Below, one piece after another: positions 1-64,000 of a stretch of 64,000 bases of DNA (its first letter is position 1; the number at the start of each line of letters is the position of its first letter). The stretch comes from Bugula neritina (lineage: Eukaryota > Animalia > Bryozoa): contig OZ037770.1 in the NCBI GenBank assembly GCA_964035545.1, forward strand, positions 12,762,642 to 12,826,641. The letters run 5' to 3'. The notes beneath the pieces are model-generated. The model saw only the letters and a list, made by a program, of their open reading frames with translations. It did not search any database and was not told the DNA's origin. Both the position numbers and the translations under genes were made by a program.

Positions 1-1189
1 AGAGTAAATTTATGCTAATGAATGTAACACAAAGAGCTGAATGCTAACAGCTGGAAATAAATAGAAAAGTTTTCTGGGTTTTTTATTAAATTATCTAAAT
101 GTGTTTATTATTTGAGCACAATTGTTACAATTGCAATAAATATGTAGCCTGTTCGCAAACTATTTGCTACCGTATTCCTAAATTTATGTGCTTCTTTTTA
201 CGGGTCTCTAAATAATTTCATTGACTTGTAGGAATTCCATGTAAAGAAATGCTTTTAAAGCATATATACCTATTGTGTTTGGCATTTTTAGATTGGAATA
301 TATTGTTTGATATTACAAATTTAATATATTTCTTTTAATATATATCTTCATAATATTTTTAGTAAAAATATTATATAGTAGGGCAGCCTTATATTTTTTT
401 TCATAGTATTGGTTTGTAAGTATGTGAACATGCTAACACAGATGAGCTAGTGCCTTCATAATCTACAGGCATGTGTTCCAACCCATAACTTGGATCTATT
501 AGATTTTAGTAAGACAGAGCTGACTATTGTAGCTACACGCAATAACCAGGGCTGCGTTGTACACTATGGGTATGTTAGTATTCTAAGAGTTGAAAGGTTA
601 ACAGCTCTAACTAGAGTGGACAGCCAGCAATACAAAAGATTAGTGGGATTTATATGTCAGCTGCCAGCTTCAGCATTGCTCCATAACCACAACTACAAAA
701 ATGGTTTAAATTTTTTTTTAAGTTATCAAGAAAAAGACTTTTTTAGATTTCTGAAACTGCTAATATGAGTGCTTGTGCCAAAATACTTTTCACAGAAAAA
801 ATGAAACTCATGCTAGCAATAGTCTTCACACAAACCTCAAATTTTACTGATTTTATGTCAATTCTCTCCATCATGGAGACTCTTCCTTGTGCCTTGTGAG
901 AGGAGACAACTTAAAATTATAAATGCCCCTGAAAGGATATGTGAAAAAAGTCTATTGCTTTTAGTGAATTGCTGTGAGTCTCCTTGTAGAATAATATTTA
1001 GTGGCAATAATTTAGGATCAATACGAGATCATTGGTTGACCAAATGACGTAGGTGTAGTAATGGAGAAAGTGGGAAAAGCTAGTGTTCTAGATTAATAGC
1101 TAATAGTATTCCTACCATTGTCAAATAACTTTATTCTAAATTCCTGTAGACATAATTACACAATTAGATTCCAACAGGCTGCATGTTTT

Positions 1190-1345
1190 AGTATATATAA
1201 AAAGAAGACATTTAAAAGGTGGTTTTTCCACTCTAATTCATATACATGTGTAAAATAATTTTATCTGTTGTGCCTTTGAGGGCCACATAAATGTAGGCTG
1301 GAGGCTACATCCGGCCCTGGCACCAACTGTTGGAAAGCCCTAGTC
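1190..1345. mobile_element. Fragment of a non-autonomous DNA transposon (hAT-like), related to 17877-18172
   Basis: Shares tttt(c)cactct..ttcatat..tgcctttgaggg..cataaatgtag.ctgg with 18070-18170 and ends in ttggaaagccct, a TIR-like end. Confidence 0.5.
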
Positions 1346-2607
1346 TGATCTAATGTTTTTGCATATCAAATTTTGTCTTGTATACACTATGCTTCCATTA
1401 ATTATTACATGATGCGAATGGATTTTTTCATTCGCCCTATTATGAAAATAGTTGCATCGAAGCAAAACCGCAGCCGGAAATTTAATCAAATAGCTCCTTC
1501 CAGTTATAGTTACAATTCAATGGCTCCTTTGATGAAAAATTTCTTACGCATTTTTTGATTGATATAGTAACTGGTCCTTTCATTAAATCAAATGAAACCT
1601 TTTGTGGCGGAGGCAGTGACCAGCGATTGTGTCTGCTAGTTACACAGATATTCGATGTAAACAATAATTACATACATGTTACATGCTAAAGTGCATTTCG
1701 TCTCATAACAACTTAAGTTATTTAATTGATTTTAGCTGCTATTATTTAAGATAGTTACCAACCATCTTAAATTTATAAAACTTTTCTACAAACCAAAGCA
1801 TTCCCAAGCTAAAAATAAATTGACAGCTATTTTCATTTTGAAAACATAAATTACTCTTAAGCTTTAGGCTACCAGTGGTTACACAATACTTTATTCCTTT
1901 ATTGGTTTGTGCTTTTTAATTTAAAACAAATTAATTCACATGCAGTGTGTGTATTTAATAAATTTAATCTAGCGAAAATGGGGGCAGAAGAGGTAAATGA
2001 GTTGTCATTAGGCATGAACACTGACTCAAAGTTGGCCATATTAATTTACATTTTAAGTTAGCCGCCACAATTTCAAGAAGAAAAAAATAACTTTGTACAG
2101 ATTGCATAGGAACGTGTGGTTTTCCTTCAATGTAATCCGTATGGGCATTCGTACAGATTCATTCGCCAGTATGGAAGCGCAGTGATTAGGTTCATACCAG
2201 TTTTGATTTCCCATGTCGCAGTGACTGATTTTGTGGTTAGTGTTACCACATACTAGGTATTGTGTAGGGTGAGTAGCATGAGTGTGTTGAGCTTCAAATA
2301 TAGTGAGAAGTAGCAGATATTTACTAATATAATGGTTGGATGATATAAAATTGTGGGGCTTGACTTGCTGAATAACCAACCTGAACCTACTAATTACTAT
2401 AAACTTCAGTATATTCCATGCTTCATTTTATGAAGATAAGCCACATTATATCCAAAATGTTTTTTTATATATTGATTATAGGAGAACTTTCTAAAACACT
2501 AATTTTCTATAGAAAATGGTTTTAGTAAAGAAAATTATCTAGTTGATATTTTAAAATGTCGTGATTGTAGTTGTCTGGTATGACATATATTCTGGTAATG
2601 CAGTATA

Positions 2608-4696
2608 ATGAGCATTGTTTACAGTTTGGAAACTCTGCTCAACTTGAGAAAACTGGATCTTACCTGGGGGATGTTTGGTCAGATTCCTGATTCAGTATAT
2701 GCCATGGAAAGCTTGGAAACCCTTGAACTTGCAGGCTGCCGGGGTCTTACACATATAAGTCCCAAAATTCTCCAGCTTACTAAGTTGCAAAGTCTCAACT
2801 TAGAGTATTGCTCAAGTGTGACGGTTCCACCATATGAGATTCTTAAACAAGGATTAAACGCAATCAAACAGTATTTCATAGACTTGAAAATGGGAGCTGG
2901 AAACAACCTCCCACTTGTTACAATTGCGGTTATTGGCAACACCATGGCTGGAAAAACTAGTCTCATTCAAACCTTGCAAAGTACCAGCAGAACCAGAATA
3001 TTAACCAATCGTAATCTTGGAAACAGAATTGATGAAACTACAAAAATCTTCAAAGTGGAAAAGTTGGAAATTGAAAAGGTTTTGCTACAGCTTATTGATA
3101 TGGGCGGGAATGAAATCTACCACACTACATACCAACTCGCTCTGCATCAAAATTGCATCCCTTTAATTGTTGCCAACCTGGTGCAATACAATGATCTGGT
3201 ACAAAAATCATCTGAAAGAGAGGCTGTCCGTAGACTCGCCTTCGATTATATGTCACACCTCTATCTTGCAAACCCTTCTATGGGCTCACCAAAACTTGTC
3301 CTCACACACAAAGATCTCTTTAGTGATGCAAAGTTTGCTGAATTGAAACACAGTTTTTTAAGCACTTGTAATCAGTTATGTAAAGAAACTGTTGAAGAGG
3401 AAAAGCAGTTGAAGGGCAGTTTCTCTCTCATTGAGCGATTTTCAGATTCAACTGAGGATATTTTTCTTCCCGAAGATGTTTTTGAGATTGGTGTCAAAGA
3501 AAGTTATGCTTATTTTGATTCATTGAAAATGAACCTTTTTTTCACATGTCAGCTGTTTATTGAAATTCTGCCAGCATTTTGGGAACAAGTTAGTCAAAAG
3601 GTTTGTTCTCTACCCTTGGCATACAACACTTTTGATGACCTTTTCAATTATTTAAAGCAGAGTTTCCAGTCAATTGAGCAAGCACAGTTTCAAATAATTC
3701 TCAACTATATGCACCAATGTGGGAAGATATTGTGGTACAAGAGCAGTAAAGGCCTTGAGGACTACATTTTTCACAATATTTCAGCATTGACAGATCTATT
3801 GGCAGTGTTTTACAGCCACGAAGGAAACAGATGGAGACAACGGCAAAGGAATTTTGTTCCTTTTCTAGACGAAGGCGGGATGAGAATAGAACGTGAAAGA
3901 TTTGATGAATTTGTCCAAGTTTTCAATAGCACTGCTGTTATGAATAAACAACTTTTCTTTTACCTGATAAAAAGTGAAACGTTGTTCAAAAGCAAAAATG
4001 ATTTGCTTGTTGCAATGAATGTTTTGAAAGCATTTCGTCTAATCCATGGTCCAGTTCCCTGTGGTGTCACCAGTACAGGATTTTTCATTCCTTACATGGT
4101 AGAGAAATTTTGTGATCGGGACGTTTTGTCAAAAGAAGAACTAAGCTTGCGAGTAGACCTAGTTTTCAAAGGTTTATCTCTACCACAATATGCTTATCAT
4201 CAGATGAGTGTAGGAATGCTAGAGTTTTTTCCTAGCTTGATTGCTTCACCAATGGTGCACAAGGATGGTGCAAGTGTTTTTCATGATGGTTTGGTTGTTC
4301 AACTAATCCATGACTACAAGTCAAGGAAAATTTCCATCTATGTGGCTTCCGCTGCAAGAAGAGTTTGTGAAATGTGGAAGCAGCTCTTTAAAATCACGAA
4401 TAATGCCCTTCAACACGTCACCCACTCATGGCCTGCAAGCCGGCCAGTTGTAACCAGTTTTTGTGCTCATTGTTTGTTGATACAACATCCAAATCCTGAA
4501 AAGATAGTTAATCCTCAATGGGCTGTCATTCCTAAAAAAGAAAGTTCACCTCATACTTCAGCAATCAACATGCCTTTGTCAAATACTCTTGAACCAGAAA
4601 GATCAAGATACTCATCTGCGATGTTACATGATCCCTCTGCACAGTGTAGATGCAAAAGAGAAACCGTTTTTGCTGTGTTTAAACATCCTTGCGCAT
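2608..4696 (+). CDS. Large exon encoding LRRs, Roc GTPase and COR (Roco family, MFHAS1/LRRK-type module)
   Basis: 701-aa ORF in the track with P-loop GNTMAGKTS, DMGG and THKD. A strong donor T|gtaagt at 4697 precedes the ORF stop. A candidate acceptor tttacag ends at 2623, suggesting further upstream LRR exons. Confidence 0.92.
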
Positions 4697-7600
4697 GTAA
4701 GTTTTATTGGTAGTGATATGAATCAAAACATGTCTATATGTCAACTTTAAACTACATGTTGTTGTAATTAAGTCTTGTGTCTGATTATTGATTATCCTCC
4801 CGCTCAACTTGAGTCATCTGATCAGTGTTTTAGACATTGTGACATTTTAGTCATGGGATTTAAAGTTGATTGTTTAAAGATTTAAAACAATATCTGAGTC
4901 AACTTTGCTAGTTCACTCGACCAATTATTGGCTCTAAATTTTTTAATTCTGCAGACTAGCTTACTTTCAAATTTAATCTACAGTGTGCATATAATAAAAC
5001 TAAAAATTCAAGTTACAATCTTCCCTAATGTGTTGATTCCCAATAATTTTATTGGGTTATTTATTGTAGCCAATTCCCTGCAACCCAGTGAATCTGAGAA
5101 ATTCACTGAGTTTGTGAAACAGCTGAAATCTCGGGGAGAACAAGCCAATGTTGGTAAGAAACTTCTTTGTGAAACTTGAAATTGATAAACTCCTTTTAGA
5201 AAAAACAACATTAAATTATCAACTACATTTTACATAATTTATTTCTTATTAGACTTTAAATGAAAGATTCAAAATTACAAGTCAATTGTTGAGAAAATTG
5301 TTAATAACTATTTTGATATTTTTTATTAGGCCAACAGTGAGCAATTTTCTTGAAACTTGTGATAATATGTTTGAAAAATTTTTGAAACATTTATTCTTTG
5401 GTCCCAGTTTTCAAACTTTTTGTTTGCAAATTATTATATAGAGATGACCAGACAGGCGGATCTCAGATCAACTGTTGCCATGGAAACCCCAGATGAACTC
5501 GGTGATCTCTCAGAAGATGATGACAACATTGTTCCAGAACAAGATGGAAGACGTCAGAGGGTCCAGATTCGACTTACAGTAACACCTACCACTCATCCCA
5601 AAGTGCAGGAGCTCTTTAATAATACCGAAAAGGTGACTTTGCAAGGCTTGAACTAATTAGAGTTGGCCTAAATCATTTTTAAACACTTTTCATTAAAAAA
5701 TTAAATTAGAAAATAGCAAATAACAACAAAAGCACCAGATTCTTCTCGATCTGTCAGCAATTTTTCAGGTCTCCTTCTAGCAAATTCTTTAAACTTTTAA
5801 CCTGTAATTATGAAAACATTAAGATATATATTTTTAATTTTTTACTATGTTGGTTCTAGAACTTGTGCGAACTGTGGCATTTTGTACAAAAATAAGTTAC
5901 AGTAGTTTCATTGAACATCACATTCTTTGTTAAATGGTTTCATTCCTGTAGTATGATATGCAGTACTTCAATTTGTTAACTTTTGTTTTAAATAAGGTAT
6001 ACAATATGACAAAGAAAAGAGGCAGAGCATTGATAATCAACAATGAAAACTTTCTTGAAAGACCTGACCTTCAGCGGAAAGGGTCAAATGCTGATGTTGT
6101 CAATATGTTGGACATGATGAAAGCTTTCAAATTTGAAGTTTTGATCCAACAAGATCTTAAAGCAGAGGTAGCATAATCAAAATGTGTTACTCGTGTGTTC
6201 TTTAATCATTGTAGGCAAATATCAAAGCTTTTTTTTAACAATTTATGCTCTTCAATGAATAAATGTCTATAAAGAGATAGAAAGTTTATCCCAACTAATT
6301 TTAACTTTTAGCTGACCAAATAGTAATATTATTTTTATTGCAGTATGGGTTTTTTTAATAGTTACTCTAGTGTTTATGCATTTTATAATCTGACATTTTA
6401 TATTTATACAAATTATACAAGAGTTAGATAATTTTGCGCTCGAATCTGTTTGCCTACATCTGCCATCTGTGCCTATATCTGCCATCTGTGCCTATATCTG
6501 CCTACATTTTTGATTACAGGATATGCTGAAAGCTATCAAGGCTGAAGTGGAGAACCAGGTGCATGAAGACTATGGGTGTCACATGTTAGTCATCATGAGT
6601 CATGGGAGTAGGAATAACCAGATCCATGGCACTGATATGAAGGCTATTGACCTTGCAAATGTGTTTGACCTTCTCTCTCCTCTCAACTTTCCTGGAATGT
6701 CTGGTAAACCTAAGATGGTGGTGTTGGAAGTGTGCAGTGGAGGTAAAAACTTATCTGTTGTATACAAATCTAGAGCAGGCTGCTTATAGACTCAAACCTA
6801 GTTACTTTGGTAGTATATGCTATTGAAAATTGTTTTTACTCGCTGGTTTGTAATTCTTGCAACTTCAGTATACACGTTTTTGTATATTTTACTCAAATAA
6901 AGAGGCTTAAAATAATTAATTGGGGGCAGGGGTTTAGGTATAACAATTAAGCTTTATTCTGTAAGAAATTGACCACCAGCAAGGCGAAATCTATTTCACC
7001 CATAATGAATATTCGATCATAAAAGTCGCCAATGCATATTGTTGTTGAAAACCCATGAGCCTAACCTATGCATTTCAAACTTACTTCAAGAATTTCATAT
7101 CACTCAGAAATATTTTTAGATTTCCTGTTGGCTTTTTAGAAGATCACATAATCATTTTATTAATTTTTGTAGCTTTGTTTCTCATATAACAATACTACAT
7201 TTGATGAAAATTTCAAAACTATTTTGCATTATTCATTTTTATCCTCATCACATTCATTGAAATTTTGGCTTATTATTTTATACTATAGCTTTATTATTCA
7301 TACTTTAATAAACGTTTTACTTACTCATATAAAATTAGTTCCCCATTTGCAATGAATATCTCGCCGGGGAGAAGTGCTGAATAATTTTTGAAACAGACGA
7401 TGCCTAGCTGACTTGGTTTATTTTGCTAGACTGTTTAACATATTTGATTGGTCACTTTGTCACATTTTTTTATAAGCTAATTTATTTACGAATGAATCCG
7501 GGGTATCAAATTGAGTTTGATGTATATAATATGTATTTTAGTTCGATCAGATCTTGGTGAACAAGGGGTTGTAACAGATATGCAATTTAAATCTGTTTCT

Positions 7601-7777
7601 GGCGAGCAAGCTGAGTATGAGGTAGTGCCTGCTCTACCCTCAAAAGTTGGTCACCGACAACTAGAAGCTGAGTCTAAAACTAGACTAAACTCTGATGACT
7701 TGATTGTAATTAAGTCTAGCTTTGAAAGTGAGTTATTTGCAAAATATCTGTATCATAGTTTCAACTTCAACACCCAT

Positions 7778-7855
<78 letters not shown>

Positions 7856-8110
7856 AGGAAAAGAGCAATTTAATTATATAGATGTTGTTTTATTGTACTA
7901 CTAATAGTTTCATGCCTCTTCGGCACTCCTCAGGCACAATATTTGTGCCTGAGGAGTGCCGAAGAGGCATGAAACTATTAGTAGTACAATAAAACAACAT
8001 CTATATAATTAAATTGCTCTTTTCCTCAATAATATAATTGCTCATTATTATACACATAATAATTTGAGCACTTTTTTATCGCTGTTTTTTTAAAAATCTC
8101 ACGATACAAT

Positions 8111-8209
<99 letters not shown>

Positions 8210-8487
8210 GTATCAATCTGTGGACAGCAGCTGTTTCGAGATTTGTCCCCTCATCAGCACAGAGCAGAGTACCATGGCCCACACCTTCGCAATAGTAGAA
8301 ACTTATAGTTTTACTAAAGCATATTTAAAAGGTGTGTAAACCCAAGCCAGAATGCTCAAGTGACTCTAGGGGTCACCTAGGAGTCACGAGCATTGCTAAA
8401 TGCTAGCAGCTTGAGTTTGTGACCATGGTGAGAGAGCTCAATCATTTAATGTCATTGCTGAGCATTAAATGAGAGCGTAATATCTCA

Positions 8488-8564
<77 letters not shown>

Positions 8565-9220
8565 GAATTTATATAAATATTTAGAACATATATAATACAA
8601 TACTGAGTTGTGATGAACATGGATGTGTATTTTGTAGGTTTCCTGGCAGTAAGACATGATGTTTACGGTTCCCTAATGATCAGAGCTCTTGTGTCCACCA
8701 TGTATAAACATGCCGGCCATCATCCCATGTGTAAAATCTTCAAAAACGTAAGTTTCTTGAAAGCATTGTGCTACTAGATAACTTTGCCATTTGTATGGAT
8801 AAATTTTGTGTGATAATAAAAAAATTATGCAAAAGGTGGGGTTTGAACCCATGCTGCACCAACTCAATATTCAGATGGTCTGTCTTTATGCCAAAACTAA
8901 CCTGACAATTGTAGTACACAACATTATATAGAGCAATGCATCCAGTTAAATTCTTAACTAATAATCAGACAGATGGGAAACTTTATATGTGTTTTTTTAT
9001 CAAATCATTAGAATTACTTGTGAGTCATTCCCCCACACTATAAGATACAGTGCACTAAACATATTGTATATTATTATTTTAGGTTCAGCAGAAGGTTAGA
9101 AAAACTTGTCTGGCGAAAAAATTGCATCAAGGACAGATGGTAGTGACATACGACACCCTGACTCATGGGAGACAACTCTATCTCTTTCCTGGATTTAATG
9201 GAGGTAGACGGAGAGAGTGA
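2608..9220 (+). CDS. LRR-Roc-COR (Roco GTPase)-caspase (peptidase C14A) fusion protein; 8 coding exons, ~1063 aa from the ATG at 2608; 5' end may extend upstream
   Basis: Exons 2608(or acceptor 2624)-4696, 5070-5153, 5442-5632, 5997-6167, 6520-6742, 7542-7727, 8638-8747, 9083-9220. All introns are GT-AG with compatible phases; total 3192 nt, open to TGA. Roco motifs: LRRs (LRKLDLTW, LETLELAGC, LQSLNLEYC), LRR-Roc linker PPYEILKQGLNAIKQYF, G1 GNTMAGKTSL, G3 DMGG, G4 THKD, COR motif ILNYMHQCGKILWY. Caspase motifs: YNMTKKRGRALIINNENF, RKGSNAD, MSHG, KPKMVVLEVCSG, small subunit AVRHDVYGSLMIRAL and TLTHGRQLYLFPG. Confidence 0.85.
5997..9220 (+). CDS. Caspase catalytic domain exons (large subunit, linker, small subunit)
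   Basis: Catalytic His (MSHG) and Cys (EVCSG) are present, as are both S1-pocket Arg equivalents (LQRKGS, LAVRH). The C-terminus LYLFPG resembles caspase-2-like sequences. Confidence 0.92.
7893..7939 (-). ncRNA. Minimal type I hammerhead ribozyme motif (mirror copy in the left arm of the inverted repeat)
   Basis: Exact reverse-complement copy of 7943-7989. Confidence 0.8.
7943..7989 (+). ncRNA. Minimal type I hammerhead ribozyme motif (sense to the host pre-mRNA)
   Basis: Stem I TTGTGC/GTACAA; core CTGAGGA (CUGANGA); stem II GTGCC-GAAGA-GGCAT; GAAA; short stem III ACT-ATT-AGT; cleavage triplet GUA, cutting after 7983. Confidence 0.8.
8206..8490 (-). mobile_element. ~285-bp hammerhead-bearing element between (TA)n tracts; Penelope-like pLTR fragment or retrozyme-like
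   Basis: Bounded by (TA)n on both sides. Contains the hammerhead plus two further hairpins (~8351-8394 aatgctc..gtgactc..ggagtcac.gagcatt; ~8435-8476 tcatttaatg..cattaaatga). The family assignment is inference. Confidence 0.55.
8217..8263 (-). ncRNA. Second, distinct minimal type I hammerhead ribozyme motif
   Basis: The minus strand reads TCTGTG CTGATGA GGGG-ACAAA-TCTC GAAA CAG-CTG-CTGTC CACAGA: stem I TCTGTG/CACAGA, canonical CUGAUGA...GAAA core, stem III ACAG/CTGT, GUC cleavage triplet. Confidence 0.8.
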
Positions 9221-10894
9221 ATAGACTTAGCTCTTTGAAAGATAGTAGTCTGCTACTCTACCCTCCCTCTACTTGTAGATGATGCAAAAGACAATTTCCT
9301 CTTTCTAAATGCTAACAGTTTACCAAGTCTCTTGCATTGTACTTGGTTTTATATATATCACAGTTTCTGAGCCCATAATGGAATGTCGAACTTGCTATTT
9401 TGCTTTCATGCAAATATCATAATCACATATCTTTCACAGCTGTATACAATATTCCAATTAAAATTGCCTTGCTTATCTTTATCATATGCAATGGACTCTT
9501 TTTATCATTATATAAAAACTAATAAATTTAGTAGCTACAGTTGCATGATAGTTATTCTAGTTTGTAGATTTAAGGCATTGATTTATTCATAGTGTTTCAG
9601 TGAGCCAAGTTTTTACATTTACATTGCTTTGCTATGTTTTGCTGAGGGGAGAGGCCTTGCAATAAGCTTTATGTTATACTTTTATATTAATATGTTTGAT
9701 TAATAAATATAAAATATTATTAAATTATATTACATAATGTTTGTTACAATTTGTAAAATATATAAACACCCAAGCTGGTCCAAGTCTAGGCTTTGCAAAA
9801 TTAGAGCATCATTGACCATATAAAGCTCTAGTAATTTAGAGTCATCTTCTCTTTGTCATAAATGAATGAGTTTTATTAGGTTAAGCTTTTTATTCAGTCA
9901 ATTAGAATATAGACTGTGGCAGACAGTTGTATTGATAGTTCTTTTTGGTGGCATTATTATAGTTTGTGGAATTCAGTAACTGCAGTGGTAAAACTTTCAT
10001 ATTCTGTACTATATACATGTGCCTATATACAACAACACAAAGTGTGCATATCAGCTGCTCATTATTAATTAAAATTTGTATAAGACGTACTTCTGATCTG
10101 GGGAAGTGAGTACACCACACCAGCTAAAAGAGAACGGGCTAAATTGTGGGAACCCTAGGTTACAACTAAATAGAGGTGAAAAAATATGTAAGCACAAAGG
10201 GTTGTCTGCCCTCAGAATTAGCTGGCACAATATCTTGATTAAAAATTTATGCTGAAATCAATTAAAAATTGATGCTAAACCAGCATAACGTTGTGTGTAA
10301 TGTAATTGCCACTATTGCTAATGGAATATTATATTATAATTGTTATAGAAAACATTACAGTTTAATTTTATTATTTAAAGCAACATATAATATGTTCTCA
10401 GCAATTGATAGGGGTATGTTTAGGGCTGCACATTGTTGCTTTATTCTTTCATATATAGAATTTGCAGTTGTTAAAATAGCTAGCAATAAGATATGACTTG
10501 TAGAATTATTACGGTATAAATAGTAGTAATCTGTACTGGAGTTGACATGAGTAGTAAAATGATTTTAATTCTATTGAATTCTATCTGTTATAATATATAT
10601 CCTGAAAGAAAACACAACGTAACTATAACGAAGATTTTATATGTTGCTACGTAAAATCTATTATATAAATATCAGCTTAGACGAAAAGCAAGCAGGCTAT
10701 AGTCTATAGATATATGATTTTATTTAAATTATTGATGTATCAGATCTGTTATATTTTCTTTATAATGGGAATATTACACAGTCATTTGATTAGTTTTTGT
10801 ATTCATTGCAATTAATATGCATTTTTTATTAATGTGTACAAGTGTATCATGTAGAAGTTCAAATTAAAAAATAGAATATTTACCATAATAATAA

Positions 10895-11262
10895 TGCACC
10901 TTGGTCTATTGGCTTATAGAGCACAAGGTCGGTTTACAAAAGGTATACATACATCACGGTTCAAATCTCAGTAAATGCCACTAGTATTGTTAGAAAGGGG
11001 ATTCATTCATAATTGCTCCTGTGCACATTGAAAAGCAGGTCCTGAGGGCTTGAAAGCCCTTTCTTTCTAGAATGGCTTTATAAGCAGCTTCAGGTTGGGG
11101 GTGAATGAGTGCAGTAGTTTGGGGTTTTCAAGTTTGGAGTTGGGGGGTTCGGTGCAACCCAAACTAGTGAACTCATTCACCCCTAACTCGGAACTGCTTA
11201 TAGAACTATTTTTCTATCCAGGGTACTCGCAGGGATAGTACTAAAAACCCACGTGAGTTTGT
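10895..11262 (+). mobile_element. tRNA-derived SINE copy interrupted by a MITE
   Basis: B-box-like ggttcaaatctc, family core cataattgctcctgtg and tail gggatagt.ctaaaaacccac. The inverted-repeat element at ~11070-11210 splits it. Confidence 0.7.
11070..11210. mobile_element. MITE / foldback element (~140 bp) nested in a SINE
   Basis: Imperfect inverted arms tataagcag..gggggtgaatgagt..tagtttggg / cccaaacta..actcattcacccc..ctgcttata. Confidence 0.7.
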
Positions 11263-11648
11263 ATTAGAAACAAACATTGGCTAGCTACGAGTGGATGATT
11301 TTTAAATTAGGGGGGCGCACACCAAATGTATGTATGTATGTATGTATGTATGTATATTATTGCTTTTGTACCACCTTACATTTAAGTACTAAAAATAAAC
11401 ACAGTAATTTTTTACACAAATTAATATTTTTTATTGTTGCTGTTATGTTCTTAATATGACGGGTATAAACAACACTTCTTTAACAAGATATAATCTGGCT
11501 ACACCCTTATCACAAAAACCACGCTGTTTACATGCCGAGCACGTGCAACCAGAGCCTTGCTAGTAAACAACGCGCTGCGTTCGCTTAGTTGCTGTGTTAT
11601 CACTTTGACTGGGTGATTGTGTCATCCAACAGCTCCCTCAATTTTACT

Positions 11649-14600
11649 ATGGCATGTAAGTAGACATATTTGATACTTGCTTCAGGTCTGTGGGTTACAC
11701 TGTTCTATGATATACACAACAGCTTTCTCGGTCAACTCTAATCACATTTACTGCTACCGATTACGGATTACTTTATATTATTTATTTATTAATAATTATA
11801 TTCATGCTAATTAAATTTTTATAATTTTAAAATAATAATTAATTAATGATTCAATTGTTATTTTGTTATAAAACTGTTGTAGTTTTCATCCTTTTTGATT
11901 CAAAGACTGAGACAACTTTCTTTCTGTTTCATAACAAATTTAATGTTTTGCAAGTCTAAGCCAATATGAACCATCTGACAGGCTGCCATATGCCATTCGA
12001 CTCATTTTCTATTTGTGGTGACGCGAAGCTTTTATTATACTTGATCTCAATTACTTTGACCACTATCCAATTTTTCATAAATGTTGCTGTATTTTTAACC
12101 TGAAGCGGATTCTCTCAATTTCTCTCGCTACCGATCCAGTGTGTCAGTCTGTATAATTTTTAATTCACTTCAATAGCCAAAAGTCAATGCAATGGATGCC
12201 AGGGGCCTGGGTATGCCACCCCAATCGAAGCCATGGCTACAGCGCCTAGGGAGAAGTTAGTCTACTTGCCTTGCATACAAATCAAGGCAGGGAAAAGAGA
12301 CTATTTGGCAACAGTCAACATTGACCCATCCAGCACCGAGTATTGCAAGGTTTGAAAGTATTTATATTCTTCTATTTATATCTGTTGCAGAAATCATTGT
12401 TTGCTATAGAGTTCAATGCAATAGTTTTATAGCTATGGAAACTTGAGTTGCAGATTTGTTAGATGAAAAGCCTCTTTTTTCAAGAATAACTCTTGCTAAA
12501 GACCTTCTCCCCCTGAACTCCATGTTACTGTGAGCATTACTTAACAATCTATTGTAGTATACATTTAGGAGTACCTGCTTATGGACTGGTGTTTGTAGGT
12601 TATACACAGACTTCCTATGCTGCATGATAATGATGAGTTACATCACTCTGGGTGGAACACTTGTGCCAGTTGCTATGGTAACCCAGCTGCTAAGAGAGAC
12701 AAACTGATTCTCCCCTGTATTGGATCCAGTAGAATCTATATCATTGATGTCTCCACTCCACGCAGTCCTCGCATACATGCTGTAAGCTCTTATCCTCATG
12801 TGTTTAGTTTACTTGGTCTCCTGGCAACACAGTGCAGCACCAAATATTACGCCTAATCGTAGAGGTCTTCTGCTAATTTGCCAATTTTATATCTTTGGAG
12901 AGATTCACCTGGTCTAGCCAAAGTCACAAAAATGTGTACATCAGAAATATCAATACCATTTCAATAGAGAGCAAATTCATCATTTAAATGCATCATGTAA
13001 ATGATATTTGATTATTATTTGCTTTGTATATATTTTTGTCTTTATACTCTTTTGGATTGCAGTATTTTGTACACCACTGCACATTACGGTGGTTGGAATT
13101 GATATAGTCCACGTCTTCTTATGCAGAAATTGGTTGGTGTCCTGACATTGTTTATATAACTTGATTTTAAATTAAACATTGACTCAACACACATTTTTTT
13201 GGCAAGTTTTGTAACTTGAAACACTCCTAGTTGCCATGGTTACAACAATGGCTGCTATAAACAGAATAGGATCAGAGTTAGGAATAGAGCAGCAGAGTGT
13301 CTGGTTTTATGGCTGCTTCTAAACTCTCCGTATAAACTAGCTTTAAATTCTCAAAATTTTGCACGTCATGACATCTAAGGTTTAGAAGTAGTGAGTAGAA
13401 AAATTGCGATGAAGTAGATATATTGATTGGAATCAATCAGTAATCAAGGCATGAGCAGCTCTGTAATGTAAAATATTTGAGCAAAAGTGCTATATAATAC
13501 AATGTGATGTAACATATACTCAGAGTTGTATCATAACCATTCAAGTCAATAAGTCCTTCCAAGTCATATCAATGGTACTTTGATTTGACTTTGCAATACT
13601 TGATCAAGTCAATATAATATATGATGCTCATATAAATAATTACCTAAAATTTATAGAAGTTGCATGGTTGTTTCTTATTTGGCTGCAGAAATATGAAGAT
13701 TAAAATTGTAGCTTGCACTCTATTTCTTTTATCTATGCTGGAAAATTGTTATTAAAATTGAAATAACTAGTTCAGTCACTGACTACAATAACTGGGACAG
13801 CGGCTTAAGTTATGTTAGTAGTTCATTGCTAAAATACCTTGCTATCAAAACTAAATCCTTAAAAGTTTATCTAACCACTTGGTTATACATGCTGAAAAGT
13901 AAGCAGTTAGTCAATTTGTGACTTGTATTCAATTTTCTAAAATATGCATCAAAAAGTACAGATTTGTCAAGTTGGTTGTGCAAATTAACTCAAATATAAT
14001 CTGTAGTTTTAGTGAGTTTTTCAATTTCTCAAGTTAACAAGTGACGTAGTTTGTGCCCAGCTATTATATTATATTACTATATTATATTACAATATAATGT
14101 AATGTAACATAACGTATTAATAATATATTATACTGTAGCATAACATATAATTATATAATATCATATAACATAACATGAATATAATATAATGTAAAATAAC
14201 ATATAATTATATATGATAATGTAACATACACTGTGTGTGGTCCACTCAGGTGATTGAGCCGTCTGAGATGAAAGCGCTGGGAGTAACCAGACCACACACA
14301 GCTCACTGCATGGCTGACGGCGACGTGTTGATTAGCACAATGGCTGATGAAAATGATCAGAATAAAGGTATGTAACTGTCTCACTCTTTGGATTGGGAGG
14401 TTAAATGTGACCCATATAAATTATTTTATCATTCCTTTTGCAAAAACTTTTTAAAAGGAGTTAGAAATGATCTTTGGACCTAAGGGTATAAAGCAGTTGC
14501 TAGGGTCTAGATTTGTATGAAACCTAAGGCACATATCACAGTGTTAGTGTCCCTGTTAGCCATCCTTATGTTTTGAGTCAACAATTTCATGTAGTCTACT

Positions 14601-17600
14601 TGAAAATTTACATCTGTAGATTTTGTGGTTTCTGTCTTACTCCTTTCAGCTTTTAAGTTGTTTGTATTGTGTCTAACCTGAAAGCCTCTATGTCAATAAG
14701 TTTATCACTAATCAATCATTATCTGCTGAAACTGACAGTTAAAATTTTGATTTGAATATTGTTTTCCATTTGGTTTTTCGTTATTTTGTGGATGTGTTTT
14801 ATGCCATTTCGTTCATGAAGGATAAGTTGCCAAAAAGATCAATTTTGGCAAGTACTCACTATAAGCAGTAGTTAATGGCATAGAAAGGCAACATGCCTTG
14901 CAGCTATGACTTGAGGTTGCTGAGAGTAGGGAAGGGTTATCAGTTAGTAGATAGTGATGGAGTCATGGGAACACGCACACAGCCTTCCCAAAGTGGCATC
15001 TATAAATACTCTGTTTGTTTAGGTTAAACTCTGAACCCTAGGAATGTGTATTATCAACATCACGTTCACTTAGTGTGCTGCTGATAAGCAACAATTTGTG
15101 GTGCTTCAATGACAAACACACTACATTATCATCTTCTATGTTATAATATTGTTACCCAAGTATTATCTGGGAATTATAAGTTGTAATATGTAAGCAAAGT
15201 ATTGTGCAGGAATTGATGTACCAGTGAAATGAATTTGTTAGGTAACTTTAGAATTCTCAAAAGGTATTAAAAGATGCAAATCATTGAATGAATTTGGGGT
15301 TTGGGGTTTCATTTGATGAAAAATCAATTCGAATAATGCTTGGAAATTTAGCGATTAAAAGTGTTCAATTGCAATTTTCCAAGCCTTCTTTTAGTTTAGG
15401 ATATAAACATTTGAGTTTGGGAAATTTATGGTACTTCAGTGTAACCTATTGATATTGTTGTGTTTTAGTATATAGAAGTATTTATTGTAGCAGACTGAAA
15501 GAAAACAGCAAAACAGCAACGTGAAAAAGTTATATCATAATAAGTGTTAGGTATAAGTTGTAAGTTGAAAGTGTAATGGTAAGTAAAAATGCTGGGTTTT
15601 TATACCAGTCAAAAAGGTCAGCTATTGTGTAGTAGACAAAACTAGAGTGGAAAAAGCATAATATAGCTGGCATAGCTGTGATGATACATGAAAAGCTATA
15701 ATGAATTAGAGAAAAGCTTTCCCAACTCCTGTAATATCCCAACAGATATACTAGTCAACTCTCAATAGACTTTAGTTTGGGGGTTTGCCCAGCCCAGCCC
15801 GTTTTAGTTATGGTTTGGAGTTATAGCCTATTGGTGTTTTATTTATCTTTGTAATATCTGTCTCGGAAACACTCAGCTAACGTGTACTAAAACCCACCAT
15901 AATATGCAACACATATAATGCACAATAATATAGCCAAAAGTCCTAAACTCTTGAAAATGGTCCGCAAGCAGTGGTGCATGCAGAAAGATACAGGAATTGT
16001 TGCCAGAAAGTTTGTAAAAAACTTTCAGAGCTAATATGTTTTGAGTAGATTCACAAATAAGGTTTAGTAAAATGTGTAGACTCAGGTGTGCAAAAGGATA
16101 GAAATAAAAATCTTGGTAGTTAGCATTACAAGGAATTATAATAATAGGTAAAGTGTAATAAGTCTTATTATTTGTGAGAAATATTGAGTCTATTTTAACG
16201 CAGGTTTATGACCAAAGGCTGTGGTGGTAGCCTACATGCTTGTACTATAGCAATGACTACAAACTACTGTATACACAAAAGCATTGTAATCAGAAAGTGT
16301 GCCTTAGTTATATGGATGTAGATATCATAAGTATGGCGTATTTGCAGGGGCCTTTGTTCTGGTGTCCGGTAAAACATGGAAACTGAAGGGACTGTGGAGC
16401 AACCAGACGGTGAAACACAACTATGACTTCTGGTATCAGTATAGAGACAACACCCTCATATCCTCAGAGTGGGGAAACCCTAGCTGTTGGTGGAAAGGAT
16501 TTGACAACTCCAGGGTGAGAGAAGGTAAGCCTGTAGTTTACCGTGGAGGCCGAATTCACACTTTGCCGTCAAATGTCAGCCATGTTTAACGTGTCCGGAC
16601 TAAAGTTCTCAAACTCCACTATTGAGTAAGATTTATCAAACCTCATTGGATATTTAGATCCAATGAGTTGACGCGAACGTCTCCCTGTCCAACAGGAGCA
16701 TGACATAATTTTTTAATCAAGCAGTGTTTGATCTTCGACTTACCGTAACATCGTACGTTCAGCCCGGACATTTTAAAATTGGCTGATATTTGCCTTTACT
16801 GTCGACGTTACTGCAAAGTGTGTCTGAGGGGTGACAGCCATCACTGGCCTGGTTTTACCTTTATAAGATTCACCATCAAATAACATCAATTCAAAAAATA
16901 TATACTTTTAGTTAGTATACGATGCAGGCCTGTGAAGATTTATTATATTATATAGATAAATGTAAGTTCATAGTTGACCACAGCATCTTTTGCAGTGAAT
17001 AGGTTTATAAATATTGAAATAAGAGCCAAAATGTAATGTTTTATATACATATAGTGTAATATGTTTGGTCATGAACATAGTAGCTATGGTATATTTGAGC
17101 TCTACAACATCTAGTACTCGCTCACATAGATAAACTGTTACCACATGCTTAGATAATCAATGTGCCACTACAGCAAGTTCGTTTTAAACCTTAGCAACAT
17201 TTCATGGACAGGGTATGCTGTAAAGTATAAAGTTATGCTCACTATAATGAGCAGAGAAACTGTTGATATTGCGAGTTAGCCAAATACTTGACTGTGTTTA
17301 TGCCATGAATTGCTAGATGACAATTTAATTAGCTCATGTCCAAAATAAATGACTATGTCCTGATATAAAAATGGTTTTACACCCCTTAAATTTTTTGCAC
17401 AAGAAAACTCAGCAAGTTTATAGTAGCTATCCCTGTGAGAAACCCTGATAGAAGGGGTTTTTGTTAATGGGGGCTAAGGACTTATTTAGATGAGGCACAG
17501 GAGCAATTATGACTAGATGCTCTTCCTAACACACCAATGGTCTTTGTCAGGGCTCAAACCCATGTTTACTAGGCAAATGCTCTAACCCCTAGACCACAGC

Positions 17601-20600
17601 AGTTCCTTATGTTTTTTGCACAAATAGTTTGTATAAAACAGTTCAAATGTCATTTCAATGTTTATATAACTCTTGGACTAGTCAACTAGTACCTGGTGCA
17701 TAAGCCAACAACTTTTTTAGCTAGGTTTCCTTCCAGGTTCCAGTGTATATATGGGACGTCAGTAACAACCAACCTTGATCTTTGTTGGCTAACTTCAACC
17801 AAGTGACTGACTTTCAGTTCAATTTATTCTGCTAGCATTAACTTTACACAATTGAACTTTGCAGTAAATATTGGACAAGGGTTGTCCAACCTTTCAGAAC
17901 CACTGAGAGGGAATATTTTGGTAGCAAGAGCCATTTTGTAAAACTGGGGGTCACAGCATCAGTGTTTTTATATTACTTTGTTGCAAATTCTTACGAATCC
18001 TTACACAATAAATAGTTACTGCAGACTGCATTTTCTGTAGCATGTGTATAAATAAGACACTTAAAAAGAAGTTTTTCACTCTCATTCATATGGTGTGAGA
18101 AAAATAGTTTTATGCCTTTGAGGGGCATATAAATGTAGACTGGGGACCATATCCTGGACATTTGGACAGCTGATTTGTATGTAGACTGTGTTCTAGAATA
18201 TTCTAGAACTTAGAAGAATCAACTACTGTAAGAAACATTTTAATCGTTTAATCTTATGACCCTAGACTATGGCCATGAGCTGCACATCTGGGACTTCAAG
18301 ACACACCAGTATAAGTACAGCATCCCCCTAGGAGACGAGGGTAGAATCCCTCTTGAGACCAGGTTCCTACACGACCCTTCAAAGTCGGAGGGGTTTGTAG
18401 GGTGCGCCTACTCTAGCAATGTCTTCAGATTCTTCAAGGATCCTGTATGTTGGCATTGTTATATCTGTGTTTTAAGTTAATGCAGTTACTTGTACATGAC
18501 TAGTGTGTGTATTATTTATATATAACCAATGTGTTCATTACTTGTTGTTGTGATAACATTGCAGTGTTTTATAACATATACAATATAATTTTATAAAATA
18601 TTGAAAATAACTTTTAATGTTGTTATTCAGGGACTGGTCAAACAAAGTTTAAAAATTTTACTTTTAAGCAAATAAATTTATATAATATAATATAAAATTA
18701 TATATATATATATATATATATTACATCATCATATGACATTTTTAGCTGCAGATTAAACTTTCACTCATATGTAGCAATATTAAACATCACTTGACTGCCT
18801 CTTTTATTTACAGCTTGGAATTTGGCAAGCCGAGAAAGTGATTGACATTCCAGCTAAAAGTGTGGAAGGCTGGGCTTTACCTTACATGCCAGGTAGATCT
18901 ACCTTTCTGTAACTTACCTTAACTTACACTATAGTTACATCTACTTCTCTATTATAAGTATCTCTCCATATATAACTTACCTCTACCTTTGTATAACTTA
19001 CCTCTACCTTTCTATAACGTACATCTACCTATCTATAACCTACTTTAACTTACATACCAAGTATATTCAACTTACTTTACGTTGGCTAATCAAAGTATTT
19101 AAATATTGTGGGAAACAGCATTCACCTTATAGAATGGTAGAAGCAATGCATGTATTCTAATTTTGTTAGAATAGCGTTTATCCAAATATTGATATCAAAA
19201 CAATAACTGCATATTTAGGCATAGGCCATTCTTTCAGCTGGTTGTAGGTTTTGCTATCAGCTTTGGAAATTGTAGGCTATGCAACTGTCAACTGATATTA
19301 AATGATATATACAGATACAAATATGCAGAGGTTGTATTTTTAGCCTGCTATAATTCATTTTATCTTTCCCAGGCCTTATCACTGATATCCTCATTTCTAT
19401 GGATGACAGATTTCTCTACTTCTCAAACTGGATTCAGGGAGATCTCAGACAGTACGATATCTCTGATACCAGAAACCCGAGGCTTGTGGGAAGAGTGAGT
19501 ATTGCGCAATATTATGTAACGTGTGAATTATCACACCCTGTCACCCATTGTTATTCCTGTATTTCTGTTACTTCCATCAACCCATCAACAATGTCAAAGC
19601 AATATTACGCAATGTATGATCCGCAATGTGTGATCCGCAATGTGTGATCGTATTTTAATAATCTCTAGAATTGTCACACCCTGTCATGCATTACTATTTT
19701 AAAACTCCTAACTTCTGTTATTTTTATTAGCCTATCAACAATGTCTTGGCAGATGATTTATTTAAAATGATATTCAAATTTTTTTTCGACAGCTTTTCCT
19801 TGGTGGCAGTATAACTTCTGACAGTGGAGTTAAGACAGTGAATGACCTTGAACCCCAGCCAGCTCCTGTATACGTCAAGGGAAGAAAACTCCACGGAGGG
19901 CCACAGATGATTCAACTGAGTCTGGATGGTAAACGTCTGTACCTGACGGACTCGCTCCTGTCTGGGTGGGACAGGCAGTTCTACCCTAACATGGTCAAGT
20001 ATGAGTCACTCCAACCTTTCTCACGTGATATTTGATTGGACCAACTACTGTTACACTCTATATGATTGGTGAATAAAATGAAGCTCTTATTTAGGAATGG
20101 CTCCGTGATGCTGCAAGTTGACGTGGACACGGAGAAAGGAGGCCTTACTCTAAACAAGAACTTCTTGGTGGACTTCGGCAAGGAACCAGGTGGTCCAGTG
20201 CTCGCTCACGAGATCCGTTACCCTGGCGGTGACTGTACTAGTGACATCTACCTTCCACCTGTAAGTGTATAATTACTGACCTGTGGTGTCAGGTTAAAGG
20301 TCAATTATTGTGACCCTTTTCTTTTTACATTAACATTCATCCTTTGAGAAAGTTGTTTTAATATAAAAACATCAGTGAAGTAGTGATTAATTTCTGCAAG
20401 TGATATTTTGATTGGTAATTGTCGTCTCTTTGACACAAACCAGCCTCAACAAAGCATAAGATTAAGCAAATTCATAGATTTATAGCAGTGTGATGCTTAA
20501 AGTGAACAGATTTCTTCAAATGTCAAAACTGCACTGGCTGCGCAAATTGGTGTCAATGGTTAAGGAAGCCACTTGAAAACCAAAAAAAAAATTTGAAAAT

Positions 20601-21079
20601 AACAAAATGTGTCTGGTCTGAATAATTTTATGAGTCCACTTCAGACATCCGTGAAAAACAAAAGTGACATAGTAGCAAACACAGCTGTATGTTTCCTGGT
20701 TCCCATAGCATCTGTGCAGCTCAGTTAACCTTTGCAGCTGCCCTTCTTAGTGTGTTAGTTGTAATAATTGTAGAATGTCACTTTGATACTCCCAAGTCAT
20801 TTTAAGGATCTTCAGTCACTTTGATAATTTAAGTCAATATTATATATCAAGTCAGTTTCCTAGTCAAGTATATTTTATAAGTCAAGTTTAATCAAATGAT
20901 TAGCTGCAAGAACTGAGTAAAAGATTGCCAGTTGAATGCTTGTGATGCTCAATTCAAAGAAATGCTCTAGGAGCATGTGCAGATATTGTTGAATCTCGTA
21001 TGCTGTTGAGTAATGTTTCAGGTGACGAATTTCTTTGTTTTTTTTGCAGGAGAAATTGGCTGGAAGTGCCAAGCTGTAA
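11649..21079 (+). CDS. SELENBP1: Selenium-binding protein 1 / methanethiol oxidase (SBP56 family), 11 coding exons, 479 aa
   Basis: Exons 11649-11655, 12177-12349, 12599-12781, 14250-14367, 16348-16524, 18266-18444, 18814-18892, 19373-19494, 19793-19998, 20095-20260, 21050-21079 (1440 nt, in frame). Motifs [89 protein letters not shown]. Read-through of the last donor would instead stop at 20272. Confidence 0.96.
16545..16832. mobile_element. Probable MITE (~290 bp) in a SELENBP1 intron
   Basis: Terminal inverted similarity cacactttgc / gcaaagtgtg, internal aaatgtcagc / gctgatattt and tgtccgg / ccggaca; CpG-rich relative to its flanks. Confidence 0.5.
17405..17605 (-). mobile_element. tRNA-derived SINE copy
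   Basis: Reverse complement of the family core (caggagcaattatgact.gatgctcttcctaaca). Confidence 0.8.
17877..18172. mobile_element. Non-autonomous hAT-like DNA element (~295 bp)
   Basis: TIR-like ends caagggttgtccaa ... ttggacagctg; second partial copy at ~1190-1345. Confidence 0.5.
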
Positions 21080-22012
21080 GCTGCTTACGACAATCTAGAT
21101 TTGAACTCTGAGTAGTTCAATCAGATAAATCATTAGCTATTATTTATATTTTAATTTGAAATGAAATCCAATAACTAATGCCAACATATGTAATAAACAT
21201 CTTTGGGTGCTGGATAATGAAGGTTGTGATTTATTTTTACTTTTGTATTTTGATCTATGCAAGGGGTATGTAAGAAAATAAATGTTGATGTTATATGCAA
21301 TGAGTGGACTCCGAAAAGTTAAATGGATGCTAAATATACCTGAGAGAATTTCAATGAAGAGCATAGTCATTGCTAGAATCTAAAATAGCAATTGAATAAG
21401 TGACAAGAACTAAAAGCAATAGTTATGATACTTGTGCAATTATCATGTCCATGGAGCACCTGTTACACATACAGCTGTCACTCAAACACCTGTCACAGCT
21501 GTCACTCAAAAACTTGTCTAGTATAGAGCCAAATACTAACCGATTGCGCTGGGCTAAAGGCTTGGGAACATAATATTATAAACCTAACAATATTTTTTCC
21601 TTCACTTTCAGAAATATTGACACTAGATATATAAAAATAATTGAAGATTTATTTTATATTTCACGAGCTTCAAATATTTTAAAAGCATAACTTGTACAAT
21701 TACACAATTATTAAGGCAAGTATAATAAAAACCACGTAATCAAGATTAAAAAAAGAATTACAAGCAATTATAGTAAAAACCTGACAAAATCCTTGAAATT
21801 AAAAGCTATCATCATTGCAATAAATAAATAAATGGATTATAGAATATACATGCCTATACAAGTAATATACATATGAATAATGTGTGTTTTCTATTGGCTA
21901 TAGACAGCATTGAAAAACAGCCTATCAAAGTAGAGTTCACATAAGTGGGCGGGTGCAAATGATATTCACATTACATGATGGAAAGTTTTGAATCATAAAA
22001 TACAAACTGTTG

Positions 22013-25000
22013 TCAAGTAATCTCTTTGAGACTTTCATTAGAATCTGCATCTTTCTCTGTTGTTGGTAGAGCAGGGAATAACTTGGTAAGTTTAGACTTG
22101 TCTTCCCCTGATATAAATAGTCCTACTCTGTCCAAATAGTGTAAAAACCTACAGCGATACAAGCACATTGCAGGCTTCAATCATCAATATTTTAGCAGCT
22201 CGGTATTTACAACATCAGCGTTTAATCTCTGTGTTATTGGTATGTTCAGAGCTTGGTATTGGCAGCACAGCTTGTGACTTGAGTGGGTTCAATTGAGAGC
22301 AAAAAATCTTTGGATACCATGAGCTCATGTGGTGTAGTCCAAAGATTCCGGGGGAATAAGAATTACTAGAAATATGGATAATTTGAGTATAGAAAGACTA
22401 TACTGGTGTTCTTTTATGAAAGAGAAACCAATACCAAAGGTGCATTGAATACCAGCTTATTACTGATCTAAATATTCATACCATTTCTTTAAAACTAGCC
22501 AAGTTTGAGCCTTTCCACTTTTATAACAGGTACAATGCATATGCATCATATACTTGTAACAATTCAACCAAACAACAAATTATTTCATAACAGCTGACTT
22601 TGCAAGTTACGCAATCAACTGTTAAGGCACAGAAATACTTAGATATTAGAAGTCGTCTGTCCTATATTTATAATGAGCAAAAAGAGAAGCAAACGGTGGA
22701 GGGATGCCACATCATGTTATTAGTTTTAAATAAAAGCTTACTTGAAATGTCACGTTTTCAGAAAAAAGAATTGAATAGAAGGCTTCAGGGATAAAAACAT
22801 AATGTTGACACCTACATGTTGACACCCACGTGCAGGTAAGTTCAGAATAAGGTAGACAGACACAAAAATTTACCTGCGAGATTCCTTTAATTCTTTGCGT
22901 ACGTCTTCTGAGAAACATACAGATTGCAGAAAGGGGAAGAAATCTAGAGTGAGAGTCATGTCAGAGATGTCCATAGAAGAGGGGGGCAATTCATCTCGTA
23001 TAGACAAGACCAAATGAGAAAGAGGAATATCCATGCTAAATTAAAATCAACATCAGAGTTAGATATGAGCTAATGCTCCTGCAAATGCACGATTATCTCA
23101 AATCTGCACTGATATATAAAAAATTTGTTAAAATTGGCATTTGTAGAAAGAAATATTACTCTTGTAGTTGTCATGAGCAATAGAAATGGAAGCAAAATGC
23201 AACAAAAATGAAAACAAATTCACAATCCAATAAATTTATTGTTAGCAACCACAAAAATAAACCAACAAGAGTTATTAAAAAAGAAATTTTCCTCATAAAA
23301 ACTAAAGCTAAAATAACATGAATTATGAATTGAATACCACAGTTAATACCGAAGGCTAACTAGAGGCTAATAGCCTTAGTTACAAGGACACACACCTGGC
23401 CGTGTCGTGCTTAGAGTGAGGTAGGCTGAATGTGTTTCTAAGGAGCTCAGTGTAAGCTGACTTGAAGCGAGACACACTGGACCACAGGACAGGGCCTGAG
23501 GAGACTGTGGTTAGCATCCCTTCCTCTGCTACCAGACGAGACTTCAAGCTGAACAGAGAGAATACGTAATGTATACACCAGCCGGTATAAGTTGGTAGTA
23601 TGACAGAGCTTCAGTAATCAAGTAACTATCCTGTTGTGACCTAGTAAACTGTGACCCAGTAAAAGGTGACCTAATAAACTGTGACAGTAAATTGGGACCT
23701 ACATTTCATTACTCTCTGATAAATAAAGTAACAACTGAGCAGTCAAGCGACGAGCGTAGATTAATGCTGAATTACACATCCCAGGGCCCCCCTAGTCCTC
23801 CACCCTCTGTAGTCCCCGACCCTCTACACCTCCCATAACCAGCTATTGTACAGTACACAAAGTACCTGGAGAGCTTGGACATAGAGTGAGCACTTTTAGT
23901 CTTGGAGCTGTGATGGTGGTTGATGATATCTAGAGTAGCCTGATATCTTGATATCTTAGCTAGGTTCTGTAGCGGGGAGCCCAGATCACGACCCTTCTTC
24001 TAAAGGAGAAAATCGACAATTCAAGGTTACATTTTACCATGGGAAATGCATTCAGCTAAAAATTATATTAGCACGTTACCTTAATCGGCAAGCCTGGGAG
24101 AAATGGTTAATTGTGTATATAAAACTACAAAAACAAGAATTATGGTGCACATTATATAACACTTTTAACTTAATATAACATAAATCTAATGGATCCGCTG
24201 TTAAACTGATTTTGATTACACAAGTCAACTATAGGAGTTGTTAACACATCCAATACACTGAACAATGGTGCTTGAACCGTTACACATGTTAGAATTATTA
24301 TATTCTAGTCCTAATCAATTCAAGGGGCAACAAATCCTACCTTAGGCTTATTTTTCGTAGACTCAGTACAGCTAGCCTGTAGACCACCACTGGAGATAAG
24401 ATATTGGACTTGCAGTATGCACCTCCTAATATCACACTTGAACTTAGTAACTAAGGCTAGCATAGCCTGGAAATTAGCTACTTCCTGTTCCACGAGCGAC
24501 ACTAGGCAGAGATACGCGGCGATCTCACTCTGTAACAGACAGGAAATGAGTTGAATGACTCAGTCACATGACCACAGCATATTTAAATGCTGGCACATCT
24601 TCAACAGTTTGCGGTTCTCTAGGATGAAAATAATTAGGAATGTCGCCGATTTGATTGCTCAACATAACTCACACCGTAATGATTCTCAAAGGTTAATCAA
24701 TATGTCTTATTGGCATTGTGTATTTCTCTATTCAAAACCCAAATGGGTTATTGCAAATAATTTGTTTAGATGACAAATAGGCAATATTATTCAATAAATT
24801 AATTACAAATAGTTGATGAGCTTATCAAAATAAATTGAATAATTAAAACTAATAATCATAATAAAGTACTCAGCTTTTAAAAATGTTAATACATTTATTT
24901 TGGTTCAACGATGAAGTTTTTTACATTTTATCAATCACCAGTACAGATTTGGCTGGAAAAACTGAGTAGACTTACATTGACGTAAGGAGTAACCTCCACA

Positions 25001-28000
25001 TGAGTGTATTCTAAGCCGAGAGTTTTAAGAAACTGAGTTGACTGACAGGTTATGATCACAGGCTTCTTAGCCTCTAGTCCTATGATCCGAATACTATCAT
25101 AGAAACCCTTGTCTTCCTCAAATATAATATCAGCCTGAAGAGAGGAATAATTCACAGGCTACAGCACTGACAGGGTGAGTCAACTATCAGTAGCCCCTCA
25201 CAGACTTATGGTTCACAGTCTATACCGCTATAAAAAAGTCGTGGCTTAAACACTAAAATTGAATATAGATGAAGGAAATGCATTAGAAAAATTGAGTTAG
25301 TGAATATGAAAAAATAATCAAAGGAAGCATAACTCTCTAATAAAGAAATTATTAAAGCACTACTAATAAAATTTTATGTAATATATTAGTAAAGTAATAG
25401 TGGTATTTAAATTACAGTTTAACACACTTATCTATAAAATAGCAACACCTAATTTGTGATATAACAAGCAGAGCATACGACATGTAAAGCTGAGCAGGTC
25501 ATGTGATAGGCTGTTTGGAGGTCATGTGATCAGTTGAGACAAATGTTACAAGTTTCCTCCAATCAAACAGGCTAAGATACCAAAATTATTTTACAAAGTG
25601 CATTGGCCTGGCATAGGGGAAACTCAGTTTACCTCGTCAAAAAGAATGAGGGAGAGTTTAGAAAGAGACACTGATTGGTCAGTTTTCTCAGAATCAGCTG
25701 TTTTCTGGTGACCACTGTTAGAGTTGTCTTCTTTCCGACTTTCATCTACACAAGTATAAACACATGCAAGTGATTCCATGGCAATGAACACTACACTTGG
25801 TAAAACCAGTTGAGCCGACAGAAAGAAAAGAAAATTAAATTAAATTAAATCAAATTAAATTAATATGTAGTGAACCTTGCACTCCACACACAAACATTTT
25901 TTTACAAAAAATTCAGGAATAGTCATGTTTATCAAAGTATTGTTAAGTGATTGTACTTGTCTTCACATTAGTATAGGATGCTTAACAAACTATTCTTATA
26001 GTTGAATAACAAAATTATAATTAGAAGTCGAAAGAAATTAGCTTGATGTAACAACTGCGTTGTGTTCAATAGTAAATCTTATACCTGCCGGCGAACTTGC
26101 CTTCCCGGAGTTCTGTTTGTCAACTTTGCTTTCCTTTAGTCTCGTGAAAAAGGAAGCGATGTTACCTGAAGGTTTTCTTTCTGCTGTAAGCATATAGATC
26201 AATATATAGTATATTATAGTATAGTATATATAGTATAGTATATATAGTGTAATATAGTATAGTATAATATAGTATAATATAGTGTAGTATAGTATAGTGT
26301 AGTGTAGTATAGTATAGTATATACGGTATAGTGTAGTATAGTATAGAACAATATATTATAAAATAGTATAGTATAAGTTGATGGAATATAGAATAGCTTA
26401 GTATAGACTAGCATAGCATAGCAGTTATATTAGTGTATGCTATTCTATTTTAGGCAAACTATTCAATAATGTGTTGATCTATTCTATGCTAGTACAGCCA
26501 GGTGTGTCTACACATTGTACATACAGAGAGACGTATATATCATGTAGATAGCTAGATATACATTGAATATCACAGAAGTAAGTTTACAGAGTACGCTTTA
26601 GTTTACTTAAATTGACCAAATAAAATGGTATCCAGCTAGTAGCTATTGAACAGACAACTCCGGCATTACCTTGCCCCACTCTGGCGAACATCCTTTCTAT
26701 AGATATCCCCTTGCCCTTCTGAACTTGCTGCGACCTGGTTGACTCGTGAACTCTCTCCATCACGTTCTTTGTGGTGCGTAACATCGCCGGGTTTATCTCA
26801 AACACCTGCAGAGTCAACAGGTATATTAGTGTTATTATTCAATCTACAGTGTGTTTACTGGGAAAGGATATTAGAAAAATATTGCCTCCCCATGTTTAAA
26901 CTTGGGTAACTTGAGGACAAAAACAACTATAAAGACTTAGTGTGTTTAAATAACTAGTGAAATTAAAATTTTATTGCATGAATATAATAAAACACAGTAT
27001 AATCGAGTAGGGATGATATTGCATGAGCCCACTGTATAATATACCTTATAACCAAGTAGAGATGCTATTGTATGAGCACACTGTATAATATACCGTATAA
27101 CCAAGTAGAGATGCTATTGTATGGGCACACGTCGTCTTTCCCAGACCAGAACCGCCGCTGATAACCAGAACAGGTGTCTGAGTCAATTCAGCGTCACTGT
27201 CACCACTCTCAACGTCTGCTAACAGAAATGACAACAATCTTACAGCTGAGTGAGAGAAACATGGGGTGACAATTCCTGGTCATCAGCCAATTAGAAGAGT
27301 GCAGTTGAGTCATCAGGAAATCATAGAAATAGCCAATTAGAACAATCAGATTGATAGAAATCATAGAACACTTGTCACCACACGTCAAAAATACTTCACG
27401 CAGACACAGTTTGCAAATCTGACCTTGGCTTTGCTCATGCTTCCGCTTGACCTTCTTTTTCTTCTGTTTCCTGTTGACGAGGGGTTGACCTTTGACAAGG
27501 TCACGCTTCCAGTTGAGCAGCCACTCGTTGACCACCTCCACGCAGCCCTTGTTGACCAGCAGCTGCATGAAGGAGGTGGGAGAGTATTTGTGGGTCCACA
27601 ACTGATCCTCCACGTCTGACGCAGCTACCCGCGAATCTGTGGGTTAAAAGAAAATAAAAATGGCTGCCTTGATCTTGAAAAAAATAATTCCAACTGAGTA
27701 ACTGGAAAAAGGTGCAAATAGTTTCTGGTTTACAACATTCTACTAGCATTAGTTAAGAGAGGGGGTGGGCAGTGAAGAAAGAGAGTATAACTCTTCAACA
27801 ATAAAGGTGGCAAGTACTAGGGAAATGGGTACATTAACCTTGTTTGAGATACAGCGGCAAAATGATAAAGAAAACTAGAAATAAAAACAAATGAAGGGAT
27901 AAATAATGCCTTGTAGGCACGGCAATACTTTTGCTCCATGATGTTTATACGATTTCTCAGTACAGATTGCAAGGTGTTTATTTTTACGAAGTAGTAATTT

Positions 28001-31000
28001 AGAAAAAATATTTGAAACTAACTGCTTTTTTGTTAAAGCTGACTATTAAGTAAGCAAACAAAATTTTATCAAGAGATGAAACTAATTAGTAAAGCAAACA
28101 TTTGAAATCTCGAATTTGCAAAATAGACTTAAAAATCGTTATTTTCTCAGCTTCAAGTCTTGAAAGTTTAAATGGAATCGCCCAAACACTATCACATGTA
28201 TTGCAATATTATTAGGAAATCTTTGTAAGAGATAGTGTGTGTTTCACATAGCTCAATATAACTCACCAAGACTATTGTAAATATCCTGAACAGGGTAGTG
28301 GGGCAAGAGAGAAGATAACTTCTTAATCTCTCTTTTGATTTTACTGTTAGTGAGGGTATCTCTCTTCACCTGTAATTTGCAGCCACATGAGTTTGTCAGG
28401 AAAGTTTAAAATCACATCCAACGATGGCTGTTAAAAATTTCCTAAGCAAAAGCTGAACATAATATTTCATTGCTGCAACTCACAGTAGATAAAAAGGCCT
28501 CACTAATAATAGATACACTTACCTTCAAAGGTTGACGTGGTCTGTACGCAGGTATGTCCAGTGCTAATCTGTCGTACTTACTTTGTACCTGGTCAGTGCT
28601 GGCAGGTAACAATGGTAGAGTACAGGTGTACTCTTCACTTACCTGTAAGTGTATACAGAGGTATGGTTCACGGAGATAATTAAATATGACTCAGCATACC
28701 ACAATAGATTAGAACATACAAAATACTTTAGGCACTTGCAAAGTTAAATAAAATACATTTTAAATGCAATTCTGACCAAATATTTCTCACGAGTTGTGAA
28801 AATCTGTAAACGCAAGATTAGAAAAACAAGTAGAATTGTTGTTACATGAGCACATTGTATAATTATGCATGTGAGAGCCATACAACTTATTAAGAAGCTT
28901 ACAACACATTACAATGAATAGATATGCCATAACTTGTTGCCAAGTTAAACTAATAGCATTATTAGTTTATATAAATATATCAACTAACATTAGGGAGTTG
29001 TGTCACATGTCCAATACGTGGAAACAGTTCAGCCTGTGTCAAAGGTTTAGCCTTAGAAACCTGTCTAAGGTTGGCATCATCATCAGGGGCGGACATGGCA
29101 TGCAACTTCCTAAGTCTCTCTGTACGCAACATGGAATTAGGGCTATCCACTGCAAAGCAATGAGCTAGTTCTATAACAGGAGATACAATTGAAAAGATAA
29201 ATAATACGTCACATTACGCTGTAGTTGATCAAATTGTATTTATTTCAAGTATTAAGTCTGTCTGTCTGTCAAGAGGTGAGGAGAGAGGAAATCAATATGC
29301 TTAAAGAAGACAACTCCCACAGTAGTTGTGAATGCATGTTATTACACAGCTGGGAGTTAATATTCAATGAACTTATAAATACAAAAGAGTTTTGTAACTA
29401 AAAGGAAGTAATGAAAAAAGCTATAGGCTACATTTCATAATGTACTTTCACTATCCTACATGATCTATAACTAACATAATCACGCACATGGTTGACTATT
29501 TTACATTCAATGAACAAACATAAATTATAGAGAGTGACTGACCTTGAGTTATGACTATGACATCACCATCGTCTTTCTCACTAGACACGCCTACTTTTTG
29601 CTTCTTTCTTTTAGTAGGCGTGGTCTTAGTTCTTGGTCGCTTCACTCTTCTAGAAGTATCTGCAGAAGACTGAGTGTTTTAAAACATGAACAAAGTAAAC
29701 TTTTCATGACAATGCTGAGTGAATTTACACTGTTTCAAAGCTCAAGCGTTGAACAATTTAGTTGAATATTAAACTTTCATATTTATTTGGCTAAATGGCA
29801 AGACTCATACCATTTATTCTATAGATTTGCTTAACATGTAGTAAAACTATTTCCATAACTTAATTGGCGAGCAAAAAAGAACTAATTCCATCTTATAGAG
29901 AAATAATATACCACAACAAGTATTTAGAAGAGAGGGCAATTCCAAAAATGCGTATTTTCTCTGTATTAGCCAGTATGTAGCAACTAGCTAGGCCCGCTAG
30001 GTTATAAGACTACTGAGCTAACTAGCTAGCTCTTTGTCTGTCAGCTCACCTGGTGGTTCCTCATCAGCAGAAGACAACTCTACTTCTATCACAACAGGAC
30101 GTAACCTCTGACCTCTTTTGCCTTCAGACAACTCAGTGACTTTTTGCTGTTTAGACTTGCCTGTATTATTCAGAGCACCTACAGTTACTGCGGGCGTTGA
30201 ACCCCCCTCCGGAGACTCGCTATCTGCAGATAGGAACTCAGACGTGTCACTAGAAACTGCAGTAGAATGTTTCTGTTTCAACCGACTCCTCACTTGTCTT
30301 AAGGAATGCCTAGATGTAGTGCCGTGTGCATCAGTTTGAGATGACTGCCGGGTAATGTCACATAATTGACTGTCAGAGTATTTCTTAGAATCACAGTCTA
30401 GCTTATCACCTGTTTCCTCCTTTAGATTAGTGGTCTGCCGAGTTCTCCGTCTAGACTTTCTGGAGTCAGATTGTAGTTGAGCACCATGCTCCTTTTGTGC
30501 AGCAGAATCACTCGAGGTATTTTGGTCTATATTTTGTTTCGCTTGTTTCAACCTGATTTTATCCCGCACCTCTCTCAAAGAGCGACGTGTAGAAGGGAAT
30601 GCGCCCTCTATTTTGTCCGCTGATGAGCACTTTTCTTCACTCGATGAAATTTTCTCTTCAGAAACAAAACTGCTCTGAACAGGGTGAGCTGCACATTCCA
30701 CTACACAGGTATTGTGAGTATCCGGTGATGCAGTGTTTACAGCTTCTGAAGGAGGAGTTTTTTCCGGTGTGCATATTTTCTTGATCTCTTCAGATTTTAT
30801 ATCCAGAGTCTCTGCGCTATTGAGTGACGTCAGGGAAGCAGATGTATCAGTGTCACGTGCAGCTTCTGTTTGTTTGATTGGTTTGTTGCTAGTGGAGAAT
30901 GTGAAATAACGCGCCAAGGGGGATTCTGATACTACTACAAAAACAATTTAAAAAATAAGCTATCAATTGAAAATATACAGATCCAAAGTATCACGAAAAT

Positions 31001-31683
31001 ACAACAGCCGTATAAAATCCTATTTAAAAACACAACTGCCATAGGCATAGGGTGAAATTTTAATGCACAAGTGATGCTACTGTATTAAAGACAACACTAT
31101 TTTATATTTTTAGAAAGAAACTTTTAGATTTTCAGAAACTACTCAAACATACGACTCAATAAAGACTTTACCTGATTTCTGGCACAATGAAGGCTCTGAG
31201 TTAGCTACAGATAAGTCATGTGACTCTGTGTCCATCCCTTCATCAGCAGTTCTAGAAGGTTCCCCGCCACATTTCTGTGAGTCATTGTCTGTATTTACTT
31301 TAAGGTTTTCCTCAGGTGAGGAAGAAGAGAGAGCAGATGAGCGAAGTTGGCAGAGGAAGTCTTCATATTCAATTTCTTCATACGGGGCGTCTGTTTGGGG
31401 CTCCGCAGATGGTTCATTGTCTATTAAGAATCACAGCAACATGTCAAATAACATGTCTAATCGAGTGAGACAATAAAAGTAAAGAGACAAGTAATAAAAA
31501 TACTAAGAATGTGCTAAAAATATTTGATCATATGATCTGTTAGACAGCTTATGTCTGAAAAATAGAACTTATTACATAATAAAACTTATTACATAATAAA
31601 GTACCTGCAAAATGTGATTTTTCAGTTTCTACAGTTCGAGACTTGATGGTGAAGAACTTTGATAGTGTAACAGCATTACTCAT
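22013..31683 (-). CDS. ATAD5: ATPase family AAA domain-containing protein 5 (ELG1, PCNA unloader of the RFC-like complex), multi-exon
   Basis: Motifs in order: N-terminal MSNAVTLSKFF (ATG 31683); long low-complexity exon ~30931-30050; LWTHKYSP..LLVN..EWLLNWK; Walker A GGSGLGKTT; VFEINPAMLR..ESTRSQQV; SLILFDE|ADIIFEEDKGF..KKPVIITC; CDIRRCILQVQY; C-terminal LDFFPFLQSVCFSE..SRRFLHYLDR; stop at 22013-22015. Some internal exon edges are approximate. Confidence 0.93.
26205..26420. repeat. (ATAGT)n-type pentanucleotide microsatellite
   Basis: Visible atagt/gtagt repeats; source of the YYTIL spurious ORF. Confidence 0.9.
27004..27130. repeat. 49-bp tandem repeat (~2.6 copies) spanning an ATAD5 exon/intron junction
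   Basis: Unit caagtagagatgctattgtatgagcacactgtataatatacc.tataac is repeated. Confidence 0.85.
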
Positions 31684-32145
31684 TATCGAAGCTGACCTAT
31701 GAAATAAACGTCTGAAGTTCAACTTTAAGTTGAGAGGGCAATGATGGAGGTCAGATTCGATCTGATCTACGGTGCATTGATTAGGGGTCAAACGACCTCA
31801 GTATGTTAATGCCTTTACAAGAAACTCATAATTCTCAACAATAAAATCCATCACTAAATATTAAAATCTTTAATAAAAGGTGAAATTTCTAGTGATACAA
31901 TTAAACGAATTTATTTTTTAGTAAAATTTGAATGAAACAAATCTATAATTTATTTTTTTTAAATAGTTTTATCAGCTTTACACAGCTGACAATGAAATGG
32001 GCATTGTATTTTATGTTTAAAAGCTTACAAACCAAAAATAATAATTATTAATATATAGATAGCGATTGATGATAACAATTTTTTATTCAAAAGAATAAAA
32101 TTTGATAAATCATGTAATAAATCAAGTTAGAATGCTATTAGAATA

Positions 32146-32196
32146 ATTTGGGTGTGCGAGCGTGATGCTTTTTTCATCACGCTCGCACACCCAAAT
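32146..32196. repeat. Perfect GC-rich hairpin, 22-bp arms with a 7-nt loop
   Basis: atttgggtgtgcgagcgtgatg-ctttttt-catcacgctcgcacacccaaat. Confidence 0.9.
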
Positions 32197-32689
32197 AATA
32201 TAATAACTATAAGTGTTATAACTTATATTTATAAGATTAAATGTACTAGTTTAAATATAACTTTAAGTTTATTCTTTAAACCTAAAGTTAAAAATAAAAT
32301 TAAGTGTTACACTTTCAAAGAGTTTCAAAGTGTAACACTTATTTTTAACTAAAAGTTCAAAGAACAAACTTAAAGTTATACTTAAACTAATAGTATTACT
32401 AATAGTAATATTAATACTAATAGCAATAGTAATACTAATAGTAATAGACATAGTTATAGATAATAGTACTAGTAGTAGTACTAGTAGTAGTAGTACTCTA
32501 GTAGTAGTACACTTTGACTTAGTCTTACTGTTAGTCTTAGTTTATAGCAATTGCTGTGGGATATTACCAAGTAATTCTTTTAATATGAAGCAGCATTAAT
32601 ATAACTTTCAATAATGATAAGAATAACTGAATTTAACTCAATATATTCAATAAATATAAAGAATTCAAACTGATAAACTTAAAGTTGGA

Positions 32690-32875
32690 GGCTTTGGCGC
32701 CTCTATCACAATAGTCGCTGTCCTTTGCCGCTCATATGGCATTGAACTTAGTGGCGTTTCCGATTTATTATCTACTAGAGACTAGAAGCAGTCGGCGCGC
32801 AACCAATGAACTCAATAATTATTAATTCCAGCTCAGTGCGCGCAACCACTTCAAACTAGCCTTAGCGCCAAAGAA
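32690..32875 (-). promoter_or_regulatory. Candidate cell-cycle promoter of ATAD5: two E2F sites, CCAAT box, CHR-like element
   Basis: TTTGGCGC at 32693-32700; GCGCCAAA at 32865-32872; CCAAT ~32803; TTCAAA (CHR reverse complement) at 32850-32855; gcgcgcaacca occurs twice. This is a local CpG cluster ~1 kb upstream of the ATAD5 ATG, which is preceded by a splice acceptor. Confidence 0.6.
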
Positions 32876-33404
32876 AATACAACTAATAACTCTAACCCAG
32901 ATTCTTTAATGTAGAAAATTAATGTCAGTCACAAAACAGTTATTATCAGATATTTTTGCAAATTTATAATGCAGAGTCTCAAGCTAATTTCCGTTTGGGA
33001 AAACCATAATTTTATACTATACGCAATATGAATATCGTCATTATCATTACACATGCTAAGCCTGCTTAGTTGTTCTTATTCATAATTATTATTAGTTATT
33101 GTTAATCATAATAATGATTTTAATACTAGCAGTTTCTCTGTATGTAATTAAATAATTGTTTAGGCATTTGTATACTGAATTTCATTATTTTAGTAATACT
33201 TCTAGTAGTAGTATTACTTACAGTTACACTTACTGGTACACTAAGGACTAAGTCTAACACTCACACTCACACTGTCACTGTGACTGTACAGTACTATAGT
33301 TCACTGGACAGGACCTAGTACCTGTACTTACTCTTAGTAGTACTCGTAGCTATAGCCGACTGTAGGTATAAATTGAATCTAATAGTGATAGTCATAGACT
33401 TAGA

Positions 33405-34380
33405 GTGATACTTGTCGATACCTGTCGATGTTATTTCCACACTGGACCTCCCTAGAGGGAAGAAGGGGTGTGCCTCATATAAAAAACTAAGTTGTCAGTA
33501 TTTGGACAGTAATCTAAAAAGTGTTAACATTCTTGTGCAGATTAACTTAACAGGCTAACTAGCCTGTCTGTGTGTGATCAGTGCTGATCCTCATATCTCT
33601 TATTGTTCTTGGGAGAAAACTATAAAGATACCCATTCTTGTTTGCTCTCACTGATCTGGGAAATCCTGCAACCTGAGACCGAGTCTGTACAGTGCTTGTG
33701 GTCCGCTGATCTAGAAAATCATCATAGGCAGCACTTAGAGTTGGATGTAGTTCTTCCTTAGACAATATTTTTAGGAGAAGGCTGATGCGTCGGTTTTTCC
33801 TTCTTAAATCAAGCGGCTCCAAACATAGCTTTTTCATCTCCTCCCCAATATCAGTTCTTCCTTTGCTGCTAGAGATAAAACGCACAGCATCTGTTTGAAC
33901 ATTCTCCATTATACTTATATGATTTTTGCTAGATGGGTCCCAGGCTGCACTGGCATATTCCAAGTGTGGGAGACAGAGGGCTTTGTAGGCAATAAGCTTT
34001 GCTCTCTTGGGGGCCCAGTAGAGTGCACGTTTTATCATACCTAACTGCCGTTTTGCAACAAGAACCTTTTTTAGGATGTGTTGGTCAAATTTACAGTCTG
34101 ACTGCAGTATTACACCAAGGTATTTGGTTGAGTCAACATGATCCAACACTGATCCACTGAGCTTGTATCGGGGAGTGTCGGTCTTAGGGTTAAAGCTGAT
34201 TATCTTGCTCTTGGAGATGTTAAATGACATTCCCCACTTATTTGCCCAAGTACTAAGAGAGTCCAGGTTGCGCTGAAATCCCTTACAGTCTTCAGATGAG
34301 GAAATTTCTTGGTAAACAAGTGTGTCATCGGCAAAAAGAGCACAAGAGCAGTTGAGACACTTAGGAAGGTCATTTATAAA
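33405..34380 (-). mobile_element. 5'-truncated non-LTR retrotransposon (LINE, CR1/L2-like) reverse transcriptase C-terminal part and 3' UTR
   Basis: Open frame from ~34380: FINDLP..ALFADDTLVY..LSTWANKWGMSFNISK..KYLGV..YKALCLPHLEYASAAWDP..FLPRTIRD, stop at 33559; short tandem tail gatac(t/c)tgtc near 33410-33430. Confidence 0.9.
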
Positions 34381-36281
34381 ATAGTGGTAAAGTCTAAACT
34401 ATGGACTTTGAGTATAATAATAATGATATTACTATGGAGTATTAGTATAGACCAAAGGCAAAGGGCAAGGCAAAAGTAATGCCAATGCTAATATCTTTAC
34501 TAATACTAAGTCTAATAGTAGTAACTGTGCAATAGGCAATAGACTTAAAGTGTCAGTATCAGTAAGAGTTAGGCTAAACTATACTGATATTGATACTTTC
34601 CACCTTACAGTTACTATTACTATCAGTGTTACTGTTACTATTACTATTAGTATTGCAATTTACATTAGGTTCAGCATTTACTTTTACTCCTAGTTTAGGA
34701 TTATGAGTTGTATAATACAGAACACTGACTACTAAAACTAGAAGCAGTTTTCTTGTTCTCTAGTTTACTATAAGTATACCTATGGCCTATGGGTAAAACG
34801 ATTTAGTCTAACAAATAATGATAATCCTAATCAGAATGATTTAGATTGCAATTAGTTTTAAAAGTGTATATAATTTGAAAACAAGACTAGGTAAAAGTGT
34901 CATGTTTAATTTACGCCCTTAAAATTACTTTACAGTTAGTGTTACTGGCAATATTATAGTACAACTTTTTTTGGATTTAATATGCCTTCTGATAGATAGT
35001 AAACACTGACTTGATCAATTATGCCCAGTAAATTCTGTGAAGATTTTTTTTGCTTCTTTAAGTTCATTCAGATCAATATAAAATTTTGAATTGTGATTTG
35101 AGTTAATTTTGTTCTTTTTAGAGACAGATCGTTGAGTTGACTCTGTAGATTATTGACTAAACTTGACTTCATTGCTAGTTTAGTCTAATACTGGTTACTC
35201 TGACTCTCACTTTGTGCATATTCAATATAGCTATGTGTCCTAAGTGACTAAGATTTGGAATTTAGAATACATAACTTAGCTTTCTACAACTTTTTCATAT
35301 ATCATTTATTTATAGTTATAGTAAATCATCCAGAAAGATCACTATGTATTACTTTATCAATTTATAACTATAATCAGGTTATGGCAGTAGCCGAGCCTTG
35401 TTTATCTTTGCCTATTAGCAGTGCACTGGTAGCAAATGGTAAATAATTTCTCGCACACTTTTTCTCAGTAGTAGAGTTACAGTTTCTCGAGAAGAAACTA
35501 ATAAAAGCATAAAAGCGAGTTATTCCTCCTTTTGAGTTACATTCTAAACTTGGCCGATTAAATTATCACAATACAAAAATTTTTATGCGTGGCTTTTACA
35601 ATGCAATGCATCTCGGAGAAATTTCAACTCTGCCAAATTGCATTTCTGACTGAAAATCGTAAAGGTATAAACGCAAGTTTACAGTTTCTCGACAAAGAAA
35701 TAATAATATTACTATTTTTGAGTTACTACTTGTATATAGTATTTTAATCAGTGATGAAAAACCTTTACCAACTCCCAAAAATAAGATTTCAGGTAATTGG
35801 CAGACCAGTCTGTTGCTTGTGGAAATTAGTGTCACATGATACACTAACAGTTCTCATTATTTGTAGAAACATGCTACATAGAGTTGAAGTAACTTTATTT
35901 TTGTTATTTGAAACGTTTTTATGTAGCTATAATTTTGTTCAAGTTATTGCATAATTTAGTCCCTGAGTTTTTAATTTGTGAGTTTCCATAGCAACAGATA
36001 GAGGCTAGATGTATTTCAAATACTTGTGAAAACACATTTGCGACGTGTTAAAAAAATTAATTTGTCTTTATCCTACTTTGCAAATTGATTTTCTGCATTT
36101 TTTATTAGTTAGGCTAACTAAACATGCAACCTTCATCTTGACTTAAAAATGCTGTATAAATTTCATGCTGAATTGTTGGTGAAATCTTTTGTACACCTCG
36201 TGCAGTTAAATCACTAAGGTTTGAAAATTAGAAATTGCACTGCATAGTTTTATTTGTAAAAAATGTAGTAGTTTTAGCATT

Positions 36282-36490
36282 GAGAGCAGCCATAATTTAG
36301 AGATTGGAGCATTTGCTTAGTAAATACAAAGTTATGGGTTTGAACCTCAGTAAAGGTGATTCTAGGTAGGACATTCAGTCATAATTGCTCCTGTTTCACA
36401 TTTGAATAAGTCCTTAGCCAGCTTTAAGAAGCCTTTTCCATCAGGGTTTCTCACAGAGATATAGTGACTATAAATTTGTGTGGGTTTTAT
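36282..36490 (+). mobile_element. tRNA-derived SINE copy
   Basis: gagagcagcc..gggtttgaacctcagtaaagg..cagtcataattgctcctg..gaataagtcctta..atagtgactataaa. Confidence 0.8.
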
Positions 36491-36789
36491 CGTAGTTATA
36501 GTTGAAAAACATTTCAATCAGTCTGGTAATTATAAGTCTGTCTTGGAGTTGCTCCATTGGTTTGATGCACTTTTTAGAATTGAATTATTCTGTTTAAAAC
36601 TTGATTTAGATTCTGTCAATCTGCTGTTGAATTAATCATTTCTGCAGCTATAAAACATGTGTGTTAGTTTGGTATTCAAGAAATTTGAAAGTCTATTGTT
36701 TGGAGTTGAGCAAAAGCTGCAACTTTGCTAAGTTACTTCAACAATTGCTGGCAATAGGTTTCATTGATAAACATATAAATCTTGTAAAA

Positions 36790-39700
36790 ATGGCATTTCG
36801 TTCCCGACATAAAACAGTTTACAAATCGGCTTTATCGATTCACACGGAACGAACTGATGAGCGATTTCAAACTGCTCATCATAGAATTGTAACAGCTGAT
36901 CAGGTACAGGGATGTTTTTCCTCGACCATCAGGAGGAGGGGGGGTTATTTTAATTTTTATAAATTTTAAAAGGGTGTGCAACTCAACAAAATTGAATTGT
37001 AGGTAGCTAGTTATTAGCTTCAACTAAACTTTGTAAGTACAAGTTAGTTGTTAATATTAGAAAAATCGCTTTAGATTTTATTAGTTGTTACCAAGTGGTG
37101 TCCACAATTTTGAAAATTGCCCATTGTACATTAACTTAAAGTTGAAAATTCAATTAGGTCATTTATAAATATTGATTAGGAATTTAGGAATTTGGTGTTT
37201 CCAGGTTATAAGTTTTAGGATATCTCTAACTAGCAGATTGCAGTGATTTTTAGCGATCACTATTTTTATTGAAAAAGAAACTTAACATTAACAAATATAT
37301 TTTAGATATTATAATAAATGCTAAGTGTTGAGTGGGCAACATTAAACTAGACAAGGAATCTAACCATGTCAGTCCTTCAATTTGTGTACACACCTGTGTG
37401 CTTTCTTATCTGTGCAGTATATTACCTTGCTGAGTTGTTTGTAATGATGTAGGAGGAAAGAGTTAGATGGGCTCACCACGAGCCGAGTGTGTCAGCCGGG
37501 GAACGAATAGTAGCCACTAGACATGGTCAAGTTTACCTGCACAATGTCTCAATTTACCTGCCACCAATAGTAAGGTTGGCTTGGCCTACGCTCCTCTTTG
37601 CCGTGAACCCCGAGTATGACACCGCCGTGCAGAAGGATCCAACCCCCTGGCACGTCACAACGGCAACCTTTGTCCCCTCACCTGTCCACTCCGGTTCACA
37701 AATGAGGTGAGTTTCAGCTAAATTGTGATTTGATAGCCTCAGTTATTGTCAACAATTTCTGTTGAGTTTTTCAGTTTCAATTTAAGAGCAGTTGATATTT
37801 TACACAATAATAGTTTTAACATAAAGCCTGACTAATATTATTCTTATTCTCTCATGATAAAAAATAAATGCATGCTTGACCTTGCACGGTTTCATTTGAC
37901 CTTGTGTTACAAGTTTGACCTTAATTGTATAGAAATATAACACAGTGCAGTAAGGAAGTCCTCTACCTCTCTTCTAGAAAATTTGGGGAATTTTCTAGAA
38001 GCCTAGTTTTAGAGAGCTGAATAGAGAAAAGTTCAACACTGACTACTTTCATATATTGGTGAATGCCTTTAGGCTTTAAGTTATATGCTATGTCACCTGT
38101 ATGTGTTATTTGAGAGCAGCGGTCGTCTTAGCCTAGCAAACACGAGCAAGGTCATGGGTTCGAACCCCAGTAAAGGCCATTGGTGATGTTAGGAAGAGCA
38201 TCCAGTCATAATTGCTCCTGTGCCTCATCTGAATAAGTCCTTACCCTGATTTAACAACAAATCTTTTTCTGTCAGCGGTTCTCACAGGAATAGTGACTAT
38301 AAACCCACATGAGTATTTCATATGTCTCTTTCCCACAGCTCCAACTACACTGCCGTACACTATGCTGCTACTCACGTTGAGCTGATCATGGAAGAGCACA
38401 CTCATGCCAGTCTAGATGTCAATAACTTTGTCGAGCACTTGGAGCCGGAAGTCTTTGAAAGCTTACCTTATTCTCTGGCCGAACATCAAACTCATCTGCT
38501 GAAGGTAAAAAGCTATGTTTCTCAGTACTGCTAGTATAATTAATTTGCAGTGAAGCCGTGAAACCTGTGGTTTTTAGAGTATTTCGGAAAATAACTGTTC
38601 CATTTGACACAATTGTTGACTGTAGGACAACATGTTTTTCTATCCAGGTAGATGTATGCTATACTGTGTAGATAGATGTTCATGTTTCCGTAAAACATAA
38701 ATAAATAACTATACTAGTTTCATTTGTTATTAGTTTAATAAAAGAAGTTTTGTGATAATCAGGTATACAAAGCAGATTAAATGCAATAAATAAAGTGTTC
38801 GATAAAACTAATTAATCATAGAGTGATACTCGTATATCAGTATACTACACAGTGTATGGAATCCTCATGAGTCATGCTCAGGTCACATGTCATTGACCCA
38901 TAATTTGTAACAATGCTTAATTACAAATTTTTCAATGAGAAAACTTTTAGGAAGTTGAGTAAATTAAAGTATTAGAACTGAATAAATTTTTTGACAAAAA
39001 AACATCATCCTGTTTTCTACACAGTGCAGTATAGAAACTGATTAGTGGTAGAGTTGTGGTATTTCTATATTGTACAATTTTATTGTATAATATTTTCTGC
39101 ACTTTCAAATATTCAAGTAAAGTATTTGGTCTTTAGCTGCTAAACTTGGGATGCACGTGTAACCATTTGGACACATATTTTACTTCACTAATAGCAATAC
39201 TGACTCATTAGTGCCTAAAGTGAGACTCTAATATATAAATGTGCTTTTATATATAGTAGATTAAAGTTATCGTAATAGATATTTTTAATTTTCTACCCTC
39301 GAACTAGGGGGACAATGAACTGTCAGATTATTTTATAGGGAGAATATTTTATCAATAAAATGTCTTTTATGGTGAGTTGTTACTAATCTTGTTTGTATGG
39401 GTCTTTTTATTTAGATGGTATTTCGGAAATACCAATAGGTTTAATGGTAAGATAACTCTACTATATCAAACTTGGGTTGAAATTAGGAGTTACGCTCTAT
39501 TGTCAGTGAAGTCATAGTTTACTGTACAGCTAAGTATAAGTTGTCTGCTCTTGTTTAGGCTGTGATTCTGGCCGATTTTGTTGCAACTGCGGAGCTGTCA
39601 AGTCACTCCTCCGCCCTCAGCCTGGTCAACCATCTTCTGCCACCTTTCGTACTCGCCGAGACTGTGCAGGTGTGTAACAACTCCAATAGTAAAGCAAATT

Positions 39701-42145
39701 CAGAGTTATGCCATGATATTTTACCTGGTTTTTTTGTATGAAAACAATTAAAATTTGTGAATTTTATATCTCAAATGTTCTGCTTTCTGTTATTTTTAAC
39801 GGTAAAATATTTTATTCTGTTTATTATATATACACCAGTTAGTTGTCACGGTGGTTGTTTGTACAGTATGTCATTCATCAAGCTGTTATACTCAAACTTT
39901 TCCTTATTTGATGTCAAAAATTCTTAGAGGTGATTTTGCTCATTAGGAACATTATAACATAATTTAAAAATTAAATTCATTGATTCATTAGCCATAATAT
40001 CTGTATGACCTGTGTATGACCTCTGTATGAACTTTAGCCTGTTGGCCTTCAACTGGTGCCCCCTAAAACTCACTCTATGGGACTGCGCGACATGGCCATT
40101 GTCGGAGAGACAAACTTTGAGGAAACAACGCTACGTGCACGTCAGGTCTGTTTCTATTGGCCACCGAGCAACCTGCTCAACTTGCTCAACCCTTAGACAG
40201 TTACTGCCTTTCCATTACTTCGAGTTTTGCTAATAGATGTTCATATTGTGAAATTTTGGTTACGGTATCATTTGATGCTACTGTTTCCAAACTTGATGAA
40301 AATTCCATTTGGATGATGCTTAGTGTGCAAATGCAGTGAGTACAGTGTGTTCAATGCTTCTCTTGTGTACGTACAGACCTCCACAGTTGATATTGCCGGC
40401 ACCAGCTACCATGTTGCTCAGCTGCCCTCTGCAATCTCCGTCTCAGAAACTCCTGTGTATGAGTCAGCTTCACCCATGAATGTCGCTCCAGAAGTTAAGG
40501 AAACCCCACAACCTAGAAGGGTAGAGTATTATAGTATAGTGTAGTCTAGTATAGTGTAGTATATAGTATAGTATAGTATAGTGTAGTATAGTATACAGTA
40601 TAGTATAGTACAGTATATTATAGTTTAGTATATACAGTATAATATAGTATATATTATAGTATAGTATAGTGTATTATAGTATAGTACAGTATATTATAAT
40701 TTAGTATATACAGTATAATATAGTATAGTATATATTATAGTATAGTGTATTATAGTATATAGTATATATTATAGTATAGTATTGGATGGTATGGTCTTGT
40801 ATAGTAGAGTAAGGTAGTAGTCCTCTAGGTGATATTTATACATATTAAACAGTATTATATACATATTGAAAAGTATTTTATACATATTGAAGGTATTATA
40901 TACATATTAAAGATATTTTATACATAATAAAGGTGTCACTACCAAATCAAACGATGCCGGAATCTAACAAGCTGTTCCAGGATGTGCTGAATAAGGTTAT
41001 CGAGGACACAAAGATCACAGAACCTTTCTACATGAGACATATATTTGCTAATGACGACACCCCGGACCATGTGAGTCGGAAATTCTACTTCCTGTCGGCC
41101 ATGTTTGCCGGAAATATAATAGATAAATTATTTATAGTACTTTTACATGAGGCTTTTTGAAGCTATTTTAATTTGATGATAAAGCGAGGTTCAACTAAAA
41201 TGTGTGTAACTGTTGACTGGAACAAGAAGTTGTGCTCCCCTGGCTTCCCTTAGTTTCTGTTAGTAACATTATTGTGTTTGTAGGGCTGTAAATCACACCA
41301 TCAACCCAGGTTATGTAACATTTCTGAATTTTTAGCATTGCTTGTGATTGAAGAAATCTTTAGGATTGTCACCGATTTTTCTTTTTCAATCAATAATGGC
41401 TAAAAAAGGTCAAGTTTTCCATGGAAGCTTCTCAAAATTGACAGAATATAAGTTTATTTTATTATGTTCCAAAAATAAAACTAACAAATTTTGGAATGAG
41501 GGACAGGTTTGGTGTTTCTGTTTTAACTTTATGTGCTGTAAATTTTTTTATCAGTTCAAAACAATCAACGTGTTAGAAAGTGCATCAAGTCCATAAGGGA
41601 AGTTTTTTGCATGTCTTAGTCCTTACTTGTAGAACTTAGGCTAATTATATATCCTTGACCTTTGATTATAGGTGTTGATTGTTCCTAAAAGCATGGTTTC
41701 CACAACTGAGCCCAGCGACGAGTTAGATCAGTCAACTAAACTAGGTCAGTCGACTAATTTAGACGATTCCTTCGAGATGAAAGCTGCGTCACCAACATGT
41801 CCGCCAGGTTATCGCAAGTCTGTCCAGGTAAACCCCAAGCAACGGTTTTCAATCTCTGACAACATCCGGCACATGTCCGAGGATATCTCTTATCTGGACA
41901 AGGAGTATTCGAGGCAGCTGCGGAGGCTGACTCACGCCGGCGTAAAGGCGAACCCGGAAAAGGAGAACACCAAAGAGCTGCGCCGTCTAACTCACGCAGG
42001 CGACAAGATGTGTCTAGACAGAGAGTACGCTAGACAGCTGAGACGGCTCACTCGAGAGTTCCGCAAGTTTAGCGATCTGATTGGTGATGACTCGGATGAA
42101 GATAATTTGCCTCGGAATGAGCGTGCTATGTCGGTTTTGGAATAA
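36790..42145 (+). CDS. Uncharacterised protein, 8 predicted exons, with C-terminal R-[QE]-LRRLT repeats
   Basis: Phase-compatible GT-AG exons ~36790-36903, 37453-37706, 38339-38503, 39559-39669, 40038-40145, 40378-40520, 40933-41070, 41672-42145; exons are GC-richer than introns. No domain recognised and the start codon is tentative. Confidence 0.7.
38112..38315 (+). mobile_element. tRNA-derived SINE copy
   Basis: B box ggttcgaaccc; core ggtgatgttaggaagagcatccagtcataattgctcctgtg. Confidence 0.85.
40527..40930. repeat. (TAGTA)n microsatellite followed by a ~21-bp minisatellite (tattttatacatattgaaag)
   Basis: Directly visible within an intron. Confidence 0.88.
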
Positions 42146-43869
42146 TCTCCACCTTGTTTAGAGAATATAACTGAAAACTGTTAACATCTTGGTGGAAGTT
42201 GGGCGCTGAAAGTTTTGTTTCCTCATAAATCATTGTAAAAGTTAGAGTTAAATCCTAAAAACATAAGTCATCACAGCTCCATGATTTTATTAAATATTGT
42301 TCAATGTTAATAACTAATTTTAGAAGAGAATTTTGAACTTTTGTCAAGCTTTTGTTGCGGATAAATAAATGATAGATTTAATTGAATATATGTTGTCCTT
42401 TACCTATTTGTCATCTTTTACGTAATTCTTGTCAAATAAAGTAATGTTGAAGATTTAAAGTAGTAAAATATGCTCTCATATCAAACTGAATACTATAAAA
42501 GCTTTATATTAAAACTTAATATCTATTTGGATGAAAAATTGTATGCATATAATATTCATTTGAATATAAAATTACTCATGACTTAACAAATGCACTCTAT
42601 AGACGATGCAAAACACCAATTCCTAGTTCTGTCTTTATTTCTAAAAACATCATAGTAATTTACTGTAACTGAAGCCAAAGAGATTGTCTGCTCCTGTTAA
42701 TTTTCACCGTGATGGTAGTACATTCATAGCATTAAAATTCTAGATCTACTGCATTACACAATGAAATTTCTTTTGATAAAAATTCAGCTTTTTAGTCCCC
42801 AATTAATTAACATTTTACACTATTCTAACTCCTTTACCCATGCTTGCATAATTAGTGATAAATTTCAAGATACAAAAATTGGTTTCAAAATTACTTTATG
42901 TAACTCCGTCATCTTTAGTTGGCCTTCAAAGGTGACAATCGCGGAGGCCACACACACTAAACTGACTCTTATATCTAACTGATGACCTTCAAACTAGTTT
43001 CAGGCAAATATTTTCTGAGATTTAATCTTCACATCTATGCAGTTCTCAAGTTGAAACTGTCAGTCAACTTCTGTTTTGTCATTTGAGTGCAGAATTTAGT
43101 GTTTAACTTTTTATAATCTTCTAAGAAAATTTTGTAATGACAATTACTCTTTATATAATAGCTCATGATTCATCATGTTGTTGACACTACACAATACTAG
43201 CAATATAATGGGAAACAGGTACCTGGCCTATTTTTGTTATGTGGGCTTTAAGGAGGGGAGGGGGGTGAGGGGTCTTTAATAACCAATCTCGCTTTTACTG
43301 AACAAACCACTAAACCTAAAAGTCAAAATAATCCCACAAGATGACTAAAATATTTCAACAAAACACATTAATTTGTTTGAGTTTGTAATATAACTGTAGA
43401 AAATGTCTGAGAAATTTTCCGAATTTTTCAGTCTGTGGGGCATGTTAAATGCCTCTCTCAAACTGAGCACTACAATGGATAAAGAACAGATGAAGACACT
43501 TGGAGTGCATGACGTGTTTAAGCAGAGTCTATCATAAATACCAATACAGTGGCTTATTGTTCTGTCATTGATTATTGCCCAAAGATATGAAAGGAATTAA
43601 TTAGGCCATGCTACAGCCCAAATATTTGTGCTATTTCACAGCGACTGGCGTGGGAGGTGCATTGTACAGCACACTCCGCCCAAGTTTAACAGGGCATACG
43701 TGACCACGATACAATACATGAGACACGTTGTGGCCTGGTTTGATAAAGTTTATCACGTAAACAGATTTAGCCAGATAACCTAAAACTAGCAATAAAGCTG
43801 TCTAAATTTCTGGCACATGTGTTCTGCAAAACATAGGTTTAGGTTTGAACACATTATTGGGAAAAGCAT

Positions 43870-43876
43870 CTCTCTT

Positions 43877-43965
<89 letters not shown>

Positions 43966-44105
43966 GCACACACACGCACATGCATGCACTTTCCCTCTCC
44001 ATTTCTCCCCCTTCTCACTCACAACGCACACCCCCTCTCTCTCACACACTCCCTCTCTCCCCTTCTCTCCCCACCTTCCCCCTCTCTCCCTCCTCTCTCT
44101 CACAC
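43870..44105. repeat. (CT)n(CA)n compound microsatellite / polypyrimidine tract
   Basis: Directly visible; source of the SLSLSL and ERERER spurious ORFs. Confidence 0.95.
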
Positions 44106-46655
44106 AGAGTAGTAGACACAGCCATGGTACCTACTCAGTCACCTTGCATTGTTGGGACAACAGATTACTGATTTTTTATGAATGAGTGCTTTGCTGTTGT
44201 TTCAAATGAATAGACGTTCATAAGAAATGAATAACACAAGGTGGACCACAACCCTTTAGAAAACAAATAGTCAATACAAATACTTAAAGTGGTGGCTGAA
44301 CCCATCTGCATAGTTTGTACACAAAGCCTTTTTCACTAACAGCTATTCAAGTGCGTGCATGCTTTCTCCACACATTTAAGTAGAGCTAATTTCACTGATT
44401 AGACAGACTTTTTCAGCGTCAACATCGCTAGTTAATTTACAAAATCAGCTTTCTGCTGCTTTTAAATCTATTGAGTTATAGTATAGAACTCTAAAAAAGT
44501 TGGATATCACTGCCGGTTTTACTCGACTTATTGCGGTAGTCTACCCGCTATATAGGTGAGTTTGATTGTGCGCAAAACTTTACTTATAAAGTAAGCTGTA
44601 ATCTTAAATTTGAGCATTATAACTTTAATACTAATATACTTTTTGGTTCATGGTATAGTATTAGTATCGTTTTAATAAAGTCGTACTAGAACAAAACTAT
44701 TGCTAACAAACAACTATAGTAACACATTTGAAAAAAACAGTACCTTAATTAAAACTGTTTCCAGTGCAGTAAATAAATCCAAATGCAATCATAAAATGTT
44801 TTAACTTTTCAGAGTTTTCGATACACAAACTAAAGCTCTGTTGTTTTCATTCCAATAGAGTAAATTATTTAAAATGCAAATAACTGGTACCACAAGTAAT
44901 TATTTTTCTTTCCCCTTTGGACTCTGGTGAACTTGTGTCTTTTGGTTTGTTTGTTTTTTAAAAATTGTTCACATGGCAAATATCTTGCTACTAGTTCTGA
45001 CTAGTAATCTCCTAGTTTTCAACTTTTCATGAGTTCCTTATTGAAATCTGAAATATTACCAATCAAAATGCATAAGCAATCTAGACCAGGCTTTACGATT
45101 TATCTTCTCCTTGACCATGTGAAGATATCATATAATTCAAGAAGGATTTAACTATCTTTAATTGGCTCTACATCTTATTGCAAACAAAAAAGCGGCTAGT
45201 ATTTTAATGAAGGCTAAATTAGTTCAGGTAAGCTCTTGAAAAACAAGGAAAGACGTGTAACTGTACACCGTTGATTTTGAGACTGTAGTATTTTTACTTG
45301 GAGTTGATGAATAGCGCATTGGGGCACTTGACATGTTCAGTCGCTCTTTCTATTTGCAGTAAACAACCTTTGAAAACTCTACATGCAAAAGTTGTTACCT
45401 GCAAAAATGTAAACAACTTTTTCCAGGCCAGTGTGTTATGTCAAATACACTGACAAACAAAATTCTTGGCTTGCAGCTAAGTATAGTATGCAGGCTAAAC
45501 TTAGCTGCAATCTCTTTGGTATGCGGCCAATCAATTTATCATCATCTCCATATAACACATGCAAGTTCTTTTGCAAGAACTCTGCTGGTTATTCCCCAAA
45601 TTGTCTATGATCACTTTTTCGGTGTTATCTTGCATATGTTATTTAATAAATATTGCACACACAGTTCTGTTTGAATAATAATTTTAAATTTCTACTATGA
45701 GAAGAAAATTATGATTTGCTAAACAACAAACTTAATGGAGGAGAGGGGGTGGGAGATTAATTGCAGTAAGTTGAATAATATTGCATCATAGCATTGCTCC
45801 ATCACTCATGTGCAAAATGTTAGGAGCTGGCATGAAATTAATTTGCCTAAATTGTGGGTAACTTCCTTGACTATAATCATTTCCCTGAAATCTAGAGGTT
45901 TTTTAAGCTTCTGTAATTTTTCAAGCTTCGTGCTATCCACTAAAAATCTGTAATTTCTAACTGTGTTGGCTGTCGCTGTTTTAAAGAAAATATAATGTTT
46001 TGAAAACCAGGCACCAACATTTTGTGAAGAAAGTTTCATCAACTGTAGCACTGGCCGGAAACTTTAAAACTAGTAGTTAAAGGCTAAGTTAATCAACTGT
46101 TTACTTAATTTGAATATCAGTCCGATAACTTCACTTTGAGATGCCTTTGCATTTTTGAAGGCAGACAACTCTTGATTGAAATACTAAAATTTAAGTCGAG
46201 TTTACAAAATAATGCATAAGTTCTCATGTACCCTTACTGCTTTACCTGGTCTATTCCAGACACCTGTATAGACAGTGTCAAGTCAACTCCAAACACCTGT
46301 AGCTAATGTCAGACTGAGCATCCCAAGATGCTATGCAATTAAAGCATGCAGTAAATAAACAATCGACTTATTTTTGTACAACTATAGCAGATTACTGAAT
46401 ATAGTTCCTAGTATAAAATTCCTTGCTTGTTTATTTAATAATCTTGTTGATCTCTCTAAAGTCTACTATTTGATGACTATCATTTTCAGGTCAATTTCAT
46501 ACCATTAGTCTACAAGTGAACCATCTACTATGTATATCACATAAATGAAAAGTATCAAACATCTTTTACTATTCTATGCAGCAAAGCCATAAAACTACTA
46601 GTAGTAGAATGCTTAAATGATAAAATTAATCAGTTTAATAAAATAACTCTGTATG

Positions 46656-46745
<90 letters not shown>
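46656..46745. repeat. (TA)n microsatellite
   Basis: Directly visible. Confidence 0.95.
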
Positions 46746-47159
46746 TAAAAAGTCAGCATGAACTTAGCAGAAAAAGGCTTTTAAATGGAGGAAGCATCAC
46801 CTGTACATTAAAAGCATGGCAACAAGCAATTAGCTCATTGGCAACTGGCATATTGACAACTGACAATTGGCAATTGGCAGCTGTTTTGATCTACTTCCTG
46901 TGTACATCTTGTAAAGTAAGCCACTACTGGTTTTAAATATAGAAATGGCAGCTTCACCTGTGTACCTGTACGTCTGTATGTCTGATGAGGCAATGGAAGT
47001 TTGTTGACCTGAAAGTGCAGTTAGCAAAACACTTTCACAAGCCAAAACCTTGTAAACCAACAACTCTTGTGGAAAATTTTGCAAACAGCAATAAAACAGT
47101 ATTTTATAATATTACAGATTATTCATGTTTCTTCATATAGTCATATTTTACAATCATCT

Positions 47160-47362
47160 CAGGCAAGTTTATAGTCACTTTTCCTGTGGGAAGCCCCCTG
47201 ATGGAAAGTTTTTTTGTTAATTCTGGCTAAAGAGTTTTTCAGGTGGAGCAATTATGACTGGATGTTATTCTTAACATCACGAATGGTCTTTACTGGGGAT
47301 TAAACCCATGACTTCATGCTTACTAAGCCAACATTTTAACCACTAGACCACGGCTGCTCCCT
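47160..47362 (-). mobile_element. tRNA-derived SINE copy
   Basis: ggagcaattatgactggatg..taacatcac.aatggtctttactggg..cactagaccacggctgctccc, the reverse complement of the family. Confidence 0.8.
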
Positions 47363-47560
47363 ACTTCACAGCCATCTAATAGATATTAATTTGTTTTTTA
47401 AAGAAAAAATCATTAGATTTCAAAATTCAATACAATCCGACTTTGTATGGCATTAAAATAAATTGAAGTATGTGAAAGTCGTGTTGATATAAATGTTTGA
47501 GTGTAAATAACTTAGTTATATTATATTTGTGGTTTTACTGATGTTATTTATGATTCTCCA

Positions 47561-47634
47561 GTAACTCTGTAGCGTAATGGTTAACATGGTGGCTTGCAAG
47601 CTGGAAGACTGGGGTTCAATTCCTGGTGCGGACT
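47561..47634 (+). pseudogene. tRNA-like sequence (SINE head or tRNA pseudogene)
   Basis: A box tagcgtaatgg and B box ggttcaattcc at tRNA spacing, but the acceptor and anticodon stems pair poorly. Confidence 0.5.
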
Positions 47635-50600
47635 TTATTTCAAAATATTATTTAGCATGATAAATGATTGTTTAACAAAAATTCAAAGCAAGCTTACTTA
47701 ATACTGATAATTAATGTATTGCATCTAAACAGACTAGCTAGGTGTTTGATTTTACAGTCATTCATTGACATGGAAAGTGGAAAGCGGAAAGCGCTTTTTT
47801 TGTTATGAAGATACTTTTAGCTCTATAATACTATAAAGTATAAACATTTCTTAAATGCATTTAAGTAGCAAAAACTCTACAGAACAAGTACCAGGAGAAA
47901 ACCAAAAAACTGTTCAGTGTTTTGTCATTTTCAGACTACTAGCGCCATTTGTCTGAGCTATAGAATGGTTTCAGTCAGCTAATGTGTTGATGTTACATGC
48001 TTTAAATTCTTCATCTAGCAAAATCTGCTGTTGGCTCCATTCTTAGCCACATCCTGTTACTAGGCAATATGTAAATAAATAATAGTATATAAATTAATCC
48101 ATGTTTCTTTTGATTCAGCTACATAATAACACTATAATATATCACTATTCTAATACTAATTTACTTGTTCTACATCCACTACCCTAGATGCATTCACCAC
48201 AACACAAACATTGCATGGAAATGATGAAATTTTAATAATATTTTCTATTGCAGCTTTTGACAAAGTTTTTGCTGTATTTATTCCACTAGTTTATTGTTAG
48301 GAAAGGTTGGTTTGCGCTTGAAAGGAACTTTATGTTTATTCCTTCTAATTAGTGAAAACATTTTGTACGTTTTTCAGCAAAAACTTTCATCTGGGACGAT
48401 AACAATCTTACGTGACTGTGCAACAGCCTAAAGATTTGTCGTATTTATTTTGTAGTCCCGTGGCCAAAGGGTTTTCGTTGCAAAGTAAGGCATAACCTTG
48501 TATACTGCTTAACATACTGTTTTCCAACAGAGTGTTAGCCTTAAGCCATGATTTAAAATACTTGAATAATCATTTCAGCTGCAGCTGGTGTATAAAATTA
48601 AAATATTTACATAAAAATGTTCAACGCCCTAGCTGCCGGCATTTTGCTGCTGATATTACATAATCAATTTCTCACAGCCATTTTGAAATAAAGGAAAATT
48701 TGTTCCATATTAAAGTCAGGCGCTGAAAGCATGAGCAATATTGTAGGCAGACAAAAATTTCCAACGTGCAATATTTTCTAAGGAAATCACGCCACCACCT
48801 GCATAGCCTAATATCCAACTCAGGTGCATCGCTAAATCAATTATCTAAAAATAACGTGATTGCTTACGTACTTATCTTGACCTCTTTCCTAAATATAAGG
48901 TGTTGAGAAAAATTTTTAGCTTTGATAGCAGGATGGAATAAATTGTTAGAATTCTACTCAGTTCATATATCTTTAGGGCATGGCTTTGCTGTGATTTTGC
49001 GTGCTGTAGATCAAGAATAATTGGCAGAATGCCAAGTTGTAACCTAACTTTATAATCGGTGTGGCATCAACATATTGAGTTGAGGTCTATAATAACTCAC
49101 ATGCCACAGTTGATCTCCATGTTTGTTGCTACTAACTGTCCAATGAAATCCCGACGATGATCAAAGAATTAAATTTTTGGTTTTTATTCAAGGTAATAGT
49201 GGAAATAAAGTCATATGTAATCACTAAAGTTGGTAAAAGAATATATTAATCCTTCGAATACAGGATCAAAACAGATAAAGTGAAGTAGATTTATTTCATA
49301 TTACTTTCGATGCATGAAAAATTCCTGGAAGCAACAGAGCATAATAATTGATTAATTATTGTTTCTATTTAAATCTTTCAAGTAGTTGGTATTATTTCAC
49401 AGTGTAAATTTGATTGCAATAACTTCTATCAAAATGAGAATATTTTAGCATTCGAAGGACTTATTAGGTAATATGGTCACTCAAAGCTAATGATCACTAC
49501 TTATCTTTAAAGTTATCGTGCTGACATCAAAGACTAGAGTTGACCAGGACTTGTAATACACCAGATGTTAGACTTTCTTGACAAAGAAAATAACTTCTTT
49601 TCAGTACACGTGTCTGCCATTTTGCATACCTGACATTGTTTTAGTGTACAGCTATCCTTGTCTGATTAGAAGAATGTATTTACGGTTGCTGGCATGAGCG
49701 GCACCACATCATGCCCTATTTTGATTGGATACATGTTGGCGAAATCTTAGTAGTGCTACAATTTTCAAGCACCTCATGAAACAATGAGGTTGACTGTATA
49801 ATATTGTGGATTATGTTTACACACAATGATGCAAATTGAATTAAGCGTGAGTAATTACGGCCTTGCTTTATACATTATATAAGTTATTAATACCTGATTG
49901 TTCGTAGGAGCTGCTCACATATATTAACTCCGGGTAAGAGGAAAGTCTACAAAGTTTAAAGCCGGTAAACTGCGTCAGCTAATGAAGGGCTAGTCAGGTA
50001 TGTATGCTGACAGACAGCTTATTGCTTTGAAGTTTTAAGTTTTCTGCTGCTTCAAGAGTAACCCAAGTTCAAATGTTTAACTTTAACTTACTTTGAAATT
50101 GTATAACTTTTGCAGCTTCTCATATGCGTGGTAGTAGGCTATTTCACAAAGAATGAATTGTTATCAAAGTTATCGAATACTTAAGAAACATCCTATGCAA
50201 CTTTGTTACAGTTGTTAATTTAATATTAAACATGGCTACTATGATCTCAAATTGTTTTTGTTGCCTAGTTAATGCGTAGTTTAACCTGGTACCATACGTT
50301 ATATTTAAATTGTTATGTTGAGAAAATTAAATTGATTTAAATATTTTTATTAACAAGTGTGACTTAGATCATATGTTCACTATTTAATTGCTAAGCACTA
50401 AGTTTTAATACAAATACATGGCTGGTAAAATCACATGAAGTATTGAGTTTAAGCTAGCATCGGTCAGGCACTTTCTACTTCCTGTGAAAAATAACCAGCA
50501 TTTTAATTCCACCAACAATTAGCATCAATTATTTTAACTTTAGTTTTCAATGTTCTTTGTATACTCACACACAACTCTTATAGTTCTTCCTCTTATACCT

Positions 50601-51211
50601 AAATATAGCTACTACTGGCACCCCTACTGTTTTGATAATGTGGGCCTGCAGCTAATAATATAAGATAATTGAGGTATGCAGTTAGTCAAAGTTCTTTTGA
50701 CTAGAAGTTGAAATGTTTGGGCCAACTATCTAAAGAAAACAAGAGCTATTATTGGTGTGTTGATAAGATAATTGGGTAAATACTTCTTGTGGGCTACATC
50801 TTCGTACACTCAGTTGACAAATTTACTTTCATTGATTCACTAGTAGATGCTTGTCTTAGGTCATATAGCTGGTAAGAGTTTATTATTGATCATAACTAAA
50901 TTATTAGATCAAAGACTTTTTTAAATCAAGATATGAATTTCACATGTTTTTTCGAAAACAGTATTTAAAAGTTTCATTTTGGTACAAGTCTGCTTTGTGT
51001 AACCTTGGAAGAGTTACATCTGCAAATCTTAGTCTTAATAACTTTATGCTGATTCTAGAAAATATCAATCAGCAGTTAAAACTGAAAAAATGTTCATTTA
51101 TTTTTTGTCATAGGTGTTCTTCCCTTAAATAAGGTGATAAGTTACAGGTTTATGTCTATTTATATAGTCACTATTCAAACAATATATCAATTTTTATTGT
51201 GTTTGTAGAAC

Positions 51212-51868
51212 ATGCTGATGTCAGAATCGTTACTTCTACTTAGTGCGGCCATTGTCGCAATGGCATTAGCCAATCCTGTTCCACATGCCCACCGCCACGG
51301 GCACCAGTCCCGTCACAGTGACTCTTCCAACAACACAAACACGAGTAACACAAACCTAATCAAAGAACTGAATCTTATGATTCCCCAGCAGTATCAGTCA
51401 ATCTACGTGCTATTCGCTGACAGGAAGCCGGAGTCGCCTCCCCCTTGGTATCAGGTCACTAGCGGAGTAATAAACAGAAGTAGGCGGAGCTCTGGTGACA
51501 CGAGCAGCCACGCCCACATCCCACAGTCAGTATGTGATAGTCGGAAACGTTGGGTGATGAAGGAAACAGCAATAGACACAAACGGCGCTAATGTAACTGT
51601 CGTTCAGCGAATTAGCGTTAACGGGATGAGGATTAACCAATATTTCTACGAAACAACTTGTCTTCAAGAAAACTGTCAGTGTAGAGGTATTGATACTAAT
51701 CGTTACTCATCTAAGTGTGAAAATAAATATATTTGGGCGTATGCCAAAGTAAGAGACAATCATGGAACCGTAGCTTGGAATCTAATAAAGTTAGGGGGCT
51801 CATGCGGATGCTCCATAACGGAATTGACAATCGATCCCGATCAAAGTATATGGGACGATTTGAGGTAG
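51212..51868 (+). CDS. Neurotrophin (NGF/BDNF family) prepro-protein, single coding exon, 218 aa
   Basis: Hydrophobic signal peptide, furin site RSRR, and an NGF-domain pattern SVCDS..WV..TAID..G..VTV..QYFYETTC..CRGID..YSSKC....AYA..VAW.LI....CGC. An acceptor tttgtag sits 3 nt before the ATG. Confidence 0.95.
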   Translation: MLMSESLLLLSAAIVAMALANPVPHAHRHGHQSRHSDSSNNTNTSNTNLIKELNLMIPQQYQSIYVLFADRKPESPPPWYQVTSGVINRSRRSSGDTSSHAHIPQSVCDSRKRWVMKETAIDTNGANVTVVQRISVNGMRINQYFYETTCLQENCQCRGIDTNRYSSKCENKYIWAYAKVRDNHGTVAWNLIKLGGSCGCSITELTIDPDQSIWDDLR

Positions 51869-54800
51869 TGAAGATTCCAGAGGTTGTGTAATAGAAAAGA
51901 CGGCTTCGAGACGCCCGAACTCAAGACTCACATTCCTGTCTGCTGTCGTTTTACGTGTTTCCTGTTTTACATGTAGCAATCAGCAGGTGTTTGAGCCAGT
52001 TTTGACATACAGGTGGAGATAACATACCTACTAGTCTATTTATTTTTAGCTAATTCGTGAAGAACTCTATGATTGTTTGACGTCTACTTGAAATGTTGTG
52101 ATGAAATGAATCTGAGAACTTTCTAGCAATTGACTATTATTTACAAAATATTGTGATATGCATGTCTGTATATATCTGTTTGTGGTTGAAGAGACTAAGT
52201 TACTATCTTTTTACTAATTCGATTGAACGTCGAAGACAACTAAACACGTCTGCATAGTTGTTGCTAGTTCGTAATATGCCAGCAGAATTATGTGTATGCA
52301 TGATGGTATTAAATTGTCGCATTGTTATTCTCTATATGTGCATTCTGATAGATTGTTTTATTTTTTTATGCAAGTCAATACAGTTACTATAAAACTTATG
52401 CAATCCTGTAAATCCAAAATACCTGGCTACAACTAACCAGGACATGCGATAGTTACATGCCATGCTGATGCTAGAGAATAGTGGGTCATAGCTTTGTGTA
52501 GTTTGATGTAAGTTTGTAAACCAGCATGAGACAGCTAGCTAGTAGACACTTGGACACTGAATTCAATGTATTCAAATATGTAGCTGATAGCGTCATAGGC
52601 TGAGTTAGCTATTAGCTCCGTAATGTCAGACTATACTCAATAAATGTCTCTTGAGGCATTCACAACAAACAATACTGTTTACACTCAAAATTTGAGCAGT
52701 GTAGCATTTTGCTGTGTTTATTTATAGTAGCAGTTTGTGCAATTTTAGTGAAAATAATACCTAGTAAAAAGTGACATGAAAGAAAGCAACGTATCAGGAA
52801 ATGGTCTTTGCATATTCTGCTGCTGTACAGGGCAATTAACTATAATTCCATTTATAGGTGCAGTAGGGGAGAAATCTATAATAGCCCAAGCTCTATAATT
52901 TTTTAATAATCTTTGGTTAGGGACACTGGTTAAAATTCTTATGAGAGCATAACTAATTTTACTTCAAATCTAGAACACAGGCTTTTCTTGATGAGCATCT
53001 TTTACTAATTCAATCTGATATCTGTTGACATTTAGCAGAACATACATGAAGACATCAGAAAAATAATAAACGATATTTAATACCAGCATTGCTACATTAT
53101 TACATGCTTAGGTTAAAGCAGTTTTTGTGCATATATAAATTTGCTTTCATAATGCTAAGAATTTGACAATAACTGGCTGAAACTTATAGAAAGCAGTGTT
53201 TCATTCTGTTTTGATTTTTAGTACTTTGATTTTTATTTAAAAAATATATTTTTTTTAATATAGCAACCGAGAAGCTTTATAATTTATATAACCTTTAAAA
53301 ACTAATAAAAACAGCCAATAAAAAATAGCTGAAATAATTGTTCAATGATCGTACAATGATTTTAATTGAAACAATATTTTAAAGCATTATACAAATAATA
53401 TAATTTGGCTTTACATTTAAATGACTACATAGCAGGTGTAGCTTTGTATTAGATGATTGATTTGAAACTGAGGTGCATTTGCTTACCTACTCATTCATTT
53501 TATTTTGGATCATGGTTTTCCTTCTGTGACACACATGTTGACCCAAAACCTGATCATTCAACTTGATTGAACAGTTGAATATTAATCCTTCTAGCATGGA
53601 CATGGTTTGTTAAGTGTGGGGCTCACGACCCAGGTTACCTGCTCGGGCAATGCGCGGGAAACCCGTCTAGCCCAAAAATGGGCTGTTGGGTTTTTATGCG
53701 AGTAATATTAAGCTGAGCGGAAAGTGCAGAAAGTTCGTGCAGGTTTGATATAATTGGCTGGTTATCATTTAGTGAGCACACTTTTTTAATTTCAATTCAA
53801 GTTTTAATTTTTAGTGAACTGAATTAAAGAAGTTTCATATAGTTTGCATTTTTGCTTTTATAATATCTAAAGTCACTTTGCCGATGACTTAGATTTAAAC
53901 ACAAAAATCTGTAGGTGCATGAGCAGTAAAATCAAACTTCAAGCTCATTAGCTAATCAATTTCCGAACCCACAATCCACGCATTGTGTGTGGCAGGTCGC
54001 TCCCAGGACGAGTTTCCAAAAATTTGAACTCGCATACAGAAAACCCTAGTCTACAATTTTCAATGTATTCGTACGCCTAAGGGCGTTTCCACATTTCTGC
54101 TTGACTTTGCATTTACAAAATAAAGATAATCAACTAGCAATTTGAATAAATTCCCAATTACTGGAGGTAATTTAAGTCATTGTGATTGTTTTAACACAAA
54201 GCTCTGACGCTCATTATAGCAATTTACATAATCTACAGCTATGCAAATAAGTGAGCCAAAATAATTATATAAGTGTATTATGTAAAATATGTATAATTAT
54301 ATAATAAACAATAGAGTGGCTATTTGGGATATATATATTTTAAGGGTCTTACTTGAGTAAATCACAGATCATCTCAGCTACTCTACTATATTTGCATAAT
54401 AATCCAGTTCAAAGTTAAACAAATCCAATTATGTCTTACAAGTGTGAACTGGGTGCAAAAACAACTCTTTAAAAGTGCACAAATCAATTATTTCATACAA
54501 ATTAAGTTTGATTAAAGGTATTGCTTGTTCAATAAAATATTCATAAAATAGATTTAATCTTTCTGAACAATGACAGATAAATGTTAATTAATTAACTAGT
54601 TATCACCCGTAAGGTACTAATGTAACACTTTAATATGCATAAGCCATGCAGTTTACCAGTATAAAGAACATTTCATTATATAACCAGGTGCTATGCAGTT
54701 ATAATTAAAACATATCAGAATTTCTGGGTATTACTGCTGTTAAGAGATTTTGCATTTGCTTAACATCATGAGAGCTTTATTAAATCTTGATCATCACGAT

Positions 54801-55140
54801 TTTAGGCCCTTAATTACACAAATAAACAAAGAGTAGCTTTTTTCCTTTCTATAAAAAGTAATTCTTGTGTTTTATGAATTAAAAACTTTTACTTAATTTA
54901 TTAAAATAATTGCTAGATTATTCAGAAGTTAATTGCAAAAATTTTCAAATGCAAGGGGAAGGCAAATCTAGAATGTTATGTCAATTAATCAACAGAACTT
55001 TCCTAAGAATTATTCTTTACAGAGTATTAAGATATGCAGGTTATTACCAAATCACAACAAAGTAAACTATAGTGCATGTCTAACAGGCTGCTAAAGCTGT
55101 ATACTTGTATCTTAATTTTATAAAGGGGCACCATGCATTA

Positions 55141-55355
55141 GGGAACAGCTATGGTCTTGGGGTTAGAGTATTTGCCTAGTAAACACGAAGTCATGAGTTC
55201 AAACCCGACAAAGACCATTGTTGATGTTAGGAAGAGCATCCAGTCATAATTGCTCCTGTGTCCCATCTGAATAAGTCCTTAGCATTCTTAAACAAAAAAC
55301 CTTTATATCATGAGTTTTCACAAAGATAGTGACTAAAAACTTCGTGGGTTTTGTA
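55141..55355 (+). mobile_element. Full-length tRNA-derived SINE with target-site duplication
   Basis: Flanked by the direct repeat gggcaccatgca(t/g)ta (55126-55140 and 55356-55370); A/B-box-like head and family core present. Confidence 0.88.
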
Positions 55356-56404
55356 GGGCACCATGCAGTATAAAAAGTGATTATTATATATTATAGTTAT
55401 CACTTTATGATCTTTATTTTAACCTTACATGCAAAAGTTTTAAAGTAAAATAAATATTGAACTACTTTTGGATGTACTTTTATTTGAGTATTGATACGCA
55501 TTGTATTACTGCACCCAATGTTAAACTTAACCACATTGTCGTTTGTTTTTCGTTTTGAGGAAGCAGGGAAGGAAAAATTAACAAGCTCTATATTGGACTA
55601 ATTCTCCCAATGCTATGGCATAAAAGAATTTTGCAGTTGTTTCTCTGTTACTTATTCATTATATTATGAGTTGTTTATGCATAAAAAAGTAGATTAAATT
55701 CTCTTCGAGAGAGTTTTAGAGGTTGTTGGTGCAGTACGGAGAATAATTTAGCCCAAGTTTATGTTCAACATAAGAAGTCATGTCCCTATAAAATTTTCTC
55801 CAACATAATTGAAGAGCTTGGGCTATTAATTTTTTCAGTTTATCTGCTAAAATAGCTACATTAATAAATATAGTCATAACATATAAGCAGCTGGTACACA
55901 AAGCATTACCAGATCCCTCTGTATAGAAAAGTCTGTCTGTTTGCCTCTGGAACCATGCAGAAAGATTTGACAATGAAGATTCTTAAGGAAGCTAAACTTT
56001 CAGCAACATTTTCTCTAGACAGAGTAGCTGCCGTATCAGGTGAGAATTACTCACCATAGAGAATATTAATCAACAGTGAATCACTGCTGTAGAACAATAA
56101 CATGTTTCCATGGTTACCAATGACAATAAATTATCATTGAATCATATTGGCTTCCAGATTAATGGATTGTAGAAGGCAGGCAGTGGTATACGAGTGTGAT
56201 GCTATGCATGAATGAACACCTGAGGTTACCAACTTAATAGCAGAACTTGGGAATAGCTCAGTCTAAGCTTTATGTAGCTTTACGGAATGTTGATTAGCCC
56301 CCCTACCCCTATATGCTTCCTCGCATTGTGATAATCAAAATCGATGAAGCATGAAGAAAGTTTCCGAAGCTAGTACTCCATTTTGTTGTGTCGAATGCAT
56401 TCAG

Positions 56405-59400
56405 GAGAAAAGTAGCTAATGGAAGTTTAGAGGTTCTGCAGCAGAAACTAGCTGAAGAGGTCAATATGTCTTTGAATCCAGAAGTTCAATATTTCAACTC
56501 CAGAAAGATTCTTCAGACTGACACTCCAAAAGTGAGTATTGCATTGTATTTAAAGTAAATTTATTAGAATAAAGTTGTAGTAATACTATTAGTATTTTAG
56601 TCACTAAGTCTAATACCAGTGATTAATTTCAATCAAAATTTGCCAATAATATTATTAATGGTATAGTAGTGTGTAAATTACAAGTGAGAGTGTTATTTTA
56701 TCAACCGAATCGGTTTCCAAGGCAGATAACCAATTTATATGTGATTAGATTCAACCAGTTGAACTTGATGAGACTGTAAAAGTAACAATAAGAATGTCTA
56801 TCTTGTTAGGCAACATAAATTAAAAGCTGTTTACAGTTTTTGAAAAGAAGGTAGAAGCTATAAGTTGTATTTTTTGTACTGTTTGATATTCACTTACTAA
56901 AGCTGGCCTAGACATAAGGTAGTCTATTTATTGTTGCTGGGAACCATAAACATAGTGGTATATTTATATATAGAATAGGTGTGATGCAACTTCTTATCTC
57001 GTGCTATTTTTAGCTTTGCACTCAAATCAAGTATGACAACTGCTTTAGTAAGTGTCCACCTGTAATACCGGGGCCTCCACCTCCCCCAGCCTCACTTGAA
57101 GATTATCGTAGAACTTGGTGCACAGGTGAGCTATTGCATAACATGCAAAAAAGAGTTTTTAGTATTAGATGACAACTCCAATGCCGGCATTTAGCTTTTC
57201 TCAAATAGTCACCGTGTTGTCATGAGTTTCTAGAATTAAGAAAGCCTAGTCTCACAAGGCATTAGGACAGAGTTACGATAAAACTCTACTAAAGTGTTAC
57301 ACTTAGCAAATTATAATCCCAGCTAGTGTTAGAAGAACTATCATATAAACGCGTAAAATGATTTGGTTCGTGAAAGTAAGTGTTTTAAGCCTAAATTTGC
57401 TTATAAATATGCAGTTGACAGTTTTAACCTTTGGCCTTGTGTGACACTCATGGGTTTAGAAAACTCACAACAATTTTTTCATGAAATAGTTATTGTGATC
57501 TGTGTTTGACATACTATTGTTGATTGAAGCTAGTATTCAACATAATAGTCTGAGTGGTTTGATTACCGCAGTTTTCCACCAACACAAACTCAATGCTGAT
57601 ATTTGCCAACCTTAAAGTTAAAGTTGAACTAAGAAAGATATTGAATATAAAAAAATTAAGCGAGTTCACAGTCACTCTCCTTGTGAGAAGACCCCTGATG
57701 AAAGGGGTTTTTGTTAAATCGGGCTAAGGAATTATTTTCACTATTCCTGTGAGAAACTTTTGCTAATGCATGGAAGGGGTTTTTGCTAATTAGTGGGCTA
57801 AAAACTTACTCAGATGGAGCACAGGAGCAATTATGACTGGAAGCTCTTCCCGGCATTACCAATGGCCATTATTAAGCATCTTATTAAAAATCGGCTTATT
57901 TCCATTTTTTCAATGAGTCCCAACAATCATAACTACTTTAACTTGATTTGGGTGTTTTATAATTTCCACATTTTTAAAAGTTAAAAAAAAGAGAATTACA
58001 AAATTAAAGTAAATAGATAAAATGATGTAAAGTAACCTAAACACAAAAAATTTTAAAAAAATCGTACCTTAATTCGAAAGCTGTGTGTACTACGCCAGCA
58101 CTCTAACCGCTATAAAGTACAATGAATACACAGAGTTCATGCTATTTGCTCTATTTGTATGCTGCCTAGTTTTGCAAGTAATAGTTGATAAAACTGTATG
58201 GAGATACTTCATAATATTGTGTTGTATATAGCCTATTCTTACAATGGTTGATGAAACTGCATGCAGGTCACAACAATCCCTGGCAGTGTTCAGACACCAA
58301 CTACGGACCACAGATCAACGGAACTAACCCCAGACTGACGGTAACCAAGGCTCCCGCTAAACCTGTGAAATCTTCTTCTACAGTCATTTCTCTGTCAGTT
58401 GTCATACCTTGTGTGGCTATAATAGCTGTGATCTCAGCACTGGTTAGTTGACCTTCACCTTTCTACATATTTTCCTATAATGGCAGTTATATCGCTAAAA
58501 ACAGCACTTAGTTGAAGGTGACTGGGTATACAGTATTTGTACACACATAGTTGTCTAAACTTTAAACTCGAGTGACCACCAATGCGATGCTGCTTCTAGC
58601 GACTTTGTTCATATTAATATTTAGAGAAATTTGATATTTCTGATGACTTTAATTGTATCTATAAAAATATAATATATGTACGTTTATAGGAATTTCGTTG
58701 CGATGTTTTCATATTTTAAAGATACAGAGTTCTTTTAAATATAGCTGTTCAATATTACTTTATATTGAACGTATTAAGAACTCGAAATCAAATAAATTTT
58801 CTAGCTGCAAATTTTAACTTTACTAATACAGTTTGAGTTTACGGTGGAATTGATTTAAATAACAGTCCAACTAGGTTACGGCTTCTTATCTTGGCGAGGT
58901 CATGATGCATTACAGCACCCAGAGCCTAATTTAGAATCTTTACTAGAAAGTTCCCTCACAGAAGTGGAGACAACTGCTACTTTGTTATTTAATTTATCTC
59001 AAGCTACACGACACTCATAAATTTAATTTATAGTTGATAGCGAGGCGCAACAGGAAAGCTCTCAACAAGAAGAAAGCTGACAACACATATAACTTAGGCT
59101 ATTTGAGTAAACCTCAGGCCCCAACCTGGACTGACAATGATGGCACTGGAGGTGATATGAATTTCTATGTATAAAATTGCTGTATTCATGTAACTCAGTC
59201 AAACAACTACCCATTGTAGGAGAGGAACAATAATATAGCTTGTACTGTATGGTGTGAGAAGCAAATCAAATTATCAAAATGTTATTTTAAAAATGTATTA
59301 AAAAAAGCAAAAACATTGCAAAAGATAAAAGATGCACACGGCTATTTCATATAAAACTTGTTTTTAAATTTAATGGTTTCCAGTTTTTTTCAAAGTGCAC

Positions 59401-62400
59401 TTTCATTAAATTTAGTGACCTGTTTATTGTGTCTCTTCAAAATTTGTGTTAATTTTATTTATTAAATTTTGTTATATTGTCACTAAACTTTCCAAAGCAT
59501 GCTAGAAGTTTAAGAATATTATTGCATATTATACATCTCACTAAACTATATCACATTATATTATATAGTGTATTATACTATTATATTTAATATATGCTAT
59601 ATTATATCAAAATATCATAAAATTATTAAATTATAACGTATTATGATATAATATATACCTACTATAATATAATATATCATAAGCTATTATACTATAATAA
59701 TATATATCATTTTATTAACAATAATAAAACTTTGCTAAAATAATACAGAGGAAAGAAAACTCCTAAAGCATACAAATAAAGGTTGATATTGTAGTCGCTG
59801 TTGAAGATGGCTCGGAGATATTCTACCAGGTAGACAGAACGGCTGCCTTCTCAGCTAACTTGAATGGAGGAGGAAATATGAGAGCTATGCCAGATGTGAT
59901 CCACTCGTCAAGTGCTACCATCAGTGAGTACCTTGTTTCCATGTTATCTTTATATAATTATATAATTATATATATATATATATATAATTCATCCAATATT
60001 ATATAAATATACTGTGTTTATTATAATATGTTGTATATAAACATGGTCCAATTGACATATACTATTATGCAAGCATGGCATGTCTATTCTAATTTATATA
60101 TAAACACAATCTAGTTATTACAATATATAATTATAACTTAAAAGATATATGCAAATAATAAAGGTAAGGCAACTTCTTTGTAGTTTTAGACAGCATATTT
60201 GATGCTCTTATTCATGAACATTGAATGTGTTTGTAATACCAGATAGTGGCTTATTTAGTTTGCGAACTCACAACTCCAAATTGCATTTAAATAAATGTTA
60301 TACTGAAATTAATTCAATTCAAGATAATCAGATCTAAAATATTAGTTTTTGTTACTTGTAGTTTGTATACATTTTAGTCTGACTATATAGATTTTAAACT
60401 CATTTTTTATGTTTCTGTATTTTCGTTGCTCCTATTTCTGTCTTGTCATATGTCTAAAGCTGGTCATGTGTTATGCTGGGTTAAGGTTCTACTGTTGCGT
60501 ATTTTCAGGAAAATCCCCTCCCACTAACATGTCAGTATTTGATCTAGGGAGATCTGGGAGCGCCACCAGCCAGGCACCACTTCTCTCCAGCCCGGAGATT
60601 GCCCATCACCATCGCAGACGTAACGGTAACAGAATGCCTTCTGTAGGACAGGATGGGGAATCAGACCTGGGATCTCCGACATACTCCCATTACGGCGCCA
60701 CTCAACATCAGGTAATTGCATGTAACTGTAACCGGAGAAGTTTGGGGAAACTTTTAGTATAGTGTTGAAACTGCCAAATAGTCCGTGTGGTGTAATGGCT
60801 AGTGCGCCTGTTCTCAAGATAGAGGTCTCACGTTCGAATCCTATTTGTGGAAAAAACTTTTAACTTTTGGCGAAAGCCTTTTGGTGAAAGCCTTTTGGTG
60901 AAAGCCTTTTGGTGAAAGCCTTTTGGTGAAAGCCTTTTGGTGAAAGCCTTTTGGTGAAAGCCTTTTGGTGAAAGCCTTTTGGTGAAAGCCTTTTGGTGAA
61001 AGCCTTTTGGTGAAAGCCTTTTGGTGAAAGCTTTTTGGTGAAAGCTTTGTGGTGAGCTCTCTTGTGAAAGCTTTTTTGTGAAAGCTTTTGGTGAAAGCTT
61101 ATTGGCGAAAGCTATTTTGTGAAAGCCTTGTGGGGAAAGCTTTATGCTAAAAGCTTTTCTGTGAAAGCTTTTCAGGAATAGTTTGTTGACTGCTAGCTAT
61201 ATCTCAATGCTATAGTATGACTCAGTGCAGTTAAAAGAGTAGAGGAGAAAGATTAGCTGTATTCACTTTACTCATAGTTTTTTTTCTATATGAAGATGCA
61301 CATAACTTTCGCAATATTGACAAAATAATTATTGTTGTATAGAACGGAGAGCTATGCTCATTGTTACTGTGTTAACAAGGATGTTGTATGTTTTGAAAAC
61401 TGTAGATGCTTATATGTATACCACAACTTAATTTGTTGTTTATTGTCAATTAACAGTCTATATATAGAAATATAGACTGTTGTCTATAAGCAACAGAATG
61501 ATTTACCGGGCCACATCTGCGCCCCACGCATAGGTATCCATGCTATCACAGCAACTAAAGTTCTATTCTAAGATTACACTAAAGTATATAGATATCAAAA
61601 ATAGGTTGTAATATATAGTCATTGTTTGTTTTAATAACTGATATGAATAAAAACTGGTAAGCTACCAATTTTAGTTTTCAATCAAGTTGATTTTGAAACT
61701 TTGAAATATAATATTATAAATTCACATGTAGTTTCTAGTTTTATGATTAGACAATACTGCTATAAAACGATTTTAATTTCTTTAGTTTTTTATTTTTAGC
61801 CTGTAACTAGAAAAGGATCACACGAGCTAAGTTCATCAGATGGAGTTACTTCCCCTGGAAATACTTCAGGATACATGACTTATTCCCCAACCACCAAATC
61901 TCACCCTTCTCTCTATTATAGTGGAGGAGAAAAATTCGATAATACTGGAACTGTGGTCAGGTGATTGCAACTCCAAAAAGTCTTGATTTTGTACAGAATT
62001 TTTAATAGTGATTGACTTGTTATGACACAAATGTACAAGGCTGGGGTATTCGCAAGGTCATCGATAATACAACGATAAAACATTGCTCTTCAGATACACT
62101 TAGGAGTAGTAGTAGATAAATTGAGATAGCCTAAGTTATTTTATTAAATTTTGGTATGGGGCACAGGTGGAATTTCTTGATAGAGCATGCGACTTCTTTT
62201 GCTACATTTCTAATCTAAAACACAAGCTTTTCTCAGTCTCTCCATTACTGCACCTACCTCTTCATATGTTCTGCTGCAGGAAACTTTAAACTTTAAAAGG
62301 ACATTCACTAGGTCACTAGAACTTATCATCAGAAAAATTATCGAAGAACTATAAATTCCAACAACTTTGAGTAAAAATGGTAACCTGCAGCAAATATTTT

Positions 62401-62844
62401 GTAGAACACCAAAAACGAGACAGCGATCATTTGGCAGCCATGACAGCAGTAAGCCCCGCCCCCTGCGTAAGCCGTCCGGTGCCAGTAACGTACAAAGGAG
62501 CGACTCAATGACTCTCAACCGAGCTGGTGGTCGGGAGAATTACAAGACAAACTGGGATAACTTCGACGAGGTGACCGCAACCATGAGGAAAGAGAAGCAT
62601 GGACCGTCCAACAGGTCAGGATTAATAACTTTTAGCTAAACGTATAATATGGCTTAAGTAATTATTACTAACACCTGCTGTCCTATTATAAGTAATAACT
62701 GTGATAACTTTATTGGTGTTTTAGAGAGTTGGTGCTGGGAATTGACTCATTTGTTGACTCTTTTACTACCCCTGAGCAAGAGGAGGCAACTTCTGTAGAT
62801 CAACTTGGATTGCCTGATAGAAATCCCTTCCTTACAGGTCAGTA
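56405..62844 (+). CDS. Uncharacterised single-pass membrane protein with a small Cys/Pro-rich ectodomain and a long disordered cytoplasmic tail; 5' end unresolved
   Basis: Phase-compatible exons ~56405-56531, 57014-57125, 58267-58442, 59034-59151, 59795-59923, 60509-60711, 61800-61960, 62405-62614, 62725-62844. TM segment VISLSVVIPCVAIIAVISALLIA is followed by the basic RRNRK. Confidence 0.72.
57655..57868 (-). mobile_element. Partial SINE copy with an internal duplication
   Basis: caggagcaattatgactgga.gctcttcc core; the tgtgagaa..aaggggttttg..gggctaa segment occurs twice. Confidence 0.7.
60780..60852 (+). pseudogene. tRNA-like SINE head directly upstream of a satellite array
   Basis: A box tggtgtaatgg and B box gttcgaatcc; cloverleaf imperfect. 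Confidence 0.5.
60866..61175. repeat. 14-bp minisatellite (TTTTGGTGAAAGCC)n, about 22 units, homogeneous at the left and degenerate at the right
   Basis: Directly visible tandem array with no spacers. Confidence 0.95.
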
Positions 62845-63278
62845 GGACTCGTTAATAAACAAAACAAATGATGTGACAACTCCAAATTAATATTAATACA
62901 ATGTTAACAAACATCTTATTAAAAAAGTGATGTAACAACTCCAAATTAGGATTAAGATTTACTCCGTACAATGGTAACTAACCTCTCATTGAAAAAAATG
63001 ATGTGACAACTCCTGATTAGGATTATAACAATCAAGTTAAAATATATACTCTGGTCTCTCAGGGCAATAATCGACTTGTTTAGAGTTCCGAAATTAGCTT
63101 TAAATTTTTATTTTTAATGCAATTTCTATTATAAATCCAAATAGGTGTTTTCTGAAACTGAAACTATTTTCTTAATTAGCAGTTCCATAATTTGAGAAAA
63201 AGAATTCAGCTTAAAATAAAATGATTCAGTCAGGCACTACTTGGATTGTCTAAATACGCTGATTTGCCTTATAGAAAT

Positions 63279-63991
63279 TTAATCAGGTTTTAACACATCT
63301 ATTAAGGGTATGTTTTTTAAACACTCTGCATGAGGGCAATCTGAATCAGTTCCAATGTTGTAATTATAAGTTCTTTTGTTGGGGCAGAAATGGCAGTTAG
63401 TCTCTTTAAACAACTTTTCTAGTTTCTTCTCTAGATGTTCCGTTAAGTCTCTTTCCGCCTTGATTTCATTGGCAGACATCTTGGTAAATTTAAACTTCCG
63501 TTTTCCATTTGGCATTTTTCTCACAGTAACCTAAATTATTAATAGTTTTAGGCATCTTTCTGAATTAATTTATGGTTATCTTTTCACCAATTAATATATT
63601 ATTGATTATTTTGAATGAATTTGAAGCATCTGGCACTGCTAATAACTTTTTAAATATTTTTGAACTTAAACTGTGGCCACTAAAAATCTCAACAATTCTT
63701 CATCTTAAATATATAGCCCTGAATTATTGACCCCTTATAATTTTAAAACAATAATTCACATATAGATAGCTATAGCTTTAATGTTACTAAAGCTACAAAG
63801 TTATATGAAAAAAACATTAGGAAATATAAACAAATAAGCTTGTAGTATGTTTACTGGACATCACAACAAAATTATTAATATTTATCATAATAAAAGAAAA
63901 TTTTTCAGATTAAAACCTGCATACCTTTCCAGTTCTTTTGAAGGAAGGGCACTTATCCAATAAAGCAAGTTGTAGTTTGTTGGATGATTTT
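63279..63991 (-). CDS. Last two exons of an unknown gene entering from the right edge
   Basis: Exons 63991-63925 (KSSNKLQLALLDKCPSFKRTGK) and 63530-63279 (VTVRKMPNGKRKFKF...LKPD*) join in frame at GT-AG sites. Confidence 0.6.
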
Positions 63992-64000
63992 CTATTTAAT

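Follow-up and report, generated by a model that had tools for sequence, protein, structure and literature searches.

A predicted member of an expanded bryozoan LRR-Roc-COR-caspase family in Bugula neritina

Gene structure and transcripts of the locus

The stretch of Bugula neritina DNA described here (64,000 nucleotides, referred to as the window) carries what its sequence identifies as the 3' half of a gene that belongs to an expanded LRR-Roc-COR-caspase family of bryozoans. As modelled in the preliminary description, positions 2608-9220 hold eight exons with a total of 3192 nt (1063 codons plus stop), the first spanning 2608-4696 and the other seven bounded as in the list below. Local translation gives no internal stop, all seven introns are of the GT..AG type and phase-matched (phases 1, 1, 0, 0, 1, 1, 0), and the GC content is 0.36-0.46 in exons versus 0.23-0.31 in introns. 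The open frame and the splice sites of this model stand, and so does the consensus donor (GTAAGT) placed at 4697 just before the stop of the Roco reading frame, which is real and conserved in a paralog; positions 2608-2624, in contrast, proved to be intron. Database searches and fold predictions were made with single exons or with database proteins, and the joined frame was used locally only, for the translation check, alignments with fetched sequences, dN/dS and the tree. Below, L003 denotes a paralog locus in the public B. neritina assembly.

2608-2624, + strand: final nucleotides of an intron (acceptor AG, 2623-2624); ATG 2608 is no start codon
2625-4696, + strand: large exon (phase 2 to phase 1) for the last LRRs and their cap, Roc, COR-A, COR-B and a Cys/His-rich tail; identical in length in L003
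2935-2961, + strand: P-loop (G1) of Roc, GNTMAGKTS, intact; key residues present in 67-70 of 70 family sequences
4462-4473, + strand: CxHC motif, conserved in the family together with two later Cys positions
5070-5153, + strand: linker exon of 84 nt with one predicted helix (from a surrogate model); RNA joints on both sides; also 84 nt in L003 and Watersipora
5442-5632, + strand: linker exon of 191 nt with the acidic motif DLSEDDD, which is kept in bryozoan relatives; RNA joints
5997-6167, + strand: first exon of the caspase large subunit (Peptidase_C14, E 7e-8; alignment; RNA joints), with the Arg179-equivalent at 6075-6077
6520-6742, + strand: caspase large subunit (Peptidase_C14, E 3.5e-10; aligns to CED-3 and caspase-2), with His at 6601-6603 and Cys at 6733-6735 in EVCSG
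7542-7727, + strand: intersubunit linker, disordered in the surrogate model, and start of the small subunit; RNA joint 6740-7540, and a loose contig end at 7729 that matches exon 7
8638-8747, + strand: caspase small subunit, an exon of 110 nt, as in L003, Watersipora and amphioxus; Arg341-equivalent at 8652-8654 by alignment
9083-9220, + strand: last coding exon and stop, with 87% amino-acid identity to L003 and the stop in common

Similarity to the paralogs, including L003, begins exactly at an acceptor (TTTACAG) that ends at 2624. The distance between its AG and the P-loop is the same in the window copy as in L002, L003, L006 and L007, four of the five paralog loci, whereas the sequence upstream, ATG 2608 included, is not conserved across these loci; 2608-2624 is therefore intron and the 5' end lies beyond the window. 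The start at 2608 given previously was thus wrong, since it falls within an intron, and the large exon opens at 2624/2625. Upstream of this exon, L003 carries LRR cassette exons of 141 nt in phase 2 and Watersipora carries cassettes of 138-153 nt; among the Bugula paralog loci compared, such cassettes were seen in L003 and L005 only. The arrays of these relatives share their phase with the acceptor at 2624 (phase 2), and the protein is predicted to be longer than modelled, with an LRR arm that would be built from cassette exons upstream of the window. A search for an LRR cassette exon in positions 1-2600 found none. RNA depth at 1790-2189 was considered as a possible 5' exon and rejected: positions 1575-2186 belong to a dispersed repeat, with 78% likeness to part of L001.

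Contigs were taken from four runs, each of a different study and assumed to be RNA, and aligned to positions 1790-7770, where contig depth tracks the exons and is near zero in the introns. RNA joints span introns 1, 2, 3 and 4 in all four runs (at intron 1 from 4688/4692 to 5068-5076) and intron 5 in two, and the loose contig end at 7729 reads into exon 7, so that exon 7 letters directly follow exon 6. In run X4, joints of equal depth (6.61) fit a single 618-nt contig that connects the COR exon with exon 4, in the caspase. The junctions 4696/5070, 5153/5442 and 5632/5997, proposed earlier as a check, are covered in four of four runs, mostly by contigs from relatives 85-95% alike. Most contigs show this degree of likeness to the window and are closer in the caspase exons; they therefore come from close paralogs or from another haplotype. 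The contigs prove the splicing pattern at the level of the family, and this exact copy is putatively expressed.

The Roco-caspase fusion is real: Roc-COR and a complete caspase are encoded in a single spliced frame. The linker exons at 5070-5153 and 5442-5632 do carry the frame into the caspase, as originally described, with matched phases and RNA joints. Two separate genes, a single-exon Roco stopping at 4713 and an independent caspase, would accord with the large reading frame, which does reach a stop at 4711-4713, and with GenBank, which splits the paralog L003 into two models. However, that split falls inside the caspase and not at the Roco/caspase border, full-length fused models are present in both B. 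neritina and Watersipora, and the linker exons keep their lengths among relatives and evolve under purifying selection. Together with the joints over introns 1, 2 and 3 in every run and a depth of almost nil past the donor, this largely refutes the two-gene reading, which we find hardly credible. From 2625 onward, the gene structure is confirmed with high confidence.

Domains, linker and active site

Searched exon by exon against Pfam, the large exon gives a Roc match of 29.9 bits, above the cut-off of 27, and weak matches to LRR, COR-A and COR-B, of which the COR ones lie below the cut-off. Its AlphaFold2 model (pLDDT 89) was matched by Foldseek to LRRK1 (E 2e-22), the C. tepidum LRR-Roc-COR protein (E 5e-19) and LRRK2, with about 700 columns aligned. 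Besides the P-loop, the G2 Thr, G3 DMGG and G4 THKD are intact, and 67-70 of the 70 family sequences retain their key residues; the residue at G3+1, Asn in this copy, varies across the family. With a Roc carrying G1-G4 and, in the fold, COR-A and COR-B directly after it, the protein has the make-up of a Roco; it has no NACHT or NB-ARC ATPase of the kind that defines STAND receptors, and its switch is the Roc GTPase. In the tail, columns 613, 615, 616, 676 and 689 (CxHC and the later Cys) are conserved in 66-69 of 70 sequences, and the Pro-Cys of the family aligns in this copy to HPC near the end of the large exon. The CxHC motif and the two later Cys may form a zinc site that caps COR.

COR and caspase are separated by a linker of about 90 residues without a death fold. 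In the folded Watersipora relative, used as a surrogate, it takes the form of a helix followed by acidic, disordered sequence and a second, short helix; this model contains no six-helix bundle in the linker, and a death fold hidden there was rejected on the same surrogate. In agreement with the earlier statement, neither the part of the gene inside the window nor the full-length relatives, N-termini included, show a CARD, DED or death domain, so that both are without the classical CARD or DED prodomain of initiator caspases. The acidic DLSEDDD motif is a candidate site of self-cleavage.

Pfam places Peptidase_C14 in exons 4 and 5. The catalytic His and Cys align with those of CED-3 and caspase-2, the small subunit aligns with its relatives, and equivalents of both S1 arginines, Arg179 and Arg341, are present in the alignment. 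The active-site pentapeptide, which the preliminary description did not mention, reads EVCSG instead of QACxG, that is, Gln283 is replaced by Glu and Ala284 by Val. EVCSG was found only in the window copy and in L003; in the remaining bryozoan members the pentapeptide is QACSG, QACGG, QACRV or HACSG, and in those of amphioxus it is QACRG. A sequencing error was rejected as its source, as it is common to L003 and the contig ends fit. In caspases, Arg179, Gln283 and Arg341 form the Asp pocket, whereas the pocket of para- and metacaspases is acidic, with Asp in position 283, either Asp or Glu in position 341, and no Arg179 (PMC2064784). The window copy has the His-Cys dyad and both arginines of a caspase without its QACxG, and resembles para- and metacaspases only in the acidic residue at 283. 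Glu283 with both arginines kept would represent an intermediate state, and EVCSG probably lowers or alters the Asp preference of this copy.

Relatives and origin of the family

The closest named relatives are B. neritina proteins, with about 35 further single-exon matches. L003 has eight exons of lengths identical to those of the window copy and an open frame, and the amino-acid identity between the two is 82-88%. For this pair, dN/dS amounts to 0.18 for Roc, 0.24 for COR-A, 0.16 for COR-B, 0.26 for the linker and 0.20 and 0.23 for the caspase subunits, which shows purifying selection on Roc, COR, linker and caspase, as judged from one pair. The LRR cap and the COR tail have higher values, 0.72 and 0.93, respectively; that of the cap, from one pair only, is no sign of positive selection. 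A pseudogene was rejected in view of the open frame and the low dN/dS. Watersipora XP_067947674 has seven intron positions and phases identical to those of the window copy, intron positions are identical in window, L003 and Watersipora, and other full-length fused models occur in both Bugula and Watersipora. The window copy shares the layout of the bryozoan family, with a large Roc-COR exon, linker exons of 84 nt and 173-191 nt and five caspase exons. A metagenome search with a single protein found no related loci. The bryozoan and amphioxus proteins bear the database names 'MFHAS1 homolog' or 'CASP8'.

The preliminary description knew of no characterised animal protein with this architecture. 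It is not unique among animals: it forms a family in two bryozoan genera and is also present in Branchiostoma. A representative search returned Branchiostoma floridae XP_002614028 with LRR, Roc, COR and C14, and there are at least 12 LRR-Roc-COR-C14 proteins in B. floridae, B. belcheri, B. lanceolatum and two hybrids. These share with the bryozoan proteins the domain order, five caspase intron positions with their phases, the 110-nt exon and a phase-1 intron after the Roc-COR exon. They differ in that LRR-Roc-COR is a single exon without a cassette array, the linker is short and the active site is QACRG. An amphioxus 'LRRs-caspase' was named by Zhang et al. 2008, who suggested a direct route from the recognition of pathogens to apoptosis and made no mention of Roc or a GTPase (PMC2575513). 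That shortcut is the one considered here, and the models of Zhang et al. are candidates for identity with entries of the XP_002614028 type.

Outside animals, LRR-Roc-COR proteins with swapped effectors have been proposed as immune systems in bacteria (PMC8195603) and in brown algae (PMC3341825, PMC11378527), and caspase is among at least 24 effectors listed for bacterial LRR-AP-GTPase-COR proteins (Kaur et al. 2021, PMC8195603). These conflict proteins have the same order of LRR, Roc, COR and then effector, but they are prokaryotic and predicted only, whereas the protease of the bryozoans is a caspase of animal type whose gene has spliceosomal introns. The top feature match in the Atlas, a cyanobacterial COR-CHAT cluster (0.86), is a lead only. 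Brown algal LRR-ROCOs, which have shuffled LRR exons, are proposed immune receptors (PMC3341825, PMC11378527); like the bryozoan proteins they form an expanded family with LRRs on repeated exons, but they have no caspase and a few have another peptidase domain (IPR009003). MFHAS1/MASL1, LRRK1/2 and the invertebrate LRR-Roc-COR-CARD/Death proteins have the LRR-Roc-COR fold in common with the bryozoan family, but end in a kinase, in a death-fold adaptor or in no effector, where the bryozoan family has the protease itself. The Apaf-1/caspase-9, PIDDosome/caspase-2 and NLR inflammasome systems likewise combine a repeat sensor, a nucleotide switch and a caspase, and initiator caspases share a non-Arg residue after the catalytic Cys and a long prodomain. 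In contrast to these platforms, the bryozoan design is one chain with a Ras-like GTPase in place of a STAND ATPase and no CARD, DED or DD, and a dimer is expected instead of a wheel.

In Lingula (P0211, P0170), as in other invertebrates, LRR-Roc-COR proteins end in a CARD, and a Roco-to-caspase pathway thus exists in two-chain form; LRR-Roc-COR-CARD is the likely two-chain forerunner of the Roco-caspases. A quick Roc-COR tree with long branches, built on 46 rows after exclusion of 36 that were redundant, partial or weakly aligned, recovers bryozoan and amphioxus sequences as separate starred clades, with a joint clade borderline rejected (AU p 0.045). The caspase introns shared by bryozoans and amphioxus fit either one origin or two fusions to one caspase type. 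As these five introns are, we assume, those of caspase-2 and caspase-9, the pattern suggests that a Roc-COR exon replaced the CARD exon at the phase-1 intron, once or twice. Our literature search, to which subscription journals were mostly inaccessible, returned no description of an animal Roco-caspase, the bryozoan family included, and no experimental work on a Roco-caspase from any source. Not unique to this locus, the design represents an uncharacterised variant among the predicted LRR-Roco-effector receptors.

A proposed one-chain receptor and its alternatives

We put slightly above an even chance a model in which the protein would act as a one-chain receptor, with LRRs that sense, a Roc-COR that switches between monomer and dimer, and a caspase activated by proximity in the dimer. 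The variable LRR arm would bind a cytosolic ligand, probably foreign or damage-derived, and thereby shift the nucleotide cycle of Roc-COR, upon which two chains would dimerise via COR. The COR dimer would place two caspase domains side by side, much as platforms do with caspase-2, -8 or -9, and the paired caspases would cut the intersubunit linker, perhaps also the acidic linker, before cleaving death or inflammation substrates. The LRR-Roc-COR-CARD proteins of Lingula and the immune roles proposed for bacterial and brown algal LRR-Roc-COR proteins favour this model, while the Glu in place of Gln283, an acidic residue as in para- and metacaspases, and the origin of most RNA contigs in sequences 85-95% alike count against it. 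This retains much of the preliminary interpretation, in which LRR and Roc-COR stood in for prodomain and platform: fusion, intact enzyme motifs and a family without a death-fold adaptor held up, protein length and uniqueness did not. Its 'GTP-gated dimeriser' may run the other way, because the bacterial C. tepidum Roco is a dimer when nucleotide-free or GDP-bound and a monomer with GTP (PMC5714945). By analogy, our guess is that the resting form would be a GTP-bound monomer and the active form a GDP-bound or empty dimer.

The EVCSG subfamily might instead be a low-activity or non-Asp protease that serves as a cFLIP-like regulator or decoy and, paired via COR with active QACSG paralogs, tunes them, which we consider unlikely. 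cFLIP itself lacks the catalytic Cys, whereas the window copy keeps His, Cys and both arginines, dN/dS of its caspase is about 0.2, and its amino-acid identity to L003 is 82-88%. What speaks for a decoy is the pair of replacements, Gln283 to Glu and Ala284 to Val, confined to the window copy and L003, and a Glu near Arg179 and Arg341 could neutralise the S1 pocket (inferred from PMC2064784). Quite unlikely, in our estimate, is a one-chain death or remodelling switch for colony biology (polypide regression, self/non-self contact) in place of pathogen sensing. Colony life cannot explain why the design is also found in solitary amphioxus, and a family that has expanded with variable LRR cassettes is what one typically sees in innate receptors. 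Yet bryozoan polypides regress cyclically, variable LRRs suit allorecognition as much as immunity, and transcripts of close relatives occur in all four runs with no sign that a challenge is needed.

We judge it very unlikely that Roc-COR holds the caspase off, with the caspases kept apart by the COR dimer or by the LRR arm until GTP-driven monomerisation or cleavage of the acidic linker frees them. Monomeric initiator caspases are generally inactive, and a freed domain would still require a dimerising force. Such a release would draw on a linker that is long, partly disordered and endowed with a conserved Asp-rich motif, and on the C. tepidum Roco, which goes monomeric on GTP (PMC5714945).

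Returning to the one-chain receptor, a broader proposal is possible, although we hold it to be doubtful: bryozoans would use dozens of one-chain Roco-caspases with cassette LRR arms as their main intracellular immune receptors, separate in origin from those of amphioxus and bacteria, with protease sites (QACSG, EVCSG and others) diversified into specificities or COR-paired decoys. To our knowledge, characterised animal caspase platforms all rely on death-fold adaptors, the scaffold being either a STAND ATPase or a receptor. If Roc-COR-caspases work as proposed, a Ras-like GTPase dimer switch would do the job of the platform within one chain. The dimeric and active nucleotide state of LRRK2 is still debated, and a working Roc-COR-caspase would offer a simple enzymatic read-out of which nucleotide state is dimeric and active. 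The EVCSG subfamily would provide a natural test of the contribution of Gln283 to caspase specificity. A Roco-caspase family has been hidden in databases behind the labels 'MFHAS1 homolog' and 'CASP8', and were it indeed a main class of immune receptors, it would represent a GTPase-based alternative to the NLR inflammasome, with a direct protease read-out of the Roc-COR cycle.

Paralogous loci and neighbouring genes

The nearest paralog found, L007, is 87% identical in DNA sequence to the Roco-caspase gene across window 2618-6060, introns included. Its big exon, which carries Roc-COR, is called as two overlapping ORFs (L007 2024-2043), pointing either to a frameshift or to a mistake in the assembly. 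The downstream neighbour of a further paralog, L003, is DNTTIP1, whereas that of the window gene is SBP56; because these downstream genes differ, the two loci are not syntenic. Other coding or coding-like features in the window are listed together with SBP56.

Neighbouring features in the window
12617-12856 (+), exon of a selenium-binding protein (SBP56) gene, just 3′ of the Roco-caspase gene
27209-30917 (-), ORFs resembling exons of an ATAD5/RFC-like clamp-loader gene, recognized by eye
33559-34230 (-), 223-aa ORF resembling the terminal part of a LINE-type reverse transcriptase
41672-42145 (+), exon, weak Pfam match to FCH/F-BAR below cut-off
51212-51868 (+), neurotrophin-like precursor, single ORF, Pfam NGF E 7e-24

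The neurotrophin-like ORF is hydrophobic at its N-terminus and contains a basic stretch that resembles a cleavage site. Pfam returned no match for the ATAD5/RFC-like ORFs and, at E 0.01, none for the 223-aa reverse transcriptase look-alike.

Repeats 5′ of the big exon and in intron 6

Two repeats were found, the first 5′ of the big exon and heavily covered by RNA contigs, the second in intron 6 of the Roco-caspase gene and flanked by (AT)n tracts.

Repeat features
1575-2186, dispersed repeat of roughly 600 nt, 78% similarity with positions 7-604 of L001 (another compared locus)
7846-8036, perfect inverted repeat, 94-bp arms, 3-nt loop
7943-7989 (+), weak Hammerhead_1 match, the plus-strand one of the two

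Both arms of the inverted repeat match Hammerhead_1 weakly (17 bits, below the gathering value of 34; E 0.15), and pairing between the arms would mask any ribozyme activity of these candidate hammerheads.

Caspase fusions outside the window

Two Roco-caspase models from Branchiostoma belcheri, P0199 and P0202, have added glycosyltransferase domains (PF00534, PF20706), and P0202 has Death domains as well. A Death domain is also present in the database protein P0193. These extra domains may reflect merged gene models. Another caspase fusion without an adaptor, P0205 (L008 217-2967, ENA assembly), joins a pannexin-like domain of the LRRC8 type to LRRs and to a caspase whose active-site motif is QACRG.
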